NCBI RefSeq assembly: GCF_963921235.1
Contig: NC_086097.1
Coordinates: forward strand, 155,312,001 to 155,376,000
Direction of reading: 5' to 3'
DNA from: Mobula hypostoma
Taxonomy: Eukaryota
DNA length: 64,000 nt
Shown: positions 1-64,000 of the stretch, piece by piece
Layout of the letters: each line of letters starts with the position of its first letter
Position numbering within the stretch: the stretch's first letter is position 1
The notes under the pieces: model-generated
Seen by the model: the letters and a program-made list of their open reading frames with translations, nothing else
Database searches by the model: none
Told to the model about the DNA's origin: nothing
Program-made: the position numbers and the translations under genes

Positions 1-49
1 TATTACCATTCTACAGAACATTACAACACTTCAACCATTACAACATTAC

Positions 50-2931
50 AACCGTGGTAGTAGGGGACTCCATAGTGAGAGGTACAGAAAGGGGTTTCTG
101 TGGCAACAGGCGAGATTAAGGGTGGTGTGTTGCCTCCCTGGTGCCGGAATCCAGGATGTCACGGACCCATTGCAGGGAATCCTCGAGAGTGAAGGTGAAC
201 ATCCGGAAGTGGTGGTGCACGTCAGCACAAATGACATGGGGAAGAAGAGGAAAGACATTCTACAGCGCGACTTCAGAGAACTTGGAAGAAGGCTGAAAAG
301 CAGGACTTCCAGGGTGGTTATCTCCAGTTTGCTTCCAGTTCCCTGTGCTGGAGTGGTCAAGAACAGGGAGATAATGGATCTGAACGTGTGGCTGAGGAAC
401 TGGTGCAGGAAGCAAGGATTTACATTCTTGGACCACTGGGGTATGTTTCGGGGTAAGGATGAATTGTACAAAAGGGACGGGTTGCATCTTGATAAGCCGG
501 GCACCAGCATTCTGGCAGGCAGGTTTGCCTCTGCAACACGGGTGTGTTTAAACTAAGTAGTGGCGGGGGGGGGGGGGGACGAACTGGAAACATAAGGATG
601 GAGATAAAGGGAAAGTGAGAATAAGAAAAGTTAAGCGTGACAGCAGAATCAACAGAGCAGAAAGCTCAAGAAGGGATCGTACAGTATGGCCAAGTGAAAT
701 AGGAATTGATGTGGGAGGTGAGGGGAGTAATGAATTAAAAGTATTGTATATGAATGCACGGAGTATAAGAAATAAAGTGGATGAGCTTGAGGCACAGTTG
801 GAATTTGGTAAGTATGATGTTGTGGGAATATCAGAGACACGGCTTCAAGTGGACAGGGCCTGGGAAATAAATATTCAAGCGTATACGTCCTATTGAAAGG
901 ACAGAATGATGGGCAGAGGGGGTGGGGTGGCTCTGTTGGTGAGGAATGATATTCAGTCCCTTGCGAGGGGGGACATAGCAAAGACGAGTGGGAAGCCGGA
1001 GGATTGGGAAACCTTTAAAGAGCGACAGAAGGTAACTAAAAAGGCAATATGCGGAGAAACAATGAGGTACGAAGGTAAACTAACCAAGAATATAAAGGAG
1101 GATAGTAAAAGCTTCTTTAGGTATGTGAAAAGGAAAAAAATAGTTAAGACCAAAATTGGGCCCTTGAAGACAGAAGCGGGTGAATTTATTATGGGGAACA
1201 AGGAAATGGCAGACGAGTTGAACAGGTACTTTGGATCTGTATTCACTAGGGAAGACACAATCTCCCAGATGTAATAGTGGCCAAAGGACCTAGGGCAATG
1301 GATGAATTGAAGGAAATTTACATTAGGTAGCAAATGGTGTTGGATAGGCTGTTGGGTCTGAAGGCTGATAAGTCCCCGGGACCTGATGGTCTGCATCCCA
1401 GTGTACTTAAGGAGGTGGCTTTAGAAATCGTGGACACATTGGTAATCATTTTCCAATGTTCTATAGATTCAGGATCAGTTCCTGTGGATTGGAGGGTGGC
1501 TAATGTTGTCCCTCTCTTCAAGAAGGGAGGAAGAGAGAAAACTGGGAATTAAAGACTGGTTAGCCTGACGTCGGTGGTGGGAAAGATGCTGGAGTCAATT
1601 ATAAAAGATGAAATTATGACACATCTGGATAGTAGTAACAGGATTGGTCCGAGTCAGCATGGATTTACGAAGGGGAAATCGTGCTTGACTAATCTTCTGG
1701 AATATTTTGAGGATGTAACTATGAAAATGGACAAGGGAGAGCCAGTGGATGTAGTGTACCTAGACTTTCAGAAAGCTTTTGATAAAGTCCCAGATAGGAG
1801 ATTAGTGGGCAAAATTAGGGCACATGGTATTGGGGGCAGAGTACTGACATGGATTGAAAATTGGCTGGCTGACAGAAAACAAAGAGTAGCGATTAACGGG
1901 TCCCTTTCGGAATGGCAGGCGGTGACCAGTGGGGTACCGCAGGGATCAGTGCTGGGACCTCAGCTGTTTACAATATATATTAATGATTTAGATGAGGGAA
2001 TTAAAAGTAACATCAGCAAATTTGCCGATGACACAAAGCTGGGTGGCAGTGTGAAATGTGAGGAGGATGTTATGAGAATGCAGGGTGACTTGGACAGGCT
2101 GGGTGAGTGGACAGATGCAGTTTAATGTGGATAAATGTGAGGTGGTAAAAACGGGAAGGCAGATTATTATCTAAATGGAGTCAAGTTAGGAAAAGGGGAA
2201 GCACAACGAGATCTAGGAGTTCTTGTACATCAGTCACTGAAGGAAGCATGCAAGTATAGCAGGCAGTGAAGAAAGCTAATGGCATGCTGGCCTTCATAAC
2301 AAGGGGAATTGAGTATAAGAGCAAAGAGGTCCTTCTGCAGCTGTACAGGGCCCTGGTGAGACCACACCTGGAGTACTGTGTGCAGATTTGGTCTCCAAAT
2401 TTAAGGAAGGACATTCTTGCTATTGAAGGAGTGCAGCGTAGGTTCACAAGGTTAATTCCCGGGATGGCGGGACTGTCTTATGTCGAAAGATTGGAGCAAC
2501 TGGGCTTGTATACTCTGGAATTTAGAAGGCTGAGAGGGGATCTTATTGAAACATGTAAGATTATTAAGGGATTGGACACGCTGCAGGCTAGAGGCATGTT
2601 CCCGCTGATGGATGAGTCCAGAACCAGAGGCCACAGTTTAAGAATTAGGGGTAGGCCATTTAGAACGGAGTTGAGGTAAAACTTTTTCACCCAGAGAGTG
2701 GTGGATATATGGAATGCTCTGCCCCAGAAAGCTGTGGAGGCCAAGTCTCTGGATGCTTTCAAGAAAGAGATGGATAGAGCTCTTAAAGATAGCGGAATCA
2801 AAGGTTATGAGGATAAGGCAGGAACTGGATACTGATAGTGGATGATCAGCCATGATCACAGTGAATGGTGGTGCTGGCTCGAAGGGCAGAATGGGCTACT
2901 CCTGCACCTATTGTCTATTGTGAATTGTCTA
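50..2931 (+). mobile_element. CR1-clade LINE, decayed: ORF1 SGNH-esterase part, ORF2 APE start, internal deletion, RT, 3' tail
   Basis: VVGDS esterase motif at ~55-70 and DGLHL; KVLYMNARSIRNK (APE); [26 protein letters not shown] (RT); LVRPHLEYCVQIWSP; CR1-type 3' end gaagggcagaatgggctactcctgc followed by (ATTGTCT)n; several stops and frameshifts. Confidence 0.95.
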
Positions 2932-3289
2932 TAACTTTTGTTTATTTCGTTTAATTTTCTATATTATGAGTAGATGCTAATAAAGGTAGTGGTTTTAACA
3001 TTAAAACCTCGCTGAATTTGTGATCTATTGCTGCTGGTACGTAACACTTACACTTCCAGGATCAGCAGACAATCTCATGTTTATGATCTATCTCCCTCCT
3101 GTATGCTTCCTCATTGCTCTCTGAGATCCTGCTAACAGTTATTTTATCAGTGAACTTATAAATAGTATTTGTGCTGTGCCTAGCCACAAAACCATGAGTG
3201 TAAATGGAGAAGAGCAACAGGGTAAGCAAGCATCCTTAAGGTACACCTGTATTAAATATCAGCGAAGAGGATATTATTACAGATCCTTA

Positions 3290-3475
3290 CTGACTTTGGT
3301 CTCCTAATGAGGAAGTCAAGGGACTACAACAGCAGCAGTGAAAGATTGAAGATATCCATGAACATTCTGCCATTTGTTTGGCATGGATTTTCAGAGCCCC
3401 ACAAGGTGCACTATCAGGGACTGACACCTTGCAAGTATTCACCCTTTTGAAAGATGTTCTTGTGGTCATATCACA
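3290..3475 (-). mobile_element. Rex1/L2-like LINE ORF2 fragment (region just before RT)
   Basis: Frameshifted translation RTSFKRVN..PD..ALK..A.Q.A / FMDIFNLSLL resembles the pre-RT segment of Rex1-type LINEs. Confidence 0.6.
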
Positions 3476-3884
3476 TCACGTGTAAGAAAGTGATTAGACA
3501 GAGTTCGGAGCATGTGCAGAAATGAGAGAATGATCTAGAAACTGTATGGTGAAAACCTAGTTGCTGTTTGCTGTTGTAAATAAAAGTTCTAGTTTTAATT
3601 CTTCCAGAATATGGTTTGTTCTTAGAAACCCACGGTGCATATAAAGATCACAACAGTTCTGACGTCATCTTCCAAGACAGGTATTACAGGGTCACCAGGT
3701 ACTCCAGGTGTTGCTTCACCAACTGCAACATAACGTTCCATGTCTATACTTAATGTCCTGACTAAAGAAGACCAGTGTGCCAAATGTTTTCATCACCACA
3801 CCAGCTACCCATGATTCCATTTTCAGGAAACAATGTGCTCTCAATTCTCACTGTACTACAAACATATACCTTTATGGGCTCCAT

Positions 3885-6150
3885 GACGAATATGTGTAGC
3901 ATTTGGAATAAGGTGGACGAACTCGTGGCGCAATTAGAGATTGGTCAATATGATGTTGGGGAAATCACTGAGTCGTGGCTGAAAGAAGGTTATAGTTGGG
4001 AGCTTAATAACAAAGGGTATACTTTGTATCGAAAGGACAGGCAGGAAGGCATTGGCAGTGCTGTGGCTCTGTTGTTAAGCGATGGAATTCCATCTTTAGA
4101 AAGAGGTGACATAGGGTCAGAGAATGTTGAATCTTTGTGTGTGGAGTTAAGAAATTGCAAGGGTACAAAAAACATTATAGGAATCATATATAGGCCTCCA
4201 AATAGCCAAGATGTGGGACAAGATTGCAAAGGGAGCTAGAAAATGTAATAAGGCTAACGACACTAGTGAGGGACTTCAATATGCAAGGAGATTCGGAAAA
4301 TGAGGTTGGTGATGGATTACAAGAGAGGGAATTTGCTGAATACCCTCAAGATGGCTTTTTAGAGCAGTTTGTGCTTGAGTCTACTTGGGGAAATGCCATC
4401 TTAGATTGGGTGTTGTGTAATAACCCAGATCTTATTGGGGAGCTTAACGTAAAAGAACCCTTAGGAGACAATGATCATCATATGATTGAAATCATACTGC
4501 AATTTGAGAGGTAGAAACATAACTCACATCTATCAGTATCTCAACAGAATAAAGGGAATTCCAGAGGCATGAGGGAGCAGCCTGCCCAAGTGGATCGGGG
4601 GAGGGTACTGGCGGGGATGACGGCAGAGCAGAGATGGCTGAAGTTTCTCGAAGTAGTTCACAAGGTGCAAGATAGATATGTTCGAGAGAGAAAGAAGTTC
4701 TCAAATGGCAGTGGTAGGTAATCGTGGCTGACAAAAGAAGTTGACTGCATAAAAACTAGGGAAATGGCATATAAGGTAGCAAAAGTGAGTGGGAAGTTGG
4801 ATGATTGGGAAGCTTTTAAAATCTAACAAAAGGCAACAAAAAAAGCTATAAGAAAGCAAAGGATGAAATACGAAGGCAGACCGGCCAATAATACAAAGCA
4901 GGATACCAACATTTTTTCAGTTATGCAAAGAGTAAAAGGGAGGTGACAGATGATATTGTACCACTGAAAAATGACGATGGAGATGTAGTAATGGGTGACG
5001 AAGAAATAGAAGATGAACTAAATGGGTACTTTGCATCAGTCTTCACTGCGGAAGACACTAGCAGTGTGCCAGATGTCATTGAGTGTGAGTGCCATTGCTA
5101 TTACAAAGGAAAAAGGGCCAGACAAACTCAAAGGTCTTAAGGTGGATAAGTCACCTGGGCCAGATGGACTACACCCCAGAGTCCCGAGGAAGGTTGCTGA
5201 AGAGATAATTGGTCAAGAGATGCATTGGTCATGATCTTTCTGGTTTGGTCCCAGAGGACTGGAAGATGGCAAATGTCACTCCACTCTTTAAGAAAGGAGA
5301 AAGGCAAAAAAAAAAAAGGAAATTATAGGCCTGTTAGTCTTACCTCAGTGGATGGGGAAGTGTTGGAGTCTATTATTAAGGATGAGGTTTCGAGGTAGTT
5401 GGAGACTAATGATAAAATAAGTCAAAGTCAGCTTGGCGTCTGTATAGGAAAATCTTTTCTGACAACTCTGTTAGAGTTCTTCGAGGAAGTTATAAGCAGG
5501 GTGGACAAAGGAGAGTTAATAGATGTCATTTACTTGGATTTTCAGAAGGCATTTGATATAGTGTCACGCAAGGCTGCTTAACAAGATAAAATCCTATGGT
5601 ATTACAGGAAAGATACAGGCATGGAGAGCAGAATGCCTGACAGGCATGAGATAGCAAGTAGCAAAAGGGGCTGCTGGTAACTAGTGATGTTTCTCAGGGA
5701 TCAGTAGTGGGGCTGCTGCTTTTCACGTTGGCAATGATTTAGGTAAAGGAATTGGTGGCTTTGTGGCAAAGTTTGTGGATGATACAGAGATAGATGGAGG
5801 GGTAGGTTGTGCTGAGGAATCAATATGATTGCAGCTGGACACACAAATTGGAAGAATGAGCAAAAAGGGAGCATATAGAATACAGTATTGGGAAATATAT
5901 GATATTGCATTTTGGTAAAAGGAACAATAGTGCAGACTATTCTCTAAATGGGGAGAAGGTTCAAACATCAGAGGTGCAGAGGGCCTTAGGAGTCCTCATG
6001 CAAGACTCTAAGATGGTTAATTTACAGGTTGAGTCTGTTGGCATTTATTTCAAGGGGAACAGAATATAAAAGCAAAGACATAATGCTGACCCTTTATAAG
6101 ACATGAGTCAGGCCACACGTAGAATAGCGTCAACAGTTTTGGGTCCCAAA
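3885..6150 (+). mobile_element. CR1 ORF2 (APE+RT), decayed, 3' end missing
   Basis: SIWNKVDEL..ITESWL, IIYRPPN, ILDWVL, LGDNDH, KSPGPDGLHP, YLDFQKAFD; many stops. Confidence 0.92.
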
Positions 6151-6169
6151 ACAGTGAGTTGGACCGACA

Positions 6170-9100
6170 GGAGGGATATAAAAAAAGACAGCTTCATAGA
6201 GCAGGTGTGGGAGAAGAGGGCAACAGAGTAGGAGGAGACAGAATAGGAGGGCTTTGGTTCAACGGGGCGTAGGGGACAACAGGTCGAGGCGAGGTAATCT
6301 ACTTGTGAGTAACAGGAAGTATGTCTGTGAGGCCAGTGTTCTGTACTGGATATCAGATGTTGGATGTCCAGGACACTCCCAAGTTCCCAGACAGCCACAT
6401 CTGCAGCAGGTGCGTTGAGCTGCAGCTTTTCAGGGACCGTGCCAGGGAACTGGAGGTGCAGCTCGATGACCTTCGTCTGGTCAGGAAAAGTGAGGAGGTG
6501 ATAGAGAGGAGCTATACGCATGTAGTCACACTGGGGCCTCGGGAGACAGAGGAGGGGGAAGGGGAAGAGTCAGATACTAGAGAGTACCCCTGTGGCCCTC
6601 CGTAACAATAAGTACTCCTGTTTGAGTACTGTTGGATGGTGGGGGGAGCAACCTACCTGGGGGAAGCAACAGTGACCATGCCTCTAGCACAAAGTCTGGC
6701 CCTGTGGCTCAGAAGGGTAGGGAAAGGAAGAGGATGGCAGCAATGATAGGGGACTCTATAGTTCGGGCGTCAGACAGGTGATTCTGTGAGCTCAGGAAAG
6801 AAACATTGCTGGTATATTGCCTCCTTGGTGCCAGTGTCCGGGATGTTTCTAATCACGTCCACGATATCCTCAAGTGGGAAGGTGAACAGCCAGAGGTCAT
6901 GGTACAAATTGGTACCAATGACATCGGTAGGAAAAGGAAGGAGGCCCTGAAAGCAGACTACAGGGAGTTAGGAAGGAAGTTGAGAAGCAGGACCTCAAAG
7001 GTAGTAATCTCGGGATTACTGCCTGTGCCACGCGACAGTGAGTCCAGGAATAGAGTGAGGTGGAGGATAAATGTGTGGCTGAGGGATTGGAGCAGGGGGC
7101 AGGGATCATTGGGACCTCTTTTGGGGCAGATGTGACCTGTACAAAAAGGAAGGGTTGCACTTCAATCCGAGGAGGACCAATATCCTGGCAGGGAGGTTTG
7201 GGTGAGAGTTTAAACTACAATTGCAGGGGGTCGGGAACCGAACTGAAGAGACGGAGGAATAGGTGGTTGGCTCACAAATAGAGAAAGCTTGGAGACAGTG
7301 CGAGAGGGAGAATAGGCAGGTGATAGAGAAGGGATGCAATCAGACTGATAGTTTGAGATGTGTCTGTTTTAATGCAAGAAGCGTCATGAATAAAGCAGAT
7401 GAGCTTAGAGCGTGGATCAGTACTTGGAGCTATCATGTTGTGGCCATTACAGAGACTTGGATGGCTCAGGGGCAGGAATGGTTATTTAGAGTGCCAGGCT
7501 TTAGATGTTTCAGAAAGGACCAAGAGGGAGGCAAAAGAGGTGGGGGCATGGCACTGTTGATCAGAGATAGTGTCACAGCTGCAGAAAAGAAGGAAGTTAT
7601 GCAGGGACTCTCTACTGAGGGTCTGTGGGTGGAAGTTAGGAACAGGAAGGGGTCAATAACTCCACTGGGTGTTATTTACAGACCTCCCAAAAGTAACAGG
7701 GACATCAAGGAGTAGATCGGGTAACAGATTCTGGAAAGGTGTAACAATAACAGGGTCTTGGTGGTTGGAGATTTTAATATCCCAATTGTTGATTGGCATC
7801 TCCCTAGAGAAAGGGGTTTAGATGGGTTGGAGTTTGTTAGGTATGTTCAGGAAGGCTTCCAGACACAATATGAAGATAAGCCAACCAGAGGAGAGGCTGT
7901 ACTTCATCTGGTAAATGAACCTGCTCATGTGTGAGATCTGTCAGTAGGAGAGCATTTTGGAGATAGTGATCACAATTCTATCTCCTTTACCATAGCATAC
8001 AAGTTACGAAAGCACTTAATTGAAGTAAGAGGAAATATGAAACTATCAGGCAGGAACTTGGAAGTATAAATTGGGAGCAAATATTCTCAGGGAAATGTAC
8101 AGCAGAAATGTGACAAAAGATCAGGGGACATTTGCGTGGCATTCTGCATAGCTACGTTCCAATGAGACAGGGAAAGGGTGGTAGGATACAGGAACCATGG
8201 TGTACAAAGGCTATTGAAAATGTTGAAGAAAAGCTTAAGAAAGCTTCAAAATACTAGTTAATGATAGAAATCCAGAAAATTATAAGGCAAGCAGGAAGGA
8301 GCTTAAGAAAGAAATTAGGAGAGCCAGAAGGGGCCATGAGAAGGCCTTGGTGAGGAGGATTAAGGAAAACCCCAAGGCATTCTACAAATATGTAAAGAGT
8401 AAGAGAATAAGACGTGAGAGAATAGGACCAATTAGGTATAACAGTTGAGAAGTGTCTATGGAACTAAAAGAGATAGCAGAGGTATTTAATGAATATTTTA
8501 CTTCAATATTCCCTCCGGAAAAGCATCTTGGTAATTGTAGGGATGACTTACAGCGGACTGAATAGTTTGAGTATATCGACATTAAGAAAAAGGAGGTTCT
8601 GGAGCTTTTGGAAAGTATCAAGTTGGACAAGTCACCGGGACCAGACAAGATATATCCAGGCTACTGTGGGAGACGAGGGAGCAGATTGCTGATTCTCTGG
8701 CAATGATCTTTGCATCATAAATGGGGACGGGAAAGGTTCTGAATGATTGGAGGGTTGCAGATGTTGTTCCCTTATTCAAGGGAGTAGAGATAGCCCAGGA
8801 AATTATAGACCAGTGAGTCCTACTTCAGTGGTTGGTAAGTTGATGGAGAAGATCCTGAGAGGCAGAATTTATGAACATTTTGAGAGGCATGATATGATCA
8901 GGAAAAGACAGCATGGCTTTGTCAAAGGCAGGCTGTGCCTTAAGAGCCTGATTGAATTTTTTGAGGATATGACTATACACATTGATGAAGATAGAGCAGC
9001 AGATGTAGTGTATATTGATTTCAGCAAGGCATTTGATAAGGTACCCCATGCAAGGCTTATTGAGAAAGTAAGGATGGAAGGGATCCAAAGGGACCTTGCT

Positions 9101-9915
9101 TTGTGGATCCAGAATTAGCTTGCCCACAGAAGGCAAAGAGTGGTTGGAGATGGGTCATATTCTGCATGGGGATCAGTGACCAGGGGTGTGCCTCAGGCAT
9201 CTGTTCTGGGACCCCTTTTCTTCATCATTTTCATAAATGACCTGATTGAGGAAGTGGAGGGATGGGTTAGTAAATTTGCTGATGACACAAAGGTTGGAGA
9301 TGTTGTGGATAGTGTGGAGGGCTGCCAGAAGTTATAAGGAGACACAGGATACAAAACTGGGCTGAGAAGTGGCAGATAGATTTCAACCCAGATAAGTGTG
9401 AGGTGGTTCATTTTGGTAGAAAAAATATAATGGCAGAATATGGTATTGACGATAAAACTCTTGGCAGTGTGGAGGATCACAGGGATCTTGTGGTCAGAAT
9501 CCATATGACACTCAAAGCTGCTATGCAGGTTGACTCTGTGGTTAAGAAAGCATATGGTGCATTGGCCTTCATCAACCGTGGGATTGAGTTTAAGATCCGA
9601 GAGGCAATGTTGCAGCTATATAGGACCCTGATCAGACCCCACTTGGAGTTCTGTGCTCAGTTCTGGTCGCCTTACTACAGGAAGGATATGGAAACTATAC
9701 GAAGGGTGCAGAGGAGATTTACAAGTATGTTGCCAGGATTGGGGAGCATTCCTTATGAGAATAGGTTGAGCGAACTCGGCCTTTTCTCCTTAGAGCTACG
9801 AAGAATGAGATCTGACCTGATAGAGGTGTATAAGACGATGAGAGGCACCGATTGTGTGAATTGTCAGAGTCTTTTTCCCAGGGCTGAAATAGCTCACACG
9901 AGAGGCACATTTTAA
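6170..9915 (+). mobile_element. Near full-length CR1 LINE (second subfamily), decayed
   Basis: ORF1 ATG at 6321 with Cys-rich finger and leucine-zipper-like stretch, then IGDS esterase; ORF2 CFNARS..AITETW..YRPP, YIDFSKAFDKV, GVPQ.SVLGP, KFADDTK, LIRPHLEFCAQFWSP. Confidence 0.95.
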
Positions 9916-9989
9916 GGTACAAAAGGTAAGGAAATCAATAATAATATAAAATCACGATAAGAATAAATGCATACGATAGCTAATGTAAA

Positions 9990-10256
9990 CGACAGGAATT
10001 CTAATGTATGTTGATTATATGCGTGTAAAGTGATGCTCAGCACAAGAGTGTCTGTACATAAGGTGACTCTGACTAGAAATGATGAAGTGGTGATGATGGG
10101 GATGTGCAGGTATGGGATAGGAAGTGCATATGTTTATCAGTCTTTCTGCTTGGGGAAAGTAAGTTTTTTAGTTTGATAGTCCTGGTGTGAATGCTACACT
10201 GCCTCCTTGATGGGAGTGGGTCAAACAATCCATGAGCAAGGTGGATGTGTCCCTTC
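9990..10256 (-). mobile_element. Rex1/Babar-type LINE 3' fragment; continues at 13579-13640 after the LTR insertion
   Basis: Minus-strand similarity to the HP.H.LF..LPSGRR..S...T.R...S.FP C-terminus found in other copies here (33925-34350, 62287-62682). Confidence 0.65.
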
Positions 10257-10765
10257 TGTCATGGGTGGTTGTTGGGAACGGACCCAAATCCCAAATGCAA
10301 GACACAGGCACTGAATCACTGGGAAATGGACTGGACTAGAGTTAAGGACGGGACAGGACGCAGACTAGGAGCTGGGACAGGAACACAGACTTGGGCTAGG
10401 AAAGCGGGACCAGGACGAGGAACTGGGATCTAGCAGCCTGGGCTTGGACTCCGAGCCAGAGACTGGACAAGGACTGAGAACCTGGGTCTTGACTTGGGCT
10501 CGGACCCCGGAACTAGGCGAGGACATGACAAGGCTAGGGTTCTTTGAGGCTCATGGACATGGCCAGGCTCGGGTCTTGGACTCGGCTCAGTTAGTCCCTT
10601 CGGTACGGAGCCTGGACTCCTTCTTCGAGTACAGGGCTGGGACCGTTCCTAGGACGCAGGGCCGGGATGCTCACCAGGATGTGGGACCAGGATGACTTCC
10701 GACGTAATCCGCCGAAGAAACTGTCAGGGATTCAGATGGGGAGGGGAAGCAAACAGTCCGGCCTC

Positions 10766-10969
10766 AGGGTAACGTCAAAGACGGCCTGGCTTACCCAACG
10801 GAGGCAAGGACAGGAAGGGACAGATCCCACTGTAGGGTAATGGCAAAGTCGACCTGACTTACCCAACGGTGGCAAGGATGGGAAGGGGCAGATCCAACAG
10901 CAGGGTAACAGCAAGGATGGCCTGACTTACCCCACAGAGACAAGGACAGGAAGGGAGCTCATTCCAGGG
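10766..10969. repeat. 68-bp tandem repeat (3 copies) inside the LTR
   Basis: AGGGTAA unit starts at 10766, 10834 and 10902; each unit has GGGTAA...TTACCC. Confidence 0.85.
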
Positions 10970-11234
10970 TGGCTCCGAGTCTTGGGGCAGCCAGCAACCT
11001 TGGCTGGCTACAGAAACAGCCGAATCCATATCTAGCTCAGAGTGGCAGACAGCCACTCCGCTGGCCCCGGAAACAGCCGAATCCATACCAGGATGGCTGC
11101 TCCGACTAGAGACAACCAGGCTCCGTGAAGCGGTGGTCCTCCGACCAGGCCTAGAGATCACGAGTAGCTGCTCTAGCCTTCCACCGGCGGGTTGCTCCAA
11201 GAGGATACTGACGAGATGAGCCAGCAACCACACT

Positions 11235-13398
11235 TCTTCTTCTTCTTGTGTTGTTTTATGGCGGTTGGCAAACCAGCTTTAAGATGCATCACTGCCACCT
11301 GCTAGACTGGAGTGTGGATCGTTGGATAAACAGAGAGGGGAAAACAATTGCATTCCCTATATTCTAAACAATAAACCTGAGTCTTTCAGATACTTCATGA
11401 TGCAGATCTGTATTTGTCTTGAATTCCCACTTAAAATATCTTCGAGACCAACGTCAGTTGTTTTGTTTATCTTAAGCGCTCCTATCATCTTCACTCTTTC
11501 TTTTTGATACATTTTATCAATACATGTTCAACTGTTTCTGGTTGATTACCGTATTCACACAACCCAGTTGAATGTTTCCCTATTTTGTATAATGTGTAAT
11601 TAAGACTAGTGTGTCCAATACTCAAACAACTGATGATCACTTCTGTCTTTCTACATCTGCTTGACAATCTTTTGTATCTGACTTGCCTCTGTATTTTGTA
11701 CAGTTGTTTCCCTGTTTCACATCTCATCCCAATGCTTCTGCCATGTCTCCTCACTACGTGTTTCTATAATGCTCTTGACTTCCGCTTTGCTAAAAAGGAT
11801 CTGGCCCTCTATAATAGACGATTTGAGCGATTGTTTAGCTAAACTATCCACCTTTTCATTACCCTTCACTCCACAATGAGCAGGAACCCAAAGAAAGCTT
11901 ACTTCTACCCCATTTTTGGTCAGTGTATATAATTTGCATAAAATCTCCAATAAAACATCCTGTCTACTTTCTGATTTTCTTGATCTGATCTAGGTTAATG
12001 CAGAAACTGTCTGAACAGGTTACAGCCTTTTTGATATTACAGTATTTTCATCTATCCAAGATAATGCACTCAATATTGCCGTTAATTCTGTTGTACACAC
12101 TGATAAATGGTTTGATGTTCTTTTCCTGATACTAGTTTTGCACTGAGGAATATAGACTGCAATACCTGTGTGGTCAGATCTAGGGTCTTTCGATCCATCC
12201 GTAAATATTACAAGTTCATTTCTAAAATGCAACTCTATATATTCTTGTACTATCTGTTTGATTCCATAGTTAGACTTCTTTTTTAAAAGTTGTTGCAGGT
12301 TTTTATCTACTGTATGCATTGTAAAGAGCCATGGAGGAACATCAGAAATTGGAAACGTAGGGCTATATTCCATTTCCTGTAGACCATATTTTTGTACTGC
12401 TGCATCCCCGATCCATCCAAAGCTATTATAACCTGACTTGTTATGTTCCCAGCAGCCTTTTAATATAGCTCTAGTTGGTGTGAGCAGTTTTGTCCCATGA
12501 TGTTAACCCAGTAATTTAGCATCAACTCTATTCTTCTAAGTCTTAATGGCATTTCCCCCATTTCAACTTGAAGAGCTGATATGGGTGAAGTTCTGAATAC
12601 ACCACTACATATCCTGAGGGCCTGAGCTTGCTGAACATCCAGCATTTTTAAATTACTTTCTGCAGCTGACATGTATGCTACACTTCCATAATCCAATGTA
12701 GCCCTCGTTAAAGCTTGATCAATATTTAATAGCGATATCCTGCTCACACCTCAGTCCTGCCTGGCAAGACCCCTCAATAAGTTCTTTATTTTTTTACATT
12801 TGCTTGTAATTTTCTCAACTTGCTTTTTCCATGTAAGTTTCTCATTAAATAACAAACCAAGGAACCGAATTACCTTTACCTGATTTGTTCATATAATTTC
12901 ACAGAAACTAGTTTGTTACCTCTTGAGAAGCATATCACTTGCGACTTACTTGTAGACAATTTGAAATCCCATTTATTTGCCCACTCCTCCACTTTATTTA
13001 TTGCACCTTGCATTTTCCTTTGTATATAAATTAAATTTTGTACCCATAAACTCATAAAGCCCCATCATCTGCAAATAACGATTTCCCCACACTATGTTCA
13101 ACTTGCACAAATATGTCATTTATCACTATGGAAAATAGTAATGGACTACAGACACTACCTTGTGGTGTTCCATTTTCAAGCAAGTATGTCCTGGAGTACT
13201 CTGTTTCCACCTTGACTTGAATTGTTCAACCAAAAAGAAAGTCCAGAACCCAATTATTTAATTTTCCTTCCAACCCTAGTTCTTTGAATTTAATTAAACA
13301 CCCTCTTTCCAGTGCATATCATATGCTTTTTCTATATCAAAAAATACCATCAGGACCAATTTCTTTATTTCTTTAAGTCTTCCTAATTTCAGATTGCA
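11235..13398 (-). mobile_element. 5'-truncated I-group (Nimb-like) LINE with RT and RNase H
   Basis: 16-bp TSD AGCCAGCAACCACACT (11219-11234 / 13399-13414); (AAG)5 tail; LDYGSVAYMSA, IFTDGSK, WVPAHCGVKGNEKVD.LAK (RNase H), terminal CEY..ETVEHVL..C. Confidence 0.92.
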
Positions 13399-13863
13399 AG
13401 CCAGCAACCACACTCAATCCCAGGGACACTTATATTCCCAGCCCCAAGACGAGAATCAGGTGTTTAAGATTAAGCCCAACTGAAGCAAGGGACAGCTGGA
13501 AGACCTGGAGTCCAGAGTCCAGAGTCCACTGACCAGACCGTAAACCGGAATGGGGACTTCACGGACCAGACTATGACACCTTCATAATGTTACTGGCCCT
13601 TTTCCAGCACCTTTCTGAATATATGTCCTTGATGGCTGTGATGCAGTGGGCACTTTTAACAGTTTTGAAGTCCTATATTGCTCAACCTTTCCTCATGAAG
13701 CATGCTCCTTAATCTAGGCAACATCCTAGTAAATCCTTGAACCACTCTGCACATCTTCAGCTATTATCTGCACTCTTTGTAGAGCTCAAACTCCCCCGCC
13801 CCCAGGTGACCAAGGGCGGTTGGTTCAGTAAGCAGAGCACCAGAGAACCTAGTTCAATCGTGA

Positions 13864-14440
13864 TGAGGAATTGAGGATATAAAAAAAAATCATTTTGAAC
13901 CTACGTAACCTCTGGCTAAAAGAATAATTGGGACTGAATAAGAATTTTTGAACTGAAGTAAATTCTGCCTTCAGCAGTCAGCTAAGTTCTCTCCAGCTTG
14001 CAGAGAGACATTAAGAGTTTGATAACATTGTATACTGTACCCCCATTTGAGTAGGGAGAGGAGGACTCACCAATGAGGACAGGAATGAATATCATCTGTA
14101 ATTAAGTCAGGGCCTAGCAAAAGGAATAAATGATAAGGACTGGACAGCACGTCCATCTGTAATTAAGCCTTGATTTAGCGGATTCTCTTATCTGTAACTA
14201 AGTTATGCACTAACAGACTTGGTGGGTGTACCAGTTCAAATAACATCTTGCAACAGTAATGTGTGGGGCTTACTATGTATAAATATACAGTTGTACCCTG
14301 AGGGAACAGGCCCACTTGTCAGAAGGTGGCAGTACTTCCCTTGACAACTGGGTCTTAAACTCCTGCAGGAGAATGTGCAATAAACTGATGTAACTGTAAG
14401 AAGCTGGTCTCCCGAGTTCTATTCAGATTTGACTTTAACA
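13864..14440 (+). mobile_element. Solo LTR (577 bp, ERV/Gypsy type) with 4-bp TSD, inserted in a tRNA-derived SINE
   Basis: TG...CA; GTGA at 13860-13863 and 14441-14444; TATAAA at 14278, AATAAA at 14379; flanks rejoin to a B-box-like gttcaatcgtgaccccaggtgctgtttgt. Confidence 0.75.
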
Positions 14441-14629
14441 GTGACCCCAGGTGCTGTTTGTAGACTGCTTGGACCACGGAGATGAAATGGTCTCTCTGGT
14501 TCTCTCTCCTAAGATGCTGCCTGAACTGCTGAGTGTGCTTCTGGCATTTTCTGTTTTTATCTCAGGTTTACACCATCTGAATTTCTTTTACCCTCTAATC
14601 CTTGAATGCACATCTCTGAAAAGTCTGTG

Positions 14630-15110
14630 CATATCAGAATCAGGTTTAATGACACTGGCATCTGTCGTGAAATGTATTGTTTTGCAGTAGCAGTACATTG
14701 CAATATGTAATTATTTAATAAACTATGAATTACGAGAAGGAATGTATATAAAATTAGTTAGTAGTGGAAGAAGAGTGAATAAAAGTTGAGGAAGTGTTCG
14801 TAGGTTCACTGTCCATTCAGGAAGCTGATGAAGGAATAGTTCTTCAAACATTGAGTGTGTGTCTTCAGGCTCCTGTACCTCCCTCTTGATGGTAGCGATG
14901 AAGAGAGGGCATGTCCTGGGTGATAGGGGTCCTTAATGATGAATGCCAGCTTTTTCAGGTGTCACCTTCTGAAGATTTCCTCAATGCTGGGGAATCTCTT
15001 GCCCATGATGGAGCTGGCTGAGTTTACAACTTTCTGCAGCTTTTTGTGATCCTGTCCAGCGACCCCCTTCATACTAGATGATAATGCAACTCGTTAAATG
15101 CTCTCCATGG
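14630..15110 (-). mobile_element. Rex1/Babar-type LINE 3' end
   Basis: (TCTGAT)-type tail at 14632-14645; IIKDP.HP.HALF..LPS-like coding remnant. Confidence 0.75.
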
Positions 15111-15189
15111 TAATTCAAAAGAGTGATGACGGGCTACCCCGGCGTGTGCACACCGTGAAATGGTGAGGGAGGCTCTAGAAAAATGATAA

Positions 15190-15705
15190 ATTCAAGACTC
15201 TGCAGATTTTTGAAATCTAGAGCAACACTCACACCCAAAGTGTCGGAGGAACTCAGCAGGTCAGCCAGCATATGAGACCCTCCATTGTTTGGGGTCAACT
15301 CCTGATGTTGTGTCCTGGCTCTCTACATTGCCGATATGCCAGTCAGGGCAATAGGATATGGAGAGTAAGCTGTTACCCATGCAGCAGTCTCCCTCTCTCC
15401 ATGCGGCTTATGAATCCAAAGTAAGGGCAGAGACTGATACAATTTGGCACGAGCGGTGACGCAGGCATTGCCAGTCAGCATTGAACTCAATGGAAAACTG
15501 CTTTTGGGACCCTCGGGGTTTACTACTGAAGCCGTCCTCGCGAGTGGGTAAACTGCAGCTGCAAAGCAGGGGAGGTTTGAGATCAGACTTTTCCTTCTTC
15601 TCTGTGACCTGCCATCCACGGGTAACTGGCCTCATCTGCCCATAAGTAAGCATCTATGGAGAGGAATAAACAATCAACATTTCGGGCCGTAACCCCTCAC
15701 TGGTG
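15190..15705 (-). mobile_element. Penelope-like terminal fragment interrupted by a ~370-bp unrelated (possibly RTE-related) insert
   Basis: ggaggaactcagcaggtcag-cagcat...ctatggag..aacatttcgggcc matches the terminus at 42480-42613; AGCAT flanks the insert on both sides. Confidence 0.6.
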
Positions 15706-15934
15706 TTGCTCTGTGAGAATGAGCCCCACTACGAGTGTGCCACACCTTTGATTTCGCCAAGCTTTGCTTCTCATCCTGTTGGGTTAGAATTGGAGCCCAC
15801 ACCTTGTACACTTGCAGGTTGGAGAAAGTGTCACACGGGTGTGATGCCACTCCCCACTAACTCTGTGGACTGAGAGCAGTTAAGTTGTGTGGCTCCTTTC
15901 TGTCCTCTCATGGACACACACTGCAAGACTGGTA

Positions 15935-16725
15935 CATAACACATTGGAGTAGAATTAGGCTGTTCATTCCATCCCTTCTCTGCAATTCCATCATGGCAGA
16001 TTTATTTTCCATCTTCAACCTGTTCGCCAGCCTTCTTCCCGTAACCTTTCATGCCCTTACAAATCAGTAGCCTATCAACCTCCACATTAAACATACCCAT
16101 TGACTTGCCCTCCACAGGAACCTGTGGCAATGAATTACATACAGCAAAAGAAATTTCTTTGTATCTCTGTTCTAAAGGGGAGTGCTTCCATTCTGGGGAT
16201 GTGACCACTGGTTCCAGACTCCGGCACTGTATGAAACATCCTATTCACATCCACTCTGTCCAGGCCTCACAACATTCAGTTGATGTAAATGAGATCCTCC
16301 ACACCCCCGATTCTTCTGAACTCTTGCGATGACCGGGTAGAGTCATCAAATGGTCTGCATATGTTAATTCTTTCATTCCTGGGATCACTCTTGTGAATCA
16401 CATCTGGACCCTTTCAAATGCCATCATATTCTATTGTAGATAAGGGGCCCAGATGTGTTCCCAATACTTTAAATGCAATCTGACCAATGCCTTGTAAAGT
16501 CTCTGCATTGCATACTTGATTTTATATTCTAATAATATAATATTTTATATTCTTGAAATGAATACGAACATTGCATTTGATTCCATATCACTATCTTAAC
16601 CTGCAAGTTGCTCTTTTGTGAACCCTGCATGTCCCTTTCATCCTCTGATTTCTGAATTTACTCCCCTTTTAAAAAATATTTTATGCCTTTATTCCTTCGA
16701 CCAAACTGCATGACCATCTTCACTT
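15935..16725 (-). mobile_element. CR1 3' fragment
   Basis: CR1 3' end and W/CNSLP...GMKGYG C-terminal motif. Confidence 0.85.
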
Positions 16726-17464
16726 CCCACCTCCCACCTCACTACGAGACTTTGGATGCTGGAATCTGAAGCAACACGCAAACAGCTGGAAGAAATCAGA
16801 GGGTCAGGCAGCATATGCAGAGGGGGATGAACAATCAATCTCTCCGGAGTAAGGGATAGAACAGATATTGTAGTAACTTCTACTTTGAAAAAAGCACACT
16901 CAACAACTTCATGCTGAAAGAAACAACTTTATCTCGAACGTCAAAACCGTTATGCATATACAGAGGCTTTCACAACCCGTACGGCATGGCAGGGACACTA
17001 TATACAAAAGCACACTGGAAGTGAAAGAACAGAAGTAGAACCCGCCCCCCCCCATTATCCTAATTAATATTAACTTACTTTTAATAATGCTCACATTGCA
17101 ACAGATATAACCATTATAAGGAGGAGGGGGAAGGAGGTGCAGCTACAGTAGGCATGTGATGTGTGAATCCAGGTTATCAGGCGGGGTGAGGGGTGATAAG
17201 CAGATGGAGCAGGGCAGAGAGAGGGAATGATGTTTAAAGCTTGGACTGTTTTAGTGGTGTTTAATACTGTGGCTTTCTGGAGATTTCATTGAATGTTGCT
17301 GTATAGGCCTAATTGTTTTGTTGGGCAATGCAATTGGTGGAAACAAACATTCAGTAATTCACAACCATTGACATTGAATGGGGGTTCACTTCAAGAGGCT
17401 GGTCTGACGTGATGAAATAATTACGTGAAGCTTTTTTTACCGTGCTTTATGTACAGTTTTTTTT

Positions 17465-18135
17465 TAGATTATGAGGACACGCAGTTCTCGTTTATTGTCA
17501 TTTAGTAATGCATGCATTAAGAAATAACACAATGTTCCTCCAGTATATCACAGAAACACAAGACAGACCAAGACTAAAAAACTGACAAAAACCACATAAT
17601 TATAACATATAGTTACAACAGTGCAAAGCAATACTGTAATTTGATAAAGAACAGACCATGGGCACGGTAAGAAAAAGTCTCCAAGTCTCGAAAGTCCCAC
17701 ATCTCACGCAGACGGTAGAAGGAAGAAAACTCTCCCTACCATGAACCTCCAGTGCCACAAAATTGCCGATGCAGCACCCTGGAAGCACTCAACCACAGCC
17801 GACTCTTGGGTCTGTCCGAAAACTTCGAGCCTCCGACCAGCCCTCCGACACCGAGCACCGAGCACCATCTCTGCCGAGCGCTTCGACCCTGGCCCCGGCT
17901 GCCAAGCAACAGGCAAAGCCGAGGATTCAGGGCCTTCCCCTCCAGAGATTCTCGATTGCACAGTAGCGGCGGCAGTGAAGCGAGCATTTCAGAAGTTTCT
18001 CCAGATGTTCCTCCGTGTTTCTCACGTCTGTCTCCATCAAATCAGGATTGTGCATGGCATCCTACTTGACAAATACAGTTATCATTCACCGGAGAGTCCG
18101 TGCATGCTGCGTCACCCTGCATCCTCTCTTCCCCC
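17465..18135 (-). mobile_element. Non-coding retroposon (SINE-like) with 3' hairpin and TAATC tail; longer copy
   Basis: Clearly similar to 51765-52128 in opposite orientation; CpG-rich 5' half; no recognisable ORF. Confidence 0.75.
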
Positions 18136-18254
18136 TTTTGGAGGACAATATGAAGTTTGTTACAGTTTCCCTTGAACCTAAAACACCTCACCCATTTTAC
18201 TTGCGAAAACTGACTTTGATGACCTTGATGCTCCAGGAAGGTGCCAGAATTATT

Positions 18255-18740
18255 GAACCTGTCAACGCAGTCGCTTTGAAAATTGCCAGAGTTTTGGGAG
18301 CAAAATGCCCTCGCTTGGTTTGTACAAGCCATGGTCTAATTTGCACTGTGAGAAATATCCGTGGATGACACCAGAGTTTAATACATAGTAAAGCCGCTCA
18401 GTAAGAGTTGTGAGTCTGCTTGATGCTCGCCTGAACACAATAAATACCGATTGCTGAAAGCTCGCCTTTTATAGACATTTGGACTGTTGGAGTCTAAGTG
18501 TGCCAAGCAGTTGATGTCCTTGCCTGGCCTGGGGGATGATAAGCCTTAAGAGCTAATGGACCACATGCTCTCTCTCCTGAGAGAATCACCATCGATATCT
18601 TATTTTTAAAGGACTCTTCATGCAGCAAAGACCTAATCAAGTTCTCATAGCCCTCACTGATATACCAGTAAATTACGATAGGGAAGTTGTTAAAATGCCT
18701 GATGGTCTACACTGAGCAAGGCAGAGGTGCATAATTCCTC
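18255..18740 (+). mobile_element. Gypsy (CsRn1-like) gag remnant; its probable LTR (~17390-18200) is split by the element above
   Basis: VNAVALKLPEFWEQNALAWFVQA and later LGDDKP..LMDHML, typical of CsRn1-type Gag N-termini. Confidence 0.75.
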
Positions 18741-19149
18741 CTCCTCTCCCTGCCTCAATAACACTAGTGAGCAGGGTATCCACCACACGCATGTCCATGG
18801 CTTTAAAAACAGCCATTTTCATCTAGCTATCCAGTTAATCTATGCCCCTTCTCATTTTCTACACCTCTTATCAATTATTCTTTCATGTTTCGCATTCGAA
18901 AGATTGCTTGTTCAACCTTCCAGTCCAGTGAGCATCCTGGTAAATCTCCTCTGCACCCTCCATAGCTTCCACACGCTTTGTGCAATGAGATGATAGATTC
19001 AATACATTCACCAGGAGGTGGACGAGGAGTCGAGGCAAGCAATCGGCAAACGCAGCAAACTAAATTTATCAATGTGAGTTGGCAGTGTTCCAAAATTGCT
19101 CTCACCTTGCAGACATGCCTTCCAATTGATTTCTCCAGCCTCCCAAATG

Positions 19150-19678
19150 TTTAACTATAGAATAACAGATCAGATTTGATGAGCTGAACAGAAGAATTCT
19201 CCTTCGTCTCATGGCCTTATGGAGACTGTTCTGACTGGTTGCTCACCTCTTGCTATCAATGGGCCACTGCACAGAACCGGAAAAGGCTGCCAAGGGTTGT
19301 AAACTGACCCAGCTCGCTCATGGGTTCCAGCCTCCCGAGCATCAAGGACATCTTTAAATGGTGATGACTCAAAACAGTGGCATCTATCGTTCAGGATCCC
19401 TAGGACAAAGGATATGCCCTTTTCTCAGTCCTACCGTCAGGGATCAGGGACAGGAGTCTGAAGAGAGACACCCAACATTTCAGAAACAGTTTCTTCCCGT
19501 CCCAACAGCAGATTTCTAAATGTGGTCAGTGAACCCATGAACAATATTTCATGCATTTGTTCTGTTTTGCACTGATTATTTATTATTTTAATTTGTAGTA
19601 TATTTTATGTATTGCACTGTACTGCTGCCACAAAACAACAAATGTTTGATAAATGTCAATGATAATAAACCTGATTCA
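19150..19678 (+). mobile_element. Rex1/Babar-type LINE 3' end
   Basis: ET.LTGC..W-like, RKRL.RVV, ALFSVLPSG..RSLK remnants; ends aataaacctgattc. Confidence 0.75.
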
Positions 19679-22136
19679 TATTTTAACGTGTAAGAGGTAC
19701 AGAGAAAGAGCAGTAGAGGGAAAGCAATAAGATAACAGATCATAATGAGGGCCTTTAATCATCCCTGCTATCATTTACGTTAACATCTTCTACTCCCTTT
19801 CAAAAACCTTCATACCTGCTAAGACCTTGTTATTTAAAAAGGTGTTTTCCTGGCTCTGTTTGTTGCTATTTCAAAAGGCCAGAAGCTGATATACATTTTG
19901 AACTACACTCTCAACTTGATCAGCTCTTTCAATGATTACTACACAAACACTCCTTAACATTACCATTGGTGATTAGTCACTGAGCTGTAAGCTCACACAA
20001 AGGCAATTTACCAGTACAGATCTCACTTACCAGTGTTTGGCCTATATCCTTCAAAACCTTCCCAATCCATGTACGTGTCCAGCTATCTTTTAAAAGTTGT
20101 TATTGTACCTGCTTCAAGCAGCACCTCCCACAGCTCATTCCACAAAGATATAGCCCATTGAGTGAAAAATAAAGATGCCCCTCAAGTTCCTATGAAATCT
20201 TTCCCCTGTCACCTTAAACATATACCCCATAGGCCTTGACTCCTAACCCTTGGGAAGGACTGTGTGCACTCACTGTCTATGTCCCTCGTGATTTTATACA
20301 TTTCAATAAAGTCAATTCCCAGTCTGCTACACTCAGGTCCTCAACAACTGACAACATTCTTGTAAACCTTTTCTGCGCTTGTACTCTTTTCAATTAAATG
20401 ACATCTTTCCTGTAATGGTGTCCACAGGATTCAGAATCAGAATCAGGCTTATTATGAAGGACATACAGGTAAAAGTTACTATAAATTATGAGATAAATAA
20501 AGAATACAAAATGGTTGTTCATGGGTTCATGAACCATTCAGAAACCCGTAGGTCAAGAGGAAGAAGCAGTTTCTGCATCATTGAATGCGGTTTACAGGCT
20601 CCTGAAGCTCCTCCCTGACGGTAGGAATGAGAAGAGGGCATTTCCTGGATGGTCCTCTTGAGACACTATAACCTGACACATAGAAAACATGGAAAACCTA
20701 CAGCACAATTCAGGCCCTTCGGCCCACAATGCTGTGCTGAGCATGTACTTACTTTAGAAATTACCTAGGCTTGCCCATAATCCTCTATTTTTCTGAGCCC
20801 CATGTACCTATCCAAGAGTCTCTTACAAGGTCCTATTGTATCCGCCTCCACCACCATCACCAATAACCCATTCCACACACTCACCACACTGTGTAAAAAG
20901 AAAAAACTTACCCCTGACATCTCCTCTGTACCTACTTCCAAGCACCTTAAAACTGTGCCAGCTCGTTTTAGCCATTTCAACCTGGGAAAAAGCCTCTGAC
21001 TATCCGCACTATCAATGCCTCTGATCATCCTATACACCTCTATCAGGTCACCTCTCATCCCCTGTTGCACCAAGGAGAAAAAGCCATAGTCACTCAACCT
21101 ATTCTCATAAGGCATGCTCCCAAATCCAGGCAACATCCTTGTAAATCTCTGTGCCCTCTCTATAGTTCCCACATCTTTCCTGTAGTGAGCTGACCAGAAC
21201 TGAGCACAGTACACCAAGTGGGGTCTGACCAGGGTTGTATACAGCTGTAACATTACCTCTCGGCTCTTGTACTCAGTCCCATGGTTGATGAAGGCCAATA
21301 CACTGTATGCCTTCTGATCCACACAGTCAACCTGTGCAGCAGCTTGGAGTATCCAATGGACATGGACCCCAAGATCCCTCTGATCCTCCACACTGCCAAG
21401 AGTCTTACCATCAATACTATATTCTGCCATCATATTTGTCCTACCAAAATGAACCACCTCACACTTACCTGTGTTGGACTCCATCTGCCACTTCTCAGCT
21501 CAGTTTTGTATCCTATAGATGTCCCGTTGTAACCTCTGACAGCCCTCCACACTATCCACAACATCCCTAACCTTTGTACAATCAGCAAATTTACTTACCC
21601 ATACCCCACTTCCCCATCCAAGTCATTTATAAAAATCACAAAGAGAAGGGGTCCCAGAACAGATCCCTGAGGCACACCACTGGTCACCAACCTCCATGCG
21701 TAATATGACCCGTCTACAACCACTTTTTGCCGTCTGTGAGTAAGCCAGTTCTGGATCCACAAAGCTATGTCCCCTTGGATCCCGTGCCTCCTTACTTTCT
21801 CAATAAGCCTTGCATAGGGTACCTTATTAAATGCCTTGCTGAAATCCATATACACTACATCTACTGCTCTACCTTCATGAATGTGTTTAGTCACATCCTC
21901 AAAAAATTCAATCTAGCTCATAAGGCATAGAATTTCCCGTGCTATCTCTACTCCCTTTCTTGAATAAGGGAACAACATCTGCAACCCTTCAATCCTCCGG
22001 AACCAGTCCCGTCCCCATTGATGATGCAAAGGTCATTGCCAGCGGCTCAGCAATCTCCTCCCTCGCCTCCCACAGTAGACTGGGGTATGTCTCATCCGGT
22101 CTCATCTGAATCAAAGTATTCATTAAGTACCTCCGC

Positions 22137-22595
22137 TGATGAAGTATGTAAAAGGGTTAACACATTAATTAAACAATAGCAGCCTCTTCTTTCTGAAAGA
22201 AACCGCTGATGATCAACAGATGTGTTAAGCCATGCTGAGCCATATTTCTTCTCAGAGTTAGTGTTTCAAGGTCTTAGTTTCTTTGTGCAGTCATGCGCAG
22301 AGATAAGACCAGCCTGTTCTGTGTATGTTCTGTCCATTATAACTATTCTGTAATTTATCTCTTGGTACTGTCAAGCAATAGATAAGTCTGACTCCAGCTT
22401 GGTATGTGTGGGGGTATCTGAACACTATATCTTTTCTGTTAGGGGAATTGTGAGTTATTTGGTGGATTGGGCAGGAAAGGTCACAGACGGACTGTTCCTG
22501 TTTGAGTGACTAACTGAGTGAGCCCTGGGTGCTTTGAATAAAGAGTTTGCACTTATATGGTCTCTGACTGACTTTATCTGGATTCGACTTCCACA
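22137..22595 (+). mobile_element. Solo LTR (459 bp) with 4-bp TSD
   Basis: TGATGAAGT...ACTTCCACA; CCGC at 22133-22136 and 22596-22599; AATAAA at 22537. Confidence 0.85.
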
Positions 22596-24375
22596 CCGCT
22601 ACCTCCTCCGGTTCCATACACACTTTTCCACTGTCACACTTGTTTGGTCCTATTCTCTCACCTCTTATCTTCTTGCTCTTCACATACTTGTAGAATGCCT
22701 TAGGGTTTTCCTTAACCCTGCTCGCCAAGGCCCCTTCTGGCTCTCCTAATTTCATTCTTAAGCTCATTTCTGATGGTCTTGTAATTATCTAGATCTCCAT
22801 CATTATGTAGTTTTTTGAACTTTTCATAATCTTTCCTTTTCTTCTTCACCAGATTTTCTACACTCTTTGTACACTTTGGTTCATATACTGTACCAAACTT
22901 CCCATCTCATTGGAACGTACCTATGCAGCACACCACGCAAATATCCCCGAACATCTGCCACACTTCTCCTGTACAGTTCCCTGAGAATATCTGCTCCCAA
23001 TTTATGCTTCCAAGTTCCTGCCTGATAGCTTCATATTTCCCCTTACTGCAATTAAATGTTTTCCTGACTTGTCTGCTCCTATCCCTCTCCAATGGTAAAG
23101 GAGATAGAATTGTGATCATTATCTCCAAAATGCTTGTCCACTGAGAGACCTGACACATGACCAGGTTGATTTCACAATACCAGATCAAGCACAGCCTCTC
23201 CTCTTCTAAGCTTATCTAGATATTGTCATAAATCCTTCCTGAACACACCTAACAAATTCCACCCCATCTAAACCCTTTGCTCTAGGGAAATGCCAATCAA
23301 TATTGGGGAAATTAAAATCACCCATCACGACAGCCCTGTTATTATTGCACCGTTCCAGAATCTGTCTCCCTCTCTGCTCAATGTCCCTGTTTCTGTTGGG
23401 TGGTCTATAAAAGAACACCCAGTAATGTTATTGACTCCTTCCTGTTTCTAACTTCCACCCACAGAGACTCAGTAAACAATCCCTCCATGACCTCCACCTT
23501 TTCTGCAGTTGTGACACTATTTCTGATCAACAGTGCCACGTCCCCACCTCTTTTGCCTCCCTCCTTATCCTTTCTGAAACATCTCAAGCCTAGCATTCTG
23601 AGCAACCATTCCTGACCCTGAGCCATCCAAGTCTCTGTGATGGCCACAACATCACAGCTCCAAGTACTGATCTATGCTTTAAGCTCATTTGCTTTGTTCA
23701 TGATACCCCTTGCATTAAAATAGACACATCTCAAACCATAAGTCTGAGCACATCCCTTTTCTATCACCTGCCTATCCTCCCTCTCACACTGCCTGCAAGC
23801 TTTCTCTATTTGTGAGCTAACCACCCCTTCCTCCATCTATTCAGTTCGATTCCCACCCCCTTTTAATTCTAGTTCAAACTCTCCCCAATAGCCTTAGCAA
23901 GCCTCCCTGCCAGGATATTGGACCCCTCGGATTCAAGTGCAACCTGTTCTTTTTGTACAGGTCACTCCTGCCCCAAAAGAGGTCTCAATAATCCAGAAAT
24001 CTGAATCCCTGCCCCCTGCTCCAAACCTTCTGCCATGCATTTATCCTCCACCTCCCTCTATTCCTATACTCACTGTCGCGTGGCACAGGCAATAATCCTG
24101 AGATTTCTACCTTTGAGGTCCTGCTTCTCAACTTCCTTCCTAACTCCCTGCAGTCTGTTTTCAGGACCTCCTCCCTTTTCCTACCTATGTCGTTGATACC
24201 AATATGTACCATGAACTCTGGTTGTTCACCTTCCTACTTCAGGGTATTGTGGACACAATCAGAAACATCCTGGACCCTGGCACCTGGGAGGCAAAATGTT
24301 TCTTTCCCGCATCCACAGGATCACCTTTCTGACCCCCTAACTATAGAGTCCCCTATCACTCTATAAAGCTGTCTT

Positions 24376-24620
24376 CTTTTAAAATTCTTCCTGCCAGTCT
24401 GACTCGCTGACGTCCATGTGCCCGCACAGTTGTGCCTCGATCAAACCACTGAAGAAAACATAATGCCCTTTTAAACTCTTCCTGCCAGTCTACTCGCTGA
24501 CGTCTCCTTTTAAAATTCTTCCTGCCAGTCTGACTCGTTGACGTCCATGTGCCCGCACAGTCATTCCTCAATCAAACCCCTGAAGAAAAAATTATTTCCT
24601 TTTAAGCTCTTCCCGCCAGA
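24376..24620 (-). promoter_or_regulatory. Tandem monomers at the CR1 5' end, each complete unit carrying a CRE-like TGACGTC
   Basis: cttttaaa(a)ttcttcctgccagtctgactcgctgacgtc recurs at 24376, 24468, 24507 and (partial) 24599; promoter function is inferred. Confidence 0.55.
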
Positions 24621-24744
24621 CTAACACAGTTAGACCGCAAAGGAGCTGCAAACAGCCTTGGGGAGTTGTCATGCAGGATTCCCTAAAGATTGAGTCGGTG
24701 AGAAGAAAGGCAAACGCAATGTTGGTAATCATTTCGAGAGGAGC

Positions 24745-25250
24745 AATTATTAAACATACCCATTGACATGGCCTCCACAGAAACGTGTGGCAATGAATTC
24801 CATACATCCACAACCATATAGCAAAAGAAATTCCTCCTCATTTCTCTTCTAAAGGATAGTCCCTCCATTTTGAGGATGTGACCAATGGTCTCAGATTCCC
24901 CTACTGGAGGAAACATTCTCTTCGCATCCACTCTGTCTTGGCCTTACAATAATCAGTTGGATTAAATGAAATCTACCCACAACCCATGTTCTTCTACACT
25001 CTTGCGAGTACAGGGAAGAGTTATCAGAAGTTCCTCATATATAAACCCTTCCACTTCCGGAATCATTCCTGTGTACCACATCTGGACCCTCACAAATGCC
25101 ATCATATCCTGGCTCAGATCAGGGGCCCCAAACTGTTCACAATACTTGAAATGCGGTGTGACCAATGCCTCATAAATTCTCTGCATTACATCCTAGACCT
25201 CTCCTCTCAAAATGAGTACTAACATTGCATTTGACTTCCATACCACTGAC
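24745..25250 (-). mobile_element. CR1 3' fragment
   Basis: ALVTPHFKYCEQF, VVDVWNSLP. Confidence 0.85.
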
Positions 25251-25444
25251 AGAGCGCAATAGTTCTGTGAGAACTAACTCAGTCACATACAGACAGGGAG
25301 GGTGATTATTACACATCTCAGATACGTTCAGGGTGGCTGCCAAACGAACAACTGTAAAATGTGACAATAAATGAACTGGAACATCTCACCATAATTTTAC
25401 TGAACGTACACACCATGAACGCATTTTAAAAACAAGAACAATAA

Positions 25445-26590
25445 GTAGCATTGGATGTTGTTTATTTGGATTTTCAGAACACATTTGAACTGGTGCTGCT
25501 TAACAAGGTAATGGCCCATGATATCACAGCAAAGATACTGGCATGGAGAGAGCAGGAGCTGATCGGCAGAAGGCAAAGAGGGGGCATAAAATGAGCTTTT
25601 TTCTGATAGGCTGCTGGTGACTGGTGGTGTTCTGCAAATGCTGGTGTTGGGACCGCTTCTTTTATATTGTACGTCACTAATTTGGATGACAGAATTTATG
25701 GTTTTGCGGCCAAGTTTGTGGACAATATGAAGATAGGCAAAGGGGTAAGTCGTGCAGAGGAAGTAGGGAGGGAGGCTGCAAAAGGACATGGACAGATTAG
25801 AAGAATAAGCAAAGAAGCAAATGGAATTCAGTGTCAAGAAGTGTATTGTCATTCACTTTAGTAGAAGGAATAAAAGCACAGACTACTTTCCAAACAGGGA
25901 AAAAGAACTGAAATGTATGAGCTGCAAAAGGTCTCGGGGTTGTCATGCAGGATTCCCTAAAGATTAATTGATAGGTTGAGTTGGTGAGGAGAAAGGCAAA
26001 TGCAATGTAGTATTCATTTCGAGAGGAGTAAAATATGAAAATGAGGATGTAATACTGAGGCTTTATAAGGCACTGGTGAGTCCTCACTTGCAGTTTTGTG
26101 AGCAGTTTTATGCCTTTATTTAAGAAAAGTAGAGCTGACATTGGAAACAGTTCCTATGAGGTTATGAGAAAAGAGTCCAGGAATGGAAGGCATATCGTAT
26201 GAAGAGTGATCAATTGCTCTGGGCGTTTACATGCTAGAATGTCAAAGAATAAGCAGGGATCTCATTAACTGTTGAAAGACCTAGATAGTGGATGTTGAGA
26301 GGATTTTTCTATGGTGGCGGTCTCGGACCAGAGAGCACAGCCTCACAGTAGAGGGATGGCCATTTAGAATGCAGAGGGTGGGGAATCTGTGGAATTTGTT
26401 ACCATGGGTGACTGTGGTGGTCAGGTGATCGGGTGTATTTAAGGTGGATGTTGGTAAATTCTTGATTAATCAGGGTGTGAAAGGTTAAGGAGAGAAGGCG
26501 GGTGTATGAGGATGAGAGGGAAATGGATTAGCCATAATGAAATGGAGGAGCAGACCTGTTGTGCTGAATAGGCTAATTTGCTCCTCTGTC
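25445..26590 (+). mobile_element. CR1 RT-to-3' fragment, decayed
   Basis: DVVYLDFQ, AKFVD.MKIG, LYKALV.PHL; CR1 3' end. Confidence 0.85.
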
Positions 26591-27139
26591 TCATGGAATT
26601 CTTCAGTACGATCACATCTTTTTTTGTAATGTACTGACTGGAATAACGCACAGTCATTAAGCTGTGATGTACACCAGTGCTCTGCACAATTCCAAAATAA
26701 ACACTTTCCCATTTGAACCTTCTTATATCCCTGTCTCCAAAAGAAGACAAGGATAAGTGGTGAGTGTGGTAAAATTCTTTTTAACTAACATGTACAGATC
26801 ATCTCGCAATGTTTGCAATCGATCAGCTCCTGACTTGGTGAGTAATCTCCTCTCTGCCTTCTGATCAGTGTTAAATGTAAATACATGTGTGTAATGAAAA
26901 GGTCAGGAAGTAGTTGACAAAGATATACGGCAGCATTGAAAACTCCCTTCTCCTCAGCCCCCAGAAACAACCCCAATCCCCTTCTCTCTTATCTCCCACT
27001 CTCCGTTTTACCTTCCTCCCTTCCAATTCCCTGTTCTTTCTTTCAATCTACCCCAACCCAATCCAATTGTCCCTCTGACAATCTCCAACTGCTCAAGGGG
27101 GCTCTCTGTTTCAACTCCTGGTGAATCAGGAATCTGGTT

Positions 27140-27460
27140 TACTGACAACACCGCTGTTGTTGGGCTAAATCAAAGCTGGTGACAAATCAACATATAGGGA
27201 GATTGAAAACAACAACAACTTCTCACTGGACTTCAGCAAAATCAAAGAGCTGTTTCTTTGACTATTGGAGGAAGAATTCAGGGGTCTATCAGCCAGTCCT
27301 CACTGGGGGATCGGAGGTGGAGTGAGTCCGTAACTTTAATTTCCTTGGAATTGTCATTTCAGAGGATCTGTTCCGGGACATACGCGTAAGAGGCAATTCC
27401 AAGAATCTCAAGAAAGTGTCTCTACTGTCACAGACATTTGCGCAGATTCAGCATGCCACA
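27140..27460 (+). mobile_element. Rex1/L2-type RT fragment
   Basis: F.D.T.VVG..., NN..L..SK.KEL..D, FLG..ISEDL remnants. Confidence 0.65.
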
Positions 27461-29185
27461 CCGCAGTACGCTCCGCCTGTGTAGTGCCCTGAAAGGCAAT
27501 GCCCCTAGTCACGTGCTGGACTGGTCAGTGAACAGGACCCGAGGATTTGATGACACCAAATGAACTCTTTGCAAGGCTGCCCTCCCAGCACAACTGCTCC
27601 CCAACACACAAATTGCCATTGCTACCAACACTTCAGACCATGCTGTGGGTGCTGTGCACAAACAGTTGGTCGAGGGCATGTGGCAGCCGCTCGCCTTTGT
27701 CCCGCCCCCCCAACGCCATCTCCACATCTCCACCGCCGAAAGGAATTATAGCCATTTGACCAGATGCTGTCAGTCTCTATCTGGCTGTCCGCCAATTTAA
27801 TTTGATTCTAGAGGGTTGCCATTTCACAGGTTCGTTGACCACGAGTCCCTGCTGGCCAAAATATCAGACCCTGGCCTACATATCAGAGTTCATAATTGAC
27901 ATACAACACATTAGCATCATCTCACAGACAGCCATGTCAATGTGGAGCTGGTTGGTCCTCTTCCCCCCCATCCCCCACCCCCCGTGGTTTCACACACCTT
28001 TTTACCACGGTGGAACTTACCACCAGTTGGCCAGAGATCATTCCTCTAGCATCAGCAATGGCCAGAGATATAGCTCAGGCATTCATTATTACCTTGGTTG
28101 TTCGGTTTGACACCCATCTGACATTTCCTCTGATCACGGCTCCCAATTCATACCAGATGTCTGGCGTTAGGCTACATCACTCCATGACATATCATCCACA
28201 GTCAAACGTGACAGGAAATTCTGTGGTCATGTACAGAACACCCGAATGGCATGTTACCTCCCAGGTACCAGGCTCAGGGACATCTCAGACTGTGTCTACA
28301 GCATTTTAGAGGGGGAAAGAGAGCAGCCAGATGTCTTGCTACATATTGGTACCAATAACATAGGGAGGAAAAGCAAAGGGTTCCTGAATAGAGGATTTGG
28401 AGAGGCAAGAAGCAGGACCCCCAGGTTAGTAATTTCTGGATTGCTACCTGTGCCACGCGTCAGCGAGGGCAGAAACAGAATGATTTGGCAGATAAATGCA
28501 TGGCTGTGAAGCTGATTCAGGGCGCAGGGCTTCAGGTTCTCAGATCATTGGGATCTCTTCTGGGGGAGGTGTGAACTGTACAAAAGTGATGGGTTACACC
28601 TGAATCCGAGAGGGACCAATATTCTCACGGGCAAGTTTGTTAGGGTTGTTGGGGAGGGTTTGAACTAATTTGGCAAGGAGGTTGGAACTGGAGTGAAGGG
28701 ATGGATGGTAAAAAAGCAAAGATAGCATGCAGTCAGACTGTCAGATAGGGCAGGCAGATGATTGGACAAAACTGCAGCCAGCGGGTTGAGTATCAGTTCA
28801 CTGGGGATGCAGAATCAAAAAGGGTGGCAAATCCAGTACTCAAAGTGATATATCTCAATGCATGAAATAAGGTGGATGATCTTGTTGCTCTATTACAGAG
28901 TGTCAGGTATGATGCTGTGGGCATCACTGAATCGTGGCTGAAGGATGGTTGTAGTTGGGAGCTGAATGTCCAATGTTACACGCTGTATTGGAGGGATAAG
29001 AAGGTCAACAGAGAAGGTGGCGTGGCTCTGCTGGTAAAGAATGACATCAAATCAGTAGGAGGATGTGACACAGGATCGGAAGATGTTGAATCCTCGTGGG
29101 TTGAGTTAAGAAACTGCAAGGGTAGAAGAACCCTGATGGCAGTTATATACAGGCCTCCCACCAGTAACTGGGATGTGGACCACAG

Positions 29186-30120
29186 TAGAGTAGAGCTACT
29201 AGGACTTGATGTTTCAGTCCCTATGGTAAGTTGGCACTCTCGATGTTGGCAGTGGGTTTGGAGTGGTGACAAGGAGGGAGGGTAGGTACGTCATCAGGGT
29301 CATCAGGTGGGCACCCTCCTTCTTTGACGTTTCGTTGATAAGCCCACGACATCTCCAGAGGGCTCAACGGTGCTACCTGGCGTCCCAGATACACCCCCTT
29401 CAGTGCCATACCCTCCTGTCTTCATCTTGCAGCCCAGTTGTTGCCTTTCCTTTTAATCCAAATCAAATTGCTGCTTTCTTCTGCTGCATTTGACAAGGAC
29501 TTGATTGCTTGTTGGAGAGAGCGACCCCTCACCCCCATCTTCTTCAATAGACTGGTCGTAGATGTAGCAACGAATCCCCTGCATCCCTCTTCTACAGGGA
29601 AAATCTTGGTCTTCCAGCCATTCTGGGCAGCTTCAGTTGCCAGTTCAGAGTACTTGGTCTTTTTCCTCTCATAAGCTTCTTCGACACCATCTTCCCATGG
29701 TACTGTCAATTCCACAACATATACCAGCTTGGCTGTTGTGGACCACAGGACCATGTCTGGCCGGAGTGTTGTAGCCGCAGTGTCTGGGGGAAACACAAGC
29801 TTTTTTTCCGAGTCCACATCCATTTTCCAATCCCGAGCAACCTGCAGAATGCTTACATCTTTTGATGTTATATGCTGCTCTGGAGGTTGGCCTGCTGGTA
29901 CAAATCGTGTGATGTGGACAGCTCCTGCCAATGTTTGTGGGAGAGCATTTGTGGTGATTCGCCTCTGTTCCAAGATTGATGCCAGCTGTCTGAGAACTTG
30001 GTTATGCCACCAAGTGTACCGCCCCTGGGTGAGGCCCGTGGTGCATCCTGTTAAAATGTGCCTTAGTGATCCAGGTGCTTGACAAAGAGAGCAAGCGGGG
30101 TCTTCTCCCCACCACTGGTC
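29186..30120 (-). mobile_element. 5'-truncated RLE-type non-LTR retrotransposon (HERO-like, R2 group): CCHC knuckle, restriction-like endonuclease and 3' UTR
   Basis: Frame is open from 30120 to the stop at 29422: CSLC-x7-HILTGC, GRYTWWHNQVL, LRPDMVLWS, VELTVPWE, KKTKY, PVEEGCRGF; short (CTCTA)n tail; CR1 APE sequence rejoins across it. Confidence 0.9.
29291..29363 (-). ncRNA. Predicted non-circularly permuted hammerhead ribozyme with a kink-turn
   Basis: GAUGU-C-GUGGGC-UUAUCAAC-GAA-ACGUC-AAAGAA-GGAGGGU-GCCCAC-CUGAUGA-CCCUGAUGA; three stems can be drawn around intact core nucleotides; the proximal pairs of stem II are mismatched. Confidence 0.7.
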
Positions 30121-33100
30121 CAGGTTACAATTGGAAATAGAAAAAGTGTTGAACGGGAAATGTTATGACAGTCATGGGAAATTTTAACATGCAGGTGAGT
30201 TGGGAAAAATACTGTAGGGTGGTAAAGAATCGCAAGAGAGTGAGTTTGTTGAATGCCTACGAAATAGCTTTTTGAAGGAGTTTGCCATTAAGCCTGCTAG
30301 GGGATCAGTTATACTGGACTGGATGTTATGTATTGAACTGGAGGCAATTAGGGAACTTAAGGTAAAAGAACCCTGAGGAGAAGTGATCACAATATGATTG
30401 AGTTAAACTTGAAATCTGATAGGAAGAATGTAAAGTCTGACACAGCAGTATTTCAGTGGAGTAAAGGAAATGACAGTGGTATGAGAGAGGAGTTGGCCCA
30501 AGTAAATTGGACAGAGAGGCTGGCAGGGATGATAGCAGAGCAGCAATGACATGAGTTTCTGGAAGAAATGAGGAAAGTGCAGGATAGATGTATTCCAAAT
30601 ATGAAGAAATACAGATGGCAAAATAGTACAAACATGGCTGACAAGGGAAATTAAAGCTAATGTAAAAGCAAAAGAGAAGGCATATAACAAAGCAAAAATT
30701 AGCAGAAAGATAGAGGATTGGGAAGCTTTTAAAAACCTACAGAACAACTAAAAGAATCATTAGGAGGGAAAAGATAAAATATGAAAGCAAGTTAGCAAAC
30801 AATATCAAAGTGGATAATAAATGCTTTTTCATGAATGTAAATAAAAAAGCTGAGAATGGACATAGAACCACTAGAAATTGAGGTTTGAGGAATAATGGAG
30901 GACAAGGAGATGGTAGTAGATGAACTAAATAAGTATTTTGCATCAGTGTTCACTGTGGAAACACTCACAGTGTGCCAGATGTTGAAGGGTGTGAGGTAAG
31001 AGAAGTGAATGCAGTCAACTATTACAAGGGAGAAGGTGCTCAAAAAGCTGGAAGACTGATGGGTACATAAACCACTTGGACCAAATGAACTGCACCCTAG
31101 GTTCTGAAAGAGGTAGCAATGGAGATTGTGGAGGCATTAGTAATGATCTTTCACAATCATTGGACTCTGGCATGGTGCTAGAGGACTAGAGAAGTGCAAA
31201 TGTCACTCCAATCTTTAAGAAAAGAGGAAGGCAGCAGAATGGAAATTACAGACTAGTTAGCCTGACCTCAGTGGTTGGGAAGATGTTGGAGTCAATTGTT
31301 AAGGATGAAGTTATGGAGTACTTGGTGACACAGGATGATAGGACAAAGTCAGCATGATTTCTTTGAGGGAAAATCTTGCCTGGCGAACCTGTTGGAATTC
31401 TTTAAGGAGATTGCAAGTAGGATAGGTAAGAGGGATGTAGTGGATGTTGTATATTTGGACTTTCAGAAGGCTCTTGACAAAGTGCCACGCATGGGGCTGC
31501 TTACCAAGTTAAGAGCCTATGTAATTACAGGAAAGTTATCAGCATTGGCTGATTGTTAGGACGCAACAAGTGGAAATAAAAGAATCCTTTTCTGGTTGGC
31601 TGCCAGTGACTAGTGCTGTTCTGCAGGGGTCAGTGGTGGGACCGCTTCTTTTTATGCTGCATATCAATGATTTAGATGATGGAATAGATGGCTTTATTGC
31701 CAAGTTTGCAGATGATACGAAGATTGGTGGAGGGGCAGGTAGTGTTGAGAAAACAAGTAGGCTGCAGAAGGATTTAGACAGATTAGGAGAATGGGCAAGG
31801 GACTGGCAAATGATATACAATGTTGGAAAATGCATGGTCATGCTCTTTGGTAGTAGAAATAAATGTGCACACTATTTTTTAAATGGGGAGAAAATCCAAA
31901 AATCAGAGCTACAAGGGGACTTGGGAGTCCTTGTGCAGAACACCCGAAAGGTTAATTTGCAGATTGAGTTGGTAGTGAGGAAGGCAAGTGCAATGTTAGC
32001 ATTTATTTCAAGAAATCTAGAATACAAAAGCAGGGATATAATGCTGAGGTTTTATACGGCACTGGTGAGGCCTCAGTTTGAGTATTATGAACAGTTTTGG
32101 GCTCTTAATTGAAGAAAAGATGTGCCGGCTTTGGAGAGGGTTCAGAGGAGGTTCACAAGAATGATTCCAGGGATGAAAGGGTTATCATACAAGGAAAGTT
32201 TGATGGCTCTGGGTTTTTTTTTCACTGGAATTTAGAAGGACGAGGGGGATCGACTTGAAACCTTTCGAATGGTGAAAGGTCTGGACAGAATAGATGTGGA
32301 AAGGATGGTGGGGGAGTCTAGGACAAGAGGGCAAAGCCTTAGGGTAGAGGGGCATCCGTTTAAAACTGAGAAGGGGAGAATTTTTTTTAGCCACTCTGTT
32401 ACCACGGACAGCTGTAGAGGCCAGGTCGTTGGGTGTATTGAAGGCAGAGATTGATAGGTTCTTGATTGGACACAGCATTAAAGGTTACAGGAAGAAGGCC
32501 AGGGAGTGGGGCTGAGGAGGACGGAAAAGGATCAGCCAAGATTGAATGGCAGAGCAGACTCGATGGGCCAAATGGCCTAATTTGGCTCCTATGTCTTGTG
32601 GTCTTATGGTGAGTGGTTTCACCACTCCTTAAAGGCTGCTGGAGGGCTTCCCTGAGGATTAAGCGATGGCATGATCACCTCCCCTGGGTGTTGCTGGGGT
32701 TCACGGCTCCAAAAGATTACCTGCAGTCGTCTATGGCTGAGTTCATATATGGACAGCCATTACAAGTGCCAGGTGATTTTATTTGTGATACCACACCTGT
32801 CTGGTCAGCGTCTCAACAGTGTTCCTCCTCAGTAAAGTCTATTTCTTTACACCTATTCCTACCTCCCATGATGACTTGGGTTCTTGTTAACCAACACTCT
32901 GTCTCGTTTGTTTTCATCTGCCATGATGCACACCAACATCCCCTTAGACCCATTGACAATGGTCCATTCTGCATTTTGGAATGGAGAGAAAAGACTTTTT
33001 ATCTTAGATAGGAGGGGTAAACCTGAATGTATTTCAGTAGATAGTCTTAAACTGGCCCAGCAAGAGTTGGAGGTTTCTGCTACCATGCTCTTGGTATCAC

Positions 33101-33169
33101 AACATGACCATAAATATATCAACATACCTCAGGAGAAGCCAGAGTCACCTATCATTACTCCATGCAAAG

Positions 33170-33630
33170 TGCGTGAATGCTTGTATTGCCCTAGGTGCAG
33201 GCAGGACATGGAGCTGCTTGTGCACTGCTGCAACACTTGCGTGTCTCAGAAGGGGCCAGACCACTAGTCAAGGGTGCCAATGCAGCAGTAATTGGCGGGG
33301 GCCCAATGGAGCTTGTAGGAGTGGAGATCCTAGGCCCCTTCCCCCGCACTGATGCCAGGAACTGCTACGTGCTCGTGCCTATGGATTACTTTATAAAGTG
33401 GGCAGAGGTGAAAGTGGTCCCGGATCAGAGCACTACCACCACCACTCAGAGACTTGTGGAGGAAATCTTCTGCCATTTCAGCACCCCTAAGTAACTCCAC
33501 AATGACCAGGGCACAACTTTGAGGCACAGCTGTTTGGCAAGGTCTGCGGGTGGCTGGGAATCACCAAAATACAGACCATCCCCCTTCACCTGTAATGTGA
33601 TGGGTTGGTGTAGCATTTTAACCGCACCCC
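33170..33630 (+). mobile_element. Gypsy integrase fragment (different family)
   Basis: PMELVGVEILGPFPRT..YVLVPMDYF.KWAE..VPDQ..LH.DQG. Confidence 0.85.
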
Positions 33631-33659
33631 GGCTATGCTGCTAATGTGCTTGTCGCAAT

Positions 33660-34540
33660 AAAAACTGCAGTTGAGATAAACAAGCTTTTCATGTCTGTCT
33701 TTGTGGACTGAATGCTCACTGCAATACAATAGATTCAATGATAAACTACACACAAAGACTGACAAACAACCAATGTGCAAAAGAAGACAAACTACAAGTA
33801 CAACATAAATATAATAATAAATAAATTAGTAAATAAATAACATTGAGAACATGGGTTGTACTGCCTTTGAAAGTGAGCTCAAAGGTTGTTTTCAGTGATC
33901 TGTTTGGTTTTAAAGTAAGTGAAATTATCTACGCTCGTTCAGGAGCCTGATGGTAGCAGGGTAATAACTGTCCCTGAACTTGGTGGTGTAGGAAGTGAGG
34001 CCCCTGTGTCTTCTCCCTCTTAGCAACAATGAGAAGAGAGCATGGCCTGGATAGTGGAAATCCTTGAAAATTGATTCTTCTTTCTTGAGGCAATACTTCT
34101 TGTCGATGTGCTCGATGGTGGCTGGTGGGGCTTTTCCTTTGATGAACGAGACTGGATCCACCACTTCTTGTAGGCTTTTCCATTCTTGAGCATCAGACTT
34201 TCCATACCAGGCCATTATGCGATCAGTCAGGAAACTCTCTACTGCAATGAGGGCTGGCTCACGGAACCCCAGTATCTTTCTCCTGTAGTTAAAGAAACAG
34301 TTTGTTGCATTTGCTGATGTTGAGTGAGAAGTCGTTGTGGCACCTTTCATTTAGATTTTCAATGTCCCTACATGTTGATTTGGCACCAGCTTTGATTCAG
34401 CCGATAAGAGCAGTGTTGTCAGTAAACTAGAATATATCATTGGAGCTACCCTTGGCTTCACAGTCTAAAGTATAAACCGAGTAGAGCAGGGGTTAAGCAC
34501 ACTGCCTTGTGGTACATCTGTGCTGATGGTGATTGTGGAA
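33660..34540 (-). mobile_element. Rex1/Babar-type LINE RT-to-3' fragment
   Basis: TDVPQGSVL.P; ORF 33925-34350 ES.LT..I.AWYG..HALFSLL..GRR..DSYYP.TIRLLN. Confidence 0.85.
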
Positions 34541-34544
34541 AAGA

Positions 34545-34631
34545 TAATCTTGAAGTGGACGTGTGCCAGCAGCAGAAGACCACAAACATACACCCAACAG
34601 GAGGTACCTAATAAAGTGGCCACTGAGTGTA
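34545..34631 (-). mobile_element. Tc1/mariner-derived terminal fragment
   Basis: TA-CACTCAGTGGCCACTTTATTAGGTAC terminus; same family as 38091-38450. Confidence 0.65.
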
Positions 34632-35599
34632 TTCGTGACACGTACATCGAGACATACGGAGAAGTCTGTCGTTTTGCGTCAAATCAAGTCAGATGGGTTG
34701 AGAGATCAAAAGTACATCTTTATTGCATGAACACAAGAAATTCTGCAGATACTGGATATCCAGAGCAACACACACAAATTCCTGGTTGAACTCAATAGGT
34801 CAGGCAGCATCTATAAAAATGAATAAACATCAATGTTCTGGGCCAAGAGGGAAAGAAAGGGAAACACAAGAGAATAAAAAGGAGGGGACAAGGGTAAGGA
34901 GGACAATTTCATGTAAGTTCTGTTTGGGAGTTTTATAACAGCAGTTCAAAGATGTTCTTGAGTCTGTACTTGTATTCTCGAGCTTTTATATCTTTTGCTC
35001 AACAGAAGGGAGGGAAGAATGAATGATCAGGGTGGGAGCACACTCTGATCATATCAGTGGCTTTCAGGTCCTGTGGGTTAGTAGATTAAATGGTCACTGA
35101 AAATTGCCGGTCATGGATAGGTATTGGGTAGAATCTCTAGGGGAGTTAAGGTGAATCTGTCGTGAGTACCACACTCAGAATGCTGGAAAAACTCAGCAAG
35201 TCAGGCAGCATCTATGAAAGAAAATGAACAGTTGATGCTTTGGGCTAAGACCCTTCATCAGGACTGGAAAGGAAGGAGGTGTGGAGTAAAAGCCAAAATG
35301 AAGCTGAGGGAGGGGAAGGAGTACAAGCTGATAAGTGAACCAGGTGAGGGGAAGGTTGGTGGTTTGGGGAAGGGATTTGATGTAAGAAGCTTGGAGATCA
35401 TAGGTGAAAGAGTCTCCTAAATGTCCCTACTGTTTCTACCTCTCCCACCACACCTGGCAGTGTGTTCCATGCACTCACCACTCTCTATGTCAAAAATCCT
35501 TCCTGATATCCATCCTATATTTTCTGCTGATCACCTTAAAATTATGCCTCCTTGTATTAGCTCTAGGTGTTAATATTTTACTATCCACTCTATCTTCCT

Positions 35600-36175
35600 T
35601 TGTAACTTTGAGTCTTTAATTTTCTGGCATTTAGAAAATATTCTAAGCCTTTACTCCTTTGACCAAATTGCATGACCATACACTTCCCTACACTAAATTT
35701 CATCTGCCATTTTTTTGCCCATTCTCATCTAAGTCTTCTGCAGACTCTGTGCTTCCTCATTACTACCTGCTCCTCTACCTATCTTTGTGTCATCATCTGC
35801 AAGCTTGCCACAAAGCTATCAAATTCGTCATCCAAATCGATGACATACAATGTGAAAAGAAGCGGTCCCACTACTGACCCCTGTGGAACACAACTAGTCA
35901 CTAGCAGCCAAACAGAATAGGCCACGTTAATTCCCACTCTTTGCCTCACATTACTCAGGCAATCTTCTGTCCATCTACTGATACCATGGGCTCTCATCTC
36001 CTTAAGCAGCTGCATATGTGGCACTTTCTCAATGGATCCTTGTAAATCCAAGTAAATAACATCCACCGACTCTCCTTTGTTTGCCCTGGTCCATTTGACT
36101 TAGCCACCTCAGACTTCTCAGTTTCCCCAAGTACTTTCTTCTTAGTAATATCAACTACGCTCACTTCAGCCATAG
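35600..36175 (-). mobile_element. CR1 RT fragment
   Basis: DVIYLD.Q..KVPH..VTSCVPQGSVVGPLLF. Confidence 0.85.
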
Positions 36176-36473
36176 TTTTCTCCACCTATCTGCATAGACC
36201 TGCCCTCTATTCTGGGCAGCATCTGAGCAAATCTCTTCTGCACCTTCTCTAAAAGTTTCCACATCCTTCCTATAAAAAAGCACCAAGACTGTCAGTGGGA
36301 TAGAAGTAGTCCTTGAGCCTGGTGGTATGTGTTTTCAAGCTTTTTTATTTTGATAGGAGAGGGGAAACACATGCACGTCTGAGGAGAGGGTGGTCTTTGA
36401 GTATACTGTATGTTTCGATTATACACGTAATAAATAAATCTGAATCTGAATCTTTAGACAGGCTGCTCTCTCT

Positions 36474-36672
36474 GGTCACCAGTCAGAGATTATCTTGGAG
36501 AAGTGCACTGATTGCAGCTTTGCCATCATCTTTAAGGAGAGGAAGAAGAACCTGGAACTAGTGGCCAACAGCACCAAGGAGGCCCAGCACAGCACTTAAT
36601 GGCCTTATTAAACTCAAGAACAGAAACTCCAGCATGAAACAGAGAGCGCAGTCCTTTGCTAAGTGTGTCAGA
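36474..36672 (+). pseudogene. Partial tandem duplicate of the PLC-delta PH-domain exon
   Basis: Aligns by eye with 36968-37172: GHQSE..DCSFAIIFKERKKNLELVANSTKEAQH..NGLIKLKNRNSSMKQR. Confidence 0.85.
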
Positions 36673-36935
36673 ATAAAGAGTTAATGTTTTGGCCTGAGAC
36701 ACTTCATCAGGACTCATCCTAATTCCTGAAGAACAATACTGGCTTGAAACGTTGACTCTTTATTCCTCTCCATCCATGCTGCCTGACCTGTTCAGTCCCT
36801 CCAGCATTTTCTGTGTGTTAACATGGATTTCCTGCTTTTCTTCTATTTTTCTCTTGTATTTATTCACCTGAAACTGAATATCTTGTTCTGAAATCTGTTG
36901 CTGTTTTACCCCTCAACCCACCTGACTCCCCTCAG

Positions 36936-37147
36936 TCTTGATCAGTGACATCCAGGAGCTGAGGGCAGGTCACCAGTCAGAGGCTTAGGAAACCCACTGA
37001 TTGCAACTTCACCATCGTCTTCAAGGGGAGGAAGAAGAACCTGGAACTAGTGGCCAATAGCGCCAAGGAGGCCTAGCACTGGCTCAATGGCCTTATCAAA
37101 CTCAAGAACAGAAACTCCAGCATGAAGCAGAGGAAGCAGCTGGAGCA
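36936..37147 (+). pseudogene. PLCD1-like: Phospholipase C delta-like pseudo-exon, PH domain
   Basis: ctcag acceptor; LISDIQELRAGHQSE, frameshift at ~36983, LRK..FTIVFKGRKKNLELVANSAKEA*HWLNGL..MKQRKQLEH; TAG at 37074-37076. Confidence 0.88.
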
Positions 37148-37557
37148 TTATCCTTTGATAAGTGTGCCAGGAAAGAAGCATGTCATTTCACCCATTGTCT
37201 TCTCTGACAGTGGCCTCCAAGCTCAGCCCTCTGAAGGGGTCAAAGGCAGCAAGCATGTATCCTGCCTCTGAAGTACATAAACCCAAAAGTATAGGAGCAC
37301 AGAATCGGAATCAGGTTTATTGTCACTGACATAAACCTTGAAGTTTGTTTTGCATGAGGAAATACAATTTTAAGCCGAGACCCTTCATCAGGACTCTCTA
37401 CTTCCAGTAATTGTTCCCCCTCCCCTCTTCCCTTCTTCAATTCACCACTCAGGCCTCTTCCCACTTCTCCTCATCTACCTATCATCTCCCCTGGTGCCCT
37501 TCCACCTTCCCTTTTTCCCATGGTCCACTCTCCACTCTCCTCTTATCTTTCATCGTT

Positions 37558-37730
37558 GGCCGACTGGTGGCGTAGTGGCATCAGCGCAAGACTTCGGAGC
37601 GAAGGCTCCTCGGTTCGAATCCAGCCGGCTCCCTTGCATGTTTGGCCTTGTAAAAATAAGAAAGCCTGCTTAAAAAACGCCGTCATGACAGCATCCCAAT
37701 GACTCCACTCGGAGGTAAGGGCTAAAATAA
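37558..37730 (+). mobile_element. tRNA-derived SINE with 13-bp TSD
   Basis: A box TGGCGTAGTGG 37568-37578, B box GGTTCGAATCC 37612-37622; ATCTTTCATCGTT at 37545-37557 and 37731-37743. Confidence 0.9.
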
Positions 37731-37773
37731 ATCTTTCATCGTTACTGTCTTTGGTCCCTGCTTCTACCCTCAG

Positions 37774-38001
37774 AAATTTGACAAGTCGAAGAATGGAAAC
37801 ATCCATGGCACAGTAACGAAGGAGTTTTACAACCTGCACGAGATCGCCATTATCTTTGAAAACTACAGCAACAAAGAGCAGCTAATGCATGTGGAGAAGC
37901 TTAGGGAATTCCTATGGAAGGAACAAAGGGAGAATGTGAAGAAGACAGAACTCGGGTGTGTTCGTCAAAGATCATCGATATGTATGAAGTGAACGAGGAA
38001 G
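37774..38001 (+). pseudogene. PLCD1-like: PLC-delta-like pseudo-exon, EF-hand region
   Basis: cag|KFDKSKNGNI..EFYNL.EI..IFENYS..LM.VEKLREFLWKEQRE, frameshift, KIIDMYEVNEE|gtgagc. Confidence 0.85.
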
Positions 38002-38090
38002 GTGAGCCACATCCATCACCTCGAAGTTATGCTGCCAACGCTTTGGGGATGTTTTATCACATAACCTGTCATCTCAGAACACAGGACATA

Positions 38091-38450
38091 TACTCAGTGA
38101 CCACTTTATTAGATACCTCTAATATCTAATGAAATAACAACAGAGTGTATGTTCATGGTTTTCTGCTACTGTAAGATATCCACTTCATGGTTCAATGTGT
38201 TGTGCATTCAGAGATGCTCTTCTGCATACCACTGTTTTAACACGTAGATGTTTCTGTTTCTGTTGCCTTCCTGTCAGCTCGAACTACTCTAGCCATTCTC
38301 CTCTAACCTTTCTCATTAACAAGGCATTTCCACCCTCAGAACTGCTGCTCACTGGAATTTTCTTTGTTTTTGCACCATGATCTGTAAAATCCTGAGACTG
38401 TTGTGCGCGAAAATTGCAGGGGATCTGCAGTTTTGGAGATACTCAAACCA
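38091..38450 (+). mobile_element. Tc1/mariner-derived non-autonomous fragment
   Basis: tactcagtgaccactttattagatacct terminus and following sequence shared with 34545-34631. Confidence 0.6.
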
Positions 38451-38608
38451 CCCAGGACAGGCCATCTTTGCCCTCCAGCACACTTGGATTTATAGACATT
38501 CAGTCTTTGACTTCCTCAGCAGTCTTGAGTTGGGCTGAAGGGCCTGTTGCTATGCTGTATGACTCTAGGCTCACTACTTGTTGCATCTTAGTTTTGTGAT
38601 TGTTACAG

Positions 38609-38748
38609 CAAGTGAAGGAAAAGATCCTGATGAAGGTCAAGAGGGTGAATAACGAGAAGATTATATTGACGAGAACAACAAGGTCTTGGATGAACATGAG
38701 GCTGCTGAAATGCAGGAGGATGCAAGGAAGCAGAACATTAAAGAAGAG
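38609..38748 (+). pseudogene. PLCD1-like: PLC-delta-like pseudo-exon, end of X box and X-Y linker
   Basis: tacag|QVKEKILMKVKR, frameshift, V.DE.EAAEMQE..|gt; compare QLKGKILLKGKK..VSDEDEAAEMED of PLCD1. Confidence 0.78.
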
Positions 38749-38759
38749 GTGGAACCCCT

Positions 38760-39145
38760 CTCCCTTCCTTTGTTCACCCTCACTGAATTCCTTCTCTCCA
38801 TTCCTTGCCCACTCATTGTCTCTCTCTTCCTTGCTCATTCATTCACCCAATCACACATTTTCTGACTTGCTCCATCATCCCCTCCCTCACTCCCCCTGCT
38901 CATTCTCCCTCCTTCCCTGTCATATTAACTTCCTCCCTCACTCATTCACTCCAAACACACTCTTCCTCTTCCCTCACATATTCACTCGCTTACTCACTCA
39001 CTTACCCTTGTTGCCTCTCATATTCACTCCCTCCTTTACACACTTGTTCACTCACCTCGCCCTTCCTTGCTCGCTCCCTCGTTCATCCTCTCTACCTCCC
39101 TCCTTCCATTCATTCAGTCCGTCCCTCCTGCCTTCAGTCATTCAG
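38760..39145. repeat. CT-rich low-complexity tract
   Basis: Degenerate (CACT/CCCT/CATT)n. Confidence 0.8.
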
Positions 39146-41381
39146 GTTCTTTTATTTCCCACATGTACAAGGAAAATATGTTGTTTGTGTTAACAACCAG
39201 GGCACCAGGACAGCAGAGCAGTTAACACAACATTATTAAAGCTCGGGCATTGGATTTTGGTATTCAATCCTGGCATCCACGGTAATGTGTCCCTATACAT
39301 TCTCACTGTGGAATGCATGGATTTCCTCTGGGTCCTCTGGTGTCACATGTAGAGAAAATTAGTGTGAATGTTGTCATTTGTTTCACAACCAACACACCCA
39401 AGGATGAAAACAGAGCATGCCCACAATGTTCAGCAGAACAACACGGAACAGAACTTCCAGCAGACTCGTGGATTCCCAAACGTTCTGCCTTCGAATTCCC
39501 CAGCGGGCTCACAGAGAGTTGTCCGCGGGTTCTGGAGTCTGAGTTCTATGTTGGTAGGAGGAATGAATTCCAATAACCCCCTGAGTTCCTGAGTTGGTGA
39601 GAATGGAGTTGGACATCCAGTGTTCGCCAGTGACAAGTCCAGAGTTCAAAGCCCATTGTTTGGTGATCACCGTACCCTTGGATCAATGCGAAGGATGAAG
39701 CTGCGAGGAAGAATCGGGGTTCTGGAAGATGAGGCCTGGAACTAGGGTTCTGGAAGGTCATTTTGTTGAGATCTGTTTTCACTTTGACACGGAAGTCTTT
39801 TTCTGTTGATCAGTGTCAAAAAAGCCAAATTAGACCCACTGTGATTCAATGTTGTAAAACAATAAAACATGAAGACTTACAAAGGTGGGGGAGGGGGGTT
39901 AAATACTTTGTATACTCCAGTTTGATCTCAGTGGTTGGGAAGTTGTTGGAATCCATTGTTAAGGATGTGGATTTTGAATACTTAGAGGTACATGATAAAA
40001 TAGGTTGTAGTCAGCGTGGTTTCCTCAGAGGACAATCTTGCCTGGCAAATCGGATTTGATGGCTTTATGGCCAAGTCTGCGGACGATATGAAGGTAAGTA
40101 GAGGGGCGTGTAGTTTTGAGGAAGTAGAGGGGCTAGAAAGTGGCTGATGGAACGGTGTCCGGAAGTGTATGGTCATGTACTTCGGTAGAAGAAATAAGAG
40201 GGGACACAATTTTCTAAATGGAGGGAAGTCTGAGGCACAAAGAAACTCTCACCACTCTCTTTTGAAAAAAAAGTACTACCTCTGACATCAATCACATAAC
40301 AATATGCCCCTTCTGTTGTTGTTGTTGAACTGGGAGGTGTGGCATCTTCTGGCTCTCGTACTCCCTGCCTGATGGTAGCATTAAGGAGTGGACTTGATGG
40401 TGTCGATATTGGTCCCTGGCCTTGACCTTGAAAAGACGATTGAGAACCCTCCTTTGTGGAGCCAAATTCAACAGGTCATCACTGGGGTTGGAGGTGTGCA
40501 CCATATTCAGGGCCTTTCTCAATGACCCCTCCCATTTCACACCCCTGCTGCTATGGGGACTGACAAGTGTGAGGTAATGTATTTTGGGAGTTCAAATTGT
40601 GATAGAACTTAGAGTAAATGACACAGTCCTCAGGAGCATTGACATACAGAAGGATGTCAAGATGCAAATCCAATGCTTCCTGACACAAGTGGAGAGGATG
40701 GTGAAGAAGTCGATATGCTTGCTTTCATAGCCAAGGCATTGAGTGTAAATTCTGGCTGTCATGTTCCTGACTGGCTCTCCCATCACCTCACCCAGCATAC
40801 TTCTCTCCCTTCGGGACCACCTTCCTTCACTCCATACTCCACCCACTCAAAACACACTCGCACAATGAAATGGATACACACTCAGAAGCACAGAAACGAA
40901 TGCACACCGACAGACACCCACAAGATTCTTGACTCAAAATTGTTTAATGTTGTTTCCTGCACATAGGTGTAAAGGAGAATAAAATATTTGAAGCTCCAGA
41001 TCTGACGTAGCACAAAAAAACATAAAAAATAGAGAACATAATAATCATTAAAAATACAATAACATAAATACATTAGATTACTTATATACATAGTTTGATT
41101 GTACATCCGGAAATTGATGCTGGGCTGTCATTTTCAGGTGACTGACAAGAAATAATAAAGTAGTGGTGGAGTTAGTGAGTGGAGGTGTTGAATAGCCTGA
41201 CTGCTTGGGGAAAGTGACAGTTTTTGAGACTGGCATTTATTGAATCAAACACACACATTCAAATGGATACACACCCATAGAGATACCCATGCATTCACAC
41301 TCACACGCACACCCTGCACCCTCTTATCTGAGTCCCTGACTCTCCCAGTTCTCACACCCTCTCACTATTGCCAATTCACAG

Positions 41382-41460
41382 GAAAGAGAAGCTTCTGTAA
41401 TATGTTAACACCCCCAATTGCTGGTTATGAACGGGACTCTAACCAGCCCTGATTCCCTGG
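41382..41460 (+). pseudogene. Probable heavily decayed PLC Y-box exon
   Basis: cacag acceptor; gctggttat-gaacgggactct-aac-cagccct can be read as AGYRTDS.N.SP with small indels; located just before the next Y-box exon. Confidence 0.45.
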
Positions 41461-41544
41461 ATACCCACCCAGAGTTTGCCTGTACATTCCCCATCCCTCC
41501 CCAACCACCCTTGCCTAATAGCAATACAGTTCCTGATCGGTTCA

Positions 41545-41667
41545 TAGACATAGAGACATAGAAAATAGGTGCAGGAGTAGGCCATTCGGCCCTTCGAGCC
41601 TGCACCGCCATTTATTATGATCATGGCTGATCATCCAACTCAGAACCCCGCCCCAGCCTTCCCTCCA
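41545..41667 (-). mobile_element. Short CR1 3' end
   Basis: gaagggccgaatggcctactcctgcacc hairpin with (ATGTCT)n-type tail. Confidence 0.85.
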
Positions 41668-41996
41668 GCATGTACAACTTCAAGGAGCTTTATTTGGGCG
41701 ATTGTTCAGGCCCAAACTATCTGGTACGATGCAGAACAGTAACCCAGGTTACTGTTTCATTGTATTGGAATCACCACAGATATCAACACCCTCATTACTT
41801 AGAGGTGGTAATGAAATGAGTTTTTAAATATTTTCTCATTTTCTCTCTCTCAATGACATAGACACACATTCCCTCCTTTCATTCAATTGCCCATCCCTCC
41901 TTTTCTTCTCCCGCTCCCACTCTTTGTCCTCCCCACACTCCCGCTGGTTCTTCTCCCCACCCTCCTCCTCCTGCCCTCCTTCCACAATGCCTGCAG

Positions 41997-42174
41997 TGGC
42001 CCTCAACTTTCAGACCGCTGGGCAGGAGATGGGCATCTGCCAGAGTAAATTTCGAGACAATGGTTTCACTGGTTATAACCTGAAGCCATAGTACCTGAGG
42101 GAGAGAAAGACAAAATTTGACTCAAAGAACATCCAGACGGGACCCTGGCTGAACCGAAAGAAACAGTACGTGTG
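41997..42174 (+). pseudogene. PLCD1-like: PLC-delta-like pseudo-exon, Y box
   Basis: ctgcag|(V)ALNFQTAGQEM..Q.KFRDNGFTGYNLKP*YLR..F....GPW..RK|gtaaga; TAG at 42089-42091. Confidence 0.92.
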
Positions 42175-42479
42175 GTAAGAGCAGGAAATGGATAAACTCT
42201 GAGTGTTTGAATATTGATTGATGAATATTTCTGAATATTGGTGATGAACATTGATCATTGCACTTTTGATGGCGTCAACTGAGAAACTTCATGACTGAAC
42301 CTCAAGTGCTGGAAATCATTGTCTGTATTTTGTCCAGAAGTTAATTAGCCTGTAAATAGGCAGAGTTTTGCTCTAATCTCAGACAAACGTATCTTCATTT
42401 TCAAGTACTATTAGCTTCACTGCAGTGGGAAGGGATTTCTAACCTGGGACTTTCATACCATTCAAGAAAACTACACAAA

Positions 42480-43630
42480 CATGAAAAAAAATCTACAACT
42501 GCTGGGAATCCAAAGCAACTCACACAAAATGCTGGCGGACTCAGCAGGCCAGGCAGCATCTAGCGAAAAAGTAAACAGTCGGTGTTTCAGCCCAAGACCC
42601 TTCTTCAGGACTGAGAGGGAAGGGAGGAGATGTCTGAATTTAAAGGTGGGGGTTAGATGAAAGGGGCTAGCTGGAAGGTGATAGATAAAGCTGGGTGGGA
42701 GGGAAAGGACAAGGGCTGGAGAAGGAAAATCTGATAGGAGAGGAGAGTGGACATTAGAAAAGGAAGAAAGAGGGGACCCAGGGGAAGCAACAGGCAGGTG
42801 AGAAGAAACAAAAGATCAGAGTGGGGAATAGTGAAGTCGCAGTTGTGGCGGGGGGGGGCCTTTGTTCAACAGAGGAGAAATCAGCGTTCATACCATCAGG
42901 CTGGAGGGTACCCCAATGGAATATAAGATGATGGTTCTCATGCCAACGGTGGCCCCATCTTGAAGAGACCATGGATCAACATGTTGGAAAGGGAATGGGA
43001 ATGAGGATTAAAATATTTGGCCACTGTGAAGTCCCACTTGTGATGGATGGTGCAGCGATACTCAATGAGGCAGTCCCCTAATTTATGACAGGTCTCACCA
43101 ACGTAGAGGAGGCTGCATCAGGAGTGCCGGACGCAATAGACAACCCCAGCAGATATGCAGGTGAGGTGTTGCCTCACCTGGAAGGACTGTTTGTGGACCT
43201 GAATGGAGGTGATGGAGGAGGTGTACGGGCAGATGTAGCACTTATGCCACTTGCAGGATTAGGTGCCGGGAGGGATGAATGGGCAAGGGAATCGCAGAGG
43301 GAACAATCCCTGTGGAAAGCAGAAGGGAAGGAGGAAAAGATATGTTTAGTGGTATGGTCCCTTTGAAGATAGCGGATGTTGTGGAGGATAATGTGTTGGA
43401 TGTGAAGGCTGAATTGATGGTAGGTAAGGACTAAAGGGACTCTATCACTAATATGACAGTGGGGAGATGGGCTAAGTGCTAAAGTATGGAAATGGATGCA
43501 ATGCGGCGAGGACACAATCAATAGTAGAGGGAGGAAGACCACATTCTTCAAAGAATTAGGACATTTTTGATCCTCAGGAATGGAAAGCAGCATCTTGAAA
43601 GTAGATGAGGTGGAGGTGAGGAAACTGACA
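42480..43630 (-). mobile_element. Penelope-like element: ORF C-terminus (GIY-YIG region) and terminal repeat
   Basis: DRVPLVLTYH..HIIL, AFHRDCSL.DSL, HLIF..GTLQPDGMN.DFS; terminus ggaactcagcaggccaggcagcatc is dispersed elsewhere in the window (e.g. 16750, 34735, 35170, 36720, 50980, 63260). Confidence 0.85.
42576..42613 (-). ncRNA. Decayed minimal type I hammerhead ribozyme in the Penelope terminus
   Basis: CAGUC-CUGAAGA-A-GGGUCUUGGGCU-GAAAC-ACC-GACUG; stem I perfect, cleavage triplet mutated. Confidence 0.7.
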
Positions 43631-43709
43631 AAAGGAAATAAAACTTATTTCAATGGCTCATCTGAAAGGCAAGATTTCATTGGTGTGGTAGTGCCTTGGG
43701 ACTACTCTC

Positions 43710-44060
43710 AATCATAGAATTATAGAATCCCAGAGCACTGCAATGCAGAAATAGCCCTTTGACACATTTAGTCCATGCTGACCTGATGTTCTGCCAAGTT
43801 CCATCTACCTGCACCCAGACGATAGGCTTACAAACCCTTCTCATCCATGTACCTATGTAACTTCTCATAAACGTTACAATTGAACACGCATCTGCAACTT
43901 CACACTCGCACAGTGAAGAAATTGTCACTCAGGTTCCTTTGCATATTCCAGCTTTCACCCAAAACCTACGATGTCTAGTTTTAGTCTCAGCGAACCTGAG
44001 GGGAAAAGCCTACATTCACTCCATCGAAACACTTCATAATGTTAACTACCTCTATAACAC
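43710..44060 (-). mobile_element. Old CR1 3' fragment
   Basis: atcatagaattatagaat tail and CR1-like 3' hairpin. Confidence 0.7.
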
Positions 44061-45654
44061 TTCCCCTCAATCAATAGAATATGTTTTGTTGTCATTGAAA
44101 ACAAAAATATTTGAGAAAAAATAATCCATTGAGCCGACTGATAGTGTGTAGAAATGTGCAGCGTCTTTGGGATTTGGGAAGGAACAGTTCAAAGGTTCAT
44201 CTGACCAACAGAAAATGTGGGGGGGGGGGAAGATGTGATGAATATGCCAGTATAAATGTGATGGAAGTGAACGGCTTCCCTCTATTTCACAAGAAAATGT
44301 GAGAAAGCTGGTATTGGTAAAAACTTTTATGTTCCAGATAATGAAGTAAAGTACAATCATCATTATGGTTTAAGAAGAATATGGTAGGTTGGTGTAAGAA
44401 AAATGCAATCATAATACTGAACCAACTCCCTGGCTAAGATCAACCGTACAGTACAGGCCCATAGTCAAGCTAAACCAAATAACTCATTTCCACATTGCAT
44501 GGTCTACTGAACAGCTCAGTCACTGGGGAATCTGATCGGCAGGTCCTCTTCGCAGCTTGTGACGGAAGCAGCTTTTCTTGAACATGTTTTTTAATTATCC
44601 AAAAGAAATATTTATGCATGAAGATGGTAGCCTGCGGAAATTCTGCCAGTCCCCATCCTCCAGCAATTACCATGTTTTACATTCAATGCCAGTATGAACA
44701 AACTGTGATATATTCCTATGAGGAACTTCAATTATTTCAGGCAAGATCAGGAGCTAACTACTTGGGCAACATGGAGCGATCTGCAGGAAGCATTTACTGG
44801 ATAGAGTCATCCTCGCTGCTGTTTGATGGTGAGCCATTACGTGAGATTCAGCAAGTGCCAATGAACAGACAGAGGAAAGTGCAGATCCTACTGCTCGGTG
44901 GAAGGTGACATGAGAAATGACTGTGATGCGTGAACAGATGTGAAGTCAGGAAGCTTTTATACTTTCTCTTTTTCCTTTGCAGCTGTCAGTTCCATTGACA
45001 AGTTCACATTGGAAAAGCAGCACTTTCACCCTTTTCTTAAAATAGCCAAACCCATTCCTTCAAAGTGACATAATGTTATCAACTCTTGCACTGAATGTTT
45101 AATTCTGATAATGGCAGAGCGTCCGCTGGGATCATTGAAGCCTGACACTGCCATGTAGTATTTTTATTAATATGGCATCAGCTGTTTGTTTATTCTTTAT
45201 TATCTCATTCCATAAATATTTCCTGCTCCTTCAGGGAAGAAAGTAGGGATAGACCAGATTATATCTTTGGTTTAATTTTCACTTCTTTTGTCTGCCTAAG
45301 AAGTTCCAGAAGGATTAAATAGAATTGCCTGAGGCTTTTGCTGTCATTCAGTGCTTCCCAACAAAATAAAAGAAGCTGAAAATCTGAAAATGAGCAGAGG
45401 ATGCTGAAAACACATTTTTGTCATTTGTGTCTTTAAGTTATTACCACTTCGTGCATTGCACAAAATTGCTGCAGCAAATCTCTGGCTCAGTGGAATAAGA
45501 AAATTGTAGTTTCAAACTTTATTCCAAGGCAGAAAGGAATTAAAGAACTTCATATCGGTTGTGGGTGAGAGGCACGAGTTAGTTGGCAATGTCACAATGT
45601 ACCAATAGGACATCATAGCAATAAGAAAATTTGTCCTACAATTCTCATCCTGGT

Positions 45655-45850
45655 ACCACAATATAAAACCTGATTAACCATAGTGTAATATTCTGATTCC
45701 CACAGTATGATCTCTGTTCACCAGAAGGTACCCTCTGATTCACCACCGTAACATCTGATTCACCACAGTGTAGTCTCTGATCCATCACAGTATAACCTCT
45801 GATTCGCTGTCGTGGAATACCTGATTCACCATAGTATAATATCTGATTTA
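45655..45850. repeat. ~22-bp minisatellite, about 9 degenerate copies
   Basis: Consensus CTGATTCACCACAGTATAA(C/T)(A/C)T. Confidence 0.85.
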
Positions 45851-48800
45851 CGACAAATCGTGCAACAGGAAATCCAATTTCAACATAAAGATATTAATCA
45901 CATGGCTTTGAAGAGATGAATTTATTTGGGTGAACAAGTCAGATGTTTCCAATATTAATTTAAACTCAATATCTGCCGCATTTTAAATGACATGAAAAAG
46001 CTCAAAAATGCAATCAGTCATTGCTGCAGGTGTTGGACATCAGGGAGGTCAGTTAAATGAAGTACAAATTGAGGTCTTATCAACAAATTAATTTAATTTA
46101 CTTGTTTAAGGGATGCACACATTGCTGTAAAAGCAGACAATCATTGCCCAATCTTGATTGTCTACTTGATTATTTCAGACGGTGACTTAGAGCCAATCAA
46201 ATTAGTGAATCAAAGTCAGTTACAGACCAGAACAGGTAGAATGGCATATCCCATTTCTCAAAGGAGATCAGTGAACCACATGAGTATTTGAGTTCATGCA
46301 TTAATGAATGTTGTACTGTGAGCATTTTGCCATAACCAGAAGATGGAGGAGTCACCAAAATAAATTTTCAGACATCCTTACTTAAAAAAATCATAACTTT
46401 TTTTAAAATTATATGCTTGAGAGCACAAACCACATATGGAGGCCAGTGGCAGAAGATACCTGTGCTGTGAATGTGTGACCCACAGCACTTCTCAGAACTT
46501 CAGGACTTCTACCCTCACTCGAGAGTTCCCAAAGTCTGCATGACAATTAATCATTCCAAACAGAACTGTTGTTTTTGTTATGAAGAAGGCTCCATTGCAG
46601 AAAGAACAGCACAAGCTCTCTTTCAGAAAAGTATTGGATGACAATTAATTTTTTTTTATTTTGATGACGATGCTTATCAGAGAGACAGATTTGTGAAATT
46701 AGACCTATTAACTTCTTTTGTTTTGAAGGATCCAGCTGCAGGAATAAATTAATGGCCAGAGCAAGAACTCTTGCTGAATCCTCTACCATTTTGTAGCCAA
46801 TCAGAGATGCTGTGTAACTCTATTCAGTTCTCTATCGGAGACATATCTTTCCACTGTGTAAGAGCTGAACTTGTCATTGTGCTGTTGAGGTTGATAGCCT
46901 ATACACCATCAGTGACAATGTCTCAGTTGCTCTTTACTTCATTTGAGAGGAGAATGATCTCCCAGAGATCTGTTAGAGCTCACTGAATTACTTTATTGCT
47001 GAACAAAAGCAGGCTTCAGAATAGCATTTGAGAAATTTGGCTTCAATTCAGTGTTCCATTGCTTAGCTTTCACAATTCAATTAGGGGCCTATGATAGCAA
47101 TTTACCATTCTCTGATGGGATTATCTAATCACAAGTTCTGTATATGATTGATAACCTATTTAGATACAACAAAAAGGTCCTGACATTGGAAAATTTTGGA
47201 AGCAATTGAAGTTCAGTACCACATGAATGCTGTAGTTCAAGTTACTGAAACAACTACTAAGTGCCAAATCAAGGTAAAACTCTTCTCTATCAAGAGTTTC
47301 TTGAGGACAGGACAGACTGCTTTCAGTAGTAATTAGACATTCTGTGTCCTAAATATTTACTGGATAAATTTGCAATCCCACCAAAGGTTAATTATTTTAG
47401 ATATAAATTAAAGCAGAGCTGAATTAACTGATATTTAATTGATAGTCTAGCAAATGAATCCAGTAAGCAGTTGAGTCATTTAAACTAAGAAGGTCTCTAC
47501 TAATTTCTACTGGAGAAGAACACTTAACCAATAAATCAGTGAGACTTAGAGAAATTAGAGAAACATTCAAAATTTGTACTCCGTGTAGCTTGACTGGTCA
47601 GTTGCTACCATTTGAAGTACTTCATAAGGTGTTTTTTTATTGCCCACAGCAATGGTCATTTTGAGACCAAATTCTGCTGCATTTTATATTGATATTCAGT
47701 GAAGTACAATAGTTAAAGTTTTATGACTTAAACAGAGGCCTGTAAAAAGAGTACACACATCAACAAAGATAGCTTTTCAAATTGTAACTTAAAGTGTGGA
47801 TAAAGCGGAAAGAAATAGGACTCCATCATTTAATTTGGAGCATGTTAAATTTCTCTGGCTGAGAAATCCAATTAGAGACTAAAATGAAGATAATAATGAA
47901 TATGAACAGTAATACACAAGTATATTAAGTACAAGTAGACAGATAGGGAAAGAATGGGTCTTCTTTGAGACCAAAGGAGTAAATGATATGTGGAGACGGG
48001 GAATGTGGATGAAATCCAAACTGAATACTTCTCATCAATCATCAAAAAAGAAGGATGTGGAAGCCGTTGCCTTGGGAAGGTGTATATTTATGTATATCCA
48101 AGAGCATGTCAGTATTAAGTAGATAAATATGTATTAGGTGTCAGGGAAAATTTCAATGGGAAAAATTCAATGTTAGATGAGAGGTACTGTATCTCAGTAA
48201 GTTAAGGCACATAAGGTCCAAAGTGAATGGCTATTTTGATCCAAATTTGATTTGGTAAGATGAGGCAGAAGTGGGGGTGGATGATTGCCGTTCCGATTGA
48301 CTATGCATGATCAATGCTCTGCCACATGGATCAGTACATCCCAACTCCTGTACTCATTACCGTGATTTATGAAGGGCCCTGTGCTACAAGCTGTCGTTAT
48401 GACCCCGACTACCGGTGATGCCATTTTCAAGGAATTGTGGATCTGTGTTCCCTTTCTTCTACCACACAGCTCTGTGTCCGACAGTTCACTGTGTAAATCT
48501 TATCCAGGTTTGTTCTCCCAAAGTGCAACTTCTCACGTTTGTCTGAATTAAATTCCAGCTGCCATTTTCCAGGTCGTTTTCTCAGCTGGTCCAGATTACA
48601 CTGCAAGCTTAGATAGCCTTCCTTGCTGTCCTCTATGCCCTTAGTCCTGGTATCACCTGCAATTTTGCTAATCGAGTTAGTATTGGTATTGATGACTCAG
48701 CAGCACACCACAAGTCACAGGTAAGATGGAAAGTTGAGCACAACGTTGGCAGATGGACTTTAATCTCAACAAATGTGAGGTAATGCTTTTTGGGAAGTCA

Positions 48801-49049
48801 GATAAAGTTAGGACATTTGTAATAAATGGTAAGCACTAATGACTGTTGATGAACAGAAGGACCTTTTGTTCATGTCTATCATTCCCTGAAATTGGCAACA
48901 CAAGTAGCCAAACCCTGCCTTCATAGGTTGGGGTATAGAATATAAGACTTGGAAATTCACTTTGCAACTTTACAAAGTACTTGTTAAGTTGGTTTAGAGT
49001 ATAGTGTGTAGTTCTGGTTGTCACACTGTAGGATGAATGTGATCGGAAA

Positions 49050-49405
49050 CACAGAAGACCTACAGCACAATACAGGCCCTTCAGCCCACAATGCTGTGCC
49101 GAACATGTACTTACTTTAGAAATTACCTCAGGTTACCCATAGCTCTCTGTTTTTCTAAGCTCCATGTACCTATCAAGGAGTCTCTTTAAAGACCCTATCG
49201 TATCCGCCTCCACCACCATTGCCGACAGCCCATTCTACGCACTCACTGCTCTCTGTGTAAAAAAAACTTACCCCTGACATCTCCTCTGTACTTACTTCCA
49301 AGCACCTTAAAACTGTGCCCTCTCATGCTAGCCATTTCAGCCTTGGGAAAAAGCCTCTGACTATCCACATGATCAATTATACACCTCTATCAGGTCACTG
49401 CTCAT
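49050..49405 (-). mobile_element. CR1 3' end closely similar to 20690-21060
   Basis: Long shared stretch acctacagcacaa..ggcccttc..ttagaaattacc. Confidence 0.9.
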
Positions 49406-49592
49406 CCACCTGGTTGAGCTGGTGAGAGTACCGAAGAGAATCACCATGATATTGTTTGTATTTGATTTGTCTTCTTTGTAGTGAAGGAAGCCAAGGAGTC
49501 ACCCGATAGGTATATATAAAATTATGAAAAGCCTTGATAGTATAGACTGTCAGATTCATTCTCCCATGATAGGGCTATGAAAATAAGAGGCC

Positions 49593-50452
49593 TCATTTAT
49601 AGATAAAAGAGTATTACAAAGTTTCCAAATCCTGCAGGACAAACATGGCCTAGAACATAATGACTTTTTTAGGTACCTTCAAATACGAAACTATGTTAAC
49701 CAGAGTTGTAGATATACAGACCTATCAACAGTAGAATTAGAATTTTTCAAGATTCTGAATTCGGCTTGCAGTTCAATACCTAGTAAATCAGTTTCTCGCC
49801 TATATAATGCACTCTTCCATGCTAAAAATGTAAATACACTGTATATTAAAGAGAAGTGGGAGAAAGAAGCGGGGTTGGTACTTTCAGAGGAGGCTTGGGG
49901 GAAAATCTGCAGCTTTCAATGTTCCTCGACTAATTCTTTGACTTGGAGAGAACATTGTTGGAAAAACATTATAAGATACTTCAAGACCCCATATCAGGAA
50001 AAATATAAAGATACAAATGTGATGTGTTGGAGAAGGTGCGGCTCCAAGGAGGCAAATCATTTTCATATTTTCTGGGATTGGATAATTATGTCTGCGGGCA
50101 GGAACAAGCACGAACAAATTGGGATATAAACACCTACAATGGTTGGTATATAGGCTTGTATGCAACATTTTGGACCAGTGGAAATGGTCCAGAAGGGTTG
50201 TATGGAAACTATTATTACCATTTTTCTTAACAACTAATTTCAGTACTTAGACTAATAGGTTAGATTTACCACAGTACATAATTATCTATTTAAATGTTTA
50301 TTTTCCTTTTATATCATCTCAATGTGTACTTAAGAATGTATAAATAATTGTAGTTTTATACATATAAAAAAATGGAAAAGGTTATATGTGTGAAAAAAGT
50401 ACATGATAATTGTGAATTCCTTATCCAAATAAAAATAAAATTAAAAAAAAAA
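49593..50452 (+). mobile_element. 5'-truncated L1/Tx1-type LINE 3' end with poly(A)
   Basis: 14-bp TSD GAAAATAAGAGGCC (49579-49592 / 50453-50466); FFRYLQIR, KWEKE, CWRRCG....HFHIFWD zinc finger; AATAAA and A tail. Confidence 0.9.
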
Positions 50453-51379
50453 GAAAATAAGAGGCCATTGATTTATGGTGAGATGTGGAATAGATTTTCT
50501 CCTAAAAGGATCTAAGGGAAAAATTTACTACACAGAGATTGAAATTCAGAATGCCAGAAATTTCAGAGAAGGAGGTGGAATCAGGTGCTTTTAAATGTGG
50601 TTTTGGCTTTCACATGGCAAGACAGAGAAGGATATAGAAAATTGGAATGAGTGTAGAAATGTAAAAGTTTGGCTTGGGGGAAGGTGGGTTGAGAGGCCTG
50701 TTTCTGTGCTGTATGACTCTGCATCTCTGTGCCTGGTCTGCAACTGTAGCCTTGGGCCTCATTAGATTTTCTGACTAATCACCAGTCATATCACAATCTA
50801 AGAAACACAGATGCTAGAAATCTGATCTATAAATAGAAACTGCTGTGAACTCCAAGCAAGTCAGTCAGTATCTGCTTGTATGTCTTCAAGAATTCCTGGT
50901 AAAAGCACTCAAAATCTGAAAGAATGATTTTTCCTTGATTTTGTAGTGGGATCTTACAAATGGCAAAGGACTTAAACATAAGAGATTCTGTAGATGCCGG
51001 AAATCTAGAGCAACACACACGCACCCAAAATGCCGGAGGAAGTCAGCAAGTCAGGCAATATCTTTAGAGGAGAGTAAACAGTTGACGTTTTGGGCAGAGA
51101 CCTTTGATCAGGACTGGAAAGGAAAGGGGAAGAAGCCGGAAACCATAATGGCAAAGAACATTATGATGAATCAGTTTCTTCATAGACTCACAAAATAACA
51201 GGTTCCCAAACACCCACACTGTCTTTCAATTCTCAACACCTAACATGGAATGCTGATTTCTGGTTGCTTCTTGCCTCTTCGCCAGTTGTATATCACATGC
51301 TATAAATTCTCAGAACTTTTATAGAGGACAATACTCCCATGAGTCGTATAGATTAAAACCTATCAATTGAAATGACTGG

Positions 51380-51755
51380 AGACAAAATTGAACTGAATTT
51401 ATTTTTTACATTCTTCATATACATGAGTAAAGATCTCTACATTATGTCTCCATCTAAATGTGCCGTCATAGTAATTTATAATAAATGGAACAGACAATGG
51501 AACACAGAGTACACTCAAGTCAGCGTGAGTTTATCAGTCTGATGGCCTGGAGGAAGAAGCTGGCCCAGAGCCGGTTGGTCCTGGCTTCATGCTGCGACAC
51601 AGCTTCCCGGATGGTAGCAGCTGGAATTGATTGTGGTTGGGATGGCTCGGGTCCCCAATGATCCTATGAGTCCTTTTTACACACCTATCCTTGTAAATGT
51701 CCTGAATCATGGGAAGCTCATTACTACAGATGCGCTGGGCTGTCCGCACCACCAG
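51380..51755 (-). mobile_element. Rex1/Babar-type LINE 3' end
   Basis: VVRTAQRI..LP.IQDIY..IIGDPSHP..FQLLPSGK; (TTCAA)n-type tail. Confidence 0.85.
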
Positions 51756-51764
51756 TTTTTGGAG

Positions 51765-52128
51765 GGACCGAGAGTCGGACTGTGGTCGGGTGCTTCCAGG
51801 ATGCTGCATCGGCAAGTTTGCGGCGCGGGAAGCTCACGGCAGGGAGAGCTTTCTTCCTTCTACCGTCTGCGTGAGATGTTGGGGCTTTCGAGAGACTTTG
51901 AGACCTTTTTACTGTGCCCATGATCTGTTCTTCTATCAAATTACAGTATTGCTTGCACTGTTGTAACTATATGTTATAATTATGTGGTTTTTGTCAGTTT
52001 TTCAGTCTTGGTCTGTCTTGTGTTTCTGTGATATCACACTGGAGGAACATTGTATCATTTCTTAATGCATGCATCACTAAATGACAATAGAAGAGGACTG
52101 CGTTGTCCTCATAATCTAATCTAATCTA
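51765..52128 (+). mobile_element. Non-coding retroposon, 5'-truncated copy of 17465-18135
   Basis: 3' hairpin GAGGAC-tgcgtt-GTCCTC 52093-52110 followed by (TAATC)3. Confidence 0.8.
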
Positions 52129-52649
52129 AACATTAAACAAATACCGCTGGTCTTCAGAGTCCGTTGACTTGAAATTCCAATATCTCAGGGAAGGCCGAAT
52201 GCAAACAGCAGTGAAGCATTGTTATGCTCTGTCCAAGTCTCAACAAGCACTACGATGACAAGTATGGAGTTAAGTACTATCATGATTAAATAATAATTAG
52301 CTGACATGTGCAAATTCACAAGCGCAATTGTCGTATCTACTGAGCTGACGATTCTGTGGTTGTGACAATGACTAAACACTGGCATTGACCTAAATTATTC
52401 TTGCAGCATTAAAAAACCCTTTCTGCAACAATAATCTCAGTATATTCCTTGATTAATATAAATAATTTAAACTCTGTAACTCACGCATATATTTCACATA
52501 TGAATTATATCCAGCTCTCGTTACAGAACAATCTGTAAGATTACTCTGTAAGACTATTTCACCTTGTGTACTTTTGAAGGAATTGAAAGGGTTTTGGTTA
52601 ATTAATTTGCTTGATTCATGTCTTATTGTTCTCACCTTGCAGAACTACA

Positions 52650-53165
52650 ATGTATAAGACCATAGGATATAGGAGCAGAATTAGGCTATTTGGCCAATTG
52701 AGTCTGCTCCACCATTTCATCATGGCTGATATTCTCAGCCCCAATCTTCTGACTTCTTCCCTTGATGTCCTGACTCATCAAGATCTATTAACTTCTGCCT
52801 TAAATATACCCAATGACTTGGCCTTCACACCTGCCTTTGGAAGCAAATTCCACAGATTCACCACTCTGACTGAAGAAATCCCTCCTTATCTCCATACTAA
52901 ATGGACATCCTTCTATTCTGAAACTGTGTCCTCTGGTCTTAGCCTCCCCCCACCATAGCAGTCATCCTTTCCACATCCACTCTAACAAGACCTTTCAACA
53001 TTTGTTTGATTTGAAAGCAACCGTTCCCCCCCCCCACCCACCCCATCATCCGAATTCCAGTGAATACAGGCCCAGAGCCATCAAACACTCCTCATATGCT
53101 AAACTTTTCAATCCCAGAATCATTTTCAAACACCTTGGATGTCAGTGCATCCTTTCTTAGATAAG
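52650..53165 (-). mobile_element. CR1 3' fragment
   Basis: ataagaccatag tail and CR1 3' hairpin. Confidence 0.85.
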
Positions 53166-55147
53166 GAGCTTTTTAGAGCAGTTTGTCGTTGAGCCTGTGA
53201 GGTTTTTGGCAATACTGGATTAGGTGCTATGTAATAAACTGAAGTGATTAGGGAGCTTAAGGTAAATGAACCCTTAGGAGTCAGTGATCACAATATGATT
53301 GATTTCAACTTGAAATTTGTTAGGGAGAAAATATAAAGTCTGATGTAGCAGTATTTAATTGGAATAAAGGAAATTACAATGGTATGAGAGAGGAGTTAGC
53401 CAAATACTGACAGGGATAATAGCAGAACAGAAATGGCTTGAGTTTCTGGGAAAAATGAGGAAGGTGCAAGATAGATGTGCTCCAAAAACAAAGGAATTCT
53501 CAAATGGCAAAATAGTACAACCGTGACTTACAAGGAAGTCAAAGCTAGTGTAAAAGCAAAAGAGACGACATACAATAAAGGAAAAATTAGCTTGAATATA
53601 GAAGATTGGTACGCATTTAAAAACCTACAAAAAGCAACTAGAAGAATCTTTAGGAGGGAAAAGATGAAATATGAAAACAAGTTAGCAAACAATATCAAGA
53701 TGGATGGAAAAAGCTTTTTCAAGTCGCAAAAAATAAAAGAGAGATGAGAGTGGATATAGGACTGCTAGAAAATAAGGCTGGGGAAATAATAACAAGGGAC
53801 AAGGGGATGGCAGATGAACTAAATAAGTATTTTGCATCAGTCTTCACTGTGGAAGACACTAGTAGTGTACCAGGTGTGGAAGGGTGTGAGGGAAAAGAAA
53901 TGAGTGCAGTTACTAATACAAGGGAAAAGGTGCTCAAAAAGCTGAAAGACCTAAAGGTACATAAACCACCCAGACCAGAGGAACTGCACCCTGGGGTTCT
54001 CCATACTTTAACTTCTGCTCCTTTGTCTTATGGTCTTATGGTTACTATTCCAAGGGAGAAGGTGCTCAAAAAGCTGAAAGACCTAATGGTACACAAGTCA
54101 CCCGGACCAGATAAACTACTAACAGACATAGTGCCAGAGATTGTGGGGGCATTAGTATTGATCTTTCAAAAATCATTAGACTCTGGCATAGTGCCAGAGG
54201 ACTGGAAAATTGCAAATATCAATCTGCTCTTTAAGAAAGGAGGGAGGCAGCAGAAAAGAAATTATAGACCAGTTACTCTGACCTCAGTGGTTGGGAAGAT
54301 GTTGGAGTCAATTAAGATGAGGTTTTGGAGTACTTGGTGACACAAGAGAAAATAGAACAAAATCAACACAGTTTCCTTAAAGGAAAATTTTGTCTAACGA
54401 ACCTGTTGGAATTCTTTGAGATTACAAGTAGGATATGTAAACGGAATACAGTGGATGCTGTATATTTGGATTTTCATAAGGTCTTTGACAAAGTGCCACA
54501 CATGAGGCTGCTTATCAAGTTAAGAGCCCATGGTATTACAAGAAAGTTACTAGCATGGTAAAAGCATTGTCTGTCTGGTTGGTAGGAGGCAGCGAGTGGG
54601 AATAAAAGGATCCTTTTCTGGTTGGGTTCCAGTAACCAGTGGTGTTCCGCAGGGGTCGGTGTTGGGACAGCTTCTTTCTGTGCTGTATATCAATGATTTA
54701 GATGATGGAATAGATGGCTTTACTGCCAAGTTTGCAGATGATATGAAGATTGGTGGCAGGTCAAGTATTGTTAAGGAAACTGGAAGGCTGCAGAACAATT
54801 TAGACAGATTAGCAGAATGGGTAAGAAAGTGGCAAATGAAATACAAATTTGGAAATTTTGGTAGAAGGAATAAACGTAACCAGGTGACCATTGAATATTA
54901 TTTTTTATTGTTAAAGTGCACTTATGCATTCACCCTAGTACCTGTGCCTTTAAGAGAAAACAGTGATGTCATTACACACATGCAGAGCAGAAGAAAGAGT
55001 TACCTGATGTCTTAGAAAGAACATCAAGTACTGCCAGCTGCTTTCCTCCACCCCCCCCCACCCCGTACAGTAAGATTTTTCACTGCTTGAGTCAACTCTC
55101 TAATGGCTTTGCCTTGCTCTGTGACTACTTTAAGGACATGTCTAGAG

Positions 55148-55624
55148 CAGCCTTTATCAACCTTTTGGCCCTGGGGGATCTCTGGAAACAATTTACAGGT
55201 CTTGGGGAAAGTTCATGTATCTTCCTGGAAAAATCACGTTGCAAAAGGTAATCTTGAAATGTTTCCACTGCTTGAGCTTGAGAGTGAGGAAGGATATCAG
55301 AAAGTCTTGAGTCTTAATGAAAACAGAAATTTATTATGTTTGCCTTATGAATTTTTAAAATTTATGAAAGGGAAAGAAAGAGATGAATTTCAAGAAAGGT
55401 AAGCTAATCTTAAATACCAGTTTTTTTTTCAAGAAAGGTTGGCTAAAAATTCATTCTCTACTCAAAAGAGCATTGAGTATTATTTTTGGTTTATTATATC
55501 TACAACTTGCTGATCATGCTAATGTACCACGAGCTGGACATACAATAATTTTTATGCAGAGGTTCCCTGAGACCTGAAAATTGTTTCCAGAGTTCCCCCA
55601 GGGCCAAAAGGTTGATAAAGGCTG
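55148..55624 (+). mobile_element. Internally deleted hAT (Charlie-like) DNA transposon
   Basis: CAGCCTTTATCAACCTTTTGG terminal inverted repeats; TCTAGA-containing flanks; internal WKNHVAKGNLEMFPLL resembles Charlie/FAM200-type transposases. Confidence 0.7.
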
Positions 55625-57039
55625 CTCTAGACATGTCCTTAAAGTAGTCACAGAGCAGGGCCAAGCCATTAGGGAGTTGACTCAAGCAGTGAAAAATCTT
55701 ACTGTACAGAGAGCTGTTGCACATGCTACTAGCAGTAGACCTAAGTTTCAGCCTAGTTTCACAGGGGATGGGCAAGCAATATATTTCAAATGTCAGGTGT
55801 GGGGGGTGGGGGTGGGGGGGCATGTGGCCAAGAATTGCCCACAGGAGTGAAGTGCAAGGGAGATAAGGCCAGAATCCTCCAACCCTCAGCTTGCTGTGAG
55901 TCGGGCAATTTGGGGGTACCTCATAGACTCATATAATGTACAGCCACCCCGTGACCAAGTCCTGTCATTGAGCTTAAGGTATCAGGTGTCGCTGTCCGTT
56001 GTCTCTTAGACACAGGTAGTCAAGTCAGCACCATGTCCGAACAGTTCTTTCGAGAGCACCTGAATGGAGAGGATGAGGATATTTTGTCCACTGCTGGCTG
56101 GCTTAGGGTAACAGCCACTACCGGTCTTGATATTCCTTAACCTGGGTATCTAGAGCTCGAGGTTCAAGCGATAGGCATGAATACACCCCAATTGTGGCTT
56201 TCTAGTAGTCAGGGATCCCATTAGCAGTGAACAACCTGTCCCAGGCAGAGTCGGCATGACTGGTCTGAAGGTGAAAATGGAAAAATGTCATTTTCTGCAG
56301 TCAGAGGTCAAGTTCCTGGACACCAGGTATCAGCCAAGGGGATAGGCACAGATCCCGAGAAGGTCTCGGCTGCTCAGCAGTGGTCAGTACCATCTACGGT
56401 CAAAGACTTGAGATCAGTTTTCGGCTTTTATGGTCATTATAGACGGTTCATTCAGGGATTCTCAAAGATTGCAGGTCTGCTGCATGATGTAGTGAATCTG
56501 TGTCTTTAATACAGGGAGACTTAGTAAAACAAACCAGCTGTTAAAAGTCTTGGACGGAAGAATGTCAAACTGCCTTTGGCTTGCCCAAAGAGAAACTGGC
56601 CAGTTCACCCATCTTCGGCTTTGATGATTTCACACAAATTTTTATCATGGAGACCGATGCCAGCAGTCGTGGACTAGGAGCTGTTTTATACCAGCAACAG
56701 GGAGAGACAAAGAGGGTTATTGCATATGCAAGCCGACGATTGAGAAATGCTGAAAGGAATGATATGAATTGTAGCAGCATGAAATTAGAGCTGCTTACAC
56801 TAAAGTGGGCTGTAGCAGAGAAGTTTCGTGGTTACTTATTGGGTTTCAAATTCACCATAATAACTGTGACAGTAATCCGTTATCCCGCTTGAAAACTGCC
56901 AAGTTGGGAGCAATTGAGCAGAGATGGATCTCACAGTTGTCAGAGTTTGACCTTGATGTTTAGTATCGTCCCGGTCGGAGCAATACCATAGCTGATGCTC
57001 TCTCTACACAGCCATTTGGAGAGGTGTCTGAGCCTATTT

Positions 57040-58768
57040 CACAAGATCACAAGACAAAGGAGCAGAAGTAGGCCATTCGGCCCATCGAGTCTGCTCCGCA
57101 GCTCCCCCATGAGCTAAACTATTCACCCATCTAGTTCCAATTTCCAGCTTTTTCCCCATATCCCTTTATACCCTGACTAATTAGATACCTGTCAATCTCC
57201 TCCTTAAACACCCTCAATGATCGGGCCTCCACAGCTGTATGTGGAAACGAATTCCACAAATCCACCACCCTCCGGCTAAAAAAATTTCTCCTCATCTCTG
57301 TTTTAACTGGGTACTCTCTAATTCTAAGACTATGGCCTTTTGTCCTGGACTCACCCACCAAGGGAAACAACCTTTCCACATCTTCTCTGTCCAACCCTTT
57401 CAACATTCGACACGTTTCTATGAGATCCCCTCTCATTCTTCTATACTCTGATGAATACAATCCAAGAGCCGACAAACACTCCTCATATGTTAGCCCCTGC
57501 ATTCCAGGAATCATCCTCGTAAATCTTCTCTGAACTCTCTCTCCAACATCAGTACATCCTTTCTAAGATAGGGGGCCCAAAACTGCACACAGTATTCCAA
57601 ATGAGGTCTCACCAATGCCCCATAGAGCCTCATCAACACCTCCTTACTCTTATACACTATTCCTCTTGAAATGAATGCCAACATAGCATTCGCTTTTCTT
57701 ACCGCCGATCCAACTTGGTGGTTAACCTTTAGGGTATCCTGCACAAGGACCCCCAAGTCCCTTTGCACTTCCGATTTTTGAATTTTCTCCCCATCTAAAT
57801 AATAATCTGCCCGATTATTTCTTCTTCCGAAATGTACAACCGTACATTTGTTAATGTTGTATCTCATCTGCCATTTCTTCGCCCACTCTCCTAAACTAAG
57901 TCTCTCTGCAACCTTTCCCTTTCTTCAACATTTCCTGCTCCTCCACCTATCTTGGTGTCATCCGCAAACTTAGCCACAAAACCATTTAATCCTTAAACCA
58001 AATCATCGATATACATCATAAAAAGAAGTGGCCCCAACACCGACCCCTGCGGAACACCACTAGTAACCGGTAACCAATCAGAATAGGATCACTTTATTCC
58101 CACCCTTTGCTTTCTGCCTATCAGCCAATGCTCCACCCTTTCCAATATCTTTCCTATCATTCCGTGGGCTCTCATCTTATTCAGCAGCATCATATGCGGC
58201 ACCTTATCGAAGGCCTTTTGAAAATCCAAATACACAACATCCACAGCCTCTCCCTTGTCAATCTTATTCGAGATTGTCTCAAAAAATTCCAATAGCTTGG
58301 TGAGGCAGGATCTTCCCTTCATGAAACCATGCTGGCTTCAGCCTATCTTGTCACGCACCTCGAGGTATTTCATAACCTCGTCCTTGAGGATTGACTCCAA
58401 TATCTTTCCAACTACCGATGTCAGACTAATAGGTCTGTAATTTTCTTTTTGCTGCCTCCTTCCTTTCTTAAATAGCGGAACTACATTCGCGACCTTCCAG
58501 TCCTCCGGAACCATGCCAGATTCTATTGATTCCTGGAAGATCATTTCCAATGCTTCCCCAATCTCCAAACCCACCTCCTTCAGAACCCTTGGGTGCACCT
58601 CATCCGGACCGGGAGACTTATCTATTCTTTGTCCACTTAGTTTCCCAAGCACTTTCTCTCTAGTAATCTTGACTGTACCTAATTTTATTCCCTGATACCT
58701 CTGGCTATCAGGTATATTGCTCATGTCTTCCACTGTGAAGACTGATGCAAACTACTCATTCAGTTCCA
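57040..58768 (-). mobile_element. CR1 RT-to-3' end, nested in Gypsy pol
   Basis: KSPGPDEVHP, YLDFQKAFDKV, LVRPHLEYCVQFWAP, GIKGYG; cacaagatcacaagac tail. Confidence 0.95.
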
Positions 58769-58907
58769 AATGGGGTTACTGTGTGCTGTAGTTGAGGATG
58801 AGAAGCATGGGGAATGTTATCAGCTTCTGCCACCTACCAGCTTGAGGAATAAAGTGTTCGGGTATGTACATGACTCTATGGGTCATCAAGACAAAGAGCA
58901 TACTCTA

Positions 58908-59043
58908 TGTAATATTGATGTGACTCGGACACCGCTGTCGATTGAACAACCACGTTTATTCACCAGACTTCCACTTTTTACTTTTTCCACGTCCTGAGGT
59001 CGTACGCACTCTGACGCTACGAATACTCACACAATACAGTACA
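58908..59043 (-). mobile_element. Very short solo LTR (136 bp) with 5-bp TSD
   Basis: TGTA...TACA; CTCTA at 58903-58907 and 59044-59048; AATAAA on the minus strand; integrase sequence resumes after it. Confidence 0.75.
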
Positions 59044-59733
59044 CTCTACACATGTTGAGCAGCAGATGTCTTTGGATGGGCACGCACGAGGATGTGGCAC
59101 AGTGGATCAAAAATTGCCCGTGTTGTGTTTTAACTAAAATGCCACACCCGGAGATCCGCCCACCCACCCCGTGAAGTTATTTCTTGCTTCTAAGCCGCTC
59201 GAAGTTGTTGCTGTAGATTTCACTGTGCTTGAGCCGGTAACTGATGGGCATGAGAAAGTTTTAGTAGTCACAGACATTTCTACAAAATTCCCCCACGCGT
59301 TCCCCACTTGGGAACTACAGCAAAGGTGCTCTTGAGGGAATGGTTTTTGAAGTACGGTGTTCCTGAGAGGTTGCATTCTGACCAGGGCCGTAACTTTGAA
59401 AGTGAGGTCATAACTGAGCTTTGCAAACCGTACGGGGTAAAGAAAAGTCGTACTACACCCCAGTGTGTACTAAACACTCAGTGTGAGCGTTTCAACAGGG
59501 CGATGTTTGATTTGTTGCCTACGTTGTCTCCAGAAAAGAAATGCAGGTGGCCAGAGCATCTACTCGAGTTAGTGTATGCGTATAATGTGACGCCTCACGC
59601 AACCATCGGATATTCCCCTTATTACCTACTGCTCCGTGTTGATCCCCACTTGCCTGTTGATTCTCTGCTGGGGCAGGAACAGTCTGTAGACAGGAAATAG
59701 CCACACAGAAGAAACAACTGAATGATGCTCATG

Positions 59734-60085
59734 CAGACATCCCACCTCCCCCAGAAGTTCCGGGAGTCTCCCACATATTAATAGAGGCTCCCTGATGCCT
59801 GCAAATTATATACAATGTCCCGGAAATCAATTTTTTGAGAGCGAGGGAGCGCGAGAGCAACCACAAGAGAGAGGAGAGAGCAGAGAGGAGAGAGGGAGAA
59901 AGAGAGGAGAGAGGGAGAGAGAGAGAGAGAACGAACGAGAACGAGAACGTTTTTCAAACTAGCTGGCTGGCTGCTCAGGAGCTACTCTATTGCAGACATC
60001 CTACCTCTCCAGGAAGTTCTGGGAGTCTCCCGCAAATTGATGGTGCTGCCTCCCTGAAATGAGTTTTTGCAGGTTGGGATGTCTG
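59734..60085. mobile_element. Non-autonomous DNA transposon (MITE, possibly hAT-type) with internal GA repeat
   Basis: CAGACATCCCA...TGGGATGTCTG termini; flanks CTCATG/CTTATG; second left end at ~59993. Confidence 0.75.
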
Positions 60086-62214
60086 CTTATGCCAGAGCAA
60101 AAGAATACTCCGATCAGAAGGCTGCAGAATGCATTGCCTTACAGGAGGATAAAATTTCAAGAGCGTGAACAGAGTCGACATCCGGCCCTGTAAGAACGTT
60201 CCCACCCCAGCTCCCCAAAGGAGACTGCAAACTCCGATAATTCAGGCTAGCCCTCGCCTGGGACATGAATCAGATTCTGGGGACTCGGAGAATGGAGTGA
60301 TACTGGGGTAAATGTGTCAGAATAGGGTGTACAGAATCTTGACCCTAGCCTTGACAACATGTTTGCTGGAACTGTACAAACTCCGGGAACTGAGACTGCA
60401 GCGCCAGCGACTGCTGATACAAGGTCAGGTGTTGGTAGTCCTCTCGTTGCAGCATCCTGCGGGAGTAAAAGAGTAACTGCTGGACAGCACTCCAACGCAC
60501 ACCTCGAACCAAGGTCAGTCCGAGATGTGGCCTCCATAATTCCTGCAGAACTGTCCCAGATACTGGGTAGTCTAAATTCAGTTCCCTTTAGAGAAGCAGT
60601 TAAAGAGGTGAAAAGTACCGTTGTAGAGAGTGAATAATTGAGGGCGCTTGCCTGTATTCAGGGGAGAAATGTAACCAGGTGACCGCTGAATGTTGTTTTT
60701 TATCGTTAAAATGCACTTATATATTCACCCTGGCAATGCTAAGCGGCTGCCTTTGCCTTTAAGAGAAAACGGTGACATCATAGTTTACGTGCGGTTAGAA
60801 AGAAAGAGTTAAAATGTTCTAGAAAGATCATGGAGTGCTTGGAGCGGCTCTTTCTCTCCCCTCGAGGAGTACTGGACATATGGCGAGGAAAGGTGAAATA
60901 ATATTTGATAATATCGACGTAAATTCGTTTATACTTGTCTGTAATCTGGAATATGGTATTTTGACAAGTTTTGCATGTAGATGCTTTAAATTTTCGCGAG
61001 TAAGGTATCGGCGCTGAACAGTGTGATAGGGTGAAGTTCTTTATCGACCTAGTAGGTTAGACTTTCTAGTAATTTAACTATAAGGCAATATCTTGTAAAA
61101 GTTTATTTTTGTCTTTATCGTTTCATGACTGAATGTGAATTTAACGGAGTAATGTGAATCTCTGTTCGGGTAGCGTGACCGAGAGTATTTCATTTCAGGG
61201 TCTAGTCTATACTGTTTAGAAGTTAAGCAGGTGAATCCCAAAATGAGTATACCTTTTGGTTAAGACGAGATATATTTATTTCTATTTTTGATGTGTTTAA
61301 GGTATAGGGTTGATGGGATTCTAATGTTATTTGTATTGTCTTTTTTAAAGAATTGACACTACCATATAGGTTTTGTATATTTTGTTTCATTTTCATACTG
61401 CATACATAACAAGTTGATTCACAACTGTGTGAACCGAACTTAAACTGAAATTGTAACAGCAGGAACTGTTTCTTTAAATTCATTTTGTTGTTTTTATTTT
61501 CATACCCTCTTTCTGCCTAAACCAGACAAAAGAATTGAAGACCCAAAAAAGTGTTTGTTGTCCCGAGTGTGTATTTTTCCCAGGCTTCATAACTGTGCAG
61601 ACTGTTTTCTAAATGGGGAGAAATCCAAAATTATGAGATGCAAAGGGTTCTGGGAGTCCTGCAAGATTAAATTGCGGGTTGATTTGGTGGTGAGGAAGGC
61701 AAATGCAATGTTAGGACTAATTTCAAGAGGTCTAGAATATAAGAGCAGGGATGTGATACTGAAGCTTTATAAGGCACTGGTGAAGCCTCACCTTAAGAAA
61801 TGTGAACAGTTTTGGGCTCCTTATCGAAGAAAAGATGTTCTGGCATTGGAGAGGGTTCGGAGGAGGTTCACCAGGATGATTCCAGGAATGAAAGGGTTAT
61901 CAACAAGGGGCATTTGATGGCTCTGTACTGGTTGTAATTTCGTAGGATGAGGGGAATTTCATTGAAACCTTTTGAATGCTGAAAAATCTAGACCGAGTAG
62001 ATGTGGAAAGGACGTTTCCAATGGTGGGGGAGTCTAGGACAAGAGTGCACAGCCTCAGGATAGAGGAGCATCCATTTAAAACAGAGATGCAGAGAAATTT
62101 CTTTAGCCAGAGGATGGTGAATTTGTTACCAAAGGCAGCTGTGGAGACCAGGTTGTTTGGGTATTTAAGGCAGCGATTGATAGGTTCTTGATTGAACATG
62201 GCATCAAAGTTGAT

Positions 62215-62940
62215 CTGACATTAACTTTAAATTCCTGGATGTCACTATCTCAGAGGACCTATCCCAGACCCGTCATATAAATGTAATTGCAAAGAAAGCA
62301 CTTCCTCAGGAGTTTTCAGAGATTTGGCATGATATCAAAAACTTTGACAAACTACTATAGATGTCTACTGGAGGGTGTATTGACTGGCTGCATCATGGCC
62401 TGGTATAGGAACACCAATGCATTTGAACAGAAAATCGGACAAAAGATAGTGGATTTGGCCCAGTATATCACAGGTAAAATCCTCCTAACCATTGAGCACA
62501 TCTCCATGAGACACTGTCCTAGGAAAGCAGCATCCATTATCAAAGATTCCAGCCTCCCAGACCTTGCTGTCTTCTCACTGCTGCCATCAGATAGAAGGTA
62601 CAAGAGCCTCAGGGCCCACAGCACCAGGCTCAAGAACAGTTACTATCCCTCAACCATCAGGCCCTTGAACCAAAGGGGATAGCTACACTCATCTATTGAG
62701 ATGTTCCCACAACCAATGATCTCACTTTAAGGGCTCTTTATTGAGTTATTTCATGCTCTTGTTATTTATTGCTATTTATTTATATTTGCATTTGTACAGT
62801 TTGTTGTCTTCTATGCACTACGTGATCTTTCATTGATCCTGTTATAGCTACTACTCTATACATTTTCTGAGTGTGGCGCAGGAAAAAGATTCTCAGTTGT
62901 ACGTGGAGACGCAGGTCCTCTAATAATAAAATTTACTTTG
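62215..62940 (+). mobile_element. Rex1/Babar-type LINE 3' end
   Basis: ORF 62287-62682 FLRS..RFGM..LTNYYRC..EGVLTGCIMAWY..FSLLPS.RRY..KNSYYPSTIR. Confidence 0.9.
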
Positions 62941-64000
62941 TTCGATATAATTGAGGAGTGAAAAGGACCATAAATTGACTGTACTTCAGATTCACAGTTT
63001 AATTAACTCAAATACCATAACATAATATTGTGAACTTAAAACTCAGACCATATGAGTGATAGCGTGGGTGAATTTTGATCCTGCTTTATTTTTCTGACAA
63101 AGTAAGAAAGAGAGAATTTATTCCCAACAGGATCATTAATTTCTTTCATGAATGGGAATCTCTATCAGTGACTGATTCACACCCTGCATTCTCCACTTCC
63201 ATGTTATGTAATTGTTTCTTGGTATCCTCTGAAATAATCAAGATCTAATCCTAACTCTGAGCCTTAATGCTGCTTGGCCTGCTGAGTTCCTCCAGCATAA
63301 TGTGTGTGTTGCTTGGATTTCCAGCATCTGCTGATTTTTCTCTTGTGCTAAAGTAAATGCTGTCACTGCTCTTTATCAGGTCACCTAATAGTAGCCAATA
63401 AGTGAAAGTTTCCTACTGATTAATTTTTATATATAACTATTGTTTGGCATGGTTTATAATAAAATAATTGCTTTTCCCTTTCTTTTGTTCCTAAAATAAT
63501 TTGGGTGAGGTGTTGGAAGACAGTGAAGTTAAGATTTTTTTTAATATGTATGCCAAACAGGGTTGCTATCTTCAACGTCAGGTAATTGTGCATGTGGAGT
63601 ATATTTTACCAAAAGATTTGTCATTTTCATTTAGTAAATGGACCAATACCAAGTAGCTTTTTAACGCAGACTTACTCTTGGCAACTTCACGGTACTCCAG
63701 TGTGAGTGGGTACTCCTGGAGTAGAGTTCTTATTGAAGATTAAGCTGCTGAGGTATGATTGTGTGCCACCTGTAGCAACTCAAGTCAATACATCCCTGGA
63801 TCATGGCAGGTCAATATGCAGCTGGAAATAACTGGATGCTCTCCAGCCAGGTGAAGTACAGTTTGATCTCTTGAATGTACCTGAACCATTCATCCTGACT
63901 CTGGGGTTACACGTTTTTTTTTAACATTTTGTTTTGCACAGTAGTCGTGAGGTTCATCAAAGTTGAGAAGAGTCAATGATTCCCAATTTTTTTTTTCTTT

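Follow-up and report, generated by a model that had tools for sequence, protein, structure and literature searches.

How does a hammerhead ribozyme fold when its blocks stand in a scrambled order and the far end of stem III has to lead into stem I? The question is raised by a locus in a 64,000-nt stretch of Mobula hypostoma DNA (contig NC_086097.1, positions 155,312,001 to 155,376,000), here called the window, for which an earlier note had proposed a kink-turn (k-turn) built into stem III of a permuted hammerhead. The reading that we favor, at a probability of roughly 65% and judged from sequence comparison, is that the k-turn would make the U-turn of a rewired hammerhead, and that read-through transcripts would be cut to unit length and their ends rejoined into a circular template. 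Positions below are those of the window, and features of the element lie on the minus strand.

The host element and its kink-turn

The locus is a 5'-truncated copy of an RLE-type, HERO-like non-LTR retrotransposon (29189..30115) that carries the k-turn in its tail. It was recognized by sequence comparison and by the reverse transcriptase domain (PF00078, Pfam) present in a long copy, L187, from which we estimate a full unit of ~3.87 kb. The C-terminal end of the ORF (29422..30115, stop codon at 29424-29422) contains a zinc-knuckle-like and a restriction-like endonuclease region, both read by eye; a Pfam search of this endonuclease piece returned no match. The label HERO, taken from the earlier note, is presumed. 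An exact 24-mer of the element occurs 538 times in the genome and the flanks of the insertions vary. HERO has been described as an RLE clade of largely non-specific insertion (PMC4640811).

Relatives were gathered with a 40-protein alignment, and we used the best 80 of 337 confirmed metagenome loci (43-77% identity); a search of viral contigs found no relatives. A descriptor that used the core, stems I and III and helices P2, P0 and P1 only, leaving the k-turn, its NC helix and N17 unused, parsed 59 of 81 sequences (the best 80 of 337 relatives plus the window), and these parsed loci form 38 clusters at 90% identity. Eight of the 22 unparsed sequences have tails shorter than 200 nt; by eye, nine are damaged copies and five (L100, L109, L124, L165 and L167) lack the motif in the first 420 nt of the tail, L165 and L167 being a long branch among the protein relatives. 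In L138, L139, L143, L145 and L160 the element ends only ~27 nt past P0 and the ribozyme fold makes up nearly the whole tail; in many lineages of this type P0 starts within ~10 nt of the end of the protein match.

Read on the minus strand, every coordinate proposed for the k-turn (29363-29313) is correct, and the sequence follows the standard pattern of a Watson-Crick C helix, a 3-nt bulge, G·A and A·G pairs and an NC helix. Stem III, formed by GAUGU (29353-29349) and ACGUC (29330-29326), serves as the C helix. The bulged strand (29320..29325) supplies the bulge AAA (L1-L3, 29325-29323) and then G1b A2b A3b, which face G3n G2n A1n of the non-bulged strand (29354..29356) in the pairs G29322·A29354, A29321·G29355 and A29320·G29356. 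The NC helix, P3, pairs GCCCUCU (29363-29357) with GGAGGGU (29319-29313), two of its seven pairs being terminal G·U. The context of the k-turn is C:G at -1b:-1n, A:G at 3b:3n and G:U at 4b:4n. The k-turns of Drum and RAGATH-18 carry the same triple (PMC8191799, Table 1), and by rules that the same paper describes as borne out, k-turns of this kind should adopt the N3 form in metal ions; ion-folding rules are also given in PMC4382518. The window k-turn is thus predicted from its sequence to fold in Mg2+ alone.

A k-turn-shaped descriptor has two matches in 128 kb (both strands), this k-turn and one at 9475-9497 (+), and the chance of finding GA and GA in a given register is P ~0.006. Of 85 copies in the same genome, 76 have kept the G·A nucleotides. 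The motif recurs among relatives as well: the GA/NNNGA conservation that the earlier note had named as a check holds, with a strict k-turn in 26 of the 38 clusters and two more with 2n=U (best 80 of 337 relatives), leaving 10 of 38 without a strict k-turn (window included). Counted by locus, 40 of the 59 parsed loci have the strict form, two have 2n=U and 17 have none (best 80 of 337 relatives plus the window). The 28 k-turn clusters use 15 bulge triplets and 11 kinds of 3b:3n pair (best 80 of 337 relatives), the -1 pair is C-G in 21 of 28 (the same set plus the window), and stem III has 5 or 6 pairs in relatives. The bulge length is conserved as well, a length of 3 giving 11 matches in 22 representatives, lengths of 1, 2 and 4 none and a length of 5 two.

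Covariation was assessed in a MAFFT alignment of 29 sequences picked as k-turn type (the 28 k-turn clusters and L163). In this alignment 96.7% of cells are paired and 16 of 20 pairs change on both sides, among them 5 of 6 in the NC helix and 4 of 6 in stem III. The covariation score, which kinship inflates, is 0.735 against 0.05-0.16 in slid controls, and 0 of 500 shuffles reach it. K-turns occur on either side of the deepest split in the protein tree. The cluster counts are not independent, since the clusters share ancestry. Taken together, these results indicate that this is very probably a real architectural k-turn.

Losses of the k-turn are clustered in the tree, and one clade of 11 rows deviates: by eye, L144 has a k-turn with an extra A and L116, L147 and L151 have 2n=C, and the group of L117 and L133 has a 5-6 nt bulge on the opposite strand. 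The k-turn strand is one base short in L110/L128, and 3-5 nt bulges replace the k-turn in L150/L159, that of L159 being plain and 3 nt long. L163 keeps GA/GA in a helix that contains U·U pairs; L155, L161 and L170 appear to be decayed. Among known k-turns, U or C at 2n occurs naturally as well, as in Kt-23 (PMC5061560). The clusters with 2n=C, an extra A, opposite-strand bulges or the plain L159 bulge suggest that a weaker bend can serve, and the bulge replacements that the requirement is for a bend and not for the exact k-turn motif.

The rewired core and the geometry of the arm

The blocks follow one another in the order S-G-C with a short linker from stem I to stem II, as in a type-SGC hammerhead, and CUGANGA, GAAA, an NUH site, stems I and III and the 3-8 pair are all present. 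Cleavage or ligation is predicted directly after the stem III strand 29349..29353 and GUC (29347..29348, with C17 = 29348 in hammerhead numbering). Then come the 5' strand of stem I (29342..29347), a 3-nt linker (29341-29339), the 3' strand of P2, UCAAC (29334..29338, C11.1 = 29334), and the core GAAA (G12 = 29333) with the 5' strand of stem III (29326..29333). Beyond the k-turn, the 3' strand of P3 passes straight into the 3' strand of stem I (29312-29307) and on into the core CUGAUGA (29306-29300; 29300..29312 together). Stems I and III and P2 are assigned by parse and covariation.

The core was matched in 56 of 70 long tails, in 0 of 70 antisense and in 7 of 1750 shuffles. Among the 59 parsed loci (best 80 of 337 relatives plus the window), N17 is U, C or A in all 59 and never G. 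With a parser that allowed only C/U at 3, G/A at 8 and G/A at 12, the 3-8 pair in these 59 loci is C-G in 56, U-A in 2 and U-G in 1, U3-A8 being a compensatory pair, and GAAA with G12 is found in 55. Active cleavage at the GUC site is judged probable.

A direct stem II is absent, a point that the earlier note does not mention, a 10.1-11.1 pair occurring in 2 of the 59 loci (best 80 of 337 relatives plus the window). The strand after CUGANGA pairs with P0 (29299-29296 with 29396..29399) and the strand before GAAA pairs with P2, whose 5' strand GUUGA (29364..29368) holds the G partner of C11.1. Between P0 and P2 sits the P1 hairpin (29369..29395), without a spacer in a parse that imposed a gap-free junction and pairing at the first positions of its stems, so that a four-way junction replaces stem II; the first pair of P2, under the same constraint, is G-C in 19 and G-U in 3 of 22 representatives. 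Hammerheads have a metal site at A9/G10.1, and we infer that the P2 guanine takes the place of G10.1. The four-way junction might nevertheless fail to support catalysis, and we found no tested precedent for it in the literature. Rfam hammerhead models gave no match in the window at the gathering score or in four loci at E<=1.

Two other assignments of the core were rejected. In a classic stem II (CUGAUGA-CCC-UGAUGA with UUAUCA-AC) 20 of 22 representatives have no pair at position 1, and at the second CUGAUGA-like word (29297-29291) most copies read C at 29296. In the window family the nested minimum-energy fold prefers a rival pairing, 29363-29360 with 29345-29342, which extends P2, breaks P3 and stem I, and is not evident in distant lineages; in the folding model it is possibly an off state of this family.

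The earlier note had argued that the kink folds stem III back so that its 3' strand runs into stem I, and the spacings bear this out. Both strands of P3 join other stems almost directly, the 3' strand leading to stem I and the 5' strand coming from the stem II equivalent, and in each of the 42 k-turn loci (best 80 of 337 relatives) the P2-P3 and P3-stem I spacings stay at 6-8 and 12-14 nt. An uninterrupted helix of 9 pairs at the k-turn site was found in 0 of 59 loci (best 80 of 337 relatives plus the window). Hammerhead stems II and III stack coaxially (PMC10085705), and the far end of P3 must therefore come back to where stem I and P2 end. In the established hammerhead geometry stem III points from the core in the direction opposite to stems I and II, so that the arm would have to fold back, as a k-turn would make it do. 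By a crude estimate at 2.8 A per pair, a straight arm would span 64 A, one bent at 100 degrees 50 A and one at 50 degrees, the angle given for k-turns (PMC5061560), 28-30 A. Since no locus has a straight helix and the arm length is fixed, a bend looks required. The linkers at the far ends of stem I, P2 and the k-turn arm are 0-5 nt long, and stem I, P2 and the arm of stem III, k-turn and P3 would form a cage joined at the core and at the far ends.

The four pairs of P0 are extended by a second standard k-turn (29404-29400 with 29295-29288). Its non-bulged strand (29400..29404) has A1n at 29400, G2n at 29401 and U3n at 29402; the opposite strand (29288..29299, including the 3' strand of P0) has the bulge GAU at 29295-29293 followed by G1b 29292, A2b 29291 and C3b 29290, giving a C·U 3b:3n pair. 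In a duplex fold, a distal helix (29406..29416 with 29286-29277) closes the structure. Of the parsed loci, only the window, L092, L094, L098 and, by eye, L105 have this k-turn.

The loop of P1 has a palindrome of at least 6 nt in 23 of 38 clusters, with six core sequences, and a GACG tetraloop in 6 further clusters, among them the window (29384-29381; best 80 of 337 relatives plus the window in both counts). In 5000 shuffles the palindromes reached a mean of 3.6-4.3 clusters and a maximum of 12. Palindromic loops and GACG tetraloops are dimer-linkage motifs in retroviruses (PMC516450). By analogy, the P1 loops probably mediate dimerization as kissing loops.

Copy ends and the form of the RNA template

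All copies share a 3' end (29189..29200), the inferred start of reverse transcription, and where a copy is full-length, the 5' start of the element itself adjoins such an end. The earlier note had seen a tail of ~160 nt retained downstream of the predicted cut and had treated it as peculiar to this insertion; the tail is indeed there (29347-29189, 159 nt), but the whole family has it.

None of 60 tabulated loci ends or begins at the predicted cut. The window copy is counted twice among them; 30 were picked by the ORF and their ends checked, and 30 by a 24-mer downstream of the cut and their starts checked. The cut-site interval is normal (4-6 nt) in 711 copies, with one deletion and no longer insertions, and among the 100 matches listed it is the intact 5 nt in all. 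Template-jump or ligation scars at the cut were looked for in genomic copies and not found. The absence of scars and ends is equally expected if cleavage never takes place. In one case, L122, the contig stops exactly behind the GUC of the predicted cut; we treat this as chance because about 12 contigs end somewhere in the motif.

A probe for the 5' end scored 40 loci, of which 30 were retrieved; 27 of the 30 reach the start of the unit, and 25 of these 27 full-length copies are directly preceded, head to tail, by their own 3' end, with an indel-free 3'-5' junction in 22 of the 25. The junctions lie around position 1504 in L191-L216 and at L187:1803. The upstream repeat measures from 33 nt to >1.5 kb; in 14 of the 25 it extends back across the cut site, in none does it start there, and in 10 it contains a second complete core, giving tandem copies with a ribozyme in each repeat. 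By contrast, such a 3' end was found before 0 of 77 truncated copies, and on this ground self-targeted insertion was rejected as the source of the tandems. After the usual 3' end the next base is G in 33 of 72 copies against a background of 19%, and four copies extend 5 nt beyond it into 5'-start sequence; L171 was left out of this count, its run being a tandem junction. In distant loci (65 with at least 300 nt, from assemblies that may collapse repeats) the tail is followed by an ORF start or a 5' motif in at least 14, or in 15 with L100, which has no parsed motif.

Other features were noted at the ends of copies. In L192 and L201 the 3' piece upstream leads into a segment of the element in inverted orientation, much as in twin-priming inversions. 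The 5' start of the element carries a conserved motif (L187:1815-1860), a hairpin between GA-containing strands, which recurs in L093, L116, L125, L126, L128, L130, L141, L148 and L163, in these nine loci ~155-225 nt past the ORF-end match, and may be another structured RNA element or a promoter. In the window (29195-29183) and many other copies the last 3-5 bases are often repeated at the 3' end, which suggests slippage or target annealing at priming.

The difference between full-length copies (25/27) and truncated copies (0/77) points to a template that was cut and rejoined into a circle, and from these sequence patterns a circular template is quite probable. Cutting at both ribozymes followed by resealing would account for the tail and the tandem patterns together. 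The earlier note had proposed that the extended stem III holds the products together and thereby explains the retained tail. The arm does stabilize the duplex (-14.1 against -2.8 kcal/mol), but the P0 arm adds more (-21.2 kcal/mol); tethering is thus real in principle, but rejoining into a circle explains the retention better, and in the folding model the use of tethering is likely to be the alignment of the two ends for ligation. Retrozymes offer a precedent for cutting followed by circularization, with self-ligation of only 1-3% against 30-80% with RtcB (PMC7229834).

The mechanism that we propose would run as follows. With a k-turn at 50 degrees, the stem III arm would be bent back toward stem I and P2. 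A copy with a second ribozyme upstream would be transcribed and the transcript cut at both sites. Three helices (the k-turn arm, P2, and P0 with the second k-turn) would hold the ends of the unit RNA together, and the reverse reaction or an RtcB-type ligase would seal them. The element protein would then prime reverse transcription internally, always 159 nt beyond the seal, and run round the circle, often for more than one lap.

Alternative explanations and known systems

A rather unlikely alternative is that the k-turn is architectural in an RNA that is not cut in the life cycle, the fold being a platform for the element protein and the tandems arising when reverse transcriptase, on reaching the 5' end of one RNA, jumps to the 3' end of another that is kept beside it by kissing P1 loops. 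The reverse transcriptase of R2 does jump from template to template end to end. Such an RNA would fit the lack of scars and of copies that begin or end at the cut, as well as the P1 palindromes in 23 of 38 clusters and GACG in 6 more (best 80 of 337 relatives). Against it stand constraints specific to catalysis, in that N17 is never G, positions 3 and 8 covary and G12 is kept in 55 of 59 loci (best 80 of 337 relatives), as well as the 22 of 25 junctions without an indel and the four copies that pass the 3' end into 5' sequence.

Protein control was a further suggestion of the earlier note. It could take the form of a k-turn operated by SNU13/15.5K or another L7Ae-family protein that turns cleavage or ligation on and off. 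Standard k-turns generally bind L7Ae proteins, which read G1b, G2n, L1 and L2 (PMC5061560). Two features of the 28 k-turn clusters (best 80 of 337 relatives) would suit a bound protein: L3 is U in 19, although L3 is solvent-exposed and makes no contact within the RNA (k-turn literature, PMC5061560), and 3b:3n is a Watson-Crick pair in 5, which predicts protein-dependent folding (PMC8191799). The U bias may reflect a protein contact or shared ancestry. The second k-turn in the window's clade would also be in keeping with such a switch. On the other hand, the window itself has A:G at 3b:3n and A at L3, 17 of the 28 clusters obey the ion-folding rule (naive p = 0.011; best 80 of 337 relatives), with another kind of 3b:3n pair in the remaining 6, and the protein-read G2n is U or C in some lineages and the whole k-turn missing in others. 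SNU13 control is not obligatory, because several lineages replace the k-turn with a bulge. Judged from sequence, binding of an L7Ae-family protein is plausible, a required switch is not, SNU13 or L7Ae as a switch is unlikely, and a protein-operated k-turn as the explanation of the whole is less likely still than the uncut platform.

We consider it very improbable that cleavage serves to silence or process a linear mRNA, a role that hammerheads in 3' UTRs can have, with only uncut RNAs being copied and the tandems stemming from long linear transcripts of a tandem master. Every copy is seamless across the cut site, as it would then be, and the 10 of 25 tandem copies with two complete cores could have been read through. 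The upstream repeat, however, could only shorten under this scheme, yet it ranges from 33 nt to >1.5 kb and is found in distant lineages as well, and a cut upstream ribozyme should leave copies that start at the cut, which were seen in 0 of 25. A purine-rich loop that matches the k-turn pattern by chance is next to impossible as an explanation: the region is G/A-rich (G 0.31, A 0.25) and the window has one other descriptor match, but conservation and covariation refute it.

This leaves the k-turn as the U-turn of a ribozyme that would cut and reseal a circular template as the preferred reading. Whether these elements also make up an autonomous R2-like clade with circular resealed RNA, a cage hammerhead of undescribed wiring and dimerization through retrovirus-like kissing loops is, from the sequences compared, about an even bet.

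Among known k-turns the closest are the standard simple ones of HmKt-7, Drum and RAGATH-18 (PMC8191799), which have the same 3-nt bulge, G·A/A·G pairs and C:G, A:G and G:U context; unlike these, the window k-turn sits within stem III, 5 or 6 pairs from a hammerhead active site. Replacement of the k-turn by other bends in some lineages is also seen in the lysine riboswitch and RNase P (PMC5061560). In the openly accessible literature searched, we found no paper on a natural k-turn in a hammerhead or retrotransposon ribozyme, nor one describing an RNA that combines HERO with a hammerhead. If our reading is true, this would be a natural k-turn built into a hammerhead.

The type-SGC hammerhead HRIMA-1 (PMC10085705) shares the S-G-C order, the core nucleotides and a stem I linker of ~3 nt. 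In the known SGC RNAs, found via metatranscriptome contigs, stem II is direct (G10.1-C11.1) and a further helix joins the free sides of stems I and II (PMC10085705). The window RNA lacks both: here stem II is split over P0 and P2, stem III contains a k-turn and the host is an animal retrotransposon. The same paper raises the problem of the far-apart ends, and neither "kink" nor "k-turn" occurs in its accessible text and supplement. The arm described here would be a concrete answer to the topology of scrambled hammerheads that was left open for type-SGC RNAs (PMC10085705), and the hammerhead active site would then tolerate losing stem II as one helix.

Non-LTR retrozymes and Penelope-like elements likewise have a hammerhead in each tandem repeat, and their RNA is cut to unit length and circularized (PMC7229834; bioRxiv 10.64898/2026.07.22.740005). 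They use type I or minimal hammerheads in short non-coding repeats or in GIY-YIG elements; the element described here has a ~3.9-kb protein-coding unit with a reverse transcriptase and a restriction-like endonuclease region, and is neither short, non-coding nor non-autonomous. A circular template with internal priming has been described for retrozymes (PMC7229834), and in the present case it would belong to a protein-coding LINE-like element and would possibly be dimeric. A ribozyme that clamps its own ends would also be of direct interest for circular RNA production.

Finally, the 5' ribozyme of R2 similarly frees an RLE-type element from a co-transcript, but it acts at the 5' end of a linear RNA (PMC13580325), whereas here one ribozyme per repeat would set both ends. 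In the dimer linkage hairpins of retroviruses (PMC516450), the palindrome or GACG loop is like that of P1, which is here part of a non-LTR ribozyme and is predicted to dimerize in the same way.
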